Shown: positions 1 through 47,307 of the stretch, one piece after another
How the letters are laid out: the number at the start of each line of letters is the position of its first letter
Numbering within the stretch: position 1 is the first letter of the stretch
Source of the DNA: Bacteroidetes bacterium GWA2_31_9
Lineage (GTDB): Bacteria; Bacteroidota; Bacteroidia; Bacteroidales; GWF2-33-38
DNA: 47,307 bases
Reading direction: 5' to 3'
NCBI GenBank assembly: GCA_001768975.1
Contig: MEND01000029.1
Location: forward strand, 1 to 47,307
The notes under the pieces: generated by a model
Databases searched by the model: none
What the model was told of the DNA's origin: nothing
What the model saw: the letters and a program-made list of their open reading frames with translations, nothing else
Made by a program: the position numbers and the translations under genes

Positions 1-1
1 A

Positions 2-2068
2 TTAACTTCATCTGTTTCTAATGTAAGTTGCAATGGTTTTTCTGATGGTAGTATTGAAATTATTCCGAGTGGAGGTCAAACTCCTTACTCTTATTTGTGG
101 TCGAATGGTGAAACTATTAATACTTTATCGGCTATAAGTTCATCTACATTTTCAGTTACAGTAACTGACGCTAATTCAGCATATATTACTGAAACCTTTA
201 CAATAACAGAACCTCCACAATTAATTGCAAGTATATTATCTCAAACAGATGTAACTTGTTTTGGGCTTTCAGATGGTTTAATAATCTCAAATGTTATTGG
301 AGGAACTTTGCCTTACTCGTACTTATGGTCAGATTCTCAAACAACTCCTTATGCAATTAATCTTTTTTCAGGTTCTTATGATTTAACTGTTTATGATGCA
401 AATTTTTGCGAATCAACTATAAACTCTTTTATTAGCGAACCTGCTCAGATTTTAATAAGTTCATCAGTTACCGATGTTACATGCGGTGCAACATCTGACG
501 GAGCAATAAATCTGACAGTTTCGGGTGGCGTTAGTCCTTATACATTTAATTGGTCAAATGGCTCATCTATTGAAGATTTATTAAATATTCCTATCGGAAT
601 TTATACAATAACTATAACAGATGGAAGTTCTTGTGCATTGAGTCAAAATTTTAACGTAGGTTCGGGCGGAAATATTATTGTAACAGATTCGGTTATAAAT
701 GTTTCGTGTTTTGGAGCGAACGATGGTCAAATAAATTTAAATGTTAGCGGAGGAACTCCACCATTTAGCATTAACTGGTCAAATGGTTCTACTTTGAATA
801 ATTTATCCAATTTATCATCTGGTAATTATAGTGTAACTATTTCTGATAGTACTTCTTGCAGCAAAGTAATTTCATACAATATTACACAACCTGTATCAGA
901 ACTATCTGCTTCTGGCGTTTCTACTACTGTTGCAGATTGTAATTATAGCTGTTCGGGGTCGGCATCGTTAACAATTATCGGTGGTACAAGTCCGTATAAT
1001 TATTTATGGTCTGGAGGTCAATCTGTAAACCCTGCACTTAATATGTGCCCTGGAATGAATACAGTTACAATCACAGATGCTAATGGTTGTTTCAAGCAAT
1101 ATAGCGTTCAGATAAATATTGAATCTCTTTCAAAAATCAAAGGAAATATTTATTATTCGGGAATTTTATTGCCTGTAGATGCTGCTATAATTGAACTGTG
1201 GAAAGAAACAACCTCTAATAATTCAGGAAAACAAAAAGTTGGTGATTTACATAATGTTAATAATGGATATTATGAATTTACAGGTTTATCATCAGGAACT
1301 TATTACGTTAAAGCAAAGATTATAGCTCAAGGTGATTATCCAAATACACTTCCTACATGGTACGACACAACCAGTCATTGGTTTTATGCTTCTCCAATAG
1401 TTTTAGAATGTAGTGCAACACAAAATATAAATATTAATATGTTGCAAGTTCCGGCAATGGCAAATGGAAATACTGAAATTCACGGAAAAGTTACAACTGC
1501 TACAACCAATAAATCTATACTTGGCGAACCAATTCCGGGAGCCGAAATTACTCTTGAACAAGAGCCTGATGATGAACCAATTATCTCAACTTCTACCGGA
1601 AATGACGGAACTTACGATTTTATGGACATTCCTAGTGCAAGTTATATAATTGTAGTTGATATTCCTGGATATACACAATTTGAAACCTATAATATTACAG
1701 TCAATCCAAATGATATTAGCATTAATAATTTGAATTTTGTTGTTGATACCAATGATGTTGGGCTAGGAATTTATGTTGACCATACGATATTTGTTCCTTT
1801 AGTAAATGGAAAATTTATGGCAGTTAATGTTTTTCCAAATCCTTTTACTGAGAATATCAATATTGAATTTACACTAGAAGAATTGGCAAATGTAAAAGTT
1901 GACATTATTGATGCATTAGGAAAAAATGTTATAAACGTTTGCAATGATAATCAATCAGTTGGAAAACATTCTTATAATTTTAAAGACGAACTTCCAGTGG
2001 GAGTATATTTCGTGAAAATTTCTATTGATAATACTGTTTACGTTAAGAAGATTGTAAGAAAAGGTTAG
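2..2068 (+). CDS. SprB-repeat cell-surface protein with CarboxypepD_reg-like domain and T9SS C-terminal sorting domain (5' partial, continues upstream of the window)
   Basis: The reading frame is open from base 2 (LTSSVSNVSCNGFSDGSIEIIPSGGQTPYSYLWSNG...), so the TTG at 95 in the ORF track is not the real start. There are at least 6 tandem repeats of C-x-G-x-x-DG-x-I...GG-x-x-PY-x-Y-x-WS, the SprB repeat pattern. A GKV..G.PI.GA.I.L...G.Y.F segment looks CarboxypepD_reg-like. The C-terminus (VFPNPFTENINIEF...GVYFVKI) is typical of a Por/T9SS sorting domain. Confidence 0.85.
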   Translation, partial: LTSSVSNVSCNGFSDGSIEIIPSGGQTPYSYLWSNGETINTLSAISSSTFSVTVTDANSAYITETFTITEPPQLIASILSQTDVTCFGLSDGLIISNVIGGTLPYSYLWSDSQTTPYAINLFSGSYDLTVYDANFCESTINSFISEPAQILISSSVTDVTCGATSDGAINLTVSGGVSPYTFNWSNGSSIEDLLNIPIGIYTITITDGSSCALSQNFNVGSGGNIIVTDSVINVSCFGANDGQINLNVSGGTPPFSINWSNGSTLNNLSNLSSGNYSVTISDSTSCSKVISYNITQPVSELSASGVSTTVADCNYSCSGSASLTIIGGTSPYNYLWSGGQSVNPALNMCPGMNTVTITDANGCFKQYSVQINIESLSKIKGNIYYSGILLPVDAAIIELWKETTSNNSGKQKVGDLHNVNNGYYEFTGLSSGTYYVKAKIIAQGDYPNTLPTWYDTTSHWFYASPIVLECSATQNININMLQVPAMANGNTEIHGKVTTATTNKSILGEPIPGAEITLEQEPDDEPIISTSTGNDGTYDFMDIPSASYIIVVDIPGYTQFETYNITVNPNDISINNLNFVVDTNDVGLGIYVDHTIFVPLVNGKFMAVNVFPNPFTENINIEFTLEELANVKVDIIDALGKNVINVCNDNQSVGKHSYNFKDELPVGVYFVKISIDNTVYVKKIVRKG

Positions 2069-2100
2069 TAGTTTTTGAAATTCTCAAAACTACAAATTGA

Positions 2101-2140
2101 AAATCCTTGTTGGTATTTTAACTGACAAGGATTTTTTATT
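2101..2140 (+). terminator. Rho-independent terminator downstream of the SprB-repeat gene
   Basis: A 10-bp perfect stem (aaatccttgt at 2101-2110, acaaggattt at 2125-2134) is followed by a T-run. Confidence 0.6.
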
Positions 2141-2306
2141 TTATGAGATAAATTTGATTGTAAATCCTAAAACTCACAGATTCTACGCTAAATTGTTGTT
2201 TATCAGTCAGGTGAAAACACCAGGCTGAAGCACCATGCCTTCCCGATGTTAAATTGGGACACTTACAAATAAACTTGCGGATTCAAGGTAAATCAAAGAA
2301 ATCTTT

Positions 2307-3584
2307 TCAACCCTTCAATCGTAAATATTTTTTATAACCCCAAGAAGCTAATAAAGTAAAACTAAAAAATCCAATTAGTTTAAAACAATTAGCAAGAATT
2401 GAAAAAACTCCATATCCTCTTAAAAAAATATTGTAATAGGCATTTATGCCCCAGTTTAATGGCGAAAATTCACTAATGTTTTTCATAACATCAGGCATAA
2501 CATAAACTGGAATCCAGATACCGCCAATTGCAGCCAAAATAATTACAGAAATTGCACCAAACGACGAAGCCTGATAGTGAGTTGTTGCAATTGAACCAAT
2601 TAAAACACCATATCCACAAGCAGCTAACGAAGTTGAAAGTGAAACTAAAACAATTGCTAAAAAACTATTTCCAATATTTAATTCCGGCATTCCAAATAAC
2701 GGCAAAACAAAATAACCTATTGAAAATAAAAAAACAACTAAGATTAAACTAATTACTGTATAAACTATAATCTTTGCAAATAATATAATTATATAAGGCA
2801 CCGGCATTGTTAAAATTCGATTTAAACTCCCATCGTTTCTTTCTTTTATAATATGCGATGCCATTGGAATAATAATAAAAAATATGGCAAAAATTGTCCA
2901 TGCAGGAACATTATGCTGAACAGAATTTGGCATAATCATATCGGGTTCAGTACTTGCTATAATTTCGTCAAAACTAAGTAGTTTGTCGCCATTAAATGTT
3001 ATATTTTTATTACCAGAGAAACGTTTATTTATTTCTTCTGTTAATGAAGTAGAAATAATTTTCATTTCAATTTTAGTGGTAAAATTTTCGATTGAACTTA
3101 TAATTGAATTTTTAAATGACTGAATAACAAGTGGGTCGATAAATATTTTAACGTTAATAACTTCCTTATAAATTTTCTCAACAGATAATCCTTGATTCAT
3201 ACAAACTAAAATATATCGTTTTACTGTATTCCTTATAATTATTGATGAACTGTCGGGTATAACAATTCCCAATTGAAAAAGGCCATCCGAAACCAGATTA
3301 TTTATTTTATTTTCAGTTAATTTTTGCCCATTATAATTTTCTATTACATCAAAATACCCTGAATTAATCAATCCATTTTTAATTGAAATACCTAAAGAAT
3401 CATTGTCAGAATCGACTAATAGAATTGGTGTTTTTGATTTGCTTATTTTCTTAAATGACGAATCTTGCAAAAGTGTCATTATTATAAGCAACGCCATTGG
3501 CATTACAAATACAATAGCCAATCCTGCTTTGTCTCTTATAACGATTAATGTTTCCTTAATTATTGATGCAAATAATTTATTCAA
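2307..3584 (-). CDS. ABC-2 type transporter permease
   Basis: 425 aa. It has an N-terminal TM helix, a large extracytoplasmic loop and a C-terminal bundle of about 5 TM helices, which is the ABC2_membrane architecture. The TTG start overlaps the stop of the upstream ATPase gene by 8 nt. Confidence 0.8.
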   Translation of the reverse strand: MNKLFASIIKETLIVIRDKAGLAIVFVMPMALLIIMTLLQDSSFKKISKSKTPILLVDSDNDSLGISIKNGLINSGYFDVIENYNGQKLTENKINNLVSDGLFQLGIVIPDSSSIIIRNTVKRYILVCMNQGLSVEKIYKEVINVKIFIDPLVIQSFKNSIISSIENFTTKIEMKIISTSLTEEINKRFSGNKNITFNGDKLLSFDEIIASTEPDMIMPNSVQHNVPAWTIFAIFFIIIPMASHIIKERNDGSLNRILTMPVPYIIILFAKIIVYTVISLILVVFLFSIGYFVLPLFGMPELNIGNSFLAIVLVSLSTSLAACGYGVLIGSIATTHYQASSFGAISVIILAAIGGIWIPVYVMPDVMKNISEFSPLNWGINAYYNIFLRGYGVFSILANCFKLIGFFSFTLLASWGYKKYLRLKG

Positions 3585-4326
3585 TTTCAGATGTTTGTTT
3601 TAAAAATAATTCTTCCAGATTTTTGCAATTATTTTGGTTTAAAATTTCAGAAATCGTTCCATTAACTTTTATTATTCCGTTATTAATAATTGTAATTCTA
3701 TTACAAAGATTTTCAGCTTCTTCCATTTGATGCGAAGTATAAATTATTGAAGCACCGTTATTGTTAAGTTCATTTAAAAGTTCAATAATTACAGATTTGG
3801 AATAAACATCAATTCCAACAGTAGGTTCATCAAGGAATATAATTTTGGGGTTATGTAAAATTCCTGCAATTAAGTTTACACGTCGTTTCATTCCACCCGA
3901 CAAAGTATTTATTTTGCAATTAGCTTTATTTTGTAAATCTAACTTATTTATAAAAAAGCTAATTCTCTCTTTTAATGTTTTTTTATTTAAGCCATACAAT
4001 TTACCGAAATAAACAAGATTTTCATGAATTGTAAGAGTTGGATAAAGTGCAATATCTTGAGGAACAACGCCAATTTGTGTTTTAATTTCATTTGCAGAAG
4101 TTCTGATGTTATTTTCTAAAATAAAGGCATTACCGCTATAAAAGGTTGTAATACCTGTTAAAATTGAAATTGTAGTTGTTTTTCCAGCCCCGTTAGGTCC
4201 TAAAAATCCAAAAAAATCTTTTTCAAATATTTTAAATGATATATTGTTTAATGCAGGTACAGAAGTTCCTTTATAAAATTTAGTAAGGTTTTCGACCTTA
4301 ATTATGGCTTTTGAATCTTGTTTCAC
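3577..4326 (-). CDS. ABC transporter ATP-binding protein
   Basis: Walker A GPNGAGKTT, ABC signature LSGGMKRR and Walker B IIFLDEPT are present. The GTG start overlaps the stop of the upstream gene (GTGA). Confidence 0.9.
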   Translation of the reverse strand: MKQDSKAIIKVENLTKFYKGTSVPALNNISFKIFEKDFFGFLGPNGAGKTTTISILTGITTFYSGNAFILENNIRTSANEIKTQIGVVPQDIALYPTLTIHENLVYFGKLYGLNKKTLKERISFFINKLDLQNKANCKINTLSGGMKRRVNLIAGILHNPKIIFLDEPTVGIDVYSKSVIIELLNELNNNGASIIYTSHQMEEAENLCNRITIINNGIIKVNGTISEILNQNNCKNLEELFLKQTSEIE

Positions 4327-5363
4327 TGAATTATTTTCTTCAGTTGTTTAAATAAAATCTCTTCTTTATCAGCAATATTTTTAAGCATTTGTGAAAGTTC
4401 TGAATAAGTTATTATTTTTTCGCCACGCCCCTTACAGTTTCTTGCAGCATTTACAGAAAATTCTCTCCATCTATCACCAATTTCAGTCATATCAGTAGAT
4501 AATTTTTTTAAATCAGGTTTATTTAAAATTGTGGCAGACTCTTGTAAAAAGGCAGCATAAATAAATCTGAAACCAGCACCACCAGTCCCAATTTCTTCCA
4601 TCATTCGTATGAATTGACCTAACCATACTGCAGCATTTTTATCTCCTAATTTTTGTGGCCATTTTTCCATGCGTTTAGCAAAATATCTAATTCCTTTTAT
4701 TCCAAACAAAGGAAGAGGAATATTTAGCATGTGATAACATGTTTGTGAAATTCCTTTTTTAATTGCTGATTCAATAGAAATTTTTTCTGGAAATGAAACT
4801 GGATAATACATCTTACCATTTGGAGCAAATGGTCCTTTTGCATAACGAACTTTTATAAGTTCTTCACGAGTTAGAGTTGTAGTATTTTCCAAAACAGGGT
4901 CGCTAATATAATAAGTATTACCTTCTTTTCCATATACAACAATATTGTGCATATTGAAATGAAAACGTAACGCTCTTGGAAAATAAGTTAAATGATAAGC
5001 TCCAACTTGTAGTCCAACAGGACGACCTTGCTCTAAAGCCATATCCAGAGCATCCATTGCTTTTTTAGGATTTTTAAACGACCTCTTAAATATTCTGATG
5101 CCCATTCTTTTGGTTGCTCTTTTAAAAATTATTCCAGGAACGGGACGAAATGTAGCAACAGGAATTTTATTCAGTTTCAGAAAAGGCATATAACCAAAAA
5201 ACAAACCTGAGCCAGAACCAAAAATCATTGCTTCACTAACATTAATACCATAATGTTTAAGCAAGTTTGATATTACACCATTTTCGCAATGTGAAGATTG
5301 ATTATGCTTGAAATTTAGAATCATTTTTTTGTGTGAAGGTATAATTTTTAGGCTTATTGACAC
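4323..5363 (-). CDS. BtrH_N-like (papain/C39-like) cysteine peptidase domain protein with DUF4872-like C-terminal half
   Basis: The N-terminus FKHNQSSHCENGVISNLLKHYG...FGSGSGLFFGY matches my memory of the BtrH N-terminal domain with its catalytic-type Cys. The C-terminal half is helical and DUF4872-like. The ORF-track start at 5363 is GTG. An ATG at 5324 (MILNFKH...) is an equally plausible start. Confidence 0.7.
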   Translation of the reverse strand: MSISLKIIPSHKKMILNFKHNQSSHCENGVISNLLKHYGINVSEAMIFGSGSGLFFGYMPFLKLNKIPVATFRPVPGIIFKRATKRMGIRIFKRSFKNPKKAMDALDMALEQGRPVGLQVGAYHLTYFPRALRFHFNMHNIVVYGKEGNTYYISDPVLENTTTLTREELIKVRYAKGPFAPNGKMYYPVSFPEKISIESAIKKGISQTCYHMLNIPLPLFGIKGIRYFAKRMEKWPQKLGDKNAAVWLGQFIRMMEEIGTGGAGFRFIYAAFLQESATILNKPDLKKLSTDMTEIGDRWREFSVNAARNCKGRGEKIITYSELSQMLKNIADKEEILFKQLKKIIQ

Positions 5364-5434
5364 AAAGAACTAATCAATCTTTCATCAACAATTGATAACT
5401 TTCATTCCTAACTTCTATACATTTAGTGTAATTT

Positions 5435-5626
5435 TCAGAAAGTAGATTTAGCAAACTTTAAAATATTTTCAATAGATTTTTCAGATGGTTCTAACATAAC
5501 ATCAGAATCAATGAAAATATTATTTAAGCAATTATCTATTTCATCGTAAAATTTATTCAAATTCAATAAAGTAACTTCGTCTCCTTGATTTAAATAAATA
5601 TAAAATTGTGTATAATTTCTTTTCAT
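5435..5626 (-). CDS. Small acidic hypothetical protein (63 aa), possible first gene of the peptidase/ABC operon
   Basis: ATG-initiated ORF on the same strand, 71 nt upstream of the BtrH-like gene. Its composition is protein-like and helical/acidic. I recognise no family. Confidence 0.35.
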   Translation of the reverse strand: MKRNYTQFYIYLNQGDEVTLLNLNKFYDEIDNCLNNIFIDSDVMLEPSEKSIENILKFAKSTF

Positions 5627-5880
5627 AGGCGTAATTAAATTTTAAAATTTTCATACCTGTAAAACGACCAATTGAAAATATTATTATAAAAATTTAATAA
5701 GATTTTAATTATTTTTTTTAAATCTGATTTAGAGGCTTTTATGATTTTTATATATAAAATTGTAATCTATTTAAAACAATAAATCAACATTAAAAAGTGC
5801 TGTATTGCCCATGATTGCTGCATTTTTTATGCTAAAAAAATTATATCTACAAAGTGCTTGTAGTTAACGAAATAATATTA

Positions 5881-5888
5881 TATTTTTG
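5881..5888 (+). promoter_or_regulatory. Bacteroidota -7 promoter box (TATTTTTG) for the four-helix-bundle gene
   Basis: Exact match to TAnnTTTG, 28 nt upstream of the ATG at 5916. Confidence 0.45.
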
Positions 5889-5915
5889 TATAGTTAATCA
5901 AAAAAAGCAAAAACT

Positions 5916-6356
5916 ATGAAACTAGAAGAATTAGTTATTTATCAAACATCCAACGAATTAGCTGACAAAATCTGGAAACTGATAGTTCAGTGGGATTCCT
6001 TTTCAAAAGATACTTTGGGCAAAGAATTAATAATGGCTACCGATATGGTTGCAACTAATATTGCAGTCGGTTTTGGCAGATACAGTAAATACGATACTAA
6101 AGTATATGCCTACTATTCAAGAGGAGCCCTATTTGCTGCAAAATCGTGGTTAACAAAAGCCCATAGTCGAGGTTTAGTAAATTTTGATGATTTAGAAATG
6201 CTCATTGGCGAAATCGACATTTTAGAAACTAAATTAAATAATTACATAAAATCTATTGGTCGTGGAAGAACTAATAATAGCGGAGGAGGTTCATATAACA
6301 AATACCAACCTCATCAAAGCGATTCTGACATGCCAAATTTTGATGTACAAGATTAA
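5916..6356 (+). CDS. Four-helix bundle protein (23S rRNA intervening-sequence protein family)
   Basis: The N-terminal 115 aa (LVIYQ...LADKIWKLI..W..F.KDTLGKELI.A.D.VA.NIA.GFGRYS..D...Y.YSRGAL.E...WL.KA) fit the family pattern. A Gly/Ser-rich C-terminal tail is extra. Confidence 0.8.
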   Translation: MKLEELVIYQTSNELADKIWKLIVQWDSFSKDTLGKELIMATDMVATNIAVGFGRYSKYDTKVYAYYSRGALFAAKSWLTKAHSRGLVNFDDLEMLIGEIDILETKLNNYIKSIGRGRTNNSGGGSYNKYQPHQSDSDMPNFDVQD

Positions 6357-6357
6357 T

Positions 6358-6383
6358 TAAACGGCTTAAGCCGTTTTTTTTTT
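6358..6383 (+). terminator. Rho-independent terminator
   Basis: The palindrome acggctt/aagccgt is followed by a run of 10 T. Confidence 0.7.
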
Positions 6384-6500
6384 GCATTTTAAGCTCTTAA
6401 TAATTGTCATAATCTTAGTTAAAAAAAAGCCAATTCAATAAAAGTTCCTAAATAAAATCTGTTTTTATTTATCTTGCACAAAATTTAATGTGATGTTTTT

Positions 6501-8756
6501 ATGATAAAGATTTATCTTTTAATTACTTTAGTTGCTATTTCAGCTAATCTTTTTTCTCAAAACCTACCTGATTCACTCGATGAATTATCAACTTTCACAA
6601 AATATACAGCTGCCGAAAGTTTCCTCGACGACGAAAACTATGGTGCAGCCCTACCTATTTATTTAGACTTAATATCAAGAGATCCAAATAATGCTAATTT
6701 TAATTTTAAAGTAGGCTTTTGCTATTTAAACACACATCTCGAAAAAGAAAAGTCGGTTTCATTTCTCGAAAAGGCAGTAGCAAATTATTCAGATAATTAT
6801 GATGCTGAGGCTTATACCGAAAAGTATGCTCCCATTGAGTCGTGGTACTTTTTAGGAAATGCTTATCTTTTAAATTATAAATTTGACGATGCACTGGCTG
6901 TTTTAAATAAATTACTTACAATAATTCCAGCTTCAGATTCTAGTTTTATTAAGGAAATTAAACATACAATCAGCTATTGCCAAAATGGAAAGGAACTTGT
7001 AAAAAAACCTATTGATATTATAGTTACAAATTTAGGAGATAGCATAAACTCTGAATACTCTGAACATAGTCCTGTTTTTACCGCAGATGAATCAGTATTA
7101 ATTTTTACTTCAAAAAGAGTCGGAAGTACTGGCGAAAAGTTAACTCCTGATGGACAATATTACGAAGACATATATATATCAAATAAAATAGATGGAAAAT
7201 GGTCTTCTCCAAAAGGTATTGGAAATAGCATTAATACAGATAAACATGAAGCATCAATCGGGCTTTCTGTAGATGGTCAACAACTACTAATTTATAGAGA
7301 TGATAACCAAGATGGAAATATTTACATTAGTACTCTTAATGGTGATATATGGGGAGAACCCGAAAAGCTTGGCTCAACTGTAAATACAAAATATCGAGAG
7401 TCTCATGCTTCTCTTTCAGCAGACGGAAAATCTCTATATTTAGCTAGTGCCCGACCTGGAGGATATGGAGGAATGGATATTTATGTTGTTAAAAAACTTC
7501 CTAATGGAGAATGGAGTGAAGCTCAAAACCTAGGACTAAATGTTAATACTGAATACGATGAGGATGGACCTTTTATTCATCCCGATGGCGTTACGTTATT
7601 CTTTAGCTCTCAAGGACTTTCTAGCATGGGAGGATTTGATATTTTTGCAACTGAAATAGATAACGAAAATAAAAAATGTTCACTAGCTACAAATCTTGGT
7701 TATCCTATTAATACAACCGACGATGATGTATTTTACAATCCTACTCCTGATGGAAAAAGTGCATATTATTCTTCGTTTAGAAATGGAGGAAAAGGTCATG
7801 ATGATCTCTATCTTTTAACATTGCCTGAAGGTGACGAGAAAAACTTAACTGTTATGACAGGATTAGTTACAGTCGATGGTAAACCTGCAAGTGATGCTTC
7901 TCTAACTGTGACAAATACAGAATCTGGCGATATATTTGGTTCTTACATTCCAAATTCAAAATCAGGGAAATATTTGCTTGTATTACCGTCAGACAAAAAA
8001 TATAATATTGAAGTAACTTCAAATAAAGGTGAGGTTAAAAATTTTGACATTACTCCATCTAACGATTCTGCATACTTTAAAATTCATAGATCAGTAAATC
8101 TTGAGCCAGTCAATTTTGGAAAATCAGCTTTTTTTACCACAGTCAATGGAATTGTTAAAGACATTAAAACCTTATTGCCTTTGTCAGTTAAAATTGAAAT
8201 TTTTGATAATAACAATAATCAATTAATCGAAACTATTGAAACAAACCAAAAAGATGGAAAATTTAATACTATTTTGGTTTCAGGAAAAAATTATGGTATT
8301 TCATTAAAAGCTGATGACTATATGTTTTTTTCAGAGAATATTGACCTTACTAAGTCTAAATCGAATAAAGTAATTTCAAAAGAGTTGTTGCTACAAAAAG
8401 CTGAAGTTGAATCAAAAATTATTTTAAAAAATATTTTCTTCGATTTTAATAAATCACATTTACGAAAAGAATCCACTAATGAATTAGAACTTTTAATTGA
8501 TATTCTAAAAAATAAATACCCAACAATGAAAATTGAAATTTCGGGACATACCGATAATAAAGGCTCTTTAAAATCAAATATGAGAATTTCGTCGAACAGA
8601 GCAAAAGCAGTTGTTAATTTTTTGGTTAAACACGGAATTGATGCAAGTCGCCTAAGTTCACAAGGTTATGCGTTTAACGAACCTATTGCAACAAATGATA
8701 CAGAAGAAGGCAGACAAATGAACCGAAGGGTTGAGTTTAAAATTATTAGTAAATAG
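6501..8756 (+). CDS. OmpA-family outer-membrane/periplasmic protein with TPR, TolB-like (PD40) beta-propeller repeats and a C-terminal OmpA peptidoglycan-binding domain
   Basis: It has a signal peptide and TPR-like helices. The repeats SE.SP.F..D...L.F.S.R look PD40-like. The C-terminal motif NIFFDFNKS.L......EL..........KIEISGHTDN.G....N..IS..RAKAV..FL...GI...R......G...P......EEGR..NRRVEF is the OmpA_C pattern. Confidence 0.85.
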   Translation: MIKIYLLITLVAISANLFSQNLPDSLDELSTFTKYTAAESFLDDENYGAALPIYLDLISRDPNNANFNFKVGFCYLNTHLEKEKSVSFLEKAVANYSDNYDAEAYTEKYAPIESWYFLGNAYLLNYKFDDALAVLNKLLTIIPASDSSFIKEIKHTISYCQNGKELVKKPIDIIVTNLGDSINSEYSEHSPVFTADESVLIFTSKRVGSTGEKLTPDGQYYEDIYISNKIDGKWSSPKGIGNSINTDKHEASIGLSVDGQQLLIYRDDNQDGNIYISTLNGDIWGEPEKLGSTVNTKYRESHASLSADGKSLYLASARPGGYGGMDIYVVKKLPNGEWSEAQNLGLNVNTEYDEDGPFIHPDGVTLFFSSQGLSSMGGFDIFATEIDNENKKCSLATNLGYPINTTDDDVFYNPTPDGKSAYYSSFRNGGKGHDDLYLLTLPEGDEKNLTVMTGLVTVDGKPASDASLTVTNTESGDIFGSYIPNSKSGKYLLVLPSDKKYNIEVTSNKGEVKNFDITPSNDSAYFKIHRSVNLEPVNFGKSAFFTTVNGIVKDIKTLLPLSVKIEIFDNNNNQLIETIETNQKDGKFNTILVSGKNYGISLKADDYMFFSENIDLTKSKSNKVISKELLLQKAEVESKIILKNIFFDFNKSHLRKESTNELELLIDILKNKYPTMKIEISGHTDNKGSLKSNMRISSNRAKAVVNFLVKHGIDASRLSSQGYAFNEPIATNDTEEGRQMNRRVEFKIISK

Positions 8757-8903
8757 TGTCTCTTAGAAAACTCCAATAATTTCGTTACTCTGGTTTTGAA
8801 AACAGTTGTTTCGACAAAGCTCAACACATCGCATTTACATTCGTAAACTCCTTATTTTCAAAACTGCGAAAGCCTCATTCTTGAAGTTTTCTAAAGAAAC
8901 ACT
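8755..8903. repeat. Inverted-repeat (MITE/REP-like) element abutting the OmpA-family stop codon
   Basis: The left arm agtgtctcttagaaaactccaataat and the reverse complement of the right arm (agtgtttctttagaaaacttcaagaat) match at most positions. There is a nested inverted repeat gttttgaaaac / ttttcaaaac. A shorter copy lies at 43651-43693 and a fragment near 23295-23312. Confidence 0.55.
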
Positions 8904-9071
8904 TTGTTTTCTTATTGACACTATATAGTTGATACAAAAAAATTGTTTTAAAATAGGTTTAGTTATTAACAATTAATGATAAATTACATTAAAATTTAGA
9001 CAATTAAATTAGCAGTTTTCAACAGAATTATAAAAAATGAAATGATTGTTTTTTTTGTAGATTAAAAAAAA

Positions 9072-9079
9072 TACATTTG
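9072..9079 (+). promoter_or_regulatory. Bacteroidota -7 promoter box (TACATTTG)
   Basis: Exact TAnnTTTG match, 19 nt upstream of the ATG at 9098. Confidence 0.45.
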
Positions 9080-9097
9080 CATAAAAATTAATATATC

Positions 9098-10342
9098 ATG
9101 GACATATTCGATAAAATATCATCAAACCGAGGACCACTTGGTCAATATCAAAAAGAAGCTCATGGTTATTTTGCGTTTCCTAAACTAGAAGGGGAAATTC
9201 AGCCAAGAATGAGGTTCAGAAATAAAGAAGTTTTAACTTGGAGTTTGAATAATTATTTAGGCTTAGCTAATCATCCAGAAGTTAGAAAAGTTGATGCTGA
9301 AGCTGCTAAAGAATGGGGTCTTGCATATCCAATGGGAGCAAGAATGATGTCAGGACAAACAAATAAACATGAAGAATTAGAATCAAAACTGGCAACATTT
9401 GTTGGCAAAGAATCAGCATATTTATTAAATTATGGTTACCCAGGAATGGTATCTATTATTGATGCTTTACTAAACCGTAACGATGTTGTTATTTATGATT
9501 CAGATGCACATGCTTGCATTTTAGATGGTTTAAGATTACATATAGGAAAACGTTTTGTTTATCCTCACAATGATATGGAAAGCCTTGAAAAACAACTTGA
9601 AAGAGCTACCAAATTAACTGAAAAAACTAAAGGTGGAATTTTAGTTATTACCGAAGGTGTTTTCGGAATGATGGGTGATTTAGGAAAACTTGATAAAATT
9701 GTAGAATTAAAGAAAAAGTTTAGTTTCAGATTTTTGGTTGACGATGCTCATGGTTTTGGAACTATGGGAAAAAATGGTGCTGGTACAGGTGAGCATTTTG
9801 GTGTAATGGATAAAATTGATATTTACTTTTCCACTTTTGCTAAATCGATGGCAGGAATTGGCGGTTTTGTTGCAAGTACTGAAGACGTGATTGACTTTTT
9901 ACAATATAATATGCGTTCACAAGTTTATGCAAAATCATTACCAATGCCAATGGTTATTGGTGCTTTAAAAAGACTTGAGTTACTACAGACTAAACCTGAA
10001 CTAAGAGAAAATCTTTGGGATATTGTTAAATATCTTCAAGCAGGACTTAAAGAAAAAGGATTTAACCTTGGAAAAGCAGAATCTCCTGTTACTCCTGTTT
10101 TCTTCTCTGGAACCGCAATTGAAGGAGCTAATGTAACTTTAGATTTAAGAGAAAATTATAATATTTTTTGTTCAATAGTTGTTTATCCTGTTGTTCCAAA
10201 AGATGTAATTATGTTAAGAATAATTCCTACTGCTGTTCATTCAAGAGAAGATGTAGAATATACAATTAATGCTTTTGCAGAAATTCAAAAGAAACTAAAA
10301 GCAGGGAAATATGATTCTATAAATATTTCTCAAGTATCATAA
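9098..10342 (+). CDS. PLP-dependent alpha-oxoamine synthase family enzyme (Kbl / BioF / serine-palmitoyltransferase-like acyltransferase)
   Basis: 414 aa. It contains NNYLGLANHP, a DDAHGFG motif and a PLP-lysine motif FSTFAKSMAGIGGF. Substrate cannot be assigned from sequence alone. In Bacteroidota this family includes sphingolipid and sulfonolipid synthases. Confidence 0.85.
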   Translation: MDIFDKISSNRGPLGQYQKEAHGYFAFPKLEGEIQPRMRFRNKEVLTWSLNNYLGLANHPEVRKVDAEAAKEWGLAYPMGARMMSGQTNKHEELESKLATFVGKESAYLLNYGYPGMVSIIDALLNRNDVVIYDSDAHACILDGLRLHIGKRFVYPHNDMESLEKQLERATKLTEKTKGGILVITEGVFGMMGDLGKLDKIVELKKKFSFRFLVDDAHGFGTMGKNGAGTGEHFGVMDKIDIYFSTFAKSMAGIGGFVASTEDVIDFLQYNMRSQVYAKSLPMPMVIGALKRLELLQTKPELRENLWDIVKYLQAGLKEKGFNLGKAESPVTPVFFSGTAIEGANVTLDLRENYNIFCSIVVYPVVPKDVIMLRIIPTAVHSREDVEYTINAFAEIQKKLKAGKYDSINISQVS

Positions 10343-10356
10343 CGAATTTTACTGAT

Positions 10357-10390
10357 AAAAAAAGCCGGACTAGTCCGGCTTTTTTTTATT
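10357..10390 (+). terminator. Rho-independent (bidirectional-type) terminator
   Basis: A-run, then the perfect palindrome agccggac-ta-gtccggct, then a T-run. Confidence 0.8.
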
Positions 10391-10451
10391 ATTTTTTTTC
10401 TAATTTTCTTACCTTGCATGAGAATATAGTTAAAGCCAAATTTCACAGTTA

Positions 10452-13439
10452 ATGTTCCGATTATTTATCATATTTCTATTAATAAATATTTCTCTTCAGG
10501 CACAAGATCACTTATTTATTAATTACACAACTAAAGAAGGCTTACCTAGTGACGAAACCTATCATGTTTTTCAGGATTCAAAAGGCTTTATTTGGTTTGC
10601 AACAAACTATGGAGTAAGTAAATTTGATGGCTTTAAATTTACAAATTACTCAACTGACAATGGCTTACTAGACAATACAATTACTGAAATATATGAAGAT
10701 TTTGAAGGAAAAATCTGGTTTATATCATTGACTTGCAAGTTTACATATTATTTTAATAATAAAATTTATCAGTATGAATATAATGACACATTAGCAAAAA
10801 TATTTACTGATAATATACATCCAGTTAAAAAATCATTTTGTATAGATCGCAGTAAGAATTTGAGTTTTTGTTTATATAGAGAAGGATTGTTTATTGTTGA
10901 TTCTGTAGGAAATATTAAGAGACGAAATAATAACTATACATCATCTATCATATTAATTGACGAAAATAAAAACACTAGAGTTTTACCGATTTATAGACAA
11001 TATTCTAAAACTTTAGGTCACTATTTAGATATTGATTATAATAATAAGTTAATAAAAACTAATTTAGATCATATTGTTACTCAGGAATATGGACAGTCTG
11101 AAGGTGCTTGCTTGGTAAATGATTCGTTAGTATTTTTTTATGGAAAAACATTATATATATTACATGATAACAAATTAGTCAGGCAAAATATTTATGATAC
11201 AAGGATTACATGGATTAGTTTTGATTGCAATGCAATAATATGGGTTGGAACAGCTGGAAATGGAATATTTGGATATGAAAGCTTAATTTCAAAAACTGCA
11301 AAATATCATCTTTTTAAAAATGATATTGTAACTTCAATATGTTTAGATAATGAGAATAGCTATTGGTTTACTACCTATAACTCTGGTATAAAATATATTT
11401 CAGACATAGAAATTACAAAATTGAATATTAATAATTTATCCATAAATGAAGAAATTAGAAATATTGTAGTTGACAAAAATAATGAGATTTGGTGTAGCGA
11501 TGGTAAAAACTATATATTTAATTTAATTAATGATATAAATGTCAAAACATATATACTTCCGATTAAGAACGATAGAGAAATCCATCAATTATTTTACAAT
11601 AAAATTGATGATTTAATTTACATCTGTACTAATTTACAACTATTTAAGATTAAGAGTGGAGTATTGAAAGGTATTACAATGACATATCCTGAAGTTTATA
11701 TCTATAACAAAATTGTAAACAGACCTATATGTGTTTATTGTGTTGAAAACGATTCTTCAAATAACTTATTTTTAAGCATTTCAGGCTGTATTCTTGAAAC
11801 TAAAAATGACAATTTTAATTTTGACATTTGGGATACAGATAAACACTGGACCAAAACAAATGCATTAAAATGCGATAAAAAAGGCAATGTTTGGTTAGCA
11901 ACTGAACAAGGATTGAAAAACTATAAAAATCATACAATAATAGACAATATTAACACTTATCCTAAGTTAAATGAACGACTTAGCTCTATTAACATTGATT
12001 CAATTAATGGTGACATTTGGATTGGGAGTAAAGGCCAAGGATTATTTTTATTAAAAAACGATACTATCACGAAATTCACAACTCAAGAGGGATTGTGTTC
12101 AAATTACATTAAAGATATTTATATAAATAATTCAGTTATATGGATTAGTAGCGAAAGTGGAATTTCCAGAATTGAAAAGCACGAAAATAAATACATAATT
12201 TCAAATCTAACAACTATACAAGGCTTTCCATCAGAGCAAGTTTATGGTATTAGTTCAATAGGTAATATAATGTACGCAGCTACTGATAAAGGTTTAATTA
12301 AATTTAATGAAGAAATTACAAAGAAAACTCCAATCAAACCGAAGCTTTATTTTGAAAATATTTTAATTAATAATATAGATACCATAATACTTCCTGAATA
12401 CATTTTAGAATACAATCAAGATTTTATCACATTTAAATTCTTAGGATTATATTATAAATCTCCTGAAAGTGTCAAGTATAAATTTTCATTAATTGGCTTA
12501 GATAAAAATTGGAATTACTCCTCCGACAATAATATTCAATATACGAACTTACGACCAGGCGATTACACTTTTGAAGTTTATGCTTATACCGAAAAATTAG
12601 ATGCAAACTCGCCAAAAATATCTGTAAAAATTCATATTAAAAAGCCATATTATAATACTTGGTGGTTTTATACATCATTAATGTGTTTTATTATATTTTC
12701 TCTATTGACAATTTACTATATTCGAATTAAAGAAATTAGAAAGAAAAATAATTTAAAGATGGATTTATTAAAATCGCAGTATCTATCTCTAAGTCAACAG
12801 ATGAAACCCCATTTTATTTTCAATACATTAAATTCTATTGGATATTACGTTTATAATAATGACCAAAAAGAATCTTTTAATTACATTTCAAAATTTTCAT
12901 CATTAATGAGGAAAATATTAGATAATTCTAGAAATCAACTTGTGTCATTACAAGCTGAACTAGAAGCTATTGAAACATATATTGAACTTGAAAGTTATAG
13001 ATTTAAAGAAAAACTAAAATATTCAATTGATATTGATGAAAATATTGATAGTGAAAGAACTTTTATTCCAACATTTCTGATTCAACCATATATTGAAAAC
13101 TCAATCTGGCATGGACTTATGCATAAAGAAAGTGGTGGTTTACTTCAGTTAATTGTTAAAGAAAACCAAGATACCATAAAATGTGAAATTATTGATAATG
13201 GTATTGGCAGAAAAAATTCAGAAGAAATTAATTCTAAAAAAAGATTAGGTCATGTTTCACGTGCAACTGATATTACCTCTGGGAGAGCTGGAATTATATA
13301 TTCTCTTTATAAACAAAAAATTAAAATTGAAACAATAGACTTGTTTGATATTAACAATAATTCTATTGGGACTAAAGTATGTATTGAGTTTCCAAATAAT
13401 CTTAAAATGGAAAAAAATGATAAAATTACTAATAGTTGA
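10452..13439 (+). CDS. Sensor histidine kinase, LytS/YehU type, with periplasmic two-component-regulator propeller and Y_Y_Y domains
   Basis: It has a signal peptide and repeated G(L/I).......I.ED..G.IW..T..G propeller blades. The Y_Y_Y-like KYKFSLIGLDKNWNYSS...YTNLRPGDYTFEVYA follows, then a TM helix. The cytoplasmic LSQQMKPHFIFNTLNSI is the His_kinase H-box and LIQPYIENSIWHG is the ATPase N-box. Confidence 0.85.
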   Translation: MFRLFIIFLLINISLQAQDHLFINYTTKEGLPSDETYHVFQDSKGFIWFATNYGVSKFDGFKFTNYSTDNGLLDNTITEIYEDFEGKIWFISLTCKFTYYFNNKIYQYEYNDTLAKIFTDNIHPVKKSFCIDRSKNLSFCLYREGLFIVDSVGNIKRRNNNYTSSIILIDENKNTRVLPIYRQYSKTLGHYLDIDYNNKLIKTNLDHIVTQEYGQSEGACLVNDSLVFFYGKTLYILHDNKLVRQNIYDTRITWISFDCNAIIWVGTAGNGIFGYESLISKTAKYHLFKNDIVTSICLDNENSYWFTTYNSGIKYISDIEITKLNINNLSINEEIRNIVVDKNNEIWCSDGKNYIFNLINDINVKTYILPIKNDREIHQLFYNKIDDLIYICTNLQLFKIKSGVLKGITMTYPEVYIYNKIVNRPICVYCVENDSSNNLFLSISGCILETKNDNFNFDIWDTDKHWTKTNALKCDKKGNVWLATEQGLKNYKNHTIIDNINTYPKLNERLSSINIDSINGDIWIGSKGQGLFLLKNDTITKFTTQEGLCSNYIKDIYINNSVIWISSESGISRIEKHENKYIISNLTTIQGFPSEQVYGISSIGNIMYAATDKGLIKFNEEITKKTPIKPKLYFENILINNIDTIILPEYILEYNQDFITFKFLGLYYKSPESVKYKFSLIGLDKNWNYSSDNNIQYTNLRPGDYTFEVYAYTEKLDANSPKISVKIHIKKPYYNTWWFYTSLMCFIIFSLLTIYYIRIKEIRKKNNLKMDLLKSQYLSLSQQMKPHFIFNTLNSIGYYVYNNDQKESFNYISKFSSLMRKILDNSRNQLVSLQAELEAIETYIELESYRFKEKLKYSIDIDENIDSERTFIPTFLIQPYIENSIWHGLMHKESGGLLQLIVKENQDTIKCEIIDNGIGRKNSEEINSKKRLGHVSRATDITSGRAGIIYSLYKQKIKIETIDLFDINNNSIGTKVCIEFPNNLKMEKNDKITNS

Positions 13440-14166
13440 TGACGAAAAAGATGCAAGAGATTTTAATAAATCACTTATTACAGAATTTTTCCCTAAAATT
13501 GAAATAATCGGAACAGCAAGTTCTGCTTTAGAAGCTATTAAAATAATTAATAGCAATCCTCCCGACATTCTCATTTCAGATATTGAAATGCCTGGAGGAA
13601 GTGGATTTGATATACTTGAATCAACACAAAAATATAACTATGAAGTTATTTTTATTACAGCATATAATCAATATGCAGTTAAGGCATTTAGATTTAGTGC
13701 GATTGATTACCTATTAAAACCTGTTGACATTCAGATATTTAAAGAAGCTATTCATAAGGCTATTGAAAGAAGAAAATTACAAAATACAGATTCTAGAATC
13801 GAATTTTTACTTCAAAACTATAAAAAAGAAAAGTCTGAAAAAATTGCAATTAATATTGGAAATAGTATTGAAATTATTACAATTAACGATATAATTAGAT
13901 TTGAAGCTGATGGTCAATATACCTATATTTATATTGATAACGGAAAAAAATTATATGCTATTAAAAGAATAGGTGAATTTGAAGAAATTCTAGTTTCTCA
14001 TTCATTTTTTAGAGCTCACTCGTCTCATTTAATAAATATGAATAAGATAAATCGATTTGTTAAGTCAGAAGGAGGATATATTGTTATGTCAGATAACTCA
14101 CAAATTGAAGTGTCAAGAAGACGAAAAGAAGAATTTACTGAAAAACTCAGACTATTTTCAAAATAA
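13417..14166 (+). CDS. LytR/AlgR-family response regulator (REC + LytTR DNA-binding domain)
   Basis: MIKLLIVDDE...PDILISDIEMPGGSG...Y.VIFITAY is the REC domain. The C-terminal I..FEADGQYTYIY...K.Y........FEE.L....FFRAHSSHLIN is LytTR. I place the start at ATG 13417, not the upstream alternative start at 13345 in the ORF track. This start overlaps the kinase stop by 23 nt, consistent with translational coupling. Confidence 0.9.
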   Translation: MIKLLIVDDEKDARDFNKSLITEFFPKIEIIGTASSALEAIKIINSNPPDILISDIEMPGGSGFDILESTQKYNYEVIFITAYNQYAVKAFRFSAIDYLLKPVDIQIFKEAIHKAIERRKLQNTDSRIEFLLQNYKKEKSEKIAINIGNSIEIITINDIIRFEADGQYTYIYIDNGKKLYAIKRIGEFEEILVSHSFFRAHSSHLINMNKINRFVKSEGGYIVMSDNSQIEVSRRRKEEFTEKLRLFSK

Positions 14167-14169
14167 TAA

Positions 14170-17100
14170 TTACTTTTCAAAAGTAACCACTGAAATTCGC
14201 TGTTTTCCATCCATTCTTATTGTTAAAGGCTTATCAAATCTGACATGCTTAACAAATTCGGTTCTTTTAATCAAGCTCTGATTTTCTAATTTTAACCAAT
14301 CAATATAACTATTTGAAACTTCATGCTGAACAGAAAAATATCCAACATTCATTGAAGTAACATTGTGGAAAAAATGTGACCCTAAAGAGGCATCCAATGG
14401 ATAATCCTTTAAACTGGTTTCTACAATAATTTTTGCATTAGAAATCTGTGGCCAGGTAACAGGAATTCCTATAAATCTATCCCTTGTACCCCATCTTCCA
14501 GGTCCAATTAATATGTATTTTCTATCTTGTTTTACTAAATCAGCATTAAATTTTTCAATTTCAATTGCTATTTCTTCTGTCCTAGTTTTATCAAACTTAT
14601 CAATATCAACATAAATTACATCATAAATATCTGACATAATTCCATTTCCCATTCCCTTTTCAGCATATAATAAAATAGAATCTTTATCTATTTCTTTCAT
14701 ATTAATGGCAAAATCAGCTGAATTCCCAATAAGTGGCTTAATTTGGAGAAAATAAAATGATGCTTTTCCTTTTGCATCTTTATTAAGATCAACTGCAAAT
14801 TCTATTTCAGCTGGCGAACCAAAAGCATCTTTTGCAATATCAAGCAATATATCAATAGTTTTCGCCAAAGGAATATATTCGTACTTTAAAATATTTGCAA
14901 AATTTACAATCCGTGGTCCATCAGTTGTTATTCCTGGGATTATTCTATCGCTTGCTGCATCATATACGCTAGCACAATGCTTTAATGATCCATGTTTTTC
15001 TGCATCTTCAATATCTAATTTTATTAACCCTGCCATTTCGCCTTCTTGTAAATTGACATTGTTTTTTCTCAGATTTACAGCATAAAAATCTGTTTGTGAG
15101 TTTTTTAATTGATCCTTTGTTGAGTTAATTTCAATTTCAGGATATTTTGGCGAAAATCTGTATGCACGTTCACCTTCAACTACATATTTTCCCAATCCAA
15201 CAGCAGTAACAACAAAACCCTCTTCAGGTTTCATATAAGCATAAGGATAATAATTGTATGATTGAGCTACTCCACTAATGTGTGGATAAAAATAGCCATC
15301 GTATTCATTTCCAACAACTTCTTGAATAACAACTGCCATTCTTTCTTCTTCTATTTTATAATTTATTGCCTCAATATATCCTCTTGAAAGACCCGAAAAT
15401 ACAGATGCATAAACCAATTTTATAGCATTCATTGTTTGCTCAAGCCTGATTTCAGGATTATGATGATTATTAGGAAGTAAAAATGTTTCGAAAATTCCTG
15501 CAAATGGCTGAACCAATGAGTCTTCAAACAAACCAGAAGATCTTACTGCAATTGGTTTTTTTATTTGATTTAAAATTATTTTAAGTCTGGTTATTAACTT
15601 TTCAGAAAGTTTTGCATTCACAAATAGCTTTTTAACTGTCTCATAATCGGAGCCATCATAAATCACATTCGACAAATCATTATCTTCTAAAAATTGCTCA
15701 TACTCATCAGTCCCGACAATCATAGTTTTTGGAATTTTTATGTTTATGTTCGGAACTAAACTTGTAAAATCAAAATTATGAACTAGTGAATTAATAAATG
15801 ATAATCCTCTTCCCTTTCCTCCAATTGCACCAGATGAAAGACTTAAAATATTAGATTCATCAAGTAAAGCATAATCATCAAAAGGAATTACTTTTCCAAC
15901 ACTTCTATCTAATACATTTCTTCTAATAATGTTTAAAATAAATTTACGAATTGCATCAGCCGATTTAAAATCCTCTACTTTAACAGGATTCAGTATTTGC
16001 GAAACTCTAATTTCACCTCTTGCCATTAGCCACAGCGAAAAATGGTCTTTCATTGCATGGAAAATTACAGACTCAGCTGGTATTAAATTTAGATGATGTT
16101 CAAATTCCTGAATATTTTTTGCAACTGCAATTTCTCTCTCATAAGCATCTCTAAATATGAAATTTCCAAATCCTAAATATGTAATAATAAAGTTTTTAAT
16201 ATCTTGATTTAATGATTCGGAATTTTTATTAATAAAACTCTTTTTCAACTCGTGAGCTTTAGCTTCATTTTCACAATCAGACGACTGCAATACAATTGGC
16301 AAATCAGGAATAAAATTATTAATATGTTTTACAAGTTTAAATCCGGCTTCATCATCTAAAATGCCATCCTTACAATATTTAACATCGCTAATTACACATA
16401 GCATATATTCTTTATACTTATTAAAAATATGCACAGCCTCTTCATAATTTGATGCCAAAAGTATTTTTGGTCTTGCCCTCAGTTTCATTACTTTATATAA
16501 TTCATCTGAGCCAGCTTCTTCAATTAATTGCTTTGTTTGTCCAAGTACAATATTATAAAGCATTGGCAAATATCTGGAATAGTATTTTGGAGAATCTTCA
16601 ACAAGCATTATCACTCTCACCATTCCAATTTGAGTATCATTTTCTGCATTTATCTTATCCTCAATGTGTTTAACCATTGCAAAAAACACTTTTGAATCAC
16701 CATTCCAAATAAAAATTTTATCAATGTCATTAATAATTGCATTTTCTTCCTCTAAAACATCAACATCGCTATTATTATTCAATAAAACATAAACAGGAAT
16801 ATATGGATAATCCTGTTTTATTAACTGAATAGATTTCATAGGAGTTTTTTTATCAGAGCCAAGCATTATCATAACCAAATCAAAATGTTTAGTTTTTAAT
16901 AATTCATAAGCCTCATCGGTATTTGTAACACCTGTCATTCTTGGCAATGAAGTTAAATTCAACTGATGATATTCGCCCAAAATGTGTTCAGTAAAACGTC
17001 CTTCTTTTTCAATATTATAAGCATCATATAATGTTGCAACAAAAAGAATTTCCTTAACTTTAAAAGGCATTAAATCGTGATAAATATCTCTGTCGGTATT

Positions 17101-17919
17101 GTACTTATTTAAAAAATCTTGCAATAAATGGCGACTAGTAGTGTTTGAAATCTTTTTTCTTGACTTTTGATTTTTAGTCCCATATCTTACTGCCTCATAA
17201 TATTTTGAATCGGAATTACTTACGCTGGTCAAAAAACGTGATACTTGTACAGCAACCTGATTCATCAAATGTATTTCCTCATTTAAAAAAGGGCTATCGT
17301 TATGAACAAAAGGAAATTCCTTTGAATAATAAATTTCTATTTCGCCTTTATAAACATTGTTTTCATAAATCCTATTTAATAATTTCCAATCTGTTACAGC
17401 AAATTTTTTACTTTTAAATTCCTTTTCGTTGAATTTTATTCTTACACATGTATAATCAGAAAATTGAAATGCGTTAGGAAGTACAAATATCAACTGTTGT
17501 AAACTATCAATAATAGACCTTCCAGTTTTTAGGATATTTGAAATTTGATTAAGAGTAGCAAGTTCATTTAATCGTTCTGGTTTATCAAATTTATTTTCAT
17601 AAACATCTGCTAATCTGAGTTCTGCATCATTAATTTTATCGTTAATTACAAAATATGTTCTTGAATTATTTTTATGATAAAATTTTATAAAACTTCCTGT
17701 AATATTAATTGGCTCGCATTTACTATTCAAAAAATCAATAATTCCTTCATATTTGTTATTGTCCTTAAGATGATTAATTATCTTTTTAAATTGAGTATCA
17801 GAAAGAAAATTTTCAATTTTTAATTTCTTAATATCCTTTTCGTTATATCCTAATAAAGTACAAAATATTGGTTCTGCAGCTTTAACTCTTCCTTTTACAT
17901 CAAACTCAGCTAAGATCAT
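14170..17919 (-). CDS. Large PAS / receiver-like / PEP-pyruvate-binding (PPDK_N ATP-grasp) fusion protein
   Basis: 1249 aa. The N-terminus is PAS-like. Two receiver-like segments follow (ILFVATLYD...; VIMLVEDSP...CVISDVKY...VLQSS). PPDK_N / PEP-synthase nucleotide-binding motifs are present: GGKGRGLSF, IAVRSSGLFEDS, AVVIQEVVG, SGVAQSY and GLGKYVVEGE. I did not recognise a phosphohistidine swivel domain or a PEP-utiliser TIM barrel. Confidence 0.75.
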   Translation of the reverse strand: MILAEFDVKGRVKAAEPIFCTLLGYNEKDIKKLKIENFLSDTQFKKIINHLKDNNKYEGIIDFLNSKCEPINITGSFIKFYHKNNSRTYFVINDKINDAELRLADVYENKFDKPERLNELATLNQISNILKTGRSIIDSLQQLIFVLPNAFQFSDYTCVRIKFNEKEFKSKKFAVTDWKLLNRIYENNVYKGEIEIYYSKEFPFVHNDSPFLNEEIHLMNQVAVQVSRFLTSVSNSDSKYYEAVRYGTKNQKSRKKISNTTSRHLLQDFLNKYNTDRDIYHDLMPFKVKEILFVATLYDAYNIEKEGRFTEHILGEYHQLNLTSLPRMTGVTNTDEAYELLKTKHFDLVMIMLGSDKKTPMKSIQLIKQDYPYIPVYVLLNNNSDVDVLEEENAIINDIDKIFIWNGDSKVFFAMVKHIEDKINAENDTQIGMVRVIMLVEDSPKYYSRYLPMLYNIVLGQTKQLIEEAGSDELYKVMKLRARPKILLASNYEEAVHIFNKYKEYMLCVISDVKYCKDGILDDEAGFKLVKHINNFIPDLPIVLQSSDCENEAKAHELKKSFINKNSESLNQDIKNFIITYLGFGNFIFRDAYEREIAVAKNIQEFEHHLNLIPAESVIFHAMKDHFSLWLMARGEIRVSQILNPVKVEDFKSADAIRKFILNIIRRNVLDRSVGKVIPFDDYALLDESNILSLSSGAIGGKGRGLSFINSLVHNFDFTSLVPNINIKIPKTMIVGTDEYEQFLEDNDLSNVIYDGSDYETVKKLFVNAKLSEKLITRLKIILNQIKKPIAVRSSGLFEDSLVQPFAGIFETFLLPNNHHNPEIRLEQTMNAIKLVYASVFSGLSRGYIEAINYKIEEERMAVVIQEVVGNEYDGYFYPHISGVAQSYNYYPYAYMKPEEGFVVTAVGLGKYVVEGERAYRFSPKYPEIEINSTKDQLKNSQTDFYAVNLRKNNVNLQEGEMAGLIKLDIEDAEKHGSLKHCASVYDAASDRIIPGITTDGPRIVNFANILKYEYIPLAKTIDILLDIAKDAFGSPAEIEFAVDLNKDAKGKASFYFLQIKPLIGNSADFAINMKEIDKDSILLYAEKGMGNGIMSDIYDVIYVDIDKFDKTRTEEIAIEIEKFNADLVKQDRKYILIGPGRWGTRDRFIGIPVTWPQISNAKIIVETSLKDYPLDASLGSHFFHNVTSMNVGYFSVQHEVSNSYIDWLKLENQSLIKRTEFVKHVRFDKPLTIRMDGKQRISVVTFEK

Positions 17920-17982
17920 ATAAATGAATATATTGGTAATTTGTGAATATAAAATTTATTTCATGTAAATTTAGTAAAATTT

Positions 17983-18016
17983 ACAAAAAAAATACCTTAA
18001 AGGAAATTAAGGTATT
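17983..18016 (-). terminator. Rho-independent terminator of the DUF47-pit operon
   Basis: Perfect 10-bp stem aataccttaa (17991-18000) / ttaaggtatt (18007-18016). On the minus strand it is followed by a U-run, seen as an A-run at 17984-17992 on the plus strand. Confidence 0.6.
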
Positions 18017-18042
18017 CTAAAAGTCGCTAAAAAATTGTTAGT

Positions 18043-19086
18043 CTATAAAATATTTATAATATAATAAATTATTGCGGCGATTATAGCAGAAATTGGTATA
18101 GTTAAAATCCAAGCCCAAAGCAGATTAATTGTAACTCCCCATTTTACTGCACCAACTCCTTTGCTTACTCCAACTCCAATAATTGCACCTGTAATTGTAT
18201 GAGTTGTAGAAACTGGTATCTTTAAATATTCGGTTAAATAAAGAGTGATTGCACCGCCTGTTTCGGCTGCAACTCCCTCTAATGGAGTAACTTTAGTAAT
18301 TTTAGTTCCCATTGTTTTAACAATTCTCCATCCACCTGACATTGTTCCAAGAGCAATTGCTGTATAACATGCAAGAGGAACCCATTCGGGAACTGATAAA
18401 TGTTTTTTACCATTTACTACATCCATCGAAACATGTAACCATGAAGGAACATCGTCAATTGACAAACCACTTGTATTTAAATAAACCATTACGGCAGCAC
18501 CAATAATACCCATAACTTTTTGAGCATCATTACCTCCATGACCAATACTAAAAAGAGCTGATGAAACTAACTGCCCTCTTCTGAAAATCTTGTCGGCTTT
18601 ACTTGGTCTGATTTTTCGGAACGACCAAAGTATAATAATATTAATAAAATACGACATAACCATACCAACTAATGGAGCTAATAAAATAAATGAAGCAATT
18701 TTTGCAATAATTGCAAGATTTACAACAGATATTCCGCCATGTGCAATTGCAGCACCAGAAAATCCACCAATTAATGTATGTGAAGAACTAGATGGAATAC
18801 CATAATACCATGTAAAAAGATTCCATAAAATAGCAGCCAATATTCCAGAAAAAATTACCCAAAGATTTATTAAATCAGTATCAACAGTTTTTGAAATCGT
18901 GTCAGCAATATTTAAATCGAATATTAGATATGCTACAAAATTAAAAAATGCTGCCCATAAAACTGCAATAAATGGAGAAAGAACTTTAGTAGAAACTATT
19001 GTTGCTATTGAGTTTGCTGCATCGTGAAAACCATTGATAAAGTCAAAACCCAATGCCATTACAATTATAACTAGAAGTAATGTCAT
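18043..19086 (-). CDS. pit: Inorganic phosphate transporter, PiT (PHO4) family
   Basis: Contains GFHDAANSIAT and GGNDAQK.MG, the duplicated PiT signature motifs. About 10 TM helices. Confidence 0.9.
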   Translation of the reverse strand: MTLLLVIIVMALGFDFINGFHDAANSIATIVSTKVLSPFIAVLWAAFFNFVAYLIFDLNIADTISKTVDTDLINLWVIFSGILAAILWNLFTWYYGIPSSSSHTLIGGFSGAAIAHGGISVVNLAIIAKIASFILLAPLVGMVMSYFINIIILWSFRKIRPSKADKIFRRGQLVSSALFSIGHGGNDAQKVMGIIGAAVMVYLNTSGLSIDDVPSWLHVSMDVVNGKKHLSVPEWVPLACYTAIALGTMSGGWRIVKTMGTKITKVTPLEGVAAETGGAITLYLTEYLKIPVSTTHTITGAIIGVGVSKGVGAVKWGVTINLLWAWILTIPISAIIAAIIYYIINIL

Positions 19087-19089
19087 ATT

Positions 19090-19737
19090 TTATGCGTTTT
19101 TAACTATTATTGACTTTAAAACATCAGCAACATCTTCAGCCATATCTGTAGCTTCTTCCAAAGCAGTAAGAATTTCCTTTTTCTTAATTACTTCAATAGC
19201 ATCATTTTCATTATTATATAGTTGAGATAATGAATGATAATATATATCATCTGCTTGATTTTCTATTTCATTTATTCTAATACAAGCATCTTTTATTTTA
19301 TATGCTTTCTTCAAATTTTTTAATTCAAATATTGCAATATGAATTTCTCTTGATGCCTGCAAAATTAGTTCAGATAATTCAATAAATTCATTTCCAAGAG
19401 TTTTTGGTTTATAATATCTAATTCTTTGGCTTGAACTATTTATAAAATCAAGAACATCATCAAGACTTGATGCTAACTTATGAATATCTTCTCTATCGAA
19501 AGGAGTAATAAAAGATTTATTTAGCTCTTCAAATATTGTATGTGTAGTTTCATCTCCTTTTTGCTCAAGCTCTTTAATTCTCATCATTATTGATGTTTTT
19601 TCAGACTGCTCACTAACAAGAAACAACTTATTTAGCAATATTGCACATTCTACCAAATTGTCGGCACCACACTCAAATAGAGGAAAAAACAGTTTATCCT
19701 TTGGTGTTAAAAATTTAAAAAATTTCGTTAAACTCAT
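19090..19737 (-). CDS. DUF47 / PhoU-like phosphate transport regulator (TIGR00153-type)
   Basis: It lies 3 nt upstream of pit. It is a helical protein with F..L...A......A...L and ...GD.....I...L...FITPFDREDI..L...LDD..D motifs typical of DUF47 partners of PiT. Confidence 0.85.
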   Translation of the reverse strand: MSLTKFFKFLTPKDKLFFPLFECGADNLVECAILLNKLFLVSEQSEKTSIMMRIKELEQKGDETTHTIFEELNKSFITPFDREDIHKLASSLDDVLDFINSSSQRIRYYKPKTLGNEFIELSELILQASREIHIAIFELKNLKKAYKIKDACIRINEIENQADDIYYHSLSQLYNNENDAIEVIKKKEILTALEEATDMAEDVADVLKSIIVKNA

Positions 19738-19958
19738 AAAATTATATTTTTCTCAAATTAAACTATTTCGATTCATATATTTAATGCTTCAATGTTAAGT
19801 TAATATTAATTTTTTCGTTGTCATATTATAAAACATTTTTTTTTAATTATATATTTGAAAAATGTTTATTTGAAAAAAAAACAAAAAAAATGTAGCCATG
19901 TGTCATTTCAACGCTTGTTTTTTCAAATTATTCATTTATAATTGCAAAAAAATATTTC

Positions 19959-20453
19959 ATGGAAAAGAAAATCAGGAAAGTAGTTAAATATGAGAACCTA
20001 ACACCAGAGCTACTTAAGGAAATAAGTAAAAAATATCCAAATGGATTTAACGACCATTTAATAAAAGTAAATGGTCCATCAAATACTTTTTTTTATGCTT
20101 TTATGCTTGAGATGCCTGATGCTAGCTATCTTATAAAAGTTAATGTAAAGATTGATAGTGGGTTTGATGATGATGAGGATGAGGAAGAAGATGACAATTC
20201 AGGAATAGGACGTGAAGATGATAATTTTGCAGCTTCTGAAGAAGATGATGATGAAAAAGTAAAGCCAAGCAAGCCTATCGATGATGACGACGATGATGAC
20301 GATGAAGATGACGACGACGAGGATGACGATGAAGATACAGATGATGACGAGGATGACGAAGATGAAGATGATGAAAAATCTTCTAAAGGAAAAGCAAAAC
20401 CAAAAGCAAAAGATGTAAAAAAGAAAGTTGCTCCTAAAAAAACTAAAAAATAG
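19959..20453 (+). CDS. Hypothetical protein with a globular N-terminal domain, an approximately 90-aa poly-Asp/Glu tract and a Lys-rich C-terminal tail
   Basis: The ATG ORF is preceded by an A/T-rich promoter-like region. The residue composition is directly visible (DDDDDDDDEDDDDEDDDEDTDDDEDDEDEDDE...KGKAKPKAKDVKKKVAPKKTKK). Confidence 0.6.
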   Translation: MEKKIRKVVKYENLTPELLKEISKKYPNGFNDHLIKVNGPSNTFFYAFMLEMPDASYLIKVNVKIDSGFDDDEDEEEDDNSGIGREDDNFAASEEDDDEKVKPSKPIDDDDDDDDEDDDDEDDDEDTDDDEDDEDEDDEKSSKGKAKPKAKDVKKKVAPKKTKK

Positions 20454-20653
20454 TATTTAATTTTTTTTCTCTTCGACTTTAGGGCAATGTCATTAAGTTA
20501 AGCCAAAAAAACTTGAATTTGAATAACCTCCGATGCAATTGCATTGGCGTTAACTTAATAATCAATTTTTTATGGAAATTTAAAAATCAAAGATTTTTTC
20601 TCAGCGTTTATGAGCATTGTGTAATAAATTATTTTTTTTTGCAAAAATTGGTG

Positions 20654-21049
20654 TTAAAACTGATTATTGTCAAGTGAGATAATCATCTCATTTATAACAT
20701 CATTATTTAGTGGCTTAGTGTAATAATTATTAACTTTACTAAATAATTTTGCCTTATCGTAATCTCTATCATCTACAGAGGTTGTGAGCATATTTAGAGT
20801 AATGTTACAATCTAAATTTTGATATTGTTCCAGAAATTCAAAACCATTCATAATCGGCATGTTAATATCAAGTAGAATTAAATCGGGCATTTTGTTTTCA
20901 GAATTTTTGAGATAAATCAATGCGTCTTTCCCATTAAGAAATTCAATTATATTCATTTTGCTATCATAATTTGTTAAAAACATTTTGTTTAAAAAATTAT
21001 TTGCAGTGTCGTCATCAATAAGCATAATGAGTAGGTCTGATTTTTTCAT
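20654..21049 (-). CDS. Single-domain response regulator (CheY-like receiver)
   Basis: 131 aa. It contains MLIDDD, PDLILLDINMPIMNG, LTTS and a conserved K (YYTKP). Confidence 0.85.
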   Translation of the reverse strand: MKKSDLLIMLIDDDTANNFLNKMFLTNYDSKMNIIEFLNGKDALIYLKNSENKMPDLILLDINMPIMNGFEFLEQYQNLDCNITLNMLTTSVDDRDYDKAKLFSKVNNYYTKPLNNDVINEMIISLDNNQF

Positions 21050-21075
21050 ATGTTTTTTTTGTTAATAGTTAAAGA

Positions 21076-21096
21076 GTTTGAGGTTTGAGGTTTGAG
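21076..21096. repeat. Tandem heptamer GTTTGAG x3
   Basis: Directly visible. Single or double copies of the same heptamer occur at about 21228-21236, 22162-22168 and 22344-22357. Confidence 0.8.
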
Positions 21097-21100
21097 GTTC

Positions 21101-21188
21101 ATTGTTCTATTGTTCTATTGTTCTATTGTTCTATTGTTCCATTGTTCTATTGTTCCATTGTTCTATTGTTCTATTGTTCTATTGTTCT
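21101..21188. repeat. Tandem octamer array ATTGTTCT x11 (two ATTGTTCC variants)
   Basis: Counted by hand: 11 contiguous 8-bp units, followed by degenerate GTTTCTAT units. The array lies 52 bp upstream of the start codon (21049) of the minus-strand receiver gene. Confidence 0.9.
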
Positions 21189-21474
21189 ATGTGTTTTTTT
21201 CTATGTTTCTATGTGGTTAAGAGTGGTTTGAGGTTTAACTTCGTTGAGCTCGCAAGCTCGGTTGAAGTTGGCTACGAAGTTTCCTTACCGCTAAGTTGCA
21301 GTGATTCAAAATTTTATTTTAAATTTTACTTCTTAAATATTACTTTAATTGGGTTTGAAGTTGGCTACGCAGTTCATTCCTCATTTCTTCATTCATAAAT
21401 ACATAAATTCTTAAATTTCAAAATTCTAAATTTTTTTAGTGTTTATTATAATTGTGGACGTTTCATTTTTTGGT
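21189..21474. repeat. Copy 1 of an approximately 290-bp duplicated intergenic spacer containing a GC-rich hairpin
   Basis: Near-identical to 22300-22615 (gtggttaagagtggtttgaggttt aacttcgttgagctcgcaagctc.gttgaagttggctacgaagtttccttaccgctaagttgcagtga ... gggtttgaagttggctacgcagttcat.cctcatttcttcattc.taaat.cataaattcttaaatttcaaaattctaaatttttttagtgtttattataatt.tggacgtttcatttttt). Confidence 0.85.
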
Positions 21475-22131
21475 TTATTTTTTATTTAAATTATGTGCAG
21501 TTTCTTTAATCACATTATCAAGTTCAATTGAAGAATTTTTCAAATGTTTTAAAATTTCCGAAAGTTCATCTTTATTTTTGCAAACAGTATCTATTAAATT
21601 TACAAAACCTAATATATTAGCTAGTGGTTTTCTTAAATTGTGTGATGTAATAAAAGCATATTCACTTAATTGACGTGTTCGCTCTTCTACAATTTCTTCA
21701 AGATTTTGATTTAAATCCTGCAATTCTAATGCTTTGGTTCTTAAATCAATCTGAGTATTAACTCTTATAGTTAGTTCCTCATTATTAAATGGCTTTGTTA
21801 TATAATCAATTCCACCAAGGTTGAAGCCTTTTAATATACTTTCTGTATCGATAGCCGATGTCAAAAAAATTACAGGAATATCTTTTGTTTTTGCATTTGA
21901 TTTCAATATTTTACAAACATCAAAGCCACCCATTTCAGGCATTTGTATATCAAGTAAAATTAAATCGGGCATTTTGTTTTCAGAATTTTTGAGATAAATC
22001 AATGCTTCTTTTCCATTAAGAAATTCAATTATTTTTATTTTGCAATCATAATTTGTTAAAAACATTTTGTTTAAAAAGTTATTTAAAATGTCGTCATCAA
22101 CAAGCATAATGAGTACTTCTGATTTTTTCAT
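21475..22131 (-). CDS. Receiver + DHp (HisKA-like) protein lacking a catalytic ATPase domain; mosaic paralog
   Basis: The REC domain has MLVDDD, PDLILLDIQMPEMGG and ITKP. A coiled coil follows, then the H-box ITSHNLRKPLANILGF and a second DHp helix. The protein ends there at 218 aa, with no N/G1/G2 boxes. Confidence 0.85.
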   Translation of the reverse strand: MKKSEVLIMLVDDDILNNFLNKMFLTNYDCKIKIIEFLNGKEALIYLKNSENKMPDLILLDIQMPEMGGFDVCKILKSNAKTKDIPVIFLTSAIDTESILKGFNLGGIDYITKPFNNEELTIRVNTQIDLRTKALELQDLNQNLEEIVEERTRQLSEYAFITSHNLRKPLANILGFVNLIDTVCKNKDELSEILKHLKNSSIELDNVIKETAHNLNKK

Positions 22132-22171
22132 GTGTTTATATTTTTGTTAATAGTTAAAGGGTTTGAGGTTC

Positions 22172-22299
22172 ATTGTTCTATTGTTCTATTTTTCTATTGT
22201 TCTATTTTTCTATTGTTCTATTGTTCTATTTTTCTATTGTTCTATTTTTCTATTGTTCCATTGTTCTATTGTTCCATTGTTCTATTGTTCTATTGTTCT
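22172..22299. repeat. Tandem octamer array, 16 units (ATTGTTCT, ATTTTTCT and ATTGTTCC variants)
   Basis: Counted by hand: 16 contiguous 8-bp units, 41 bp upstream of the start codon (22131) of the minus-strand REC-DHp gene. Confidence 0.9.
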
Positions 22300-22615
22300 A
22301 TGTGTTTTTTTCTTTGTTTCTATGTTTCTATGTTTCTATGTGGTTAAGAGTGGTTTGAGGTTTGAGGTTTAACTTCGTTGAGCTCGCAAGCTCAGTTGAA
22401 GTTGGCTACGAAGTTTCCTTACCGCTAAGTTGCAGTGACGCAAAGTTTTATTTTTAATTTTACATTTTACTTCTTAAATATTACTTTAATTGGGTTTGAA
22501 GTTGGCTACGCAGTTCATGCCTCATTTCTTCATTCCTAAATCCATAAATTCTTAAATTTCAAAATTCTAAATTTTTTTAGTGTTTATTATAATTATGGAC
22601 GTTTCATTTTTTGGT
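22300..22615. repeat. Copy 2 of the duplicated intergenic spacer
   Basis: See 21189-21474. It has the same order of sub-elements, with small indels and point differences. Confidence 0.85.
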
Positions 22616-23260
22616 TTATTTTTTATTTAAATTATGTGCTGTTTCTTTAATAATATTATCAAGTTCGGTTGATGAATTTTTCAAATATTTTAATATTTCA
22701 GGAAACTGCTCTTTTTTATCTATTGATTGTTCAAGTATTGAAATAAAACCTATGATATTTGCCAATGGTTTTCTTAAATTGTGTGATGTTATAAAAGCAT
22801 ATTCATGTAATTGGTGTGTTCGCTCTTCTACAATTTTCTCAAGATTTTGATTTATTTTTTGCAATTCTAATGTTTTGGCTCTTAAATCAATATGAGTATT
22901 AACTCTTATAATTAGTTCCTCATTATTAAATGGTTTTGTTATATAATCCATTCCGCCTAGCTTAAAGCCTTTTACTATACTTTCTGTATCGGTAGCTGCT
23001 GTTAAAAATATTACTGGGATATCTTTTGTTTTGGCATTTGATTTCAATATTTTACAAACATCAAAGCCATCCATTTCGGGCATTTGTATATCAAGTAAAA
23101 TTAAATCGGGAGGCTGAATATTTACCGATTGCAAAGCTTTTGCGCCTGACGATGCAACATTTATATTGTATCCTTTTTCGTACAAAATTTTTCCAAGTAC
23201 TTGTAGGTTTTTAGAATTATCATCGACTATTAGTATTAGATTTTTTTTTATTGATGCCAT
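22616..23260 (-). CDS. Receiver + DHp (HisKA-like) protein lacking a catalytic ATPase domain
   Basis: 214 aa. REC has IVDDN, PDLILLDIQMPEMDG and ITKP. The H-box is ITSHNLRKPLANIIGF. There is no HATPase_c. The C-terminal two-thirds are near-identical to the 21475-22131 product. Confidence 0.85.
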   Translation of the reverse strand: MASIKKNLILIVDDNSKNLQVLGKILYEKGYNINVASSGAKALQSVNIQPPDLILLDIQMPEMDGFDVCKILKSNAKTKDIPVIFLTAATDTESIVKGFKLGGMDYITKPFNNEELIIRVNTHIDLRAKTLELQKINQNLEKIVEERTHQLHEYAFITSHNLRKPLANIIGFISILEQSIDKKEQFPEILKYLKNSSTELDNIIKETAHNLNKK

Positions 23261-23472
23261 ATTGGTTATAGTTTACTAATTACAGATTACTAATTAGTGC
23301 TTCTAAGAAAACTGTATATTTAAAAAAATACCAAATTTCAAACTTCAAAAAACAAATAAATTTCAAATTACAATTACCTAATATCCAAACTGTTTTGAGA
23401 ATTGTTTTTTTGAGAATTGGAATTTATTTGACATTTGTTTTTTGTTTTTTGTAGTTTTCTTACTAACACTAG

Positions 23473-26400
23473 TTATTGAGTTATAAATTTATTTAAGCTT
23501 TTTAAGGTTATATGAATTTTTTCGATGTTAAATGAGTTTATATAATTCTCTAATTTTGAGGAATATTCATTAATTTCTGAATTATTATATGCTTCATTAA
23601 ATTTTACTAATTTTTGAACAAAATCCTGCAACTCATCAATATTTAAAACATTTTGAAGTTTTGCTAATAAAGGCGTAAACTCACTAATCATTTCCTTTTT
23701 AGCATAAATAGAAAGCTTATTTTCCTTAGGAATTGCTAACTCATCTAATGTAATATTACTATCTGATAATTCTTCGTAAGGTAAATATTTGATAAGTTTT
23801 TCTAATAATTCATTTTTATAGATTGGCTTAATAAGAAATTCATCAGCTACTTTTTGAAACTCATCTCTCTGTTGTTTCATTCCCGATGCCGAAAGGGCAA
23901 TAACAGGAATATGTTTAAGTAAATTATCTGATTTTAAAATATTAATTGCAGTAAAACCATCCATTACAGGCATTTGCATATCCATTAATATTAAATCGGG
24001 TTTGTTTTTTCGTGTCGCATTAATGCACTCTGCACCATTCAATGTTTCAATAATTGTAACGTTCAAAGGTTCGAGATAACCCTTTATTACCTGACGATTC
24101 GATAGAATATCTTCTGCCATTAATATAATCGGATTGTGAAATTTAATATTCAATAATTTGTGATTGTTTTTATTTTCGTCGATATGGAATGACGATATTT
24201 CCAAATCAAAAAGAGATACACTAAAAGTTGAACCAAAACCAATTTTACTTTCAACAGAAATTTTACCACCTATCAACTCAACCAATCGTTTGGTTATGCT
24301 TAAACCAAGCCCTGTTCCGCCATATTTGTTTCGATTTTTGTGAATTACCTGAATAAATGGGTCAAATATTATATTTAACTGGTCTTCAGGAATGCCAATA
24401 CCAGTGTCTTTAACTACAAAAATTAAATCTACTTTACTGCCATGTATATCTTTTGGAATAATATTTACAGCAATTTCTACAGAACCGATGTTTGTGAACT
24501 TAACAGCATTTCCAATTAGATTAAATAAAATTTGTCTTAAAAATTTTTCATCTGTAATTAGGCTATCGGGAATATCTTTTGAAATAAGAATATTTAATGT
24601 TATTCCTTTTTCTTTTGCTTTCATTTGAAAAACAGACTTTAGCTCCAATATAATGCTATTCAAATTAACTGGCTGATAATCTATTACCATTCGCCCTGAT
24701 TCTATTTTTGAAAGGTCAAGTATATCATTTATAATAGAAAGAAGTACTTTACTACTCTGCATTATATTATCAAGATATTCGGTAAATACCTTTTGCCCTG
24801 TAGTTTTTTCTTTAAGGATACTTGAGAACCCAACAATGGCATTTAATGGTGTACGTATTTCGTGGCTCATGTTTGCCAGAAACTCGCTTTTCATGCGATT
24901 TGCATCTTCGGCAGATTCTTTAGATTTGATTAATTCTTCTTCTGTTCTTTTTAATTTAGTTACATCTTCTTTCATTGCGATAAAATTGGATATTGTACCA
25001 TTATCATCAAGCACTGGTGCAATAGTATTTTGTTCCCAATACAATTCGCTAGATTTATTTTTGTTGCAAATAATGCCTTTCCATGCTTTACCCGAAAGAA
25101 TAGTATCCCACAATTCTTTATAAAAAGCATTATCATGTATGCCAGATTTAAGTAAAGTGGTTTTGTTTCCTAAAAGTTCTTCTTTTGTATATCCTGAAAT
25201 GCTTAAAAAATTATTATTTATATACTCAATTGCGCCATCGGGCTTTGTAATAACTATTCCCACTGGATTTTGCTCAACAACAACAGCCATTTTTTTAAGT
25301 TCATTTTCAAATCTTTTTCGTTCACTTATATCTCTAATGATGGACTGATAAGTTCCATCCGGCATTTTTTTAGCATTTATTTCAACTGGGACTTCACTAT
25401 TGTCTTTTCTTATGAGGTTGCGTTCTACATGTACAATTTCTCCCAAGTTAAGCTGATTATATCTTAAAGGATTATATTTTAAATCTTCCTTTTTGAATAA
25501 ATCTTCCTTTTTCATATTTAAAAGTTCATCTTTTGAATATCCTGTAAGGAGCAATGAAACATTGTTAATCCGAATGAAATTTCCATTAATATCAAACTGA
25601 AGTATAGAATCTACGGCATCTTCGATGAGATTTCTGAATTTTTCTTCACTTTCAGAAAGTTCATTTTCAATATTAATTCGTTCTTCTATTTCTTCTTTTA
25701 ATTCAATATTTTTAGCATTCAATTCTTCTGTTCTTTGACTTACAGTTATCTCTAGATTATCTAAGGTTTTCTGTAATTCATCTTCGCTATTTTTCCTGAC
25801 AATAATTCCCGCCAATGTATTGGCAATGGCATGTAAAAAATTAATTTCTGTTTTATTTTTAATATGGTTTGGTTTTAAGTAAATATTGATTACACCAAGA
25901 GTTTTACCTGCATAAACAATTGGGATACAATAATGTCCATGTTCATGAATTCCATTATAAGTAATTTTATGTTCTTCATTTAATCTGTTTGAAAATTGGT
26001 TTTCCTGCGTTGATGCAGCCCTTCCACAATGGCACAATCCGAACGGAACAGATTTGCAGGCTTTTTTTATGTATTCTCCAAGATTTTTTTCAACTACCAT
26101 TATAAGTGCATCCTCCTTCTTATTAGCAAGGAAAATACATCCTTTTGATTCAAGGTTAAGCGAAGGAACATTAATAATAAGGTCGAAAGTTTGTTTCAGT
26201 AATTCTATAAGGGGAACATTTTTAATAGATAATTGTAATATCGAATTTAATGTTGTTTGAATATAATAATTAAATTTAAAGAGAACTTCTTCCTTCTTAC
26301 GGTCAGTGATGTCTTTCACAAAACCAAGAATTCTTGTGTCTGATAGTTTAACTCCATCAATAGACCATATTTTGTCTGTGCTGTTTTTATGTCTATAATG

Positions 26401-28143
26401 CAATTCGCAGTTACCAAAACCAGTACTCATAACTTTTAAAAATTCATTTCCTGCTTTTTCTAAAGATTCGGGAGAAGTAATATTTAAGACAGTCATATTT
26501 AAAAGCTCAGTCTCTGAATAGCCGGTTATTTGACAAGCAGCTTTATTTACTTCTAAATATTTTCCATTTTCATCTGCTATAAAAACACCATCAGGCATAT
26601 TCTCAATATAACTTCGGAATTTTTCTTCGCTTTCACTTATTGCTATTTCAGCAATTTTGCGTTCGCTTATATCCTGACAAGTACCTACAGCCTTTAGTGG
26701 CTTTCCATTATCATCAACTACAATTTGCCAGCGTTCCTCAACGAACTTAACAAGACCAGAGGGTGTAATAATCTGATGGTCGATTATATTGAGAGAATGG
26801 TTTTCGAGTGAAGTTACAAAAGCATCATCAACAATTTTCTTGTCGTCGGGATGAACGAATGATAAAAATGCAGGATGTGATGCCTCGAAAACATCTTTAT
26901 CAATTTCAAAAATATGGTATATCTCTTCGGACCATATTACACTTAAATCGGAGAGGTTTGTTTCCCAACTGCCAATTTTTGCTACAGCCTGTGCATTTTT
27001 TAATGAAAATTCGCTTGCTCTTAATGCAATTTCCGCCATTTTGCGCTCAGAAATATCACGAACAATCATGCTGGTTTTTAATTGGTCATTTGCATCACTG
27101 AAAATGGATGAGGTTAGCTCAGCAGGGAACTGGGTTCCATCTTTTCGGATAAGTGTTAATTCCCCGGATGCTTTTCCTGTTTTTTCCCTCTGCTTTAACA
27201 ACTCCGATAACCGGATGTCTGTGATATCAACAATACTTGCTCTTCCACCTGAAATCAATTCGCTTTCTGTATAACCAAACATGGTGCATGCAGAAGGATT
27301 TGCAGAGGCTATTCCTCCATCAGGCAATGTCAATAGAATAGCATCCATACTATTTTCAAAAAATGCCCGGTATTTGGCTTCAGATACTTTATAGGCATTT
27401 TCTGTACGTTTACGCTCTGTAATATCCCTAATGTTGCATTGAATTACTTTATGATTATTTACTAAATACACATTACTGACAAACTCAACATTAATTTGTT
27501 TCCCGTCAGCAGTTTTAAGCGGTAAATCTTCATAACGGACATATTTATTTTGTTGTAATTCTGAAAATTTATCTTTATTCGCAATTATATCTTTTAAGAA
27601 TCCTATTTCCCATATTTCTTTTTCAAGAAATTGTTCTTTTGAATAACCTAATTTTTCAATTAGAAATGGATTTACATCCATAATCATTCCGGTATCAGCA
27701 TCAAGGATAATAATTCCATCTTTCGCTGTTTCAAAAAGGCGACGATAACGGGTTTCGGAAGCAATCAATGTTTCAGCTATTTTCTGTGCTTTTTTTTTGG
27801 AATTTCTTGCAATTTCAGCAATTAATGAAATCAGTATGCAGTTAAATATAAAAAAAAATAATGCTAACCAATCATCACTATTTGAGATAAATGGCTTTGA
27901 TGCAAATAATTTCCATCCAAAAATTATTAATAAGCAGGAAAAAAATATCCCCACCATTCCAGAATAAAATCCACCATAGAATATAGTAATTATAATAGCT
28001 GGATAGAAAGTCAACCAAGTAATTTTATTTTCAAGTGAGCCTAAAAATAAATATCGGACTAAAGCTGCAATAAATACAGCTAATAATGCAAAAGAAACTA
28101 TGTATAATATTTTTATGTATATGTTTTTGATTGAAGGCATCAT
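23473..28143 (-). CDS. Membrane-anchored multi-sensor hybrid histidine kinase (multiple PAS, GAF-like, HisKA, HATPase_c, REC, C-terminal helical extension)
   Basis: 1556 aa. It has about 4 N-terminal TM helices. There are at least 5 PAS modules, each ending in ..RDI(T/S)ERK. A Cys/His-containing GAF-like segment is present (CHCGRAAS...HGHYCIPI). The H-box is SHEIRTPLNAIVGF, the ATPase boxes are NLIGNAVKFT, DTGIGI and GGTGLGLSI, and the receiver is PDLILMDMQMPVMDG. In the last approximately 150 aa I did not see an HxxKG Hpt motif. Confidence 0.9.
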   Translation of the reverse strand: MMPSIKNIYIKILYIVSFALLAVFIAALVRYLFLGSLENKITWLTFYPAIIITIFYGGFYSGMVGIFFSCLLIIFGWKLFASKPFISNSDDWLALFFFIFNCILISLIAEIARNSKKKAQKIAETLIASETRYRRLFETAKDGIIILDADTGMIMDVNPFLIEKLGYSKEQFLEKEIWEIGFLKDIIANKDKFSELQQNKYVRYEDLPLKTADGKQINVEFVSNVYLVNNHKVIQCNIRDITERKRTENAYKVSEAKYRAFFENSMDAILLTLPDGGIASANPSACTMFGYTESELISGGRASIVDITDIRLSELLKQREKTGKASGELTLIRKDGTQFPAELTSSIFSDANDQLKTSMIVRDISERKMAEIALRASEFSLKNAQAVAKIGSWETNLSDLSVIWSEEIYHIFEIDKDVFEASHPAFLSFVHPDDKKIVDDAFVTSLENHSLNIIDHQIITPSGLVKFVEERWQIVVDDNGKPLKAVGTCQDISERKIAEIAISESEEKFRSYIENMPDGVFIADENGKYLEVNKAACQITGYSETELLNMTVLNITSPESLEKAGNEFLKVMSTGFGNCELHYRHKNSTDKIWSIDGVKLSDTRILGFVKDITDRKKEEVLFKFNYYIQTTLNSILQLSIKNVPLIELLKQTFDLIINVPSLNLESKGCIFLANKKEDALIMVVEKNLGEYIKKACKSVPFGLCHCGRAASTQENQFSNRLNEEHKITYNGIHEHGHYCIPIVYAGKTLGVINIYLKPNHIKNKTEINFLHAIANTLAGIIVRKNSEDELQKTLDNLEITVSQRTEELNAKNIELKEEIEERINIENELSESEEKFRNLIEDAVDSILQFDINGNFIRINNVSLLLTGYSKDELLNMKKEDLFKKEDLKYNPLRYNQLNLGEIVHVERNLIRKDNSEVPVEINAKKMPDGTYQSIIRDISERKRFENELKKMAVVVEQNPVGIVITKPDGAIEYINNNFLSISGYTKEELLGNKTTLLKSGIHDNAFYKELWDTILSGKAWKGIICNKNKSSELYWEQNTIAPVLDDNGTISNFIAMKEDVTKLKRTEEELIKSKESAEDANRMKSEFLANMSHEIRTPLNAIVGFSSILKEKTTGQKVFTEYLDNIMQSSKVLLSIINDILDLSKIESGRMVIDYQPVNLNSIILELKSVFQMKAKEKGITLNILISKDIPDSLITDEKFLRQILFNLIGNAVKFTNIGSVEIAVNIIPKDIHGSKVDLIFVVKDTGIGIPEDQLNIIFDPFIQVIHKNRNKYGGTGLGLSITKRLVELIGGKISVESKIGFGSTFSVSLFDLEISSFHIDENKNNHKLLNIKFHNPIILMAEDILSNRQVIKGYLEPLNVTIIETLNGAECINATRKNKPDLILMDMQMPVMDGFTAINILKSDNLLKHIPVIALSASGMKQQRDEFQKVADEFLIKPIYKNELLEKLIKYLPYEELSDSNITLDELAIPKENKLSIYAKKEMISEFTPLLAKLQNVLNIDELQDFVQKLVKFNEAYNNSEINEYSSKLENYINSFNIEKIHITLKSLNKFITQ

Positions 28144-28295
28144 AAATAAAATAGTTTTTAAATTATTTTAACAAATATGCAAACAATAAAAGCACGGTTA
28201 TTACACAATTTATTATATAAGTTGTATTATTCACACATTAGAATAAATCAATAATTGGAAACGCAAAAGATATGATTAATTGAACTAACTTTTAA

Positions 28296-29486
28296 TTACG
28301 AAATTTCAAAACCAAATATTAAAATATCATCAGTTTGATAATTGCTTCCTTGCCACTCTTTTAAATACTCAAGTAAATCATTTTTAATAGAATTAAATGG
28401 TTTATCAATGTATGATGAAAGATGATTTTCAAATCCCTTTTTTGTAATTCGTTTTTTGTCAGCATTATTAAACTGGTCGAGTATTCCATCTGTGAACATA
28501 AAAAATCTGTCGCCTGATTTAAATTTGACAACTTGTGTTTTAAATATGGATTTTTTATTTTCAATTTTGTCATCTCCAATAGTAAATTTATCAGGCAAAA
28601 GTTTTTTGAAACTATTGTTAGTAATGTAACAAACAGGGCTATTTGCACCAGCATACTCAACTGTTTTAGTTTTAGTGTCAATTACACACATCGCTATATC
28701 CATGCCCTCATTAATTTTAGATAACCCTTGTTTAAAAATATTACGAACTCTATTGTTTAAGTTATTTAAAATTTCTGAAGGATTATATATTTTTTCAATA
28801 TTGATTATCTCATTTAGAAGATTATGTCCCGACATTGAAATTAAAGCTCCAGGTACTCCATGTCCAGTACAATCGGCAACAACAAGAAATAGTTTTTCAT
28901 TACAATATTTTACCCAATAAAAGTCTCCACTTACAATATCTTTTGGCATATAAATTACAAAATGCTGAATACCTTTTTCTTGCAAAATATTCAAATCGGG
29001 CAGCATTTCTTCCTGAATTATTTTAGCATAATTAATACTGTCTTTAATTTGGTCGTATGCATCACTTAATTTTTTATTCAATGCTTCAACATTCTCTTTC
29101 GCTTTTTTCAATTCGATATGAGTAGCTACACGAGCAATAAGTTCTGCACTATTAAAAGGTTTGGTTATGTAATCAACTGCTCCAAGTTCAAATCCATGTA
29201 CAATAGTTTCTGTTTCAGCTTCAGCAGTTAAAAATATTATAGGAATATCTTTTGTTTTAGAACTTGATTTCAATATTTTACAAACCTCAAAACCATCCAT
29301 TTCAGGCATTTGAATATCGAGTAATATTAAATCCGGAATTGTATTTTTTACATATCTAAGAGTTTCCATTCCAGAAGTAGCTATAGAAACGCTGTAACCT
29401 TTTTCATATAAAATATTTCCAAGTACCTGAATATTTTGCAAGGTATCGTCAACAATAAGAATTAATGTTTTTTTGATTGATTGCAT
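28296..29486 (-). CDS. Response regulator with PP2C/SpoIIE-type serine phosphatase output (RsbU-like)
   Basis: REC has IVDDT, PDLILLDIQMPEMDG and ITKP. The PP2C motifs are SGDFYW, VADCTGHGVPGAL, FTDGILDQ and QTDDILIFGFEI. Confidence 0.9.
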   Translation of the reverse strand: MQSIKKTLILIVDDTLQNIQVLGNILYEKGYSVSIATSGMETLRYVKNTIPDLILLDIQMPEMDGFEVCKILKSSSKTKDIPIIFLTAEAETETIVHGFELGAVDYITKPFNSAELIARVATHIELKKAKENVEALNKKLSDAYDQIKDSINYAKIIQEEMLPDLNILQEKGIQHFVIYMPKDIVSGDFYWVKYCNEKLFLVVADCTGHGVPGALISMSGHNLLNEIINIEKIYNPSEILNNLNNRVRNIFKQGLSKINEGMDIAMCVIDTKTKTVEYAGANSPVCYITNNSFKKLLPDKFTIGDDKIENKKSIFKTQVVKFKSGDRFFMFTDGILDQFNNADKKRITKKGFENHLSSYIDKPFNSIKNDLLEYLKEWQGSNYQTDDILIFGFEIS

Positions 29487-29593
29487 TTAAAATTCGGGAG
29501 TTATTTGTGGTTATTTTTTAGAATAATACAAAGATGTGAATTATAAACGAATAATTACAATTAATTTCAACTAACCCAAATGTCAAACATGTT

Positions 29594-29675
29594 TAATTTG
29601 TGATTTAATTGGCTATTCGACATTTTTAGTTGAAACCTTATTAATTTGTTTATTCGACATTTTTAGTAAAAACCT
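29594..29675. repeat. Imperfect tandem duplication (units of about 44 and 38 bp) containing TATTCGACATTTTTAGT; a third, inverted copy lies at 29880-29897
   Basis: ttaatttgtgatttaattggctattcgacatttttagttgaaacc is followed by ttattaatttgtttattcgacatttttagtaaaaacc. The reverse complement of actaattttgtcgaata resembles the core. Confidence 0.6.
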
Positions 29676-29969
29676 AACTAGTGTCAATAAGAAAACTCTG
29701 TTAAAAAAAATGCAAGTCCCAAGTCCCAAAATTCTTAAATCCTGTAATTCCTGTAATTCCCGAAAAATCGGGATAACTTGTACCGATTTATCGGTAAACT
29801 CTGTCTAAAAAAATCCTAAATCCTAATAATTCTGTCAAAAAAAAAGATTTGATTTTTAATCCTAATTTTAAAGTCTTTCACTAATTTTGTCGAATATCCG
29901 CTTAAATTTTAATTGAATAAATTTGATTAATCTTAAATTTACAAATTTGTATTCAAAATTCAATAAGAA

Positions 29970-31181
29970 ATGATAATTCCAAAAGTATCTACAATTCAAT
30001 ATAATTATAACCTACATGATGATAAAATTGCAAAATTTCCGTTAGAAAAGCGAGATAATTCAAAACTCCTTATTTACTACGATAAAAATATTCAAGAAGA
30101 CAATTTTTTTAATATTGATAAATACTTACCATCTGATAGTCAGTTAATTTTAAACAATACTAAAGTTATACAAGCCAGAATTATTTTTCAAAGAACTACA
30201 GGTGCAAAAATTGAAATATTTTGTCTCGAACCTCATTCACCAAAAGAATATTACTCATCATTTTCATCTACAGAAAGTTGCACATGGAATTGTATGGTTG
30301 GAAATTTAAAAAAATGGAAAGAACCATTTTTAACTAAAGAATTAATAATTAAGAATGAAAGAATTAAGTTAACTGCAACTTTAGTTGAATTGCAAAGCGG
30401 ACATGTTATTGTAAAATTTTCGTGGAATAATGCTAAATATTGCTTTTCGCAGATTCTTGAAAATTGTGGAATTATTCCAATTCCACCATATTTATCACGT
30501 AACAGCACCGAAAAAGACAAAGAAACTTACCAGACGGTTTATTCAAAACACAATGGTTCGGTTGCTGCACCTACTGCGGGGCTACATTTTACCGAAAATG
30601 TTTTCAAAAAACTAAAAACAAAAAATATTTCAATTAATGAGCTAACACTTCATGTTGGAGCGGGCACTTTCAAACCAATGACTTCTGAAACCGTTGCAAA
30701 CCATGAAATGCACAGCGAATATTTTTCAGTTTCATTAGAATTTCTTCAAGCTTTATATCTGAACCATAATGATTTAATTGTTTCGGGTACAACTTCAACC
30801 CGATGTATCGAAACACTTTACTGGATGGCTTTGAAATTACACAAAAACATGCCCGATTTTAATATTATCGAACAATGGGATGCATATAATTTAAGTCCAG
30901 ACTTAACAGCAAAAAATGCCATTGAAACTTTAATCAATTACTTGATAAAAAACAAATTAAACAAATTAGATGGTTATACAAAAATTATGATTGTTCCGGG
31001 TTACAACTTTAAATTTGTAAAATATTTAATAACCAATTTCCACCAACCCAATAGTACATTATTATTATTGGTTTCGGCATTTATTGGCGAAGATTGGACG
31101 AAAGTTTATGATTATGCTTTAAATAACAATTTCAGGTTTTTAAGTTATGGTGATAGTTCGGTTTTGAAACTGAAATACTAA
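29970..31181 (+). CDS. queA: S-adenosylmethionine:tRNA ribosyltransferase-isomerase
   Basis: Contains KFPLEKRDNSKLL, GAGTFKP, HSEYF, GTTSTRCIE and NFHQPNSTLLLLVSAF, the QueA signature blocks. It is somewhat longer (403 aa) than enterobacterial QueA. Confidence 0.85.
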   Translation: MIIPKVSTIQYNYNLHDDKIAKFPLEKRDNSKLLIYYDKNIQEDNFFNIDKYLPSDSQLILNNTKVIQARIIFQRTTGAKIEIFCLEPHSPKEYYSSFSSTESCTWNCMVGNLKKWKEPFLTKELIIKNERIKLTATLVELQSGHVIVKFSWNNAKYCFSQILENCGIIPIPPYLSRNSTEKDKETYQTVYSKHNGSVAAPTAGLHFTENVFKKLKTKNISINELTLHVGAGTFKPMTSETVANHEMHSEYFSVSLEFLQALYLNHNDLIVSGTTSTRCIETLYWMALKLHKNMPDFNIIEQWDAYNLSPDLTAKNAIETLINYLIKNKLNKLDGYTKIMIVPGYNFKFVKYLITNFHQPNSTLLLLVSAFIGEDWTKVYDYALNNNFRFLSYGDSSVLKLKY

Positions 31182-31295
31182 CTGTGACACGGTTTAAAAC
31201 AGTGCCACAGTTCCACTATTAAACTGGACATAAAACACAAATATGTTCATTTTTTACATAAAAAATGAACACATAATTTGTGTTTGAATAAAAAT

Positions 31296-31318
31296 GGACA
31301 TATATTTGCAATATGTCC
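31296..31318 (+). promoter_or_regulatory. Palindrome GGACATAT-N7-ATATGTCC enclosing a TATATTTG -7 box (31301-31308); candidate operator/promoter of the Fic gene
   Basis: 8-bp perfect inverted arms. The left arm and loop together contain an exact TAnnTTTG match, 47 nt upstream of the ATG at 31355. An additional 11-bp perfect hairpin (gttcatttttt/aaaaaatgaac) lies at 31245-31270. Confidence 0.45.
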
Positions 31319-31354
31319 AAAAAACACAAAATAATGAACATATAATTTATAGAA

Positions 31355-32458
31355 ATGTTTGATAGAAATTTACCATATAACGACCTGCCAAATCTTCCAC
31401 CTTCAGAAGAAATAATTGATAAAGATGTACTTATAAAATGGGGGCTTGCTTCAAGAGCATTGGCTGAATTAAATAAAAACATTTTGCGTATTCCTAATCC
31501 AAGTATGTTAATTAATACGATTTCGCTACAGGAAGCTCAAGCATCAACCGCAATTGAAAATATTTTCACAACCGATGACGAACTGTATAAAGCTGTTTCA
31601 GATTCCATAAAAGAAGAAACTGCAAACCCATCAATAAAGGAAGTTTTACGATATAGAGAAGCTCTTTGGAGTGGATATAATTTATTGAATAACAATCAAA
31701 CATTTGACAAAACGGTTGCAATTAATATTTTTCAAAAGATTAAAAATACCAGCCAAACAATTCGTCCGCCACAATCGCAGGTTGTTATTAGAAGAGGACA
31801 AAGCGATTTAAAACCTGGCGAAATTATTTACACACCACCAAGAGGTGTAGATATTGTAGATCAAAAACTTGCGAATATGTTTGAGTTTTTGAATTCAACA
31901 GAAAATTCTTTTGATCCCTTGATAAAAATGGCAATTGCACATTATCAGTTTGAAGCTATTCACCCATTTACAGACGGCAACGGACGCACAGGAAGAATTA
32001 TTAATTTACTGTATCTTGTCAATACAAATTTATTATCCCACCCTGTGCTTTATTTAAGCAAATATATAATTGAACATAAAGACGATTATTACTATTTATT
32101 GGCTGGCATTACACAACGACAGGACTGGAAGCCATGGCTAATTTATATGCTAACTGCTGTTGAAAGCACATCAAAATACTCCAATCAAAAAATCGACGAA
32201 ATACTTTTACAAATGGATGCTACATACAGTTATATTCATCCAAAACTTAAATGGTATTCATTAGAATTAAATCTTGCACTTTTTTCACAACCATATATTA
32301 AGCAAAAAACAATAGGAGAAATAACTGGTTCCAGAAGCCGTACTACATTAACAAAATATTTGCAAAAGCTGGTCGAACTTGGCGTACTTTCAGTTAATAC
32401 AGATGGCAGAGAAGTCTTCTATCTTAATAATGATTTAATTAGAATTTTGCAAGCATAA
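31355..32458 (+). CDS. Fic family protein (AMPylase-type, class II with N-terminal inhibitory helix, C-terminal winged-helix)
   Basis: The Fic active-site motif is HPFTDGNGRTGR. The N-terminal ASTAIEN fits the (S/T)xxxE(G/N) auto-inhibition motif. The C-terminal LTKYLQKLVELGVL...GREVFY is wHTH-like. Confidence 0.85.
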   Translation: MFDRNLPYNDLPNLPPSEEIIDKDVLIKWGLASRALAELNKNILRIPNPSMLINTISLQEAQASTAIENIFTTDDELYKAVSDSIKEETANPSIKEVLRYREALWSGYNLLNNNQTFDKTVAINIFQKIKNTSQTIRPPQSQVVIRRGQSDLKPGEIIYTPPRGVDIVDQKLANMFEFLNSTENSFDPLIKMAIAHYQFEAIHPFTDGNGRTGRIINLLYLVNTNLLSHPVLYLSKYIIEHKDDYYYLLAGITQRQDWKPWLIYMLTAVESTSKYSNQKIDEILLQMDATYSYIHPKLKWYSLELNLALFSQPYIKQKTIGEITGSRSRTTLTKYLQKLVELGVLSVNTDGREVFYLNNDLIRILQA

Positions 32459-32529
32459 AACAAATTATACTGGATGAAAATTAATAATAGCGATTTGCAT
32501 GACATATCAGTTTTTTTTGACAATACAAA

Positions 32530-34320
32530 ATGAATAATAAATCCAAATTTCTCCCCACAACTGCCAAAGAAGCCAAAGAACTTGGCTGGAACGAAGTTGA
32601 TGTCGTTCTGTTTTCGGGAGATGCATATATTGACCATCCGTCGTTTGGAGTTGCTGTAATTGCCCGAATCTTAGAACATGATGGATATAAAGTTGCAGTT
32701 GTTCCACAACCAAACTGGCAAGACGATTTACGTGATTTTAAAAAATTTGGAACTCCTCGCTTATTTTTCGGTGTAACAGCCGGAAATATGGATTCAATGA
32801 TTAATCATTATACTGCAAATATCCGACTTCGCTCAGACGATGCTTACACACCGGGAGGAAAATCCAGTTTCAGACCCGATTACCCTACAATTGTTTATTC
32901 AAAAATACTTAAAAAATTGTATCCCGATGTTCCGATAATTATTGGCGGAATTGAAGCATCAATGCGTCGATATACACATTACGATTACTGGCAAAACAAA
33001 CTCAAAAACAGCATTTTAATTGATAGCGAAGCCGATTTATTGCTCTACGGAATGAGCGAAAAAAGTATTTCGGAAGTTGCACTAAAATTGAATAATGGCA
33101 TTTCAATTCAAGAAATTAGAGATATTCCACAAACTGCATTTAAAATCAACAAATCGCAAATAGCTGATAATAAAGATTCCATAATTTTAAACTCACATCA
33201 AGAATGTGTAAAAAGTAAAATAAAATATGCCGAAAATTTCAAATTAGTTGAAACAGAATCTAATAAAATTATTGCAAAAAAAATAGTTCAGATTAATGGA
33301 GATATTGCAATAGTAGTGAATCCGCCATATTTTAATTTAACTCAATCAGAGATTGATACTCCATACGATTTGCCTTACACCAGACTTCCTCATCCCAAAT
33401 ACAAAAATAAAGGTGATATTCCTGCCTATGAAATGATTAAACATTCCGTAAATATCCATCGTGGTTGCTTTGGTGGGTGCAGTTTCTGTACAATTTCGAT
33501 GCATCAGGGAAAGTTTATTCAGAGTAGGTCAGAGCAATCAATTCTAAACGAAATTAAAGAAATAACAAAGCTATCTGATTTTAAAGGATATTTATCTGAT
33601 GTTGGCGGACCATCGGCAAATATGTACAAAATGCAAGGCTTTAATTTACAGATTTGTAACAAATGTACTCGCCCATCTTGCATATTTCCTGATTTATGCA
33701 AAAACCTTAATACCGACCACAGCAAATTAATTGAACTTTATCGAAAAATCCGCAAAATACCAGAAATCAAAAAAGCCTTTGTTGGAAGCGGAATACGTTA
33801 CGATATGTTTGTAAATAACGATAAATGCAAATATTTTGAAGAGCTTGTAACGCATCATGTTTCAGGCAGATTAAAGGTTGCACCTGAACATTCCAGCGAA
33901 AAGATTTTAAAGCTAATGCGAAAATCGCCATTTGCAGATTTCGTAAAACTTAAACGAAGGTTTGAAGAAATTAATAAAGTCAAAAACTTAAAACAACAAC
34001 TAATTCCATATTTTATTTCGAGCCATCCCGAATCGAAAAACGAGGATATGGCAGAACTTGCAGTCAAAACTAAAGAACTCGGCTATCGCCTTGAGCAAGT
34101 ACAAGACTTCACTCCCACTCCAATGACCTTGTCAACAGTAATTTTCTATACAGGAATAAATCCTTACACTGGAAAAGAAGTTTATAGTGCAAAATCAATT
34201 GAAGAAAAAAAGAAACAACAAAAATTTTTCTTTTGGTATAAAAAGGAATTGCGAAATGAAATTATTTCTGAATTGAAAAAGATTGGAAAAGCTGATATTA
34301 TATCTAAATTGTTCAAATAA
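32530..34320 (+). CDS. ygiQ: YgiQ-family radical SAM protein (UPF0313)
   Basis: The N-terminus FLPTT..E...LGW...DV.L.SGDAYIDHPSFG.A.I.R.LE is characteristic of YgiQ. The radical SAM cluster motif is CFGGCSFC. Confidence 0.85.
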   Translation: MNNKSKFLPTTAKEAKELGWNEVDVVLFSGDAYIDHPSFGVAVIARILEHDGYKVAVVPQPNWQDDLRDFKKFGTPRLFFGVTAGNMDSMINHYTANIRLRSDDAYTPGGKSSFRPDYPTIVYSKILKKLYPDVPIIIGGIEASMRRYTHYDYWQNKLKNSILIDSEADLLLYGMSEKSISEVALKLNNGISIQEIRDIPQTAFKINKSQIADNKDSIILNSHQECVKSKIKYAENFKLVETESNKIIAKKIVQINGDIAIVVNPPYFNLTQSEIDTPYDLPYTRLPHPKYKNKGDIPAYEMIKHSVNIHRGCFGGCSFCTISMHQGKFIQSRSEQSILNEIKEITKLSDFKGYLSDVGGPSANMYKMQGFNLQICNKCTRPSCIFPDLCKNLNTDHSKLIELYRKIRKIPEIKKAFVGSGIRYDMFVNNDKCKYFEELVTHHVSGRLKVAPEHSSEKILKLMRKSPFADFVKLKRRFEEINKVKNLKQQLIPYFISSHPESKNEDMAELAVKTKELGYRLEQVQDFTPTPMTLSTVIFYTGINPYTGKEVYSAKSIEEKKKQQKFFFWYKKELRNEIISELKKIGKADIISKLFK

Positions 34321-34329
34321 TGATAAATT

Positions 34330-34499
34330 GCAACTACTCAGCAGTTTTAAAATATTAAAAAACAAATATTTATGCCACAGATTACACGGATTAATACAGA
34401 AAATGAACTTAATTTATTATTTATTTTCACAGAAAAAACCGCCTTTGGCGGTTTAAAATCTGTGATAATCTGTGGCAAAATAAACTGCTGAGTAGTTAC
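34330..34499. mobile_element. MITE-like non-autonomous element (170 bp), family member A, with 8-bp target-site duplication GATAAATT
   Basis: The TIR is gcaactactcagcagttt (34330-34347) versus the reverse complement of 34482-34499 (gtaactactcagcagttt), a 17/18 match. The identical 8-mer gataaatt abuts both ends (34322-34329 and 34500-34507). It carries a subterminal inverted repeat gccacagatt.aca.gatt / aatctgtga.aatctgtggc and a central hairpin aaccgcc-tt-tggcggtt. Confidence 0.75.
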
Positions 34500-34521
34500 G
34501 ATAAATTTATAAGTTTGCTGA

Positions 34522-36291
34522 GTGAAAAAGTATAATCTAAAAAATAGCATTAGCTCAAGGTTATTTAAAGGTGTTTTTGTTATTATTATTGTAAACATTT
34601 TAATAGTAACAGCAAGCCTCGTAATAAATTATATTCTAAAAAACAGGTCAGATAAAATAGTTATAGAATATCACGAACTAGATGCTGTGCACGAACTAAA
34701 ACATAGTCTTAATTTATTTAAAATTTCTATTTTAGAATCTGAAAGCCCAACTAAATCAGAGATGGTTACTTATTTAAACAATATAAACAATAATATAACT
34801 GCCTGTAATTTAATCATAACAAATAATCATAATAAAAATATATTGTCAGATTTTATAATTGACATTAATAAACTGTCTGAAAATATCAGTAATAATATTA
34901 TTGATACCTTAAACAATGAAAAATATCTATATTATAAAGATTTATATAATTCAATAATTCACAATGCCGAAGTTCACCTTGATACGATAATTGAAGAAAC
35001 AAAAGAAGAAATTAACCAGCATGTTGATTTTTTTAGCAAATCATACATTAGAAGTAATATAACTGTTATTTTATTAGCTACGTTATTAATTTTTGCTTCG
35101 TATATATGGGGCTTGGGCTTTATAAGAAAAATATTTACCGAAATAAAAATACTTTTAATTGGAACTGAAAAATATATTGAGGGCGAACACACAATAAGAA
35201 TTGAAACTAAATACGATGATGAATTAAATGTATTAGCCAAATCGTTCAATAAAATGATTGAAACAATAAATACAACTACAATTTCGAGAGATTACTTCGA
35301 CAACATTTTTCAAAGTATATTTGATTTTATTATTGTAACCGACAAAAACTTTAATATCTTATCAATTAACGCTGCCGTAAAAAATAATTTATCTTATAAT
35401 TTAGAAGAATTGTCTGAGAAAAATATAAATTTATTGTTTGAAAAAGAATTAAATATTACAATAAAAGCTCAAAATATTGTTTACAATTCAGAACAAACTC
35501 TTATTTCAAAAAATAAAAATAAAATACCCGTAATAATATCAATATCAGCCATAAAAACGAATGATACAACAACAGGTTATGTTGTAATTGCACATGACAT
35601 TTCCGAAAAACTTGATAATGAAAACAAGCTAAATAATATCAGACGTGAAAATTTAATTGCGTTAAACGAGGCTCAAGAAGAAGAACGACTTCGCATTGCT
35701 AAAGAAATACACGATGGACTTGGGCAAATTTTAACAGCTATTCATTATACAATTGAAAATAAATTTAAAGAAAAATACCAAAACGATATTGAATATAAGG
35801 AAAATATATACAATCTTCAAACCCAAATCGACAATGCTATTGTAGAATCAAAAAACATAGCACACGATTTAATCCCTATTTTGTTAAAAGATTTTGGATT
35901 ATCGGTTGCTGTTAAAAATCTGATAGAATACAATTATAAAAATTGCGGTATTAAAATTAATTTCGCTACATTTTATTACGAAAAAAGAGTTGATGAAAAA
36001 ATAGAAAAAGCACTATACCGAATTATACAGGAAGCACTTAGTAATATTATAAAACATTCAAAAGCCCAAAATGCAAACATTCAAATTATTAAATTAGACG
36101 ATTTGATATCATTAACCATTGATGACGATGGTATCGGTTTTAATCCCGAAACCATTTCTAATGAAACCAAATATAGAGGAATTGGCTTATTTAGTATGAA
36201 AGAAAGAGTATATGCTTTTAATGGAGTATTTCAACTAAATAGTGATAAAAATAAAGGAACTGAAATTTTAATAGATATACCAATTAAATAA
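34522..36291 (+). CDS. Sensor histidine kinase, NarX/DegS type (periplasmic helical sensor, HAMP, PAS, HisKA_3, HATPase_c)
   Basis: GTG start. TM helices lie at about aa 17-38 and 186-206. HAMP is DDELNVLAKSFNKM. A PAS module follows. The H-box EEERLRIAKEIHDGLGQ is the HisKA_3 type. ATPase boxes are QEALSNIIKHS, DDDGIGF and GIGLFSMKER. Confidence 0.85.
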   Translation: MKKYNLKNSISSRLFKGVFVIIIVNILIVTASLVINYILKNRSDKIVIEYHELDAVHELKHSLNLFKISILESESPTKSEMVTYLNNINNNITACNLIITNNHNKNILSDFIIDINKLSENISNNIIDTLNNEKYLYYKDLYNSIIHNAEVHLDTIIEETKEEINQHVDFFSKSYIRSNITVILLATLLIFASYIWGLGFIRKIFTEIKILLIGTEKYIEGEHTIRIETKYDDELNVLAKSFNKMIETINTTTISRDYFDNIFQSIFDFIIVTDKNFNILSINAAVKNNLSYNLEELSEKNINLLFEKELNITIKAQNIVYNSEQTLISKNKNKIPVIISISAIKTNDTTTGYVVIAHDISEKLDNENKLNNIRRENLIALNEAQEEERLRIAKEIHDGLGQILTAIHYTIENKFKEKYQNDIEYKENIYNLQTQIDNAIVESKNIAHDLIPILLKDFGLSVAVKNLIEYNYKNCGIKINFATFYYEKRVDEKIEKALYRIIQEALSNIIKHSKAQNANIQIIKLDDLISLTIDDDGIGFNPETISNETKYRGIGLFSMKERVYAFNGVFQLNSDKNKGTEILIDIPIK

Positions 36292-36951
36292 ATGCAAAAA
36301 ATCAAAATTCTATTAGCCGACGACCATTTTATAATAACAGATGGTATAATTGCAATGCTATCTCAACACAAAGAATATGTGATTGTAGGAGAAGCTCGTG
36401 ATGGTGAGGAAACTTTAACGAAAGTAAAAGAATTAGCACCCGATATTTTAATAGTGGATATTTCAATGCCAAAAATAAATGGAATTGATGTAGTAAAAAA
36501 AATAAGAGAAAAGGACTCTACAATTAAAATACTTGCACTTACTCAACACGATAAAAGCGAATATATTATGCAAATGCTTAAAGCCGGAGCCGATGGATAT
36601 TTGCTAAAAAATTCAAATAAAGACGAATTAATTACTGCCTTAAAAGCTATTTCAGAAGGAAATAAATATTTTGGAAAAAAAATCTCCGATATTATTTTAA
36701 ACAATTATGTATCACAGTCTGATTTTAAGGATGAAAAGTCGGATAAAACAGAGATTCTTTTAACAAAAAGGGAAATTGAAATTATTAAACTCATAGTTAA
36801 AGATAAAAGTAATCAGGAAATTGCCGATAATTTGAATATAAGCCTCCGAACTGTCGAAACACATCGCAGAAATATTATGCAAAAACTTAATGTCAAAACT
36901 GTTGTAGCTCTTGTCAGATATGCTTTGAATAATAATATTACATCTCTTTAA
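36292..36951 (+). CDS. NarL/FixJ (LuxR-type HTH) family response regulator
   Basis: REC has LLADDH, PDILIVDISMPKINGI, ALTQH and GYLLK. The C-terminal GerE/LuxR HTH is LTKREIEIIKLIVKDKSNQEIADNLNISLRTVETHRRNIMQKL. The ATG immediately follows the kinase stop. Confidence 0.9.
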   Translation: MQKIKILLADDHFIITDGIIAMLSQHKEYVIVGEARDGEETLTKVKELAPDILIVDISMPKINGIDVVKKIREKDSTIKILALTQHDKSEYIMQMLKAGADGYLLKNSNKDELITALKAISEGNKYFGKKISDIILNNYVSQSDFKDEKSDKTEILLTKREIEIIKLIVKDKSNQEIADNLNISLRTVETHRRNIMQKLNVKTVVALVRYALNNNITSL

Positions 36952-37358
36952 ATAATCAACTATTATTCAGTGTGAGATAATATATACTGAGGGGTTTTCG
37001 ATGCTTTTAAAACAACAGATATTTTAGCATTACATAAGTTTAATAGTATTGTAACGCTTAACACATCTATTAACACACAGCCATATTATCATATAATTTA
37101 ATTCATAATCAGTGTTTTACAGCAGTGTTGTTAAGCATTGAGTTATACAACATAATTAAGCACTTAAACATGTTTTTTAATATAAAAAATTAAGAGTCTT
37201 TCCTTTTTAATAAAATATATTTAAAATTTAACATTTTGCATATTGATTTCAATTCTTACAATCTATGTATCTTGATATTATAAATAATAGTTCATTTAAT
37301 AATTATTTTCTCATTAAAACCTTATTATACTCTTTATTTCAAAAAGATACAATAAAAT

Positions 37359-37390
37359 ACGTACTGTATGGTATCAGACATACCAGCTAC
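37359..37390 (+). promoter_or_regulatory. Operator copy 1: ACGTACTGTATGGTAT-CAGAC-ATACCAGCTAC (TGGTA-N7-TACCA), upstream of the EB_dh-like gene
   Basis: The palindrome centre is at 37377, 43 bp upstream of an exact -7 box TAATTTTG (37420-37427). This is one of five related sites. Confidence 0.6.
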
Positions 37391-37466
37391 ATTGTATTGT
37401 CTTAGGAATTATTGAAAACTAATTTTGACAGATAGATAATTTTTTTATAAACTAATATTTAATAAA

Positions 37467-38777
37467 ATGAAAAAAACACTCAAATTTTTTAGTATTATTC
37501 TTGTTCTAACAGGAATATTTTGCACGAATATGGGTTGTAAGCGTGAAGGTTGTACCGACCCAAAGGCAAAAAACTATGATTCGAAAGCAAAAAAAGACGA
37601 TGGTTCGTGTACTTATGATTCTGTAACACCAACACCAACACCAACCTATGACTTAACAAAGCTAAATGCAATTAAATCAAGTGCTTCACCTTCAGTTGAT
37701 GGAAATATTGATGGTCTTTGGGCAAATGTACCATCATTAACAGTTGCACTTGGAGAAACAAACAATCCACCAAACGATGCGTCAAAAATTAATAACTGTA
37801 CTGGTTGCCATGCCTATACTAGCAGTATTTCGGTTAAATTAAAAGCCGTATATACTACTGATTATCTATACATTTTATCGGAATGGTCAGACCCAACAGC
37901 TAGTTTTACACGCGATGCATCTTGGTCATTTGCTTCGGGTTCGTGGGCAAAGCCTCATACCGGCGAATCAGAAGATAGAATATCTTTTTTCTGGCCCATC
38001 GGAACTATTGCTGGTGCTCCATACAGTACAGGCGGTTGTATGACAAAATGCCACATGTATTATCCAACAGATCAAGATCCTCATGTAAGTACTCACGGTA
38101 TTGTTGACGATGCTTGGTTAACAAGCGGAAGAGCCGATTTATGGCATAGTAAAGCTGCTCGTGCAGGTGCTGTAACTTCTGCCTCTGGTTCAGGATTAAC
38201 AATTAATTCAACTTCGCACGAAGTAACTGCCGGCACTTTTCAAATGACTGGATATGTGGACGATACTTATACTGATGTATGGGGTGATGATGCTACAAAC
38301 GGTGAAGATGGCGGTCGTTATGGTGATGCAGGAACTGCTGCTGCTTCGCATAATAGAATTTCCGACAAATCACGCCCAAAATGGATGGAAAAAAATCCAA
38401 CCGATTTTGCTGATGCAATGTTTATTACACAAACAGAAATTGATGGTGGCGAATGTGTTGGAAACGAAACAACTGGAGTTAGCGATGCCGATGCTGCAAT
38501 TTATTGGCCTAAGTATACGGCTCTTAATGCTATTGTATGCGAACGAATTCATAAAGTGCCAACAGGAAGTCGTGGCGACTTAGAAATTGGTGCTGTTTGG
38601 AATAATGGTAAATGGACAACCGAAATTGCCAGAAAACTAAATACCGGCACTACCGATGATATTCAATATACCGATTTATTAAAAGAATATTTGTTTAATG
38701 TAGCTCAATTTGATAATTCAAGACATGGTTACGAACACAGATGCTCTAAATCGTATTATATGAAATTTATTCCTTAA
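37467..38777 (+). CDS. Secreted lipoprotein with EB_dh / DOMON-like heme-binding domain and one CXXCH motif
   Basis: It has a signal peptide with Cys (lipobox-like), a GCTDP.A.NY...A..DDGSC.Y module and a Thr/Pro linker. The segment VDG..D..W......L.V, the motif CTGCH (CXXCH), ISFFWPI, CMTKCH and DLWHSKAAR resemble the heme-binding gamma-subunit domain of ethylbenzene dehydrogenase-type enzymes. Confidence 0.6.
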   Translation: MKKTLKFFSIILVLTGIFCTNMGCKREGCTDPKAKNYDSKAKKDDGSCTYDSVTPTPTPTYDLTKLNAIKSSASPSVDGNIDGLWANVPSLTVALGETNNPPNDASKINNCTGCHAYTSSISVKLKAVYTTDYLYILSEWSDPTASFTRDASWSFASGSWAKPHTGESEDRISFFWPIGTIAGAPYSTGGCMTKCHMYYPTDQDPHVSTHGIVDDAWLTSGRADLWHSKAARAGAVTSASGSGLTINSTSHEVTAGTFQMTGYVDDTYTDVWGDDATNGEDGGRYGDAGTAAASHNRISDKSRPKWMEKNPTDFADAMFITQTEIDGGECVGNETTGVSDADAAIYWPKYTALNAIVCERIHKVPTGSRGDLEIGAVWNNGKWTTEIARKLNTGTTDDIQYTDLLKEYLFNVAQFDNSRHGYEHRCSKSYYMKFIP

Positions 38778-38824
38778 GTTTTATGAAAAGGAATATTTAT
38801 TGTGTAAATAGTTAGTAAGAATGA

Positions 38825-38858
38825 AAGAAGCGTTTGTAAAAACGCTTCTTTTTATTTT
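38825..38858 (+). terminator. Rho-independent terminator after the EB_dh-like gene
   Basis: The stem gaagcgttt / aaacgcttc has a gtaa loop and is followed by tttttatttt. Confidence 0.75.
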
Positions 38859-38866
38859 AAACAACC

Positions 38867-39073
38867 ATGACTCAGACATTTTTAACAAAACGAGAACTTG
38901 AAATTGTGAAATTAATAGTTAAAGATAAAAGCAATCAGGAAATTGCCGATAACTTAAATATTAGCCTCCGAACAGTCGAAACACACCGCAGAAATATTAT
39001 GCAAAAGCTTAATGTCAAAACCGTTGTAGCCCTTGTAAGATATGCTTTGAATAAAAATATCGCCTCTCTTTAA
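38867..39073 (+). CDS. Stand-alone LuxR/GerE-type HTH protein (68 aa), a partial duplicate of the regulator at 36292-36951
   Basis: The protein LTKRELEIVKLIVKDKSNQEIADNLNISLRTVETHRRNIMQKLNVKTVVALVRYALNKNIASL differs from the C-terminus of the RR at only about 5 positions. High nucleotide similarity extends over about 190 bp. It has no receiver domain. The ATG starts about 9 nt after the terminator T-run. Confidence 0.65.
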   Translation: MTQTFLTKRELEIVKLIVKDKSNQEIADNLNISLRTVETHRRNIMQKLNVKTVVALVRYALNKNIASL

Positions 39074-39092
39074 TTTTTTTAAAAGATTCAAT

Positions 39093-39122
39093 AAGTACTC
39101 TATGGTATATTTTTACCATAAA
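39093..39122 (+). promoter_or_regulatory. Operator copy 2: AAGTACTCTATGGTATATTTTTACCATAAA (TGGTA-N6-TACCA), upstream of chrA
   Basis: The palindrome centre is at 39110.5, 41.5 bp upstream of the near-consensus -7 box TATTTTTA (39152-39159). Confidence 0.55.
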
Positions 39123-39163
39123 CACAGTATTTTAATGCAAAAAAGTATAGCTATTTTTACAAA

Positions 39164-40288
39164 ATGAATAAAAATAATTTAAAAGAACTTGCAAAATTAT
39201 TTACTAAATTAGGATTTATTTCCTTTGGAGGACCAGCAGTACACACAGCAATGATGTATAATGAAGTTGTAGTAAAACGCAAATGGCTAGAAGAACAACA
39301 TTTTCTTGATTTAGTTGGTGCAACTAATTTAATACCAGGTCCAAATAGCACAGAACTAGCAATACATATTGGCTATGAAAAAGGCGGTTGGAAAGGTTTA
39401 ATTATAGCAGGTATTTGTTTTATTTTGCCAGCAGTTATTATAACAACTATTTTTGCTTGGTTTTATAAAAATTATGGTCAATTGCCCCAAATTCAACCAT
39501 TTATTTATGGTATAAAACCAGCTTTAATTGCAATTATACTTGTAGCAATATATCCGCTTTTTAAAAAATCGTTTAAGACTTTAGAATTAGGACTTATTGG
39601 TATAATGGCTTTATTGTTATCATTATTAAAATTTAATGAAATTTATATAATGTTTGGTGCAGGATTATTTGCAATTCTGTTAGATGTAATTAAAAATAAT
39701 AAATCAAACTCAAATATTATTTTACCACTTCTGCTTTTTCAATTTCCAAAATTTACATTTTTAACCTCATTAAATCTTAATTTATTTCTAATTTTTCTTA
39801 AAATTGGAGCAATTCTTTATGGTAGTGGTTATGTTTTGTTTGCATTTCTCGATAATGAATTGGTTGCTAGAGGGCTAATTTCCAGAAATCAATTAATTGA
39901 TGCTGTTGCTGTTGGACAATTTACACCCGGTCCAATATTTTCTTCAGTTACTTTTATTGGTTATCAGATAAGTGGTTTGATGGGTGCAATAGTATCTACA
40001 CTTGGTATTTTTCTTCCATCTTTTATATTTGTTGCATTGTTAAATCCAATAGTCAAGAAATTGAAAAATTCAAAACTATTTTCCGCCTTTTTAGATGCAG
40101 TTAATATTACTTCTGTTGCTATTATTATTGCCATTTGCTTCCAACTAGGACAAGATTCAATAACCGACTGGCGAACAATAGTAATTGCAATTATGAGTTT
40201 AATAATCTTGTTTAAATTTAAGAAATTTAACAACATTTATATTGTTTTGGGAAGTTCAATTTTAGGCTATATCCTTTTACTGATTTAA
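39164..40288 (+). CDS. chrA: Chromate ion transporter (CHR family), fused two-domain form
   Basis: The N-terminal F.KLGFISFGGPAVH.AMM...V..R.W and GATNLIPGPNSTE match the family. A second homologous half has GAILYGSGYV and VGQFTPGPIFSSVTFIGY. About 10-12 TM helices. Confidence 0.85.
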   Translation: MNKNNLKELAKLFTKLGFISFGGPAVHTAMMYNEVVVKRKWLEEQHFLDLVGATNLIPGPNSTELAIHIGYEKGGWKGLIIAGICFILPAVIITTIFAWFYKNYGQLPQIQPFIYGIKPALIAIILVAIYPLFKKSFKTLELGLIGIMALLLSLLKFNEIYIMFGAGLFAILLDVIKNNKSNSNIILPLLLFQFPKFTFLTSLNLNLFLIFLKIGAILYGSGYVLFAFLDNELVARGLISRNQLIDAVAVGQFTPGPIFSSVTFIGYQISGLMGAIVSTLGIFLPSFIFVALLNPIVKKLKNSKLFSAFLDAVNITSVAIIIAICFQLGQDSITDWRTIVIAIMSLIILFKFKKFNNIYIVLGSSILGYILLLI

Positions 40289-40332
40289 TTAAAATCTGTA
40301 ATTCTGTTTAACGTTTCAAAATCACATAACAT

Positions 40333-40376
40333 ACGTACTATATGGTATATTTTTACCTTAAATATGGTATTGGTAT
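40333..40376 (+). promoter_or_regulatory. Operator copy 3: ACGTACTATATGGTATATTTTTACCTTAAATATGGTATTGGTAT (palindrome plus two extra TGGTAT half-sites)
   Basis: The palindrome centre is at 40350.5, 42.5 bp upstream of the -7-like box TAACCTTG (40393-40400). Confidence 0.55.
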
Positions 40377-40417
40377 TACAAAATAATAAGCTTAACCTTG
40401 CATAATTTTTATAATTA

Positions 40418-41833
40418 ATGCAAAAGATTAATTTAATACTACGCACACCAACCATAACGACATGGCTTAAAATTATTAGCCTTGTGATGTTTATACTGCT
40501 TATAATTATTGGTCTTTCGGCAAATTCGTCAGATTCTGCATTTTTAAAAGAATTAAGAAATACAAACCTTGCTAACCTTATAGTTTGGAGTTATTGGTGG
40601 CCCATAATTATAATTACAGCAATATTTTTTGGGCGATTATGGTGTATGGTATGCCCAGTAGAACTTATAACAACTATTGCATCTAAGTTAGGACTACGAA
40701 ACAAACGTCCACGTTGGATTTTATCAGGTTGGGCTATTACGATTTTTTACATTTTAATATTATTTATAGGAATTGAAGGCTTTGCAATACATCGAAATCC
40801 TACATACATGGCAATATACCTTCTTTCAATTATTGCAGTTTCTGTTATCACAGGATTAGTTTGGGAAAAAAACACATTTTGCCGTTATTTTTGCCCGGTT
40901 GGATATTTATTGGGAATTTATTCACGATTATCGTTTTTGGGTTGGAGAGTAAAATCTCAAAGTATTTGCAGCTCTTGTAAAGACAAATCATGTATTCATA
41001 AAAATTACACATACAATATTGATAAAAAAAGTTGTGGAGTTGACCTCTACCCTGCCCAAATAAGCGACAATTCAAACTGTATTTTATGTGCAGGTTGTGC
41101 AAAAAGTTGTAGCCAATATCAAACTGTAAAAATTAACGAAAGACCAAACCCACAATTAGTAAAAATTGGTTTTGCAAACGACTTATTTAAAGTAAAACCA
41201 TTAAAATATGCCGAAATGTTTTTTGTAATGGTAGTTTCGGGCTTTGTAATTTCTGAAATTTGGTCGGAATGGAAAACTACCGATAATTTATTAAAAATTA
41301 TTCCCGATTTAATAATTGAAAAATTTTCAATAAATATCCATTTTTTAGAAGTTTTAATAAGCTCTACAATTATTTTCATCATATATCCTCTTATTTTGTG
41401 GCTTTTACCATATTTCATATCACAACTTGTTGGCTTAAAATTGAAATTAAAAGATTATTTATTAAACTACGGAATAGCTTTTATTCCTATTATTGCTGCT
41501 GCACACCTCGATAAAGCTATTTTGAAGATGACATCTAGGCTACCATATTTTCAATACCTTTTCGACGATGTTTCGGGCATGAAAACAACACCGAACATTA
41601 TCGAACATAAAATTACATTATTCCAAATGCCATTTTGGTTTAACTTTTTGGTATCTGTAGCAATTAGTTTTATTATGCTTATTGGAATATATTTAAGCTT
41701 TAAAACCATTAAGCTTATAAATAAAAAATATTCATACAACAATACTGAATCAAAACCAATTTACTCGCTTTCTGCAATATATGGTTCAGTATTTTTAATT
41801 ATGTTGTTAGCTTGGAAGTGGATTAATTTTTAA
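40418..41833 (+). CDS. Integral membrane 4Fe-4S polyferredoxin-like protein (NapH / NosR / CcoG-type Fer4_5 motifs) with extra C-terminal TM bundle
   Basis: TM-proximal motifs GRLWCMVCPVE and FCRYFCPVGYL are present. A cytoplasmic Cys cluster reads CSSCKDKSC...CGVD...CILCAGCAKSC. At least 8 TM helices. Confidence 0.7.
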   Translation: MQKINLILRTPTITTWLKIISLVMFILLIIIGLSANSSDSAFLKELRNTNLANLIVWSYWWPIIIITAIFFGRLWCMVCPVELITTIASKLGLRNKRPRWILSGWAITIFYILILFIGIEGFAIHRNPTYMAIYLLSIIAVSVITGLVWEKNTFCRYFCPVGYLLGIYSRLSFLGWRVKSQSICSSCKDKSCIHKNYTYNIDKKSCGVDLYPAQISDNSNCILCAGCAKSCSQYQTVKINERPNPQLVKIGFANDLFKVKPLKYAEMFFVMVVSGFVISEIWSEWKTTDNLLKIIPDLIIEKFSINIHFLEVLISSTIIFIIYPLILWLLPYFISQLVGLKLKLKDYLLNYGIAFIPIIAAAHLDKAILKMTSRLPYFQYLFDDVSGMKTTPNIIEHKITLFQMPFWFNFLVSVAISFIMLIGIYLSFKTIKLINKKYSYNNTESKPIYSLSAIYGSVFLIMLLAWKWINF

Positions 41834-41845
41834 AAAAACAGAATA

Positions 41846-41883
41846 AGTAATACATGGTATAAAAAATACCAAATCAATGGTAT
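41846..41883 (+). promoter_or_regulatory. Operator copy 4: AGTAATACATGGTATAAAAAATACCAAATCAATGGTAT (TGGTA-N7-TACCA plus one extra half-site), not followed by a CDS
   Basis: The palindrome centre is at 41863, 43 bp upstream of the one-mismatch -7 box TATTTTCG (41906-41913). It starts 13 nt after the stop of the polyferredoxin gene. Confidence 0.5.
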
Positions 41884-41914
41884 TTTATTTTCTGTATCAA
41901 GTACTTATTTTCGT

Positions 41915-42060
41915 TCCATTAATTTAGTGTTACGTATATTGGTTAATTGATTGATAACTGAAAATTTGACATATTTTAACAAATTCTAATTTTCATAAAT
42001 CGCAAATAAAATACTAAGTTATAACCAAAAAGGGTAGCTTTTGCTATCCTTTCTTTATTT
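41915..42060 (+). ncRNA. Candidate small non-coding RNA (or orphan leader) bounded by operator/promoter copy 4 and an intrinsic terminator
   Basis: No ATG occurs between about 41920 and 42031. The terminator is gggtagc-tttt-gctatcc (42032-42049, one G-U pair) followed by tttctttattt. The start coordinate is only inferred from the -7 box. Confidence 0.3.
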
Positions 42061-42087
42061 AAGTTCTTTTTAACAAAAAACAAAAAC

Positions 42088-42116
42088 TACGTAGTTTATG
42101 GTATATAAATACCAAG
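42088..42116 (+). promoter_or_regulatory. Operator copy 5: CTACGTAGTTTATGGTATATAAATACCAAG (TGGTA-N6-TACCA), upstream of the diheme cytochrome gene
   Basis: The palindrome centre is at 42106.5, 42.5 bp upstream of the exact -7 box TACTTTTG (42149-42156). An extra TACCA half-site at 42142-42146 abuts the box. Confidence 0.6.
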
Positions 42117-42205
42117 TATATGTTATTGTGAAGTACGATATTACCATCTACTTTTGAAACAATAAAATTTTAAAATAATTTAATAATAATCTAAAAAATT
42201 ACACA

Positions 42206-43129
42206 ATGAAAAAGAAAATGTATTTTATTGCGGTTTTGTTTCTCGCAATCTTAACCGTAACAACTCAAAGTTGCAAAAAGGGCGAAGATGGAGTTGATGG
42301 TGCTCCTGGTACTGCCGGAACAAATGGAACTGATGGTTATGGTGCTGTAACTGCTGCCGACCAAGCTGCTTTCGATGCTGCCGATGGCACAATTGGAGCA
42401 AGATTATATGACCATCCATTAAATGAAATAAACTATTTACCCTCTGCTGTAATGTCAAGTGGAAGCCGTTCAAACTTTTTCAGATGTAAAAGTTGTCATG
42501 GTTGGGATTTACGTGGAAGAAATGGAGTTTTAATAGACAAAGGCCCTTCTAGCTCATATCCTGTAGCTGCCGATGTTGACTTATACGCCTGGGCAAGATT
42601 ACACAGTATTCGTGAAGTTTTTGATGCAGTTAAAAACGTTGGTGGAAGAAATAAAAGTTTGAAACAATCTTATAATGGTAATATGCCTTATTATGGTGAA
42701 ATTTTAAACGATTCACAAATTTGGCAAATTGTTAAATTCTTAAAAGTAACTTCACATAATACAGATGATTTTTATGATATAGCCACAACAGGTACATATC
42801 CAACAGGAAGTAAAACTTTCTCAAATATTGGAAAAGGTGGAAATGCTACAAACGGTAAAGTAGTATATGATTCAAAATGCAAAAGTTGTCATGGTGCTGA
42901 TGGAAAAACTATTGATATTTATTGCAAAGGTTTATTCTTAGGCGAAATGTTCAGATTAGACCCACATGAAGTGCATCATAAAGCAATTTGGGGAATGCCA
43001 GTTGATAGAGAAAATGTTGCCATAGGTTGTACTTCTGGAGATTATGCAATGCCACAAATTGCCATTACAGACCAAGATATTAGAGATATGATGGTTATGG
43101 GTCAAGACACAGTACTTTTTCCTTGGTAA
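42206..43129 (+). CDS. Diheme c-type cytochrome lipoprotein with a short collagen-like Gly-X-Y linker
   Basis: It has a signal peptide plus lipobox (TTQSC). Seven GXY triplets follow (GEDGVDGAPGTAGTNGTDGYG). Two CXXCH motifs are present (CKSCHGWD and CKSCHGADG), each with downstream Met candidates (NMPYYG, YAMPQ). Confidence 0.75.
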   Translation: MKKKMYFIAVLFLAILTVTTQSCKKGEDGVDGAPGTAGTNGTDGYGAVTAADQAAFDAADGTIGARLYDHPLNEINYLPSAVMSSGSRSNFFRCKSCHGWDLRGRNGVLIDKGPSSSYPVAADVDLYAWARLHSIREVFDAVKNVGGRNKSLKQSYNGNMPYYGEILNDSQIWQIVKFLKVTSHNTDDFYDIATTGTYPTGSKTFSNIGKGGNATNGKVVYDSKCKSCHGADGKTIDIYCKGLFLGEMFRLDPHEVHHKAIWGMPVDRENVAIGCTSGDYAMPQIAITDQDIRDMMVMGQDTVLFPW

Positions 43130-43156
43130 GAGTTTTTTTCATAAATTTTATAATTT

Positions 43157-43190
43157 TAAAAGAGGTTGAAATTTCAACCTCTTTTTTTGC
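43157..43190 (+). terminator. Rho-independent terminator
   Basis: Perfect 10-bp stem agaggttgaa / ttcaacctct with a 2-nt loop, followed by a T-run. Confidence 0.8.
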
Positions 43191-43220
43191 AAATTAAAAA
43201 CTCAGGATTTTAAAAGAAGC

Positions 43221-43433
43221 GTAACTATTCAGCCTCTAATTAATTAATAAAAAAGCCACAGATTCACAGATTAAATCTATGATAATTAAAACAATAACCA
43301 AATATTAATTACACAGATTTAAACAACCAAAGGTTGTTTATTCTGCGAAAATTTACAAAAAATGATTAATTTTAATCTGTGAATCTGTGGCATATATTTG
43401 TTATTTAGCGTTTTAAATAGGGTGAATAGTTAC
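43221..43433. mobile_element. MITE-like non-autonomous element (213 bp), family member B, with 8-bp target-site duplication AAAGAAGC
   Basis: The TIR gtaactattcagcct (43221-) versus the reverse complement of the right end gtaactattcaccct has 11 perfect terminal bp. aaagaagc abuts both ends (43213-43220 and 43434-43441). The subterminal inverted repeat gccacagattcacagatta / taatctgtgaatctgtggc is perfect. The central hairpin is aaacaacc-aa-aggttgttt. The TIR termini and subterminal inverted repeat are shared with element A at 34330-34499. Confidence 0.75.
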
Positions 43434-43650
43434 AAAGAAGCTTCAAATGTTCTTATTTTTATATTCTACAACATATTTGACTATTGCAAATTATACATTT
43501 AGAAATCTTCTAAAATCATTATTATTTGAGCATTACAATCAATCATAATTATATATTTAGTTATTAACATATATAAACCACATAATATTAATATCTATTA
43601 TTCCGAAAAAAATGTATTTTTATACTTAAATTGTGCAATTTTAAAAACAC

Positions 43651-43693
43651 AGTGTTTCTTTAGAAAACTTCAAAAATGATACTAAGAAGCACT
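43651..43693. repeat. Short copy of the AGTGTTTCTTTAGAAAACT inverted-repeat family
   Basis: agtgtttctttagaaaacttcaaaaatgatactaagaagcact. The first arm is almost identical to the reverse complement of 8884-8903. Confidence 0.5.
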
Positions 43694-43710
43694 AAATAAA
43701 CAATTAAATT

Positions 43711-46602
43711 ATGAATATCATTAATAAAATTTGGAGTGTTCTATATAAAGACCTACCAGTTCATGTTAAGTTTTATATATCATTTTTTTGGATTTTACTA
43801 TTTATAGCAATATCATTTACAAGCGTTTATATCCACACAAACAATTCTGCTAAAAATAATAAAATACTTGATTATTCTAATTTAGCATTATCCAAAAGTC
43901 AAAAATTATTTTCGCTTACATCATTAGCTATAAATGAAGATTTATCAGTTAGTAGTCCTGCAAAACAAAATTTAAACCATGAATTGATTGAAATAAATAC
44001 CATTTATAATAATCTGAAATATGGCGGAATTATTTTCAATTCCGATAACTCTCAAACATATATTAAAGCTATTAAAGACGAAAAAACTCTTGTAAAATTG
44101 AACGAAGTTGAAAAGATTTTCAATGAGCAAAAAAAACTATTTTCAGTAATTGTTAAAGAAACAACATTTTTAAACGAATTAAATATTAAGCCATACACAA
44201 TTCTTGATAGCACTTCAACTTCACAGAATCTAAACGTTATTACTTTAATGAATCCAATAGTTAAATCTGCAATTAAAGAAATAAATTCTTATGCTATTGA
44301 AAATTCATTAATTACAAATAATGAACAACTATGCGAAATGATTAAACAATATAATACTGCAAATGAGAATATATTTCTGTCACTTTTTATTTTAATTAAT
44401 ATTATTGCATTAATAATCATATTATTTAACTTTTTTATTCTTCAAATATTCATTGTAAGTCCAATTAACAAAATTGCTAAAGCATCTGTTGAAATTGCAA
44501 AAGGAGATTTAAAAACTAAACTTTCGCACAAAATAAATGACAATCTTGGACTTATTGTTTCGTCAATTAAATCATTAATTGAAAATTTAAAAAATGCTTC
44601 AGAATTTACAATTAAAATTGGACAAGGAAATTATGATGCAAACCTAGAAGTAATAAAAGATGGAAATATTGACGAAAAAGACAATTTGAATGTTGCGTTA
44701 ATGAACATGCGCGATAAACTTAAAAGCGTTGCAGAAGAAGAAAAACGAAGAAATTGGGCAACATCTGGTTTTGCGATTTTTGGAGAAATTCTTCGCCAAG
44801 ATAACGATAACATCGAAAAGCTATCATACAACATTATTAAAAATCTTGTAAAATTCATGGATATTAATCAAGCAGGGATGTTTTTATTAAACGAGTCTGA
44901 AGATAACAAATTCCTTGAAATGACTGCTTGCCATGCCTATGACAGAAAGAAATTTTCAGACCGAAAAGTAAATATTGGAGAAGGATTTATTGGCACATGC
45001 TTTATCGAAAAAGAAACAATTTATGTAACTGATGTTCCTACTGATTATATTAATATTACATCAGGTTTAGGAGATGCCCCTCCACGTAGCATTCTAATAG
45101 TTCCAATGAAACTAAACGATGTTGTGTATGGTATTTTAGAATTAGCATCATTTACTAGCTTTGAAAAATATCAAATTGAATTTGTTGAAAAAGTTGGAGA
45201 AAGCGTTGCATCAACTATTTCGACAGTAAAAATCAACATCCAAACTTCTAAGCTTCTAACTAAATCGCAACAACAAACCGAAATTCTATTGCAACAAGAA
45301 GAAGAAATGCGTCAAAATCTTGAAGAATTACATTCAACTCAAGATGAAATTTTAAAACGCGAATCAGAAATCACGGGCATTGTAAATGCAATAGATAACA
45401 CAATTGCAAAAGCCGAACTTCAATTAAATGGAGTAATTATTAATGTAAATGCTAAGTTTAATAAAGTTTTTGAAGTAGAAAAAACAAATCTTACAAACCA
45501 TAATATTAAAAAATTCATTGATGATAATCAATTCGATATTTTTGATGAAAGCTTCGAAATAGTCTCATCTGGTGAAAGTTCCGATTTTACTATAAAAGGA
45601 CATACTGCAAAAAATACAAAAAAATGGCTACTTTGTTCTGTTACACCTGTTTTTGATTCAAATAAACAAATTGCTAAAGTACTGTTTATGGCAATTGACG
45701 TAACTCAACAAAAAGAACTTGAATCGGAATTAGCTCAAAAAGACGAGCTTCAAAAGCAAGAAATTGAAAAACTAATTCACGAAAACAACCAAAAACTTGA
45801 AGAAATAATTGCAACTCAAGAAGAATCAACAAAGCGAGAAACTGAGCTTTCTGCAATTATAAATGGAATAAACGAATCTTTAGGTTCTTATGAATTTGAT
45901 GAAAAAGGAATAGTACTCAATGTAAACAGAATGTTTCTTGATATAACTGGGTTAAAAGAAAATGAGATAATTGGACAATCAATTATTGACTTTATGCCTG
46001 TTGAAAAACAAAAGTTAATGTACGACTTATTACCTAAGCTTTTTAAAGGCGACAAACACTCTGGTCCACATCAATTTATATTTAAAGGAGTTGAAAAATG
46101 GTGTTTCGAAACCTATACCCCTGTAAAATCTTCTAATGGTAATTTTAATAAAATATTAGTTCTTGCCAACGAAATTACTCAAGTTGTTATGCAAGATCGC
46201 AAAATGAAGACACAATCCGATGAATTAATGGCACAACAAGAAGAGTTGCGTCAGAATATGGAAGAAATGCAAACACTTCAGGAAGATACTTTAAAGAGAA
46301 TGGAAGAAGCTGAAAATTTAAAAAATCAATTAGCAGAAAAAGACAAACTTCAAAGTATCGAAATTGAAAAACTAACTAATGAAAATAATCAGAAACTTCA
46401 AGAATTAATAAAAATTCAGGAAAAAATTCTAAAAGATGCAGAAGAGCAAAGAACTAAAGATGAACTAATCGTAAAACAAGCAAAAGAAGAAGCACAAATT
46501 CAAATTCTAAATATGGAAGAAGATTTCTTTATGAAGCAAAAAGAATTGAAAAAGAAATTAAAAGCAGCAACTTTAGAATTAGAAGCTACAAAAAATAATT
46601 AA
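43711..46602 (+). CDS. Membrane sensor protein: periplasmic helical (PilJ/NarX-like) domain, HAMP, GAF, two PAS-like modules separated by repeated coiled coils; no recognisable output domain
   Basis: Two TM helices lie at about aa 20-42 and 220-245. HAMP is SPINKIAKASVEIAKGDLKTKL...DNLGLIVSSIKSLIENL. GAF is ...GEGFIGTCFIEKETIYVTDVP...SILIVPMKLNDVVYGILELASF. Three coiled-coil heptad blocks of the QQEE.RQN.EE....Q type are present. The sequence ends in a Lys/Glu coiled coil with no H-box, GGDEF, MCP signalling or HTH motif visible. Confidence 0.75.
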   Translation: MNIINKIWSVLYKDLPVHVKFYISFFWILLFIAISFTSVYIHTNNSAKNNKILDYSNLALSKSQKLFSLTSLAINEDLSVSSPAKQNLNHELIEINTIYNNLKYGGIIFNSDNSQTYIKAIKDEKTLVKLNEVEKIFNEQKKLFSVIVKETTFLNELNIKPYTILDSTSTSQNLNVITLMNPIVKSAIKEINSYAIENSLITNNEQLCEMIKQYNTANENIFLSLFILINIIALIIILFNFFILQIFIVSPINKIAKASVEIAKGDLKTKLSHKINDNLGLIVSSIKSLIENLKNASEFTIKIGQGNYDANLEVIKDGNIDEKDNLNVALMNMRDKLKSVAEEEKRRNWATSGFAIFGEILRQDNDNIEKLSYNIIKNLVKFMDINQAGMFLLNESEDNKFLEMTACHAYDRKKFSDRKVNIGEGFIGTCFIEKETIYVTDVPTDYINITSGLGDAPPRSILIVPMKLNDVVYGILELASFTSFEKYQIEFVEKVGESVASTISTVKINIQTSKLLTKSQQQTEILLQQEEEMRQNLEELHSTQDEILKRESEITGIVNAIDNTIAKAELQLNGVIINVNAKFNKVFEVEKTNLTNHNIKKFIDDNQFDIFDESFEIVSSGESSDFTIKGHTAKNTKKWLLCSVTPVFDSNKQIAKVLFMAIDVTQQKELESELAQKDELQKQEIEKLIHENNQKLEEIIATQEESTKRETELSAIINGINESLGSYEFDEKGIVLNVNRMFLDITGLKENEIIGQSIIDFMPVEKQKLMYDLLPKLFKGDKHSGPHQFIFKGVEKWCFETYTPVKSSNGNFNKILVLANEITQVVMQDRKMKTQSDELMAQQEELRQNMEEMQTLQEDTLKRMEEAENLKNQLAEKDKLQSIEIEKLTNENNQKLQELIKIQEKILKDAEEQRTKDELIVKQAKEEAQIQILNMEEDFFMKQKELKKKLKAATLELEATKNN

Positions 46603-46642
46603 TTAATTGAGTATGTATGATATTGAAGTTAAATTAAGATTT

Positions 46643-46740
46643 ATAGGTATAAAGGAACATAGGTATAAAGGTATTAAAATGATAATCATTTTACCATTTA
46701 GTATTTCCTGATTTCCTTATACCATATATCCTCTATACCT
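46643..46740 (+). promoter_or_regulatory. Cluster of three GGTAT and three TACC(A/T) half-sites in inverted arrangement upstream of the two-CW gene
   Basis: The sequence reads ataGGTATaaaggaacataGGTATaaaGGTATtaaaatgataatcatttTACCAtttagtatttcctgatttccttaTACCAtatatcctctaTACCt. The half-sites resemble those of the 37-42 kb operators. Confidence 0.35.
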
Positions 46741-46808
46741 TTTTATTAAAATACATCTCTCGTATATTTTCATTGAATAGATTAACAATAAACAAAAAGT
46801 TAAATAAT

Positions 46809-47108
46809 ATGGAAAAACAAAACTGTTGGGAATACAAAAATTGTGGACGTGAACAAGGCGGTGCAAAAGTAGCCGAACTAGGTGTTTGCCCTGCTTCAAC
46901 AGAAACAAAAGCTAATGGTATTAATAATGGCATAAATGCTGGCAGAGCATGTTGGGCAGTAGCAGGTACATTATGTGGAGGAACAGTGCAGGGCGAATAT
47001 GCTTCAAAAATGCAAAATTGCTTGGCTTGCGATTTTTACACAGTAGTTCAGGATGAGGAAGATGATGATTATATGCTCACAAAAGAGATATTGAAAAAAT
47101 TGTCTTAA
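46809..47108 (+). CDS. Small Cys-rich protein with two Cys-Trp motifs ('two-CW domain'-like) and an acidic C-terminal tail
   Basis: MEKQNCWEYKNCGREQGG...GVCPA...GRACWAVAGTLCGG...QNCLACDFY has 7 Cys and two CW dipeptides in the pattern I remember for the two-CW domain. I prefer ATG 46809 to the TTG at 46773 in the ORF track. Confidence 0.65.
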   Translation: MEKQNCWEYKNCGREQGGAKVAELGVCPASTETKANGINNGINAGRACWAVAGTLCGGTVQGEYASKMQNCLACDFYTVVQDEEDDDYMLTKEILKKLS

Positions 47109-47307
47109 TTCATTGCCAATTTATTTAAATCTGTGAAATCTCCCGATGAAAAATTGATACAAGTCGGATTAATAAAATCAAAACCATAAACTATTCAATA
47201 CCAGATAAATAAAAATTAAAAATGGAATTATATATCAATGTCGTTTAGTTAAGCAAAAGTAGATAAAATATTGAAAATTAATAAAAAAAGAGTTCTTTGA
47301 AATTTTG

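What the first reader, a model, noticed from the sequence alone, without database searches (positions are those of the whole stretch)
21076..22299. Octamer (ATTGTTCT) tandem arrays of different length in front of paralogous receiver genes
Seen: 11 units at 21101-21188 and 16 units at 22172-22299. The second array is interspersed with ATTTTTCT variants, and both are bordered by GTTTGAG heptamer repeats whose copy number also differs (3 versus 1 proximal, 1 versus 2 distal). Each array lies 41-52 bp upstream of the start codon of a minus-strand gene. On the coding strand it reads (AGAACAAT)n. I found no TAnnTTTG box between array and start codon, so the arrays may be transcribed as part of a long polycistronic RNA. 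Inference: the arrays may be length-variable, tuning expression through slipped-strand mispairing. They may instead be an iterated binding platform for a DNA- or RNA-binding protein. The 8-bp period rules out in-frame coding repeats and CRISPR.
Basis: partly seen in the sequence, partly recalled or inferred. Interest (0 to 1): 0.6.

Follow-up and report, generated by a model that had tools for sequence, protein, structure and literature searches.

The report
Dispersed octamer repeats duplicated with gene
The two octamer arrays are real, but they are two copies of one intergenic block from a genome-wide family of short tandem repeats, copied when a receiver gene was tandemly duplicated, and nothing found here shows them acting as a dedicated, fast-switching control for those genes.

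Summary
Observation confirmed. (ATTGTTCT)11 lies at 21101-21188 and a 16-unit array at 22172-22299, with the heptamer differences as described.

The gene-specific reading is not supported.
1. The same arrays, in the same module order, occur at about 18 loci on 16 contigs beside unrelated genes. The genome holds 275 tandem arrays of period 7/8, against 4 in a composition-matched simulation.
2. The two arrays are paralogous. Gene B is a chimera of A (N-terminus) and C (C-terminus), the product of unequal crossover that duplicated one ancestral spacer.
3. Unit numbers are identical in four other metagenome assemblies of this locus, and at three other array loci. They differ between the paralogous spacers, and the repeat content differs between congeneric species.
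4. Array context and orientation match genome background.

(ATTGTTCT)n arrays also occur in about 45 other assemblies, mostly Bacteroidota MAGs. Each spacer carries a 27-nt hairpin element (76-82 genomic copies) inserted precisely into heptamer arrays. Together these resemble cyanobacterial STRR and SDR repeats.

Best reading (about 0.6): non-coding, slippage-prone dispersed repeats carried passively in an operon spacer.

The scan had already noted the mosaic receiver gene.

The parts
21101..21188 (+). Octamer array A, 11 units in the order T T T T C T C T T T T (T = ATTGTTCT, C = ATTGTTCC). It reads (AGAACAAT)n on the coding (minus) strand.
22172..22299 (+). Octamer array B, 16 units in the order T T X T X T T X T X C T C T T T (X = ATTTTTCT). 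It shares the C T C T T T end with array A. A 5-unit block T T X T X is duplicated.
21076..21099 (+). Proximal GTTTGAG heptamer run of spacer A (3.4 copies).
22161..22171 (+). Proximal GTTTGAG heptamer of spacer B (1.5 copies).
21189..21225 (+). Junction module ATGTGTTTTTTTCTATGTTTCTATGTGGTTAAGAGTG, made of degenerate TTCTATGT octamers. It follows the octamer array at most loci in this genome.
22300..22352 (+). The same junction module in spacer B, with two extra period-8 units.
21226..21236 (+). Distal heptamer of spacer A (GTTTGAGGTTT). It is the host array of the 27-nt insertion.
22353..22370 (+). Distal heptamers of spacer B (2.7 copies).
21237..21263 (+). 27-nt hairpin mini-element AACTTCGTTGAGCTCGCAAGCTCGGTT, inserted in a heptamer array.
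22371..22397 (+). Second copy of the 27-nt hairpin element, with one substitution.
21050..21474 (-). Spacer A between genes B and A (425 nt). It is a mosaic of dispersed repeat modules.
22132..22615 (-). Spacer B between genes C and B (484 nt). It is the paralogue of spacer A, 97.2% identical outside the repeat tracts.
20654..21049 (-). Gene A, a 131-aa stand-alone receiver.
21475..22131 (-). Gene B, 218 aa (receiver plus HisKA-like helix). It is a chimera: codons 1-54 resemble A, and the rest from PDLILLD onwards resembles C.
22616..23260 (-). Gene C, 214 aa (receiver plus HisKA-like helix). It has no octamer array upstream.

Best explanation
The arrays belong to a lineage-specific, genome-wide family of non-coding intergenic short tandem repeats.

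In this uncultured groundwater Bacteroidota genome, intergenic spacers are filled with mosaic blocks. The order is (GTTTGAG)n, (ATTGTTCT)n, a TTCTATGT-type junction, (GTTTGAG)n, then often a 27-nt hairpin insertion and further short repeats.

One such block lay between two receiver genes, C and A. Unequal crossover at the conserved PDLILLD-coding stretch produced C - spacer - B (A N-terminus fused to C C-terminus) - spacer - A. That event made two copies of the block.

Afterwards the tracts changed length by replication slippage or unequal exchange:
- octamers, 11 against 16 units;
- heptamers, 3 against 1 and 1 against 2;
- the junction, plus two units.

The arrays are probably transcribed as unstructured, A-rich (AGAACAAU)n spacer RNA within a kinase-C-B-A operon. 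They are tolerated there rather than serving as a gene-specific switch.

Shown: the anatomy, the dispersal, the duplication and chimera, stability between near-identical populations, and turnover between congeners.

Inferred: slippage as the mechanism, co-transcription, and lack of a specific function.
For: 1. Dispersal. There are 140 pattern hits and 22 arrays on 16 contigs, with conserved flanking modules, next to unrelated genes. Several contigs end inside an array.

2. A genome-wide property. The genome has 275 arrays of period 7/8 against 4 in a Markov simulation, and 86% lie outside long ORFs.

3. No special placement.
- Contexts are 75% co-directional, 12% convergent and 12% divergent. 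The baseline for gene pairs is 76/12/12.
- The sense strand is A-rich in 61% of arrays. The baseline for co-directional spacers is 62%.

4. Duplication.
- B matches A at 92% over the first 54 codons and C at 88.6% from PDLILLD onwards. The other halves cannot be aligned.
- The two spacers are collinear over their whole length.
- The unit orders share the C T C T T T end.

5. Stability.
- Three assemblies covering 6.6-24.7 kb and one 1.5-kb contig, all from groundwater metagenomes, have no indel at this locus. The three large ones carry 0-5 SNPs.
- Arrays on contigs C18, C194 and C285 are likewise identical. This holds even in an assembly whose flanks are 1% divergent.

6. Turnover. The argB-OTCase spacer is about 24 nt without repeats in the same-family genome. 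It is 270 nt with other modules in the same-genus genome, and 215 nt with seven octamers here.

7. Transcript context. There is no terminator-like site, no TAnnTTTG on the coding strand, and the array is unpaired in the RNA fold.
Against: - The two spacers are 97-100% identical from 35 nt before the upstream stop codon to the downstream start codon. The duplicated coding flanks have dS of 0.18 and 0.38. The spacer has therefore been homogenised by gene conversion, or it is under constraint, which could mean a function.

- In other genomes, arrays whose sense strand reads AGAACAAT come within 60 nt of a start codon in 20 of 39 cases. Antisense arrays do so in 2 of 20 (Fisher p = 0.002). This shows an mRNA-level constraint at least.

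- The same octamer, a shared left flank (TATATGGTTAA) and the identical 27-nt element recur in distant Bacteroidota. Pure local slippage does not explain that.

- All the assemblies compared come from one site and are consensus sequences. Minority length variants would be invisible.

- The ORF calls behind the context statistics are crude.
Confidence: 0.6

Rival explanations
1. Functional mRNA leader or spacer. (AGAACAAU)n is an unstructured, A-rich stretch that helps Shine-Dalgarno-independent initiation or re-initiation on the downstream cistron in Bacteroidota. Alternatively it is a multivalent platform for a single-strand RNA-binding protein.
For: - Sense-oriented arrays abut start codons (20/39 within 60 nt) while antisense ones do not (2/20).
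- In 15 of 16 such cases with a called upstream neighbour, the array lies between co-directional genes, in some cases filling nearly the whole spacer. One example is L078, rarA-(AGAACAAT)21-pyrD.
- The array is unpaired in the RNA fold.
- The spacer is more conserved than synonymous sites of its flanks.
- That Bacteroidota initiate without Shine-Dalgarno pairing and favour A-rich leaders is from my own knowledge.
Against: - The orientation bias equals the background A-richness of sense strands in spacers (61% against 62%).
- Arrays also occur in antisense, convergent and divergent contexts.
- Neighbouring genes share no function.
- The same-family genome expresses the orthologous operon with a 24-nt spacer.
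- No expression data could be obtained.
Confidence: 0.15
2. Contingency locus. Slipped-strand mispairing changes unit number at high frequency and switches or grades expression of receivers A and B.
For: - The tracts are the most changeable part of the duplicated unit: five length differences against 9 substitutions.
- Arrays differ between congeners.
- The arrays lie upstream of genes.
Against: - Unit numbers are identical in all independent assemblies at 5 arrays.
- The arrays are interrupted by variant units, with at most 4 perfect units in a row.
- No promoter boxes flank the arrays, so no spacing could be altered.
- The same arrays occur next to housekeeping genes and after stop codons.
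Confidence: 0.08
3. DNA-level signal. The iterated octamer is bound by a nucleoid or regulatory protein, or acts as a polar sequence for recombination or segregation. Alternatively it is the landing pad, or the product, of an unknown enzyme that also moves the 27-nt element.
For: - The same octamer arrays are dispersed in about 45 assemblies, about 80% of them Bacteroidota.
- The identical 27-nt element is inserted, phase-preserving, in heptamer arrays here and in octamer arrays in other Bacteroidales MAGs.
- The left flank is shared across families.
Against: - 0 of 400 sampled genomes of the phylum carry three tandem units, so no conserved cellular function can depend on the array.
- No candidate protein was found. 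The Y1 transposases of this genome are flanked by other hairpins.
- No control octamer could be scanned, so the recurrence may partly reflect base composition.
Confidence: 0.12
4. Assembly artefact or coding repeat. Either the arrays are mis-assembled simple sequence, or they encode the hydrophobic IVLLFYCS peptide read from the plus strand.
For: - The plus strand is open through the arrays.
- Several contigs of this assembly end in arrays.
Against: - Four other assemblies (record names indicate different assembler settings) give the same sequence.
- Unit-number differences are not multiples of three units.
- The plus-strand ORFs run antisense into the neighbouring gene.
- No conserved start or stop context exists across loci.
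Confidence: 0.02

Closest known systems
STRR (short tandemly repeated repetitive) heptamer sequences of heterocystous cyanobacteria (Mazel et al. 1990; cited from my own knowledge)
   Same: - Many dispersed intergenic arrays of 7-nt units in several unit families per genome.
- No known function.
- Lineage-specific abundance.
   Different: - The host is a Bacteroidota MAG.
- An 8-nt family (ATTGTTCT and relatives) is as prominent as the heptamers.
- Arrays are joined in a fixed module order, and that block is itself sometimes tandemly repeated (C249, C215).
SDR, small dispersed repeats of Nostoc and relatives (Elhai et al. 2008, Genome Res 18:1484). The reference was confirmed in PMC3116915. 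The paper itself is not held, so its content is from my memory.
   Same: The 27-nt element in both spacers is a 21-27-nt-class hairpin present in 76-82 near-identical copies. It is inserted inside tandem heptamer arrays without target duplication. Deleting exactly 27 nt restores the 7-nt phase.
   Different: - The phylum and the sequence differ.
- The element is also found inside octamer arrays in other genomes.
- Mobility is inferred from copy identity and precise insertion only; no empty site was demonstrated.
Phase-variable simple sequence repeats (contingency loci) of Haemophilus, Neisseria and Campylobacter, including intergenic heptamer or tetramer tracts (for example PMC12721329, listed)
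   Same: A tandem short-unit tract upstream of a gene, and a tract that mutates by unit gain or loss.
   Different: - No population polymorphism was seen.
- The tract is interrupted.
- It does not lie between promoter boxes or in a reading frame.
- It is one of hundreds of similar arrays beside unrelated genes.
BIME/REP mosaic elements and REPINs (PMC3116915)
   Same: Extragenic mosaic of short repeated modules including a hairpin, often between co-directional genes. This genome does encode Y1 (RAYT/IS200-like) transposases.
   Different: - The bulk of the block is tandem 7/8-nt repeats, not palindromic units.
- The Y1 genes are flanked by other hairpin families, and none lies near the 27-nt element.

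Membership tests
Phase-variable SSR (contingency locus) | Unit number varies within or between closely related populations | tested here: not met
   There is no indel at the two window arrays in 4 other assemblies, nor at arrays on C18, C194 and C285. The test is at consensus level only, and all assemblies come from one site.
Phase-variable SSR (contingency locus) | The tract lies in a reading frame or between promoter elements, so that length sets expression | tested here: not met
   The tract is not in a conserved ORF, and no TAnnTTTG occurs on the coding strand in 20400-23600.
Phase-variable SSR (contingency locus) | A long uninterrupted tract | tested here: not met
   The longest perfect run is 4 units in either array.
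Phase-variable SSR (contingency locus) | Expression changes with unit number | not testable with these tools
   This needs reporters or RNA data.
STRR-type dispersed short tandem repeats | Many dispersed copies of the same short tandem unit in one genome | tested here: met
   There are 22 octamer arrays on 16 contigs, and 275 arrays of period 7/8 overall against 4 simulated.
STRR-type dispersed short tandem repeats | Predominantly intergenic | tested here: met
   237 of 275 arrays lie outside long ORFs.
STRR-type dispersed short tandem repeats | Heptanucleotide unit, cyanobacterial host | tested here: not met
   The unit in question is an octamer, although heptamers flank it. Identical contigs come from groundwater metagenomes, and related arrays come from Bacteroidota MAGs.
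SDR-like mini insertion element (for the 27-nt hairpin) | 21-27 nt, many near-identical dispersed copies | tested here: met
   There are 76 copies with at most 1 mismatch and 82 with at most 3.
SDR-like mini insertion element (for the 27-nt hairpin) | Precise insertion into tandem heptamers without target duplication | tested here: met
   Phase continuity is 0.80 after deleting 27 nt, against 0.2-0.53 for other deletion lengths.
SDR-like mini insertion element (for the 27-nt hairpin) | Demonstrated mobility (filled against empty orthologous sites) | not tested
   Only copy numbers were compared: 76 here, 1 in the same-genus genome, 0 in the same-family genome.
REP/REPIN with RAYT | The repeat flanks or pairs with a Y1 (RAYT) transposase gene | tested here: not met
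   There are 7 Y1_Tnp matches, and none has the 27-nt element within 1.5 kb. They carry other hairpins.
MITE | Terminal inverted repeats plus target-site duplication | tested here: not met
   The blocks are bounded by direct heptamer runs, not inverted repeats, as seen by inspection of 18 loci. No systematic TIR search was run.
CRISPR | Repeats of 21-48 nt separated by unique spacers | tested here: not met
   The units are head-to-tail 8-nt repeats with no spacers.
Known RNA family (Rfam) | A match to a curated covariance model | tested here: not met
   There was no match at E up to 1 in 20400-23600.

The most novel reading that the evidence does not exclude
Some Bacteroidota carry a counterpart of the cyanobacterial STRR/SDR system that spreads horizontally.
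- Arrays of a shared octamer (AGAACAAT) and of heptamers colonise intergenic and intercistronic spacers.
- They serve as landing pads for an identical 27-nt hairpin 'nano-element'.
- That element inserts precisely, without target duplication, through an as yet unknown trans-acting enzyme.

On this reading the window's spacers are two snapshots of that system, and their unusual conservation reflects ongoing conversion by it.
Probability: 0.2. Interest if true: 0.7.

Novelty: new variant of a known kind. Interest (0 to 1): 0.4.

Why it matters
For the receiver genes it matters little. The arrays are best read as passengers, and the more interesting local event is the unequal crossover that made a chimeric receiver.

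At genome scale it is worth a note. I did not find a description of dispersed 7/8-nt tandem arrays with precise mini-insertions outside cyanobacteria in the library searched.

Here the arrays fill spacers inside operons. They expand a 24-nt spacer to more than 200 nt, recur with the same octamer in about 45 assemblies (mostly Bacteroidota MAGs), and break short-read assemblies.

If the 27-nt element is truly mobile, it would give a second, independent system in which to look for the unknown machinery behind such very small mobile DNA.

Tried and rejected
- Rfam scan of 20400-23600: no match.
- Sigma-70 promoter scan: not above shuffles (18 found against 18.8 expected). No terminator-like site was found.
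- Orthologue of the receiver cluster in the same-genus and same-family genomes: none closer than 52% identity, and synteny ends at the acidic-protein gene. The locus itself could therefore not be compared.
- Link of the 27-nt hairpin to Y1/RAYT transposases: rejected.
- Viral origin: only 2 viral contigs carry four tandem units.
- Orientation bias as evidence of function: 26 against 10 sense arrays looked significant. I rejected it after the own-genome baseline showed the same A-rich sense bias for all spacers.
- Enrichment between co-directional genes: rejected, because it equals the baseline.
- Literature: no paper in the library holds the tandem octamer. No description of octamer or heptamer intergenic arrays in Bacteroidetes was found. 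Elhai et al. 2008 is not held.
- Plus-strand peptide (IVLLFYCS)n: rejected on frame and context grounds.
Full report
THE OBSERVATION

Both arrays are present as described.
- Tandem Repeats Finder reports period-8 arrays at 21097-21195 (score 168) and 22168-22339 (score 221).
- Read unit by unit, 21101-21188 is T T T T C T C T T T T and 22172-22299 is T T X T X T T X T X C T C T T T. Here T = ATTGTTCT, C = ATTGTTCC and X = ATTTTTCT.
- The arrays start 51 and 40 nt upstream of the start codons of two minus-strand genes. Both genes have a receiver domain (Pfam Response_reg, E = 7e-16 and 1.5e-23).
- No TAnnTTTG occurs on the minus strand anywhere in 20400-23600.

The sequence is not an artefact. 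Contigs from four other metagenome assemblies cover the locus. They are JGI 3300025308, ERZ28564302, ERZ27254745 and ERZ27254751. None has a single indel, and the three large ones carry 0-5 SNPs over 6.6-24.7 kb.

WHY THERE ARE TWO ARRAYS IN FRONT OF TWO RECEIVER GENES

Three receiver genes lie head to tail behind a 1556-aa PAS-rich hybrid kinase. They are C (22616-23260), B (21475-22131) and A (20654-21049).
- The spacers C-B (484 nt) and B-A (425 nt) are collinear from end to end.
- B matches A over its first 54 codons (92% at nucleotide level) but not C. From the PDLILLD-coding stretch onwards it matches C (88.6%) but not A.
- This is the product expected from unequal crossover between A and C at the conserved receiver motif in an ancestral C-spacer-A arrangement. 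It gives C-spacer-B(A/C chimera)-spacer-A.
- An earlier first-reader note of this scan (e1-3300022) reached the same reading.

The 'paralogous receiver genes each with an array' are therefore one spacer copied once. The unit orders confirm common descent. Both arrays end in C T C T T T, and array B has gained a mutated unit X and then duplicated a 5-unit block T T X T X.

One unexpected point remains. Outside the repeat tracts the two spacers are 97.2% identical. Sliding identity stays at 97-100% from about 35 nt before the upstream stop codon to the downstream start codon. Yet the duplicated coding flanks have dS of 0.18 (A/B) and 0.38 (B/C).
- The spacer has therefore been homogenised after the duplication (gene conversion between copies 1.1 kb apart), or it is constrained.
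- Other genomic copies of the same modules are only 75-90% similar. Whatever keeps the two spacers alike is thus local to this pair.

THE ARRAYS ARE NOT SPECIFIC TO THIS LOCUS

- A search of the window's own genome (4.96 Mb, 288 contigs, 30% G+C) finds 140 hits to three tandem units. These resolve into 22 arrays at about 18 loci on 16 contigs.
- Printed side by side, most share the module order (GTTTGAG)n - (ATTGTTCT)n - ATGTG..TTCTATGT..CTATGTGGTTAAGAG - (GTTTGAG)n.
- On contigs C249 and C215 this whole block is itself tandemly repeated.
- Several contigs end inside an array.
- The neighbouring genes are unrelated in function. They include an ornithine carbamoyltransferase, a sodium:solute symporter, a DsbD-like protein and an efflux-type protein.
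- The rest of each window spacer is also built from dispersed modules.

Genome-wide, TRF finds 275 arrays of period 7 or 8 with at least three copies, in many unit families (GTTTGAG, GTTTGAA, AACAATTT, GTTGTTT and others). A 3rd-order Markov simulation of the same size gives 4. Of the 275 arrays, 86% lie outside long ORFs.

PLACEMENT

In 80 loci from other genomes I first saw a bias.
- 26 arrays between co-directional genes have AGAACAAT as the sense strand, against 10 with ATTGTTCT.
- Sense arrays come within 60 nt of a start codon in 20 of 39 cases, against 2 of 20 for antisense arrays.

The own-genome baseline removes most of the first effect.
- All period-7/8 arrays have an A-rich sense strand in 61% of cases, and ordinary co-directional spacers do in 62%.
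- The share of co-directional, convergent and divergent contexts (75/12/12) equals that of all gene pairs (76/12/12).
- The start-codon asymmetry remains. It indicates an mRNA-level constraint: U-rich antisense arrays are not tolerated next to a start.

Together with three further results, this fits arrays that are transcribed inside operons.
- There is no terminator-like site.
- There is no promoter box on the coding strand.
- The array is unpaired in the predicted RNA fold.

The ORF calls behind these statistics are my own crude ones.

VARIABILITY

Between near-identical populations nothing changes.
- The two window arrays have the same unit numbers in every assembly found, as do arrays on C18 (7 units), C194 (7 units) and C285 (23 units).
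- This includes ERZ978281, whose flanks differ by 1%.

Between species everything changes.
- The argB-OTCase spacer is about 24 nt with no repeat in the same-family genome G002.
- It is 270 nt with other short repeats and only degenerate octamers in the same-genus genome G001.
- It is 215 nt with six heptamers and seven octamers here.
- The spacer upstream of the symporter gene also carries different modules in G001.

The tracts are therefore mutable on the scale of speciation and of the local duplication: five length differences against 9 substitutions. There is no sign of the rapid switching that defines contingency loci. All the assemblies come from one groundwater site and are consensus sequences.

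WIDER DISTRIBUTION

About 35 of these are Bacteroidota in the broad sense: Bacteroidales, Saprospiraceae, Sediminibacterium, Draconibacterium, Lentimicrobiaceae, Rhodothermaceae, Balneolaceae and Chlorobiota. Several carry many dispersed arrays.
- Yet none of 400 sampled genomes of the phylum, and none of the nearest relatives, has even three units. The feature is rare and patchy.
- A left flank TATATGGTTAA is shared by this genome, its congener and Draconibacterium/Acetofilamentum loci.
- I could not scan control octamers, so how special ATTGTTCT is remains open.

THE 27-NT ELEMENT

Each window spacer contains AACTTCGTTGAGCTCGCAAGCTCGGTT, at 21237-21263 and 22371-22397.
- The genome has 76 copies with at most one mismatch.
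- Nearly all are embedded in heptamer arrays.
- Deleting exactly 27 nt restores the 7-nt phase across the junction (0.80, against 0.2-0.53 for other lengths).
- The identical 27-mer lies inside octamer arrays, again phase-preserving, in other Bacteroidales MAGs (L044, L089, L098, L106).
- It occurs once in the congener, not in the same-family genome, and in 1 of 79 other families sampled in the order.
- It folds into a hairpin of -6.6 kcal/mol, or -12.4 kcal/mol with its flank.
- The seven Y1 transposase genes of the genome are flanked by other hairpins and are not near it.

As I recall the paper, this matches the small dispersed repeats that Elhai et al. (2008) found inside tandem heptamers of Nostoc. 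The reference was confirmed in PMC3116915, but the paper itself is not held.

VERDICT

The gene-specific interpretation is mostly not supported.

The most likely account (about 0.6) has four parts:
1. The arrays are one member of a genome-wide family of STRR-like intergenic repeats.
2. That member was duplicated with a receiver gene by unequal crossover.
3. It was then resized by slippage.
4. It is carried passively in an operon transcript.

Rival readings:
- a functional A-rich leader or RNA platform (0.15);
- a DNA-level signal or landing pad tied to an unknown enzyme (0.12);
- a contingency switch (0.08).

None of these is excluded, and the tests that would settle them are listed under next steps.

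I found no description of such arrays in Bacteroidota in the library searched. I therefore rate the finding a new variant of a known kind, of moderate interest.

Noticed in passing
window 21237-21263 and 22371-22397; own genome, 76-82 copies: A 27-nt hairpin element, AACTTCGTTGAGCTCGCAAGCTCGGTT, is inserted precisely and without target duplication into heptamer arrays. The identical sequence lies inside octamer arrays of other Bacteroidales MAGs. It resembles cyanobacterial small dispersed repeats.
   Followed up: partly
window 20654-23260: Gene B is a chimera of A (codons 1-54) and C (from PDLILLD onwards), made by unequal crossover. The non-coding spacers are 97-100% identical, while the duplicated coding flanks have dS of 0.18-0.38. 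This implies later gene conversion, or constraint on the spacer.
   Followed up: yes
L147 (JGI metagenome contig Ga0208863_1047306, 1233 bp): The contig begins and ends with the start of gene B plus the left part of spacer B, 1141 bp apart, with one SNP between the two copies. In between it carries a gene that is B-like at the 5' end and C-like at the 3' end. It is either an extra macro-unit in another population or an assembly cycle.
   Followed up: partly
own genome, all contigs: The genome has 275 tandem arrays of period 7 or 8 in many unit families, against 4 in a composition-matched simulation. Several contigs end inside such arrays, so they probably cause much of the fragmentation of this assembly.
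   Followed up: partly
G000 contigs C229, C60, C131, C56, C46, C103 (L107-L113): Y1 (IS200/RAYT-like) transposase genes are flanked by their own families of short hairpin repeats, for example ccccgtcctttaggtcgggg. These look like REPtron-type arrangements and are unrelated to the 27-nt element.
   Followed up: no
window 20400-23600, minus strand: There is no TAnnTTTG box and no terminator-like hairpin across three receiver genes and their spacers, including the 212-nt spacer between the hybrid kinase and gene C. The kinase and the three receivers may form one transcription unit.
   Followed up: partly
L117 (own C18) against L132 (G002) and L133 (G001): The argB-OTCase spacer has grown from about 24 nt in the sister genus to 215-270 nt of repeats in this genus, inside what looks like an arginine-biosynthesis operon.
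   Followed up: yes
window 21391-21432 and 22532-22573: Further period-8 tracts (ATTCATAA / ATTCCTAA, 5.4 copies) and two copies per spacer of GTTGGCTACG(A/C)AGTT occur here. The latter motif also ends heptamer runs at other loci in the genome.
   Followed up: no
window 19959-20453: A 164-aa protein with an extremely acidic D/E-rich tail followed by a lysine-rich end has no Pfam match. A plus-strand ORF of similar size sits at the equivalent position next to the PhoU/PHO4 genes in the relatives.
   Followed up: no

What the first reader, a model, noticed from the sequence alone, without database searches (positions are those of the whole stretch)
37359..42156. Five copies of a TGGTA-N6/7-TACCA palindrome at a fixed 41.5-43 bp from -7 boxes
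Seen directly. The sites are at 37369-37385, 39103-39118, 40343-40358, 41855-41871 and 42099-42114. All share a 5' extension (A/C)GTA.T..(T/C)ATGGTAT. In every case the palindrome centre lies 41.5-43 bp upstream of the first base of a TAnnTTTG-like box (TAATTTTG, TATTTTTA, TAACCTTG, TATTTTCG, TACTTTTG). Constant spacing across five intergenic regions within 4.8 kb is very unlikely by chance. It is the geometry expected for an activator site contacting polymerase. The TACC core is reminiscent of, but not identical to, NarL-type heptamers (TACYYMT). The adjacent LuxR-type regulator at 36292 and its HTH-only copy at 38867 are the obvious candidate binders. I saw full palindromes only in these intergenic regions, while isolated ATGGTAT half-sites do occur inside CDSs.
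Basis: seen in the sequence. Interest (0 to 1): 0.7.

Follow-up and report, generated by a model that had tools for sequence, protein, structure and literature searches.

The report
Response-regulator operator at five cytochrome promoters
The five repeats are real and are most likely the docking sites of the neighbouring two-component response regulator, which switches on a small set of haem and cytochrome genes in an uncultured groundwater Bacteroidetes bacterium.

Summary
Four exact TGGTA-N6/7-TACCA copies (0.09 expected by chance) and one copy with a single mismatch (TACCT) sit at the stated coordinates. Each lies 41.5-43 bp upstream of a TAnnTTTG box.

The palindrome is not the functional unit, however. 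Each site is an oriented composite of about 42 bp:
- an upstream pair, TA[C/A]GTAn-Tn-tATGGTA (TAC-N10-GTA);
- a gap of 6-8 bp;
- a promoter-proximal pair, TACC[A]nn-nn-nATGnTA, fused to the -33 TTG;
- 20 bp further on, the -7 box.

In 24 sites from 20 loci the spacings within each pair and from the proximal pair to the promoter never vary. TAC-N10-GTA is the geometry of E. coli NarL "7-2-7" sites.

The composite tracks orthologues of the adjacent NarL-family regulator: 19 of 20 loci with a regulator at least 45% identical have it, against 0 of 62 paralogue loci. Paralogous regulators with the same TVETHRRN recognition helix carry perfect ATACC-N8-GGTAT pairs upstream of their own operons.

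The best model is that phosphorylated regulator dimers bind both pairs. The proximal pair would be centred near -43.5 and would activate Bacteroidetes sigma-A promoters for haem and cytochrome genes. This is a new member of a known kind, and nothing has been tested by experiment.

The parts
34522..36291 (+). Sensor histidine kinase: two transmembrane segments, a periplasmic helical domain, then HAMP, PAS, HisKA_3 and HATPase domains
   Evidence: Pfam and NCBIfam; translation. Orthologues 33-57% identical sit next to the regulator in the related loci.
36292..36951 (+). NarL/FixJ-family response regulator (REC + GerE HTH), the proposed binder
   Evidence: The closest solved structures are VraR and NarL. 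D10, D11, D56, T84 and K106 are invariant, and so is the helix ISLRTVETHRRN.
37358..37399 (+). Composite operator s1: upstream pair 37358-37373, 7-bp gap, proximal pair 37381-37396, -33 TTG 37397-37399
37420..37427 (+). -7 box TAATTTTG of promoter s1 (predicted start about 37432)
   Evidence: Box position -12 to -5 is taken from PMC9723704.
37467..38777 (+). Target 1: EB_dh-domain haem lipoprotein with CxxCH and CX3CH motifs. Terminator-like hairpin at 38823-38852.
38867..39073 (+). 68-aa stand-alone GerE HTH, a paralogue of the regulator's output domain and a probable second binder of the same sites
   Evidence: the aligned copies differ at 14 synonymous and 7 non-synonymous codons out of 68, and 46 consecutive residues spanning the HTH are identical. 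Found only in this organism among the loci examined.
39092..39132 (+). Composite operator s2: upstream pair 39092-39107, 6-bp gap, proximal pair 39114-39129, -33-like TTT 39130-39132
39152..39159 (+). -7 box TATTTTTA of promoter s2. The predicted start coincides with the A of the ATG at 39164, so the mRNA would be leaderless.
39164..40288 (+). Target 2: ChrA-family (chromate-type) anion transporter
40332..40372 (+). Composite operator s3: upstream pair 40332-40347, 6-bp gap, proximal pair 40354-40369 (left half TACCT), TTG 40370-40372
40393..40400 (+). -7 box TAACCTTG of promoter s3
40418..41833 (+). Target 3: NapH/MauN-like membrane 4Fe-4S protein (Fer4_5)
   Evidence: A 59-60% identical homologue lies next to the HK-RR pair in L044 and L045.
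41844..41885 (+). Composite operator s4 ("orphan"): upstream pair 41844-41859, 7-bp gap, proximal pair 41867-41882, TTT 41883-41885
41906..41913 (+). -7 box TATTTTCG of promoter s4
41918..42060 (+). Predicted non-coding transcript of about 140 nt from promoter s4, ending at the terminator-like hairpin 42029-42052
   Evidence: There is no + strand ORF of 20 aa or more. Terminator-like hairpin. Fold z-score -3.1. No Rfam match. Conservation could not be tested.
42088..42128 (+). Composite operator s5: upstream pair 42088-42103, 6-bp gap, proximal pair 42110-42125, TTG 42126-42128
42149..42156 (+). -7 box TACTTTTG of promoter s5
42206..43129 (+). Target 5: dihaem cytochrome c lipoprotein
   Evidence: A 60% identical orthologue is the gene directly downstream of the composite site in L041.

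Best explanation
Each of the five sites is an oriented operator of about 42 bp for the adjacent NarL/FixJ-family response regulator (36292-36951), and probably also for its receiver-less paralogue at 38867-39073.

The operator has four half-sites of the type TAC[C/G]WW / WW[C/G]GTA, arranged as two NarL-style "7-2-7" pairs (TAC-N10-GTA). The upstream pair is TA[C/A]GTAn-Tn-tATGGTA. The promoter-proximal pair is TACC[A]nn-nn-nATGnTA, and it is fused to the Bacteroidetes -33 TTG element, which lies 20 bp upstream of the -7 box TAnnTTTG.

Inferred mechanism: the histidine kinase phosphorylates the regulator, and regulator dimers occupy both pairs. The proximal dimer would be centred near -43.5, directly against the -33 element, and would recruit sigma-A RNA polymerase in the class II manner. 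The upstream dimer would be centred near -65.5 to -67.5 and would add affinity or a second contact.

The output is five promoters. They drive an EB_dh-type haem protein, a ChrA-type transporter, a NapH-like Fe-S membrane protein, a cytochrome c and a short non-coding transcript.

Shown here: the anatomy, the invariant spacings, and the co-occurrence with the regulator lineage. Inferred: binding, activation rather than repression, and the transcription starts.
For: 1. Enrichment. There are 4 exact palindromes against 0.09 expected. A 12-position skeleton of the composite hits only the five window sites plus exactly one + strand site in each of 19 other loci, in 1.12 Mb of sequence. Shuffles give 0-1 hits.

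2. Out-of-sample test. A pattern defined from the window and four genome loci was applied to 80 metagenome loci fetched with the regulator alignment. It hit the top-ranked regulator orthologues and no others. The three apparent misses carry degenerate copies. Overall the composite is in 19 of 20 loci with a regulator at least 45% identical and in 0 of 62 others (Fisher p = 1e-17). The one exception, L056, has a different recognition helix.

3. Tracking the regulator rather than the target. EB_dh orthologues 70-82% identical but without the HK-RR pair (L004-L006) lack the site.

4. Spacings, measured with flexible patterns. TAC to GTA in the upstream pair is N10 in all 20 sites measured. Proximal TAC to ATTG is 15 bp in all 20. 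ATTG to the -7 box is 24 bp, apart from one true 23 and three where the search pattern matched one base early. The gap between the pairs is 6, 7 or 8 bp.

5. Geometry. It equals the NarL 7-2-7 site TACCCCTAAAGGGGTA, which a dimer of the NarL output domain binds. The activating sites at napF and yeaR are given as -40 to -49 and -38 to -47 (PMC4549865). With the -7 box at -12 to -5 (PMC9723704), the TTG falls at -35 to -33 and the proximal pair at -51 to -36.

6. Independent support for the unit. Paralogous regulators with the same TVETHRRN helix, in GC-rich loci, have perfect ATACC-N8-GGTAT pairs. In 14 loci one lies upstream of the start of the ORF carrying the HK match, 12 of them 50-162 bp from it and 2 closer (3 and 12 bp). 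TACC-N8-GGTA gives 34 hits against about 7 in shuffles.

7. The regulator is canonical. It has REC + GerE domains and the phospho-acceptor residues, and its recognition helix is invariant among orthologues.

8. All sites point at the downstream gene, and the changes in the palindrome arms are not compensatory, which argues for a protein site rather than a hairpin.
Against: - There are no binding, footprint or transcript data. The transcription starts, and therefore the -43.5 and -66 positions, rest on consensus boxes only.
- Outside the TAC/GTA cores the upstream pair is not palindromic. Its left half, TA[C/A]GT, is invariant but differs from TACCAT, so it could be read in another register (GTA direct repeats 10 bp apart) or by another protein.
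- The right half of the proximal pair is degenerate and overlaps the -33 element, so part of its conservation may be promoter signal rather than operator.
- The gap of 6-8 bp changes the helical phase between the two pairs by up to about 70 degrees. That does not fit a rigid tetramer.
- In L003/L118 the site persists with no HK-RR pair nearby, so the regulator would have to act in trans.
- No site was found upstream of the HK-RR genes themselves.
- The 24 sites were collected with patterns that fix some positions. The invariance of those positions (TA at 5-6 and GTA at 18-20 of the upstream pair, TAC of the proximal pair) is therefore partly by construction.
Confidence: 0.7

Rival explanations
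1. One regulator dimer binds the inner palindrome ATGGTAT-N-ATACCAT. The outer TACGTA block and the ATGnTATTG block are auxiliary elements: another protomer or protein for the first, and an extended -33 promoter element for the second.
For: The inner half-sites are the best conserved and the most mutually complementary. The arms pair at 5 of 5 positions in 12 of 24 sites. Heptamer positions 4-7 of the upstream pair are complementary in only 1-5 of 24 sites. The right half of the proximal pair overlaps the -33 TTG, so it could be promoter sequence.
Against: The spacer varies from 6 to 8 bp, and between 6 and 7 bp within this one genome, so a single protein would have to tolerate it. Every other spacing is invariant. 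In L046 and L062 the left arm is ACGTA, and in L007, L010, L039 and L044 the right arm is TACGT, with no compensation. Paralogous regulators with the same helix use isolated TACC-N8-GGTA pairs, which is the fixed-spacing unit and not GGTA-N6-8-TACC.
Confidence: 0.15
2. The composite is bound by the regulator, but it acts as a repressor operator or anti-activator site rather than as an activator site.
For: NarL-family proteins repress at some promoters. At frdA the isolated output domain represses constitutively. The proximal pair touches the -33 element, so occupancy could occlude sigma region 4.
Against: The sites lie wholly upstream of -33/-7 and do not cover the -7 box or the predicted start. 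The -33 elements are minimal (ATTG or ATTT instead of TTTG), as expected of activator-dependent promoters. The placement matches the activating NarL sites at napF and yeaR.
Confidence: 0.1
3. The site belongs to a different regulator encoded elsewhere, for example a redox or metal regulator. It travels with the HK-RR pair only because both serve the same cytochrome genes.
For: In L003/L118 the site is retained upstream of the EB_dh gene with no HK-RR pair within the contig. Binding has not been tested.
Against: The site tracks the regulator and not the targets, because EB_dh loci without the pair lack it. In 19 loci it lies just downstream of the regulator gene's stop (35-150 bp where measured), whatever gene follows: EB_dh, cytochrome c or multihaem cytochromes. 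Its geometry is that of the regulator's own family. Paralogues with the same helix carry the same pair. No other regulator gene is shared by the loci.
Confidence: 0.04
4. It is not a protein site. It could be a hairpin-forming or transcribed RNA element, a sigma-54-type promoter (TGG...), or simply promoter copies spread by local duplication.
For: TGGTA...TACCA can form a 5-6 bp stem. All five copies lie within 4.8 kb of one another.
Against: Arm changes are not compensatory, and half of the sites cannot form the full stem. The element lies upstream of conserved -33/-7 boxes. No Rfam family matches. There is no GG-N10-GC sigma-54 pattern and no enhancer-binding protein. Conservation across loci whose regulators are only 45-57% identical, with freely varying spacers, shows selection on specific positions rather than recent copying.
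Confidence: 0.01

Closest known systems
E. coli NarL/NarP 7-2-7 heptamer sites (for example the napF and yeaR promoters, and the engineered site TACCCCTAAAGGGGTA)
   Same: Same regulator family (REC + GerE HTH, with a HisKA_3 kinase partner). Inverted heptamers with a 2-bp spacer, which is TAC-N10-GTA. The TACC core. A site placed around -40 to -50 at activated promoters. The output domain binds as a dimer, and the isolated output domain is active on its own (PMC4549865).
   Different: The heptamer is TACCATn or TACGTAn, not TACYYMT. Two pairs are always arranged in tandem with a 6-8 bp gap. The promoter is the Bacteroidetes -33/-7 type. The kinase scores far below the NarX and NarQ cut-offs and aligns only from the HAMP domain onward. 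The targets are haem and cytochrome genes, not nitrate respiration genes.
LuxR/TraR-type class II activation from a 18-20 bp inverted repeat centred near -42 (from general knowledge, not tested here)
   Same: A GerE-type HTH dimer on a dyad that abuts the -35-equivalent element and stands in for a weak upstream promoter element.
   Different: Those proteins are ligand-controlled, not phosphorylation-controlled. They use a single dyad. The sequence is unrelated.
GerE of Bacillus subtilis and the isolated NarL C-terminal domain, as analogues of the 68-aa protein
   Same: An HTH of about 70 aa with no receiver domain. It is expected to bind the family's sites without phosphorylation. The NarL C-terminal domain represses frdA constitutively and activates napF.
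   Different: Here the stand-alone HTH is a recent paralogue of a full-length regulator in the same cluster and has an identical recognition core. Its role as amplifier, competitor or remnant is unknown.
Bacteroidetes sigma-A promoters (-33 TTTG, -7 TAnnTTTG)
   Same: A -7 box matching TAnnTTT[G/A/C], or TAACCTTG at s3, at all five sites. A TTG or TTT lies 20 bp upstream of it, at predicted -35 to -33.
   Different: The -33 element is reduced to (A)TTG or TTT and is fused to the last half-site of the operator.

Membership tests
NarL/FixJ (LuxR-type HTH) two-component regulator with its operator | The regulator has an N-terminal receiver domain with the phospho-acceptor Asp and a C-terminal GerE HTH | tested here: met
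   Pfam Response_reg (2.6e-29) and GerE (1.4e-20). The best solved relatives are VraR and NarL. D10, D11, D56, T84 and K106 are invariant.
NarL/FixJ (LuxR-type HTH) two-component regulator with its operator | An adjacent cognate histidine kinase of the HisKA_3 type | tested here: met
   HisKA_3 and HATPase_c in the ORF at 34522-36291, whose stop abuts the regulator's start codon. The pairing is conserved in the orthologous loci.
NarL 7-2-7 operator | Inverted heptamers separated by 2 bp (TAC-N10-GTA) | tested here: met
   N10 in all 20 upstream pairs measured. The proximal TAC lies a fixed 15 bp from ATTG, which puts its partner triplet at N10. That partner reads GTA in 4 of 5 window sites and is degenerate elsewhere.
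NarL 7-2-7 operator | Heptamer sequence TACYYMT | tested here: not met
   The consensus heptamers are TACCATn and TACGTAn, so only TAC(C) is shared. It works like a 7-2-7 site but is not a NarL/NarP site.
NarX/NarQ-NarL nitrate system | The kinase and regulator are orthologues of NarX/NarQ and NarL/NarP | tested here: not met
   NCBIfam scores are 75 and 71 bits against cut-offs of 553 and 578 for NarQ and NarX, and 144 bits against 250 for NarL. The NarQ alignment starts at residue 168, after the sensor domain.
NarL/FixJ operator | The regulator physically binds the site in a phosphorylation-dependent way | not testable with these tools
   There is only comparative co-occurrence: 19 of 20 against 0 of 62 loci.
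Class II activator-dependent promoter | The activator site is centred about -41.5 to -44.5, abuts the -35-equivalent element, and lies upstream of the start | tested here: inconclusive
   The proximal pair is predicted at -51 to -36 (centre -43.5) if the -7 box lies at -12 to -5. No transcription start has been mapped.
Bacteroidetes sigma-A promoter | A -7 TAnnTTTG box with a -33 TT(T)G about 19-21 bp upstream | tested here: met
   The boxes are at a fixed distance in all 24 sites. The spacer from TTG to TA is 20 bp, or 19 bp in s2. Consensus taken.
CRP/FNR-type palindromic site (5-N6-5 or 5-N4-5, bound by one dimer) | A fixed spacer between the two arms, and a CRP/FNR-family regulator | tested here: not met
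   The spacer varies from 6 to 8 bp. There is no CRP/FNR-family gene in the cluster.

The most novel reading that the evidence does not exclude
The TVETHRRN-helix clade of NarL-family regulators may use one portable DNA code, TACC-N8-GGTA pairs placed against the -35/-33 element, across phyla. In Bacteroidota this particular kinase-regulator pair would be the dedicated switch for an extracytoplasmic electron-transfer module. That module comprises EB_dh-type haem proteins, multihaem cytochromes exported by the type IX secretion system, a NapH-like quinol-side protein and cytochrome c. In this organism the circuit would have two extra layers: a receiver-less copy of the output domain that reads the same operators without phosphorylation, and a regulator-dependent small RNA made from the "orphan" fourth promoter.
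Probability: 0.3. Interest if true: 0.6.

Novelty: new member of a known kind. Interest (0 to 1): 0.4.

Why it matters
- It gives a concrete, testable operator model, with half-site, spacing rules and promoter placement, for a two-component system conserved in uncultured Bacteroidota from groundwater and sediments.
- It ties that system to genes for secreted or periplasmic haem proteins that may carry out extracellular electron transfer. Very few NarL-type regulons are defined in this phylum, whose promoters differ from the E. coli paradigm.
- The rule "TVETHRRN helix goes with TACC-N8-GGTA" could be used to predict regulons for many related regulators in metagenomes.
- The correction of the unit (two fixed-spacing pairs rather than the eye-catching central palindrome) decides how binding experiments and genome-wide scans should be designed.

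Tried and rejected
- **Hairpin or RNA element.** Arm changes are not compensatory and only 12 of 24 sites can form the full stem. An Rfam scan of 36900-43800 found nothing relevant; the only hit was a chance miRNA match at E = 0.2.
- **Sigma-70 consensus scan.** It was uninformative in this 29% GC sequence: 46 hits against 41 expected. The Bacteroidetes -33/-7 consensus was used instead.
- **Sigma-54 promoter and CRP/FNR-type site.** Both were rejected on pattern, on spacer variability and on the absence of the matching regulators.
- **Mobile repeat or recent promoter duplication.** Rejected, because only specific positions are conserved across loci whose regulators are 45-57% identical.
- **Autoregulation.** No pair or composite lies upstream of the kinase gene.
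- **Extra sites elsewhere.** None was found in the window. Orthologous loci usually have a single composite, and L119 has two.
- **The 400-bp non-coding stretch between the regulator gene and s1.** It has no ORF, no notable repeat and no RNA family.
- **Literature.** Searches for a described Bacteroidetes NarL-type motif, or for regulation of EB_dh and multihaem cytochromes in Bacteroidetes, found nothing matching. The library covers open-access papers only, so absence is weak evidence.
- **The signal sensed by the kinase.** It could not be identified. The periplasmic domain matches no family.

Full report
**1. Setting**

The window is 29% GC. Identical DNA is found on groundwater metagenome contigs. 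The closest named relative is the Bacteroidetes bacterium GWA2_30_7.

The finding lies in a same-strand cluster:
- a sensor kinase with HAMP, PAS and HisKA_3 domains, 34522-36291;
- a NarL/FixJ-type response regulator, 36292-36951;
- an EB_dh-domain haem protein, 37467-38777;
- a 68-aa GerE-type HTH protein, 38867-39073;
- a ChrA-family transporter, 39164-40288;
- a NapH-like Fer4_5 membrane protein, 40418-41833;
- a cytochrome c, 42206-43129.

**2. Checking the observation**

- The exact pattern TGGTA-N6/7-TACCA occurs four times in 47 kb. The shuffle expectation is 0.09, and no shuffle out of 100 reached four.
- The fifth listed site (40343) reads TACCT on the right, one mismatch, but it is plainly homologous.
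- The shared 5' extension and the five TAnnTTTG-like boxes are as described. The centre-to-box distances are 41.5-43 bp.
- A weight matrix built from the five sites finds nothing else in the window above 12 bits, while the five score 47-52. That matrix was trained on these same sites.
- All five are intergenic, on the + strand, and upstream of a + strand gene. The fourth is the exception (see section 8).

**3. What the element really looks like**

Aligning the five regions shows about 42 conserved bp rather than 16-17. The pattern is TA[C/A]GTAn-Tn-[T/C]ATGGTAT, a short AT-rich gap, [A/T]TACC[A/T], then 7 variable bp, and A[T/C]n[G/T]TATT[G/T].

I then collected related loci in three ways:
- homologues of the EB_dh protein, used as an alignment to fetch 35 genome loci;
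- an alignment of regulator orthologues, used to fetch 80 metagenome loci;
- contigs carrying two close EB_dh homologues.

The four genome loci that keep kinase, regulator and EB_dh in the same order (L007, L010, L011, L012; regulator 46-48% identical) carry the same composite between the regulator and EB_dh genes. EB_dh loci of equal or greater similarity that lack the kinase-regulator pair (L004, L005, L006) do not.

**4. Out-of-sample test**

A pattern written before I saw the metagenome loci hit 11 loci, all among the 15 best-ranked regulator matches, and none of the other 65. Three apparent misses (L039, L046, L062) have the composite with a substituted half-site: ATAGTA or TACGTA in place of ATGGTA.

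A 12-position skeleton, TA[AC]-N10-GTA-N6-8-TAC[CG]-N11-ATT[GTA], then hits only the following in 1.12 Mb, on both strands:
- the five window sites;
- one site in each of 19 other loci;
- three reverse-strand echoes of near-symmetric sites.

Block shuffles of the same sequence give 0-1 hits.

The split is 19 of 20 loci with a regulator at least 45% identical against 0 of 62 with more distant regulators (Fisher p = 1e-17). The one exception, L056, has a different recognition helix, SVRTIETHRFN. All positive loci share ISLRTVETHRRN[I/L/V]MQKL, apart from one L-to-Q and two Q-to-H substitutions. The best composite score per locus is bimodal: 21 loci score 33.5 bits or more, and the next scores 23. 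That matrix was trained on these sites, so the skeleton test is the cleaner one.

**5. Spacing**

The distances below were measured with patterns that allowed slack.

| Interval | Result |
|---|---|
| First TAC to the GTA of ATGGTA | N10 in all 20 sites measured |
| TAC of TACC to ATTG | 15 bp in all 20 sites measured |
| ATTG to the -7 box | 24 bp; one true 23 (s2), and three where the search pattern matched one base early |

Both 6 and 7 bp occur within this one genome, so the same protein must cope with both. The palindrome arms are fully complementary in only 12 of 24 sites, and the substitutions are not compensatory.

The rigid units are therefore two flanking pairs of TAC-N10-GTA. The palindrome is made of their inner halves.

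TACCAT and TACGTA behave as interchangeable versions of one half-site, TAC[C/G]WW. TACGTA is the usual left half of the upstream pair. It replaces ATGGTA as the right half of that pair in L046 and L062. It replaces TACCA in the proximal pair in L007, L010 and L039.

**6. Comparison with known systems**

TAC-N10-GTA is exactly the geometry of E. coli NarL 7-2-7 sites, for example TACCCCTAAAGGGGTA. The NarL output domain binds these as a dimer. Activating sites at napF and yeaR lie at -40 to -49 and -38 to -47 (PMC4549865).

In Bacteroidetes the sigma-A -7 box TAnnTTTG occupies -12 to -5 (PMC9723704), and a TTTG lies near -33 (PMC7366714 and PMC2483708). Applying this gives:
- the conserved TTG at -35 to -33;
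- the proximal pair at -51 to -36, centre -43.5;
- the upstream pair centred at -65.5 to -67.5;

The heptamers TACCATn and TACGTAn do not fit NarL's TACYYMT. The kinase and regulator score far below the NarX, NarQ and NarL thresholds. The element works like a NarL site but is not a member of the Nar system.

**7. Independent support for the pair as the binding unit**

Among the 62 "negative" loci are many GC-rich kinase-regulator pairs whose regulators share the TVETHRRN helix but are only 37-42% identical. They carry perfect ATACC-N8-GGTAT pairs. In 14 loci one lies upstream of the start of the ORF carrying the HK match: 12 of them 50-162 bp from it and 2 closer (3 and 12 bp). The ORF starts are approximate. 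A few loci have further copies downstream of the regulator, and some of those have a second pair 7 bp away. TACC-N8-GGTA occurs 34 times against about 7 in shuffles. The fixed-spacing pair, not GGTA-N6-8-TACC, is what recurs with this helix.

**8. What is controlled**

In orthologous loci the gene downstream of the composite is one of the following:
- an EB_dh-type haem protein;
- a cytochrome c 60% identical to the one in the window;
- most often a multihaem cytochrome with MtrC/MtrF-like domains, in several cases with a type IX secretion tail.

L119 has two composites, one before EB_dh and one before a secreted multihaem cytochrome, followed by OprB and FeoAB. The conserved output is therefore extracytoplasmic haem proteins, plausibly an electron-transfer chain. 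The signal is unknown.

The window is unusual in having five composite promoters within 4.8 kb. The fourth has no ORF downstream. Its predicted transcript of about 140 nt ends at a terminator-like hairpin at 42029-42052 and folds better than shuffles, z = -3.1. It is a candidate regulator-dependent small RNA, but its conservation could not be tested.

**9. The 68-aa HTH**

The 68-aa HTH aligns with the last 68 codons of the regulator. The two copies differ at 14 synonymous and 7 non-synonymous codons. The non-synonymous changes lie in the first 13 and last 7 residues, and 46 consecutive residues spanning the HTH are identical. It is therefore under selection and should read the same half-sites without needing phosphorylation. 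The isolated NarL output domain behaves in this way. Among all the loci examined it occurs only in this organism.

**10. Limits**

- Nothing here shows binding, activation or the transcription starts.
- The upstream pair is not a true palindrome beyond TAC/GTA. Its invariant left half, TA[C/A]GT, could be read in a different register or by another protein.
- The right half of the proximal pair overlaps the -33 element.
- The site in L003/L118 has no kinase-regulator pair nearby.
- Literature searches found no prior description, but they cover open-access papers only.

**11. Verdict**

It is best described as a tandem 7-2-7-like operator of a conserved Bacteroidota NarL-family two-component system, driving class II-type activation of haem and cytochrome promoters. 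That makes it a new member of a known kind, of moderate interest.

Noticed in passing
window 34374-34476 and 43255-43391: There are two copies of a MITE/REP-like element of about 105-137 bp. It has terminal inverted repeats, GCCACAGATT[A]CAC[A/G]GATTAA ... TTAATCTGTG[AT]AATCTGTGGC, and an internal GC-rich hairpin. The two copies bracket the whole block from the kinase gene to the cytochrome c gene. They are the only complete copies in the 47 kb, and no other fetched locus has the element.
   Followed up: partly
window 41918-42060: The fourth composite promoter has no ORF downstream. It would make a non-coding transcript of about 140 nt ending at a terminator-like hairpin (42029-42052). Fold z-score -3.1; no Rfam family. 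It is a possible regulator-dependent small RNA.
   Followed up: partly
window 38867-39073: The 68-aa HTH-only gene is a paralogue of the regulator's output domain and is under purifying selection. The two copies differ at 14 synonymous and 7 non-synonymous codons, and 46 consecutive residues are identical. It sits behind a terminator-like hairpin with no composite site of its own. It is absent from all other loci. In L118 the homology with the window stops about 64 nt into this gene.
   Followed up: partly
window 39152-39166: The ChrA promoter (s2) places the predicted transcription start on the A of the ATG at 39164, which implies a leaderless mRNA.
   Followed up: no
window 37467-38777; loci L015, L016, L024, L025, L027, L028: The EB_dh-domain haem protein is 56-60% identical to proteins in archaea: four named Methanococcoides genomes or MAGs (L016, L024, L027, L028), one further Methanococcoides species (L025) and a Methanobacteriota MAG (L015). 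Its CxxCH (C111-H115) and CX3CH (C191-H196) motifs are invariant in the alignment of 25 homologues, none of them confirmed archaeal. This suggests recent transfer of an uncharacterised haem protein between domains.
   Followed up: no
loci L055, L074, L077, L087, L090-L092, L094, L097, L103, L105, L107, L108, L110, L111: GC-rich paralogous kinase-regulator operons carry a perfect ATACC-N8-GGTAT pair upstream of the start of the ORF carrying the HK match, mostly 50-162 bp from it (3 and 12 bp in L090 and L111). This suggests autoregulation by regulators that share the TVETHRRN helix. Some loci have a second pair 7 bp away.
   Followed up: partly
locus L119, 2633-13638: A relative with an EB_dh protein 77% identical has the order kinase, EB_dh, regulator, multihaem cytochrome with a type IX secretion tail, OprB, FeoAB. 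It carries two composite sites. The neighbouring ferrous-iron uptake genes hint at a link to iron.
   Followed up: partly
window 37031-37357: About 330 bp of non-coding DNA upstream of site s1 is 88-91% identical to the region upstream of the EB_dh gene in L118, where the upstream neighbour is an EF-G-like gene rather than the regulator. No ORF, repeat or RNA family was found in it.
   Followed up: partly

What the first reader, a model, noticed from the sequence alone, without database searches (positions are those of the whole stretch)
46643..47108. Stand-alone 'two-CW'-like Cys-rich protein behind an array of GGTAT/TACC half-sites
Seen: the 99-aa product has the spacing NCWEYKNCGRE...CPA...ACWAVAGTLCGG...NCLACDFY, with seven Cys and two Cys-Trp pairs, followed by an acidic tail. 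This suggests a metal or Fe-S binding, possibly redox-sensing, module. From memory it matches a domain catalogued as the 'two-CW domain', whose function is unknown. Its upstream region contains three GGTAT and three TACC(A/T) half-sites in inverted order. These are the same half-site core as the operators of the 37-42 kb regulon, so it might be co-regulated. The window ends 200 bp downstream, so partners such as maturases or kinases may be cut off.
Basis: partly seen in the sequence, partly recalled or inferred. Interest (0 to 1): 0.6.

Follow-up and report, generated by a model that had tools for sequence, protein, structure and literature searches.

The report
Stand-alone two-CW cysteine-rich signalling protein
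This small gene really encodes a free-standing copy of the catalogued but never-studied seven-cysteine "two-CW" domain, probably a metal-binding sensor module that works with the sensor protein encoded just upstream, while the repeats in front of it are not the operator of the nearby regulon.

Summary
The protein observation is confirmed. Window 46809..47108 (+) encodes a 99-aa protein matching NCBIfam NF045718 (two-CW domain) over the full model, at 112 bits against a cut-off of 35. It has seven Cys and two Cys-Trp pairs. The family is large (1874 clusters at 50% identity), spans bacteria and archaea, is mostly from uncultured anaerobes, and is absent from 14 model genomes. It has no Pfam model, no PDB relative by sequence or fold (confident AF2 model, pLDDT 88.6) and no literature in the library searched.

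Elsewhere the domain is fused to histidine kinases, receivers, PAS, GGDEF, MCP, Ser/Thr kinase, PP2C, STAS, PilZ, CBS, cyclase and rubrerythrin. This is the profile of a promiscuous signalling module.

Here it follows an output-less TM-HAMP-GAF-PAS-PAS protein. That gene pair recurs in a paralogous locus of the same genome, where a kinase and receiver follow it, and in two other Bacteroidota.

The GGTAT/TACC cluster is real and is the densest in the window. It lacks the tight palindrome and fixed promoter distance of the 37-42 kb operators, is absent from the ortholog, and resembles dispersed intergenic arrays elsewhere in the genome. Co-regulation is not supported.

The contig ends in an IS end. 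The scan has noted this family many times before.

The parts
46809..47108 (+). Gene for the stand-alone two-CW domain protein, 99 aa plus stop
   Evidence: ORF. NF045718 at 112.4 bits, full model. 207 close homologues of about 100 aa. The N-terminus MxKxNCWE is conserved. AF2 model pLDDT 88.6, pTM 0.81.
43711..46602 (+). Upstream partner candidate: a membrane-anchored HAMP-GAF-PAS-PAS coiled-coil protein of 963 aa with no output domain
   Evidence: Pfam HAMP, GAF and 2x PAS, with no kinase, cyclase or MCP domain. The same gene pair occurs in the C143 paralog, GWA2_30_7 and GWF2_35_48. The paralogs are 60% identical from residue 227 on, and their N-terminal sensor regions cannot be aligned.
46643..46740 (.). 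Repeat array. It has a direct repeat ATAGGTATAAAGG x2 spaced 16 bp, and imperfect 24-nt inverted arms (46645-46668 / 46717-46740).
   Evidence: the repeat finder D1 and I1. Densest GGTAT/ATACC cluster in the window. Partly kept in the paralog and absent from the ortholog. Similar arrays occur at 12 other places in the genome.
46675..46693 (.). Perfect AT-rich palindrome TAAAATGAT-A-ATCATTTTA at the centre of the array. It is a possible operator for an unknown regulator.
   Evidence: the repeat finder I11. It is one of about 6 distinct perfect palindromes with arms of 9 nt or more in 47 kb. The core AATGATAATCATT equals the core of the classical Fur box (my own knowledge), but it occurs 5 times in the genome where about 3 are expected, and it is broken in the paralog.
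46763..46770 (+). Candidate Bacteroidota -7 promoter box TATATTTT (consensus TAnnTTTG, one mismatch), 39 nt before the ATG
   Evidence: Pattern scan. The corresponding TATGTTTT is kept in the paralog.
47224..47307 (.). End of a multicopy insertion sequence, which is where the assembly breaks
   Evidence: The same roughly 80 bp lies at the ends of contigs C9, C65, C95, C35, C159 and C91 at 84-100% identity. One internal copy, C258:24829-24908, lies next to a degraded transposase-like ORF.

Best explanation
The gene encodes a genuine free-standing member of the two-CW domain family (NCBIfam NF045718). It is a compact globular module of about 90 residues, built around six invariant cysteines plus a seventh that is nearly invariant. 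Its fold resembles nothing solved.

I infer that the cysteines hold a metal centre, either an Fe-S cluster or zinc, and that the module acts as a cytoplasmic redox or metal-responsive signalling unit. Here I infer that it acts in trans with the protein encoded immediately upstream. That protein is a membrane HAMP-GAF-PAS-PAS transducer that ends in coiled coils and has no output domain, so the two genes would form a split signalling protein feeding a kinase/receiver pair like the one seen in the paralogous locus.

The GGTAT/TACC array in front of the gene is a lineage-specific intergenic repeat of a type scattered through this genome. It may carry a promoter-proximal site for an unknown regulator, but it is not the operator of the neighbouring LuxR/NarL-type response regulator.

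Shown: family membership, conservation, fusion partners, the conserved gene pair, and the lack of the operator architecture. Inferred: metal binding, sensing, and the physical partnership.
For: Family and conservation:
- NF045718 scores 112 bits against a cut-off of 35, over the full model.
- C6, W7, C12, R14, C27, R46, C48, W49, C71 and C74 are invariant in 103 homologues. C56 is replaced in about 4% of 275 domains.
- There are 1874 representative clusters, across many bacterial and archaeal phyla, mostly anaerobe MAGs.
- The AF2 model is confident, pLDDT 88.6.
- There is no PDB or viral fold match with E below 4 and no PDB sequence match.

Fusions: HATPase_c in 13 of 45 multidomain members, plus PAS, HisKA, Response_reg, Pkinase, cNMP_binding, GGDEF, MCPsignal, STAS, GAF, PP2C, PilZ, CBS, Usp, cyclase and rubrerythrin.

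Neighbours of 80 stand-alone genes: signalling domains are the commonest class and there is no conserved maturase.

Gene pair: it is kept in the window, in the C143 paralog (followed there by a PAS-GAF-HisKA-HATPase kinase and a receiver), in GWA2_30_7, and in GWF2_35_48, where the order is CheB, GAF-PAS, two-CW, receiver, receiver-kinase.

Operator test. Array conservation and dispersal.
Against: - No cofactor evidence of any kind exists. I could not inspect cysteine geometry because model coordinates are not exposed.
- The domain sits C-terminal to receiver, GGDEF, kinase and MCP modules as well as N-terminal, so it may be a docking or output module rather than an input.
- The pairing with a GAF-PAS protein is confined to one Bacteroidota sublineage. 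Five other Bacteroidota loci and most of the 80 loci lack it.
- The 206-bp spacer with a likely own promoter means co-transcription is not shown.
- Some hosts are aerobes, such as Nitrospira and Terriglobales, so the family is not strictly tied to anaerobes.
Confidence: 0.55

Rival explanations
1. The gene belongs to the 37-42 kb regulon. The LuxR/NarL-type response regulator (36292..36951) binds the GGTAT/TACC half-sites and controls the two-CW gene.
For: The 5-mer core is the same. One minus-strand half-site, ATATGGTATA at 46719-46728, also shares the extended TATGGTAT flank and lies about 40 bp upstream of the candidate -7 box.
Against: All five regulon operators are 14-15 bp palindromes, GGTAT-N4/5-(A)TACC, centred 41.5-43 bp from a -7-like box. 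The two-CW upstream region has no such palindrome; the nearest opposed half-sites are 17 bp apart. The half-sites are mostly lost in the paralog although the surrounding DNA is 81-90% identical, and they are absent from the ortholog. Similar arrays lie beside unrelated genes.
Confidence: 0.08
2. The two-CW domain is a structural zinc-stabilised docking or adaptor module. It mediates protein-protein contacts in signalling complexes and senses nothing itself.
For: The domain occurs at both N- and C-termini and in tandem. It sits after receiver, GGDEF, kinase and MCP modules, where output or docking domains usually sit. Small Cys-rich folds are often zinc-stabilised (general knowledge). Contexts are variable with no fixed partner.
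Against: Conservation of surface-type residues is very high: 55-65% identity between bacteria and archaea. The family is biased to anaerobes. Fusion to rubrerythrin and neighbouring hemerythrin and Rrf2 genes hint at redox or iron chemistry. None of this is decisive.
Confidence: 0.25
3. The central palindrome TAAAATGATAATCATTTTA is a Fur-type iron box, so the gene is iron-regulated. This would fit an Fe-S protein.
For: It matches the classical E. coli Fur consensus GATAATGATAATCATTATC at 15 of 19 positions (my own knowledge of the consensus; sequence). The genome has one Fur-family gene. The palindrome is perfect, 9+1+9, and lies in a promoter-proximal position.
Against: The 12 specified bases of the core (pattern AATGAT.ATCATT) occur 5 times in this 29% GC genome, where about 3 are expected by composition. 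The other copies are not upstream of recognisable iron-uptake genes. The left half is broken by a deletion in the paralog and the site is absent from the ortholog. The Fur box of this lineage is unknown.
Confidence: 0.1
4. The small Cys-rich product is a precursor of a ribosomally made, radical-SAM-modified peptide, of the SCIFF or ranthipeptide kind.
For: It is small and Cys-rich. 3 of 74 upstream neighbours carry a radical SAM domain. A radical SAM gene lies 12 kb upstream in the window.
Against: The predicted fold is confident and globular. The domain is embedded in large cytoplasmic signalling proteins. No maturase is conserved. The window's radical SAM gene is a YgiQ-type housekeeping family and is not adjacent.
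Confidence: 0.02

Closest known systems
NCBIfam NF045718, 'two-CW domain-containing protein'
   Same: Full-length match well above the curated cut-off. It has both CW dipeptides and the complete invariant cysteine set.
   Different: Nothing differs; it is a plain member. The family itself has only a descriptive name. I found no paper, Pfam model or solved structure for it.
Fe-S cluster sensors of signalling proteins (FNR, NreB, WhiB-like, NsrR/Rrf2), known from the literature
   Same: It is a small cytoplasmic Cys-rich module attached to, or working with, transcription or kinase outputs. It is biased to organisms that avoid oxygen. This is a resemblance in supposed working mode only.
   Different: There is no sequence or fold similarity. 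The cysteine spacing is different: C-x5-C-x14-C-x20-C-x7-C-x14-C-x2-C. It has six to seven ligand candidates rather than three or four. The cofactor is untested.
Split sensors such as CetA/CetB of Campylobacter, where a sensor domain is encoded as a separate small protein next to a transducer
   Same: A small single-domain sensor-like protein is encoded beside a membrane transducer, and the pair is conserved as a unit.
   Different: In CetA/CetB the small protein is a PAS-FAD domain and the transducer has an MCP output. Here the small protein is two-CW and the transducer has no recognisable output at all. No interaction has been shown.
NarL/LuxR-type operators (inverted heptamer sites), as realised in this window at 37370, 39104, 40344, 41856 and 42100
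   Same: The upstream array shares the GGTAT/TACC pentamer core.
   Different: The array has no tight palindrome, no ACGTACTnTAT flank, no fixed 41.5-43 bp distance to the -7 box, and no conservation.

Membership tests
NCBIfam NF045718 two-CW domain | Score above the curated cut-off (35 bits) over the whole 80-position model | tested here: met
   112.4 bits, E 9.4e-33, model positions 1-80 on residues 4-83.
NCBIfam NF045718 two-CW domain | Two Cys-Trp dipeptides and the invariant cysteine set | tested here: met
   C6-W7 and C48-W49 are present. C6, C12, C27, C48, C71 and C74 are invariant and C56 is kept in over 90% of homologues. All seven are present here.
Metal or Fe-S binding sensor domains (functional class) | Bound metal centre whose state changes with the signal | not testable with these tools
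   Only indirect evidence: the invariant Cys, fusions to signalling outputs, and the anaerobe bias.
Known Fe-S sensor families (FNR, WhiB, Rrf2, NreB-PAS) | Sequence or fold homology to those families | tested here: not met
   No Pfam hit apart from an insignificant zinc-finger match at E 0.48. No PDB sequence hit at E up to 10. No Foldseek hit with E below 5.
Operator of the window's LuxR/NarL-type regulon | 14-15 bp palindrome GGTAT-N4/5-(A)TACC | tested here: not met
   Regex scans of the window and genome find the five regulon sites and none in 46603-46808.
Operator of the window's LuxR/NarL-type regulon | Palindrome centre 41.5-43 bp upstream of a -7-like box | tested here: not met
   All five regulon sites obey this. 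At that distance from the candidate box at 46763 there is only a single ATACC half-site.
Operator of the window's LuxR/NarL-type regulon | Conservation of the sites in related loci | tested here: not met
   Only 2 of the 5 GGTAT/ATACC pentamers survive in the paralog, and none are in GWA2_30_7 or GWF2_35_48.
Fur box | 19-bp inverted repeat close to GATAATGATAATCATTATC, enriched before iron genes | tested here: inconclusive
   15 of 19 positions match. However, the core occurs at about chance frequency, is not linked to iron genes, and is not conserved.
RiPP precursor (SCIFF/ranthipeptide type) | Adjacent conserved radical SAM maturase and a short unstructured core peptide | tested here: not met
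   There is no adjacent maturase here. Radical SAM occurs in 3 of 74 upstream neighbours. The fold is confident and the domain is fused into large signalling proteins.

The most novel reading that the evidence does not exclude
The two-CW domain is an undescribed class of metal-cluster sensor, likely an unusual Fe-S centre held by six or seven cysteines, with a new fold. Anaerobic bacteria and archaea would plug it into every kind of signalling output. In this locus the free-standing copy would be the detachable sensor or output partner that completes an otherwise output-less HAMP-GAF-PAS transducer, forming a two-gene split signalling protein that was duplicated as a unit with different extracytoplasmic sensor domains.
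Probability: 0.3. Interest if true: 0.75.

Novelty: new member of a known kind. Interest (0 to 1): 0.35.

Why it matters
The two-CW domain is one of the more widespread signalling modules of anaerobic bacteria and archaea that still has no known ligand, cofactor, structure or publication. This locus adds no new kind of thing. It does offer a simple, testable case: a 99-aa stand-alone protein, conserved next to an output-less transducer and duplicated with it. That suits expression, metal analysis and partner-binding assays. The negative result on the half-site array keeps the neighbouring regulon's boundaries from being drawn too wide.

Tried and rejected
1. Extending the contig. The window is the whole contig, and every public assembly of this locus breaks within about 280 bp downstream. 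The end is a multicopy IS end.
2. Finding the continuation through paralogs of the C143 kinase and receiver, or through the gene downstream in GWA2_30_7. No close copy lies at a contig edge, and the GWA2_30_7 gene has no homologue in this genome.
3. RNA element in the 206-bp spacer. There was no Rfam match at E up to 1. The fold z-score is only -1.8. From reading the aligned sequences, the changes in the paralog do not look compensatory.
4. Sigma-70 promoter and terminator scan. It was uninformative: counts matched the shuffles and no terminator was found.
5. Fold and sequence searches against the PDB and BFVD found nothing.
6. Literature. Three searches found no relevant paper.
7. Conserved partner gene across 80 loci. 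None was found. The GAF-PAS partner is present in only 2 of the 80 loci and in none of five other Bacteroidota loci.
8. Fur-box reading of the central palindrome. It is kept only as a weak lead.
10. Cysteine geometry in the model.

Full report
**What is there**

The window is the complete contig C29 of a 4.96-Mb, 288-contig, 29% GC genome bin. Public copies of the locus come from Rifle groundwater and sediment metagenomes. The closest named relative is Bacteroidetes bacterium GWA2_30_7.

An ATG at 46809 opens a 99-codon frame that ends at 47108. A longer TTG-start version from 46773 is unlikely, because more than 100 homologues start MxKxNCWE.

**Family**

- The protein matches NCBIfam NF045718 (two_CW_domain) over all 80 model positions, at 112.4 bits against a curated cut-off of 35. 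No Pfam family covers it.
- A word-indexed search found 207 proteins of about 100 aa with 55-88% identity.
- A full HMM search of 1.84 billion representatives found 1874 clusters at E up to 1e-3, and 1071 at 1e-10.
- In 103 aligned homologues, C6, W7, C12, R14, G25, C27, G41, G45, R46, C48, W49, C71 and C74 are invariant.
- Over 275 domains, C56 is the only cysteine ever replaced, in about 4%.
- Species-representative genomes carrying close relatives span Anaerolineales, Ignavibacteria, Omnitrophota, Nitrospirota/Thermodesulfovibrionia, Desulfobacterota, Dehalococcoidia, Planctomycetota, Spirochaetes, Acidobacteriota, Methanoregula, Methanospirillum and Asgard archaea. Nearly all are uncultured.
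- In the window's own phylum, only 5 of 300 other sampled genomes have it. None of 14 model genomes does.

**Structure**

AlphaFold2 with the 103-sequence alignment gives a confident model, with mean pLDDT 88.6 and pTM 0.81. It consists of short helices, a hairpin, and two longer C-terminal helices. Foldseek finds nothing in the PDB or BFVD with E below 4. A profile search of all PDB sequences finds nothing at E up to 10. Three literature searches found no paper on the domain.

**What the domain does elsewhere**

Forty-five multidomain members were scanned against Pfam. Their partner domains are:

- HATPase_c (13 members), PAS, HisKA and Response_reg;
- Pkinase with cNMP_binding and PP2C;
- GGDEF, MCPsignal, STAS and GAF;
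- PilZ, CBS, Usp, an adenylate/guanylate cyclase and rubrerythrin.

The domain is usually N-terminal to PAS or kinase modules. It also occurs after receiver, GGDEF, kinase and MCP modules, and in tandem. This is the profile of a promiscuous small signalling module such as PAS, GAF or CBS.

Among the immediate neighbours of 80 stand-alone genes there is no fixed partner. PAS, GAF, HAMP, receiver and kinase domains are the commonest, at about 10% each. In Nitrospirota the gene sits between selB and selA. Radical SAM neighbours are rare, 3 of 74.

**This locus**

The gene follows, after 206 bp on the same strand, a 963-aa protein with a membrane-anchored N-terminal region, HAMP, GAF, two PAS domains and long coiled coils. 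That protein has no output domain.

The pair is duplicated in the same genome, on contig C143, with a fuller copy in ENA scaffold L013. The order there is:

1. a Crp-like regulator, divergent;
2. a 919-aa HAMP-GAF-PAS protein;
3. an 85%-identical two-CW protein;
4. a 794-aa PAS-GAF-HisKA-HATPase kinase;
5. a 133-aa receiver;
6. a C-terminal half of a third two-CW gene.

The two large proteins are 60% identical from residue 227 to the end. Their N-terminal sensor regions cannot be aligned, and the window's copy has one extra 46-residue coiled-coil unit.

The same pair occurs in GWA2_30_7. It also occurs at 38% and 58% identity in Bacteroidetes bacterium GWF2_35_48, where the order is CheB, GAF-PAS, two-CW, receiver, receiver-kinase. 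Five other Bacteroidota loci with a two-CW gene lack this partner.

The pairing is therefore a conserved cassette of one sublineage, not a family-wide rule.

**Mechanism**

I infer that the cysteines bind a metal centre, and that the small protein works in trans with the output-less transducer to pass a cytoplasmic redox or metal signal to a kinase/receiver pair. Only the anatomy is shown. Neither the cofactor nor the interaction is tested. A purely structural zinc docking module remains a serious rival.

**The upstream array**

The cluster is the densest in the window. It consists of:

- ATAGGTATAAAGG twice at 16-bp spacing;
- 24-nt arms that are 75% complementary;
- a central perfect palindrome, TAAAATGAT-A-ATCATTTTA.

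The operators of the 37-42 kb regulon are different objects. They are five 14-15 bp palindromes, GGTAT-N4/5-(A)TACC, mostly preceded by ACGTACTnTAT. Each is centred 41.5-43 bp upstream of a TAnnTTTG-like box. No such palindrome lies upstream of the two-CW gene. At the equivalent distance from its candidate -7 box (TATATTTT, 46763) there is only a single half-site.

Three further observations argue against a shared operator:

- In the paralog, only two of the five GGTAT/ATACC pentamers survive, although the surrounding DNA is 81-90% identical.
- In GWA2_30_7 the spacer is unrelated and carries a different repeat. GWF2_35_48 has no such array.
- Genome-wide there are 13 clusters of four or more GGTAT/ATACC pentamers within 100 bp. 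The ten I checked are all intergenic. Several are inverted arrays, and they lie beside unrelated genes such as rnf, pst, nuo and cas1-cas2. Close copies of the 16-bp-spaced doublet lie on C84 and C165.

Co-regulation by the LuxR-type regulator is therefore not supported.

The central palindrome matches the classical Fur box at 15 of 19 positions, which would suit an iron protein. However, the core occurs at roughly chance frequency, the other copies are not before iron genes, and the site is broken in the paralog. I keep it as a weak lead. There is no Rfam match, and the RNA fold is unremarkable.

**The downstream end**

The last roughly 80 bp (47224-47307) recur at the ends of at least six other contigs, and once internally next to a degraded transposase-like ORF. 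The assembly therefore breaks in an IS.

**Comparison and verdict**

- The protein is a plain member of a catalogued but uncharacterised family.
- The family is of real interest: it has a new fold, is widespread in anaerobes, and has no known cofactor.
- Earlier notes of this scan report the same family in many other genomes, so this is not a first sighting.
- What this window adds is a clean split-pair context and a negative result on the proposed operator.

Noticed in passing
window 47224-47307; also G000 C9:17-100, C65:24-105, C35:15704-15785, C159:5475-5540, C258:24829-24908: The contig ends in the terminal roughly 80 bp of a multicopy insertion sequence, which breaks the assembly at many contig ends. 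The one internal copy sits next to a degraded transposase-like ORF.
   Followed up: partly
G000 C143:339-515 (minus strand) = L013:11992-12156: A third two-CW copy, holding only the C-terminal half (residues 45-99, 87% identical), lies directly after the receiver gene of the paralogous cassette. It is a relic of a partial duplication or rearrangement.
   Followed up: partly
G000 C24:9143-9409, C160:2100-2305, C254:23036-23195, C240:23899-24071, C262:3586-3641, C228:1923-2079, C155:97447-97563: A dispersed class of intergenic arrays of GGTAT(A)(A/G)GG-type short repeats. They are often forward arrays facing reverse arrays across a 60-100 bp core. One lies between cas1 and cas2. Their nature is unknown; they could be MITE-like, REP-like or protein-binding.
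   Followed up: partly
window 43711-46602 versus L013:5038-7794: The two paralogous output-less HAMP-GAF-PAS proteins share 60% identity from the second membrane helix onward, but their extracytoplasmic N-terminal regions are unrelated. The window copy also carries one extra 46-residue coiled-coil unit.
   Followed up: partly
L016:7764-8000 and 8300-8830 (Bacteroidetes bacterium GWA2_30_7): In the ortholog, the spacer before the two-CW gene carries a different repeat (CTATGTGC, several copies) and a GC-rich hairpin. The DNA after the gene holds an ~85-bp palindromic repeat that recurs on G000 contigs C15, C166 and C190.
   Followed up: no
loci L066, L074, L091, L098 and other Nitrospirota/Thermodesulfovibrionia loci: In this lineage the stand-alone two-CW gene sits between selB (selenocysteine elongation factor) and selA (selenocysteine synthase). 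This is a lineage-specific synteny of unknown meaning.
   Followed up: no
P0121, P0122, P0123; L050:6001-6644; L059:1032-1565: Tandem two-CW arrangements occur, both as two domains in one protein and as two adjacent genes.
   Followed up: no
window 38867-39073: A 68-aa GerE/LuxR HTH-only ORF lies inside the 37-42 kb regulon.
   Followed up: no
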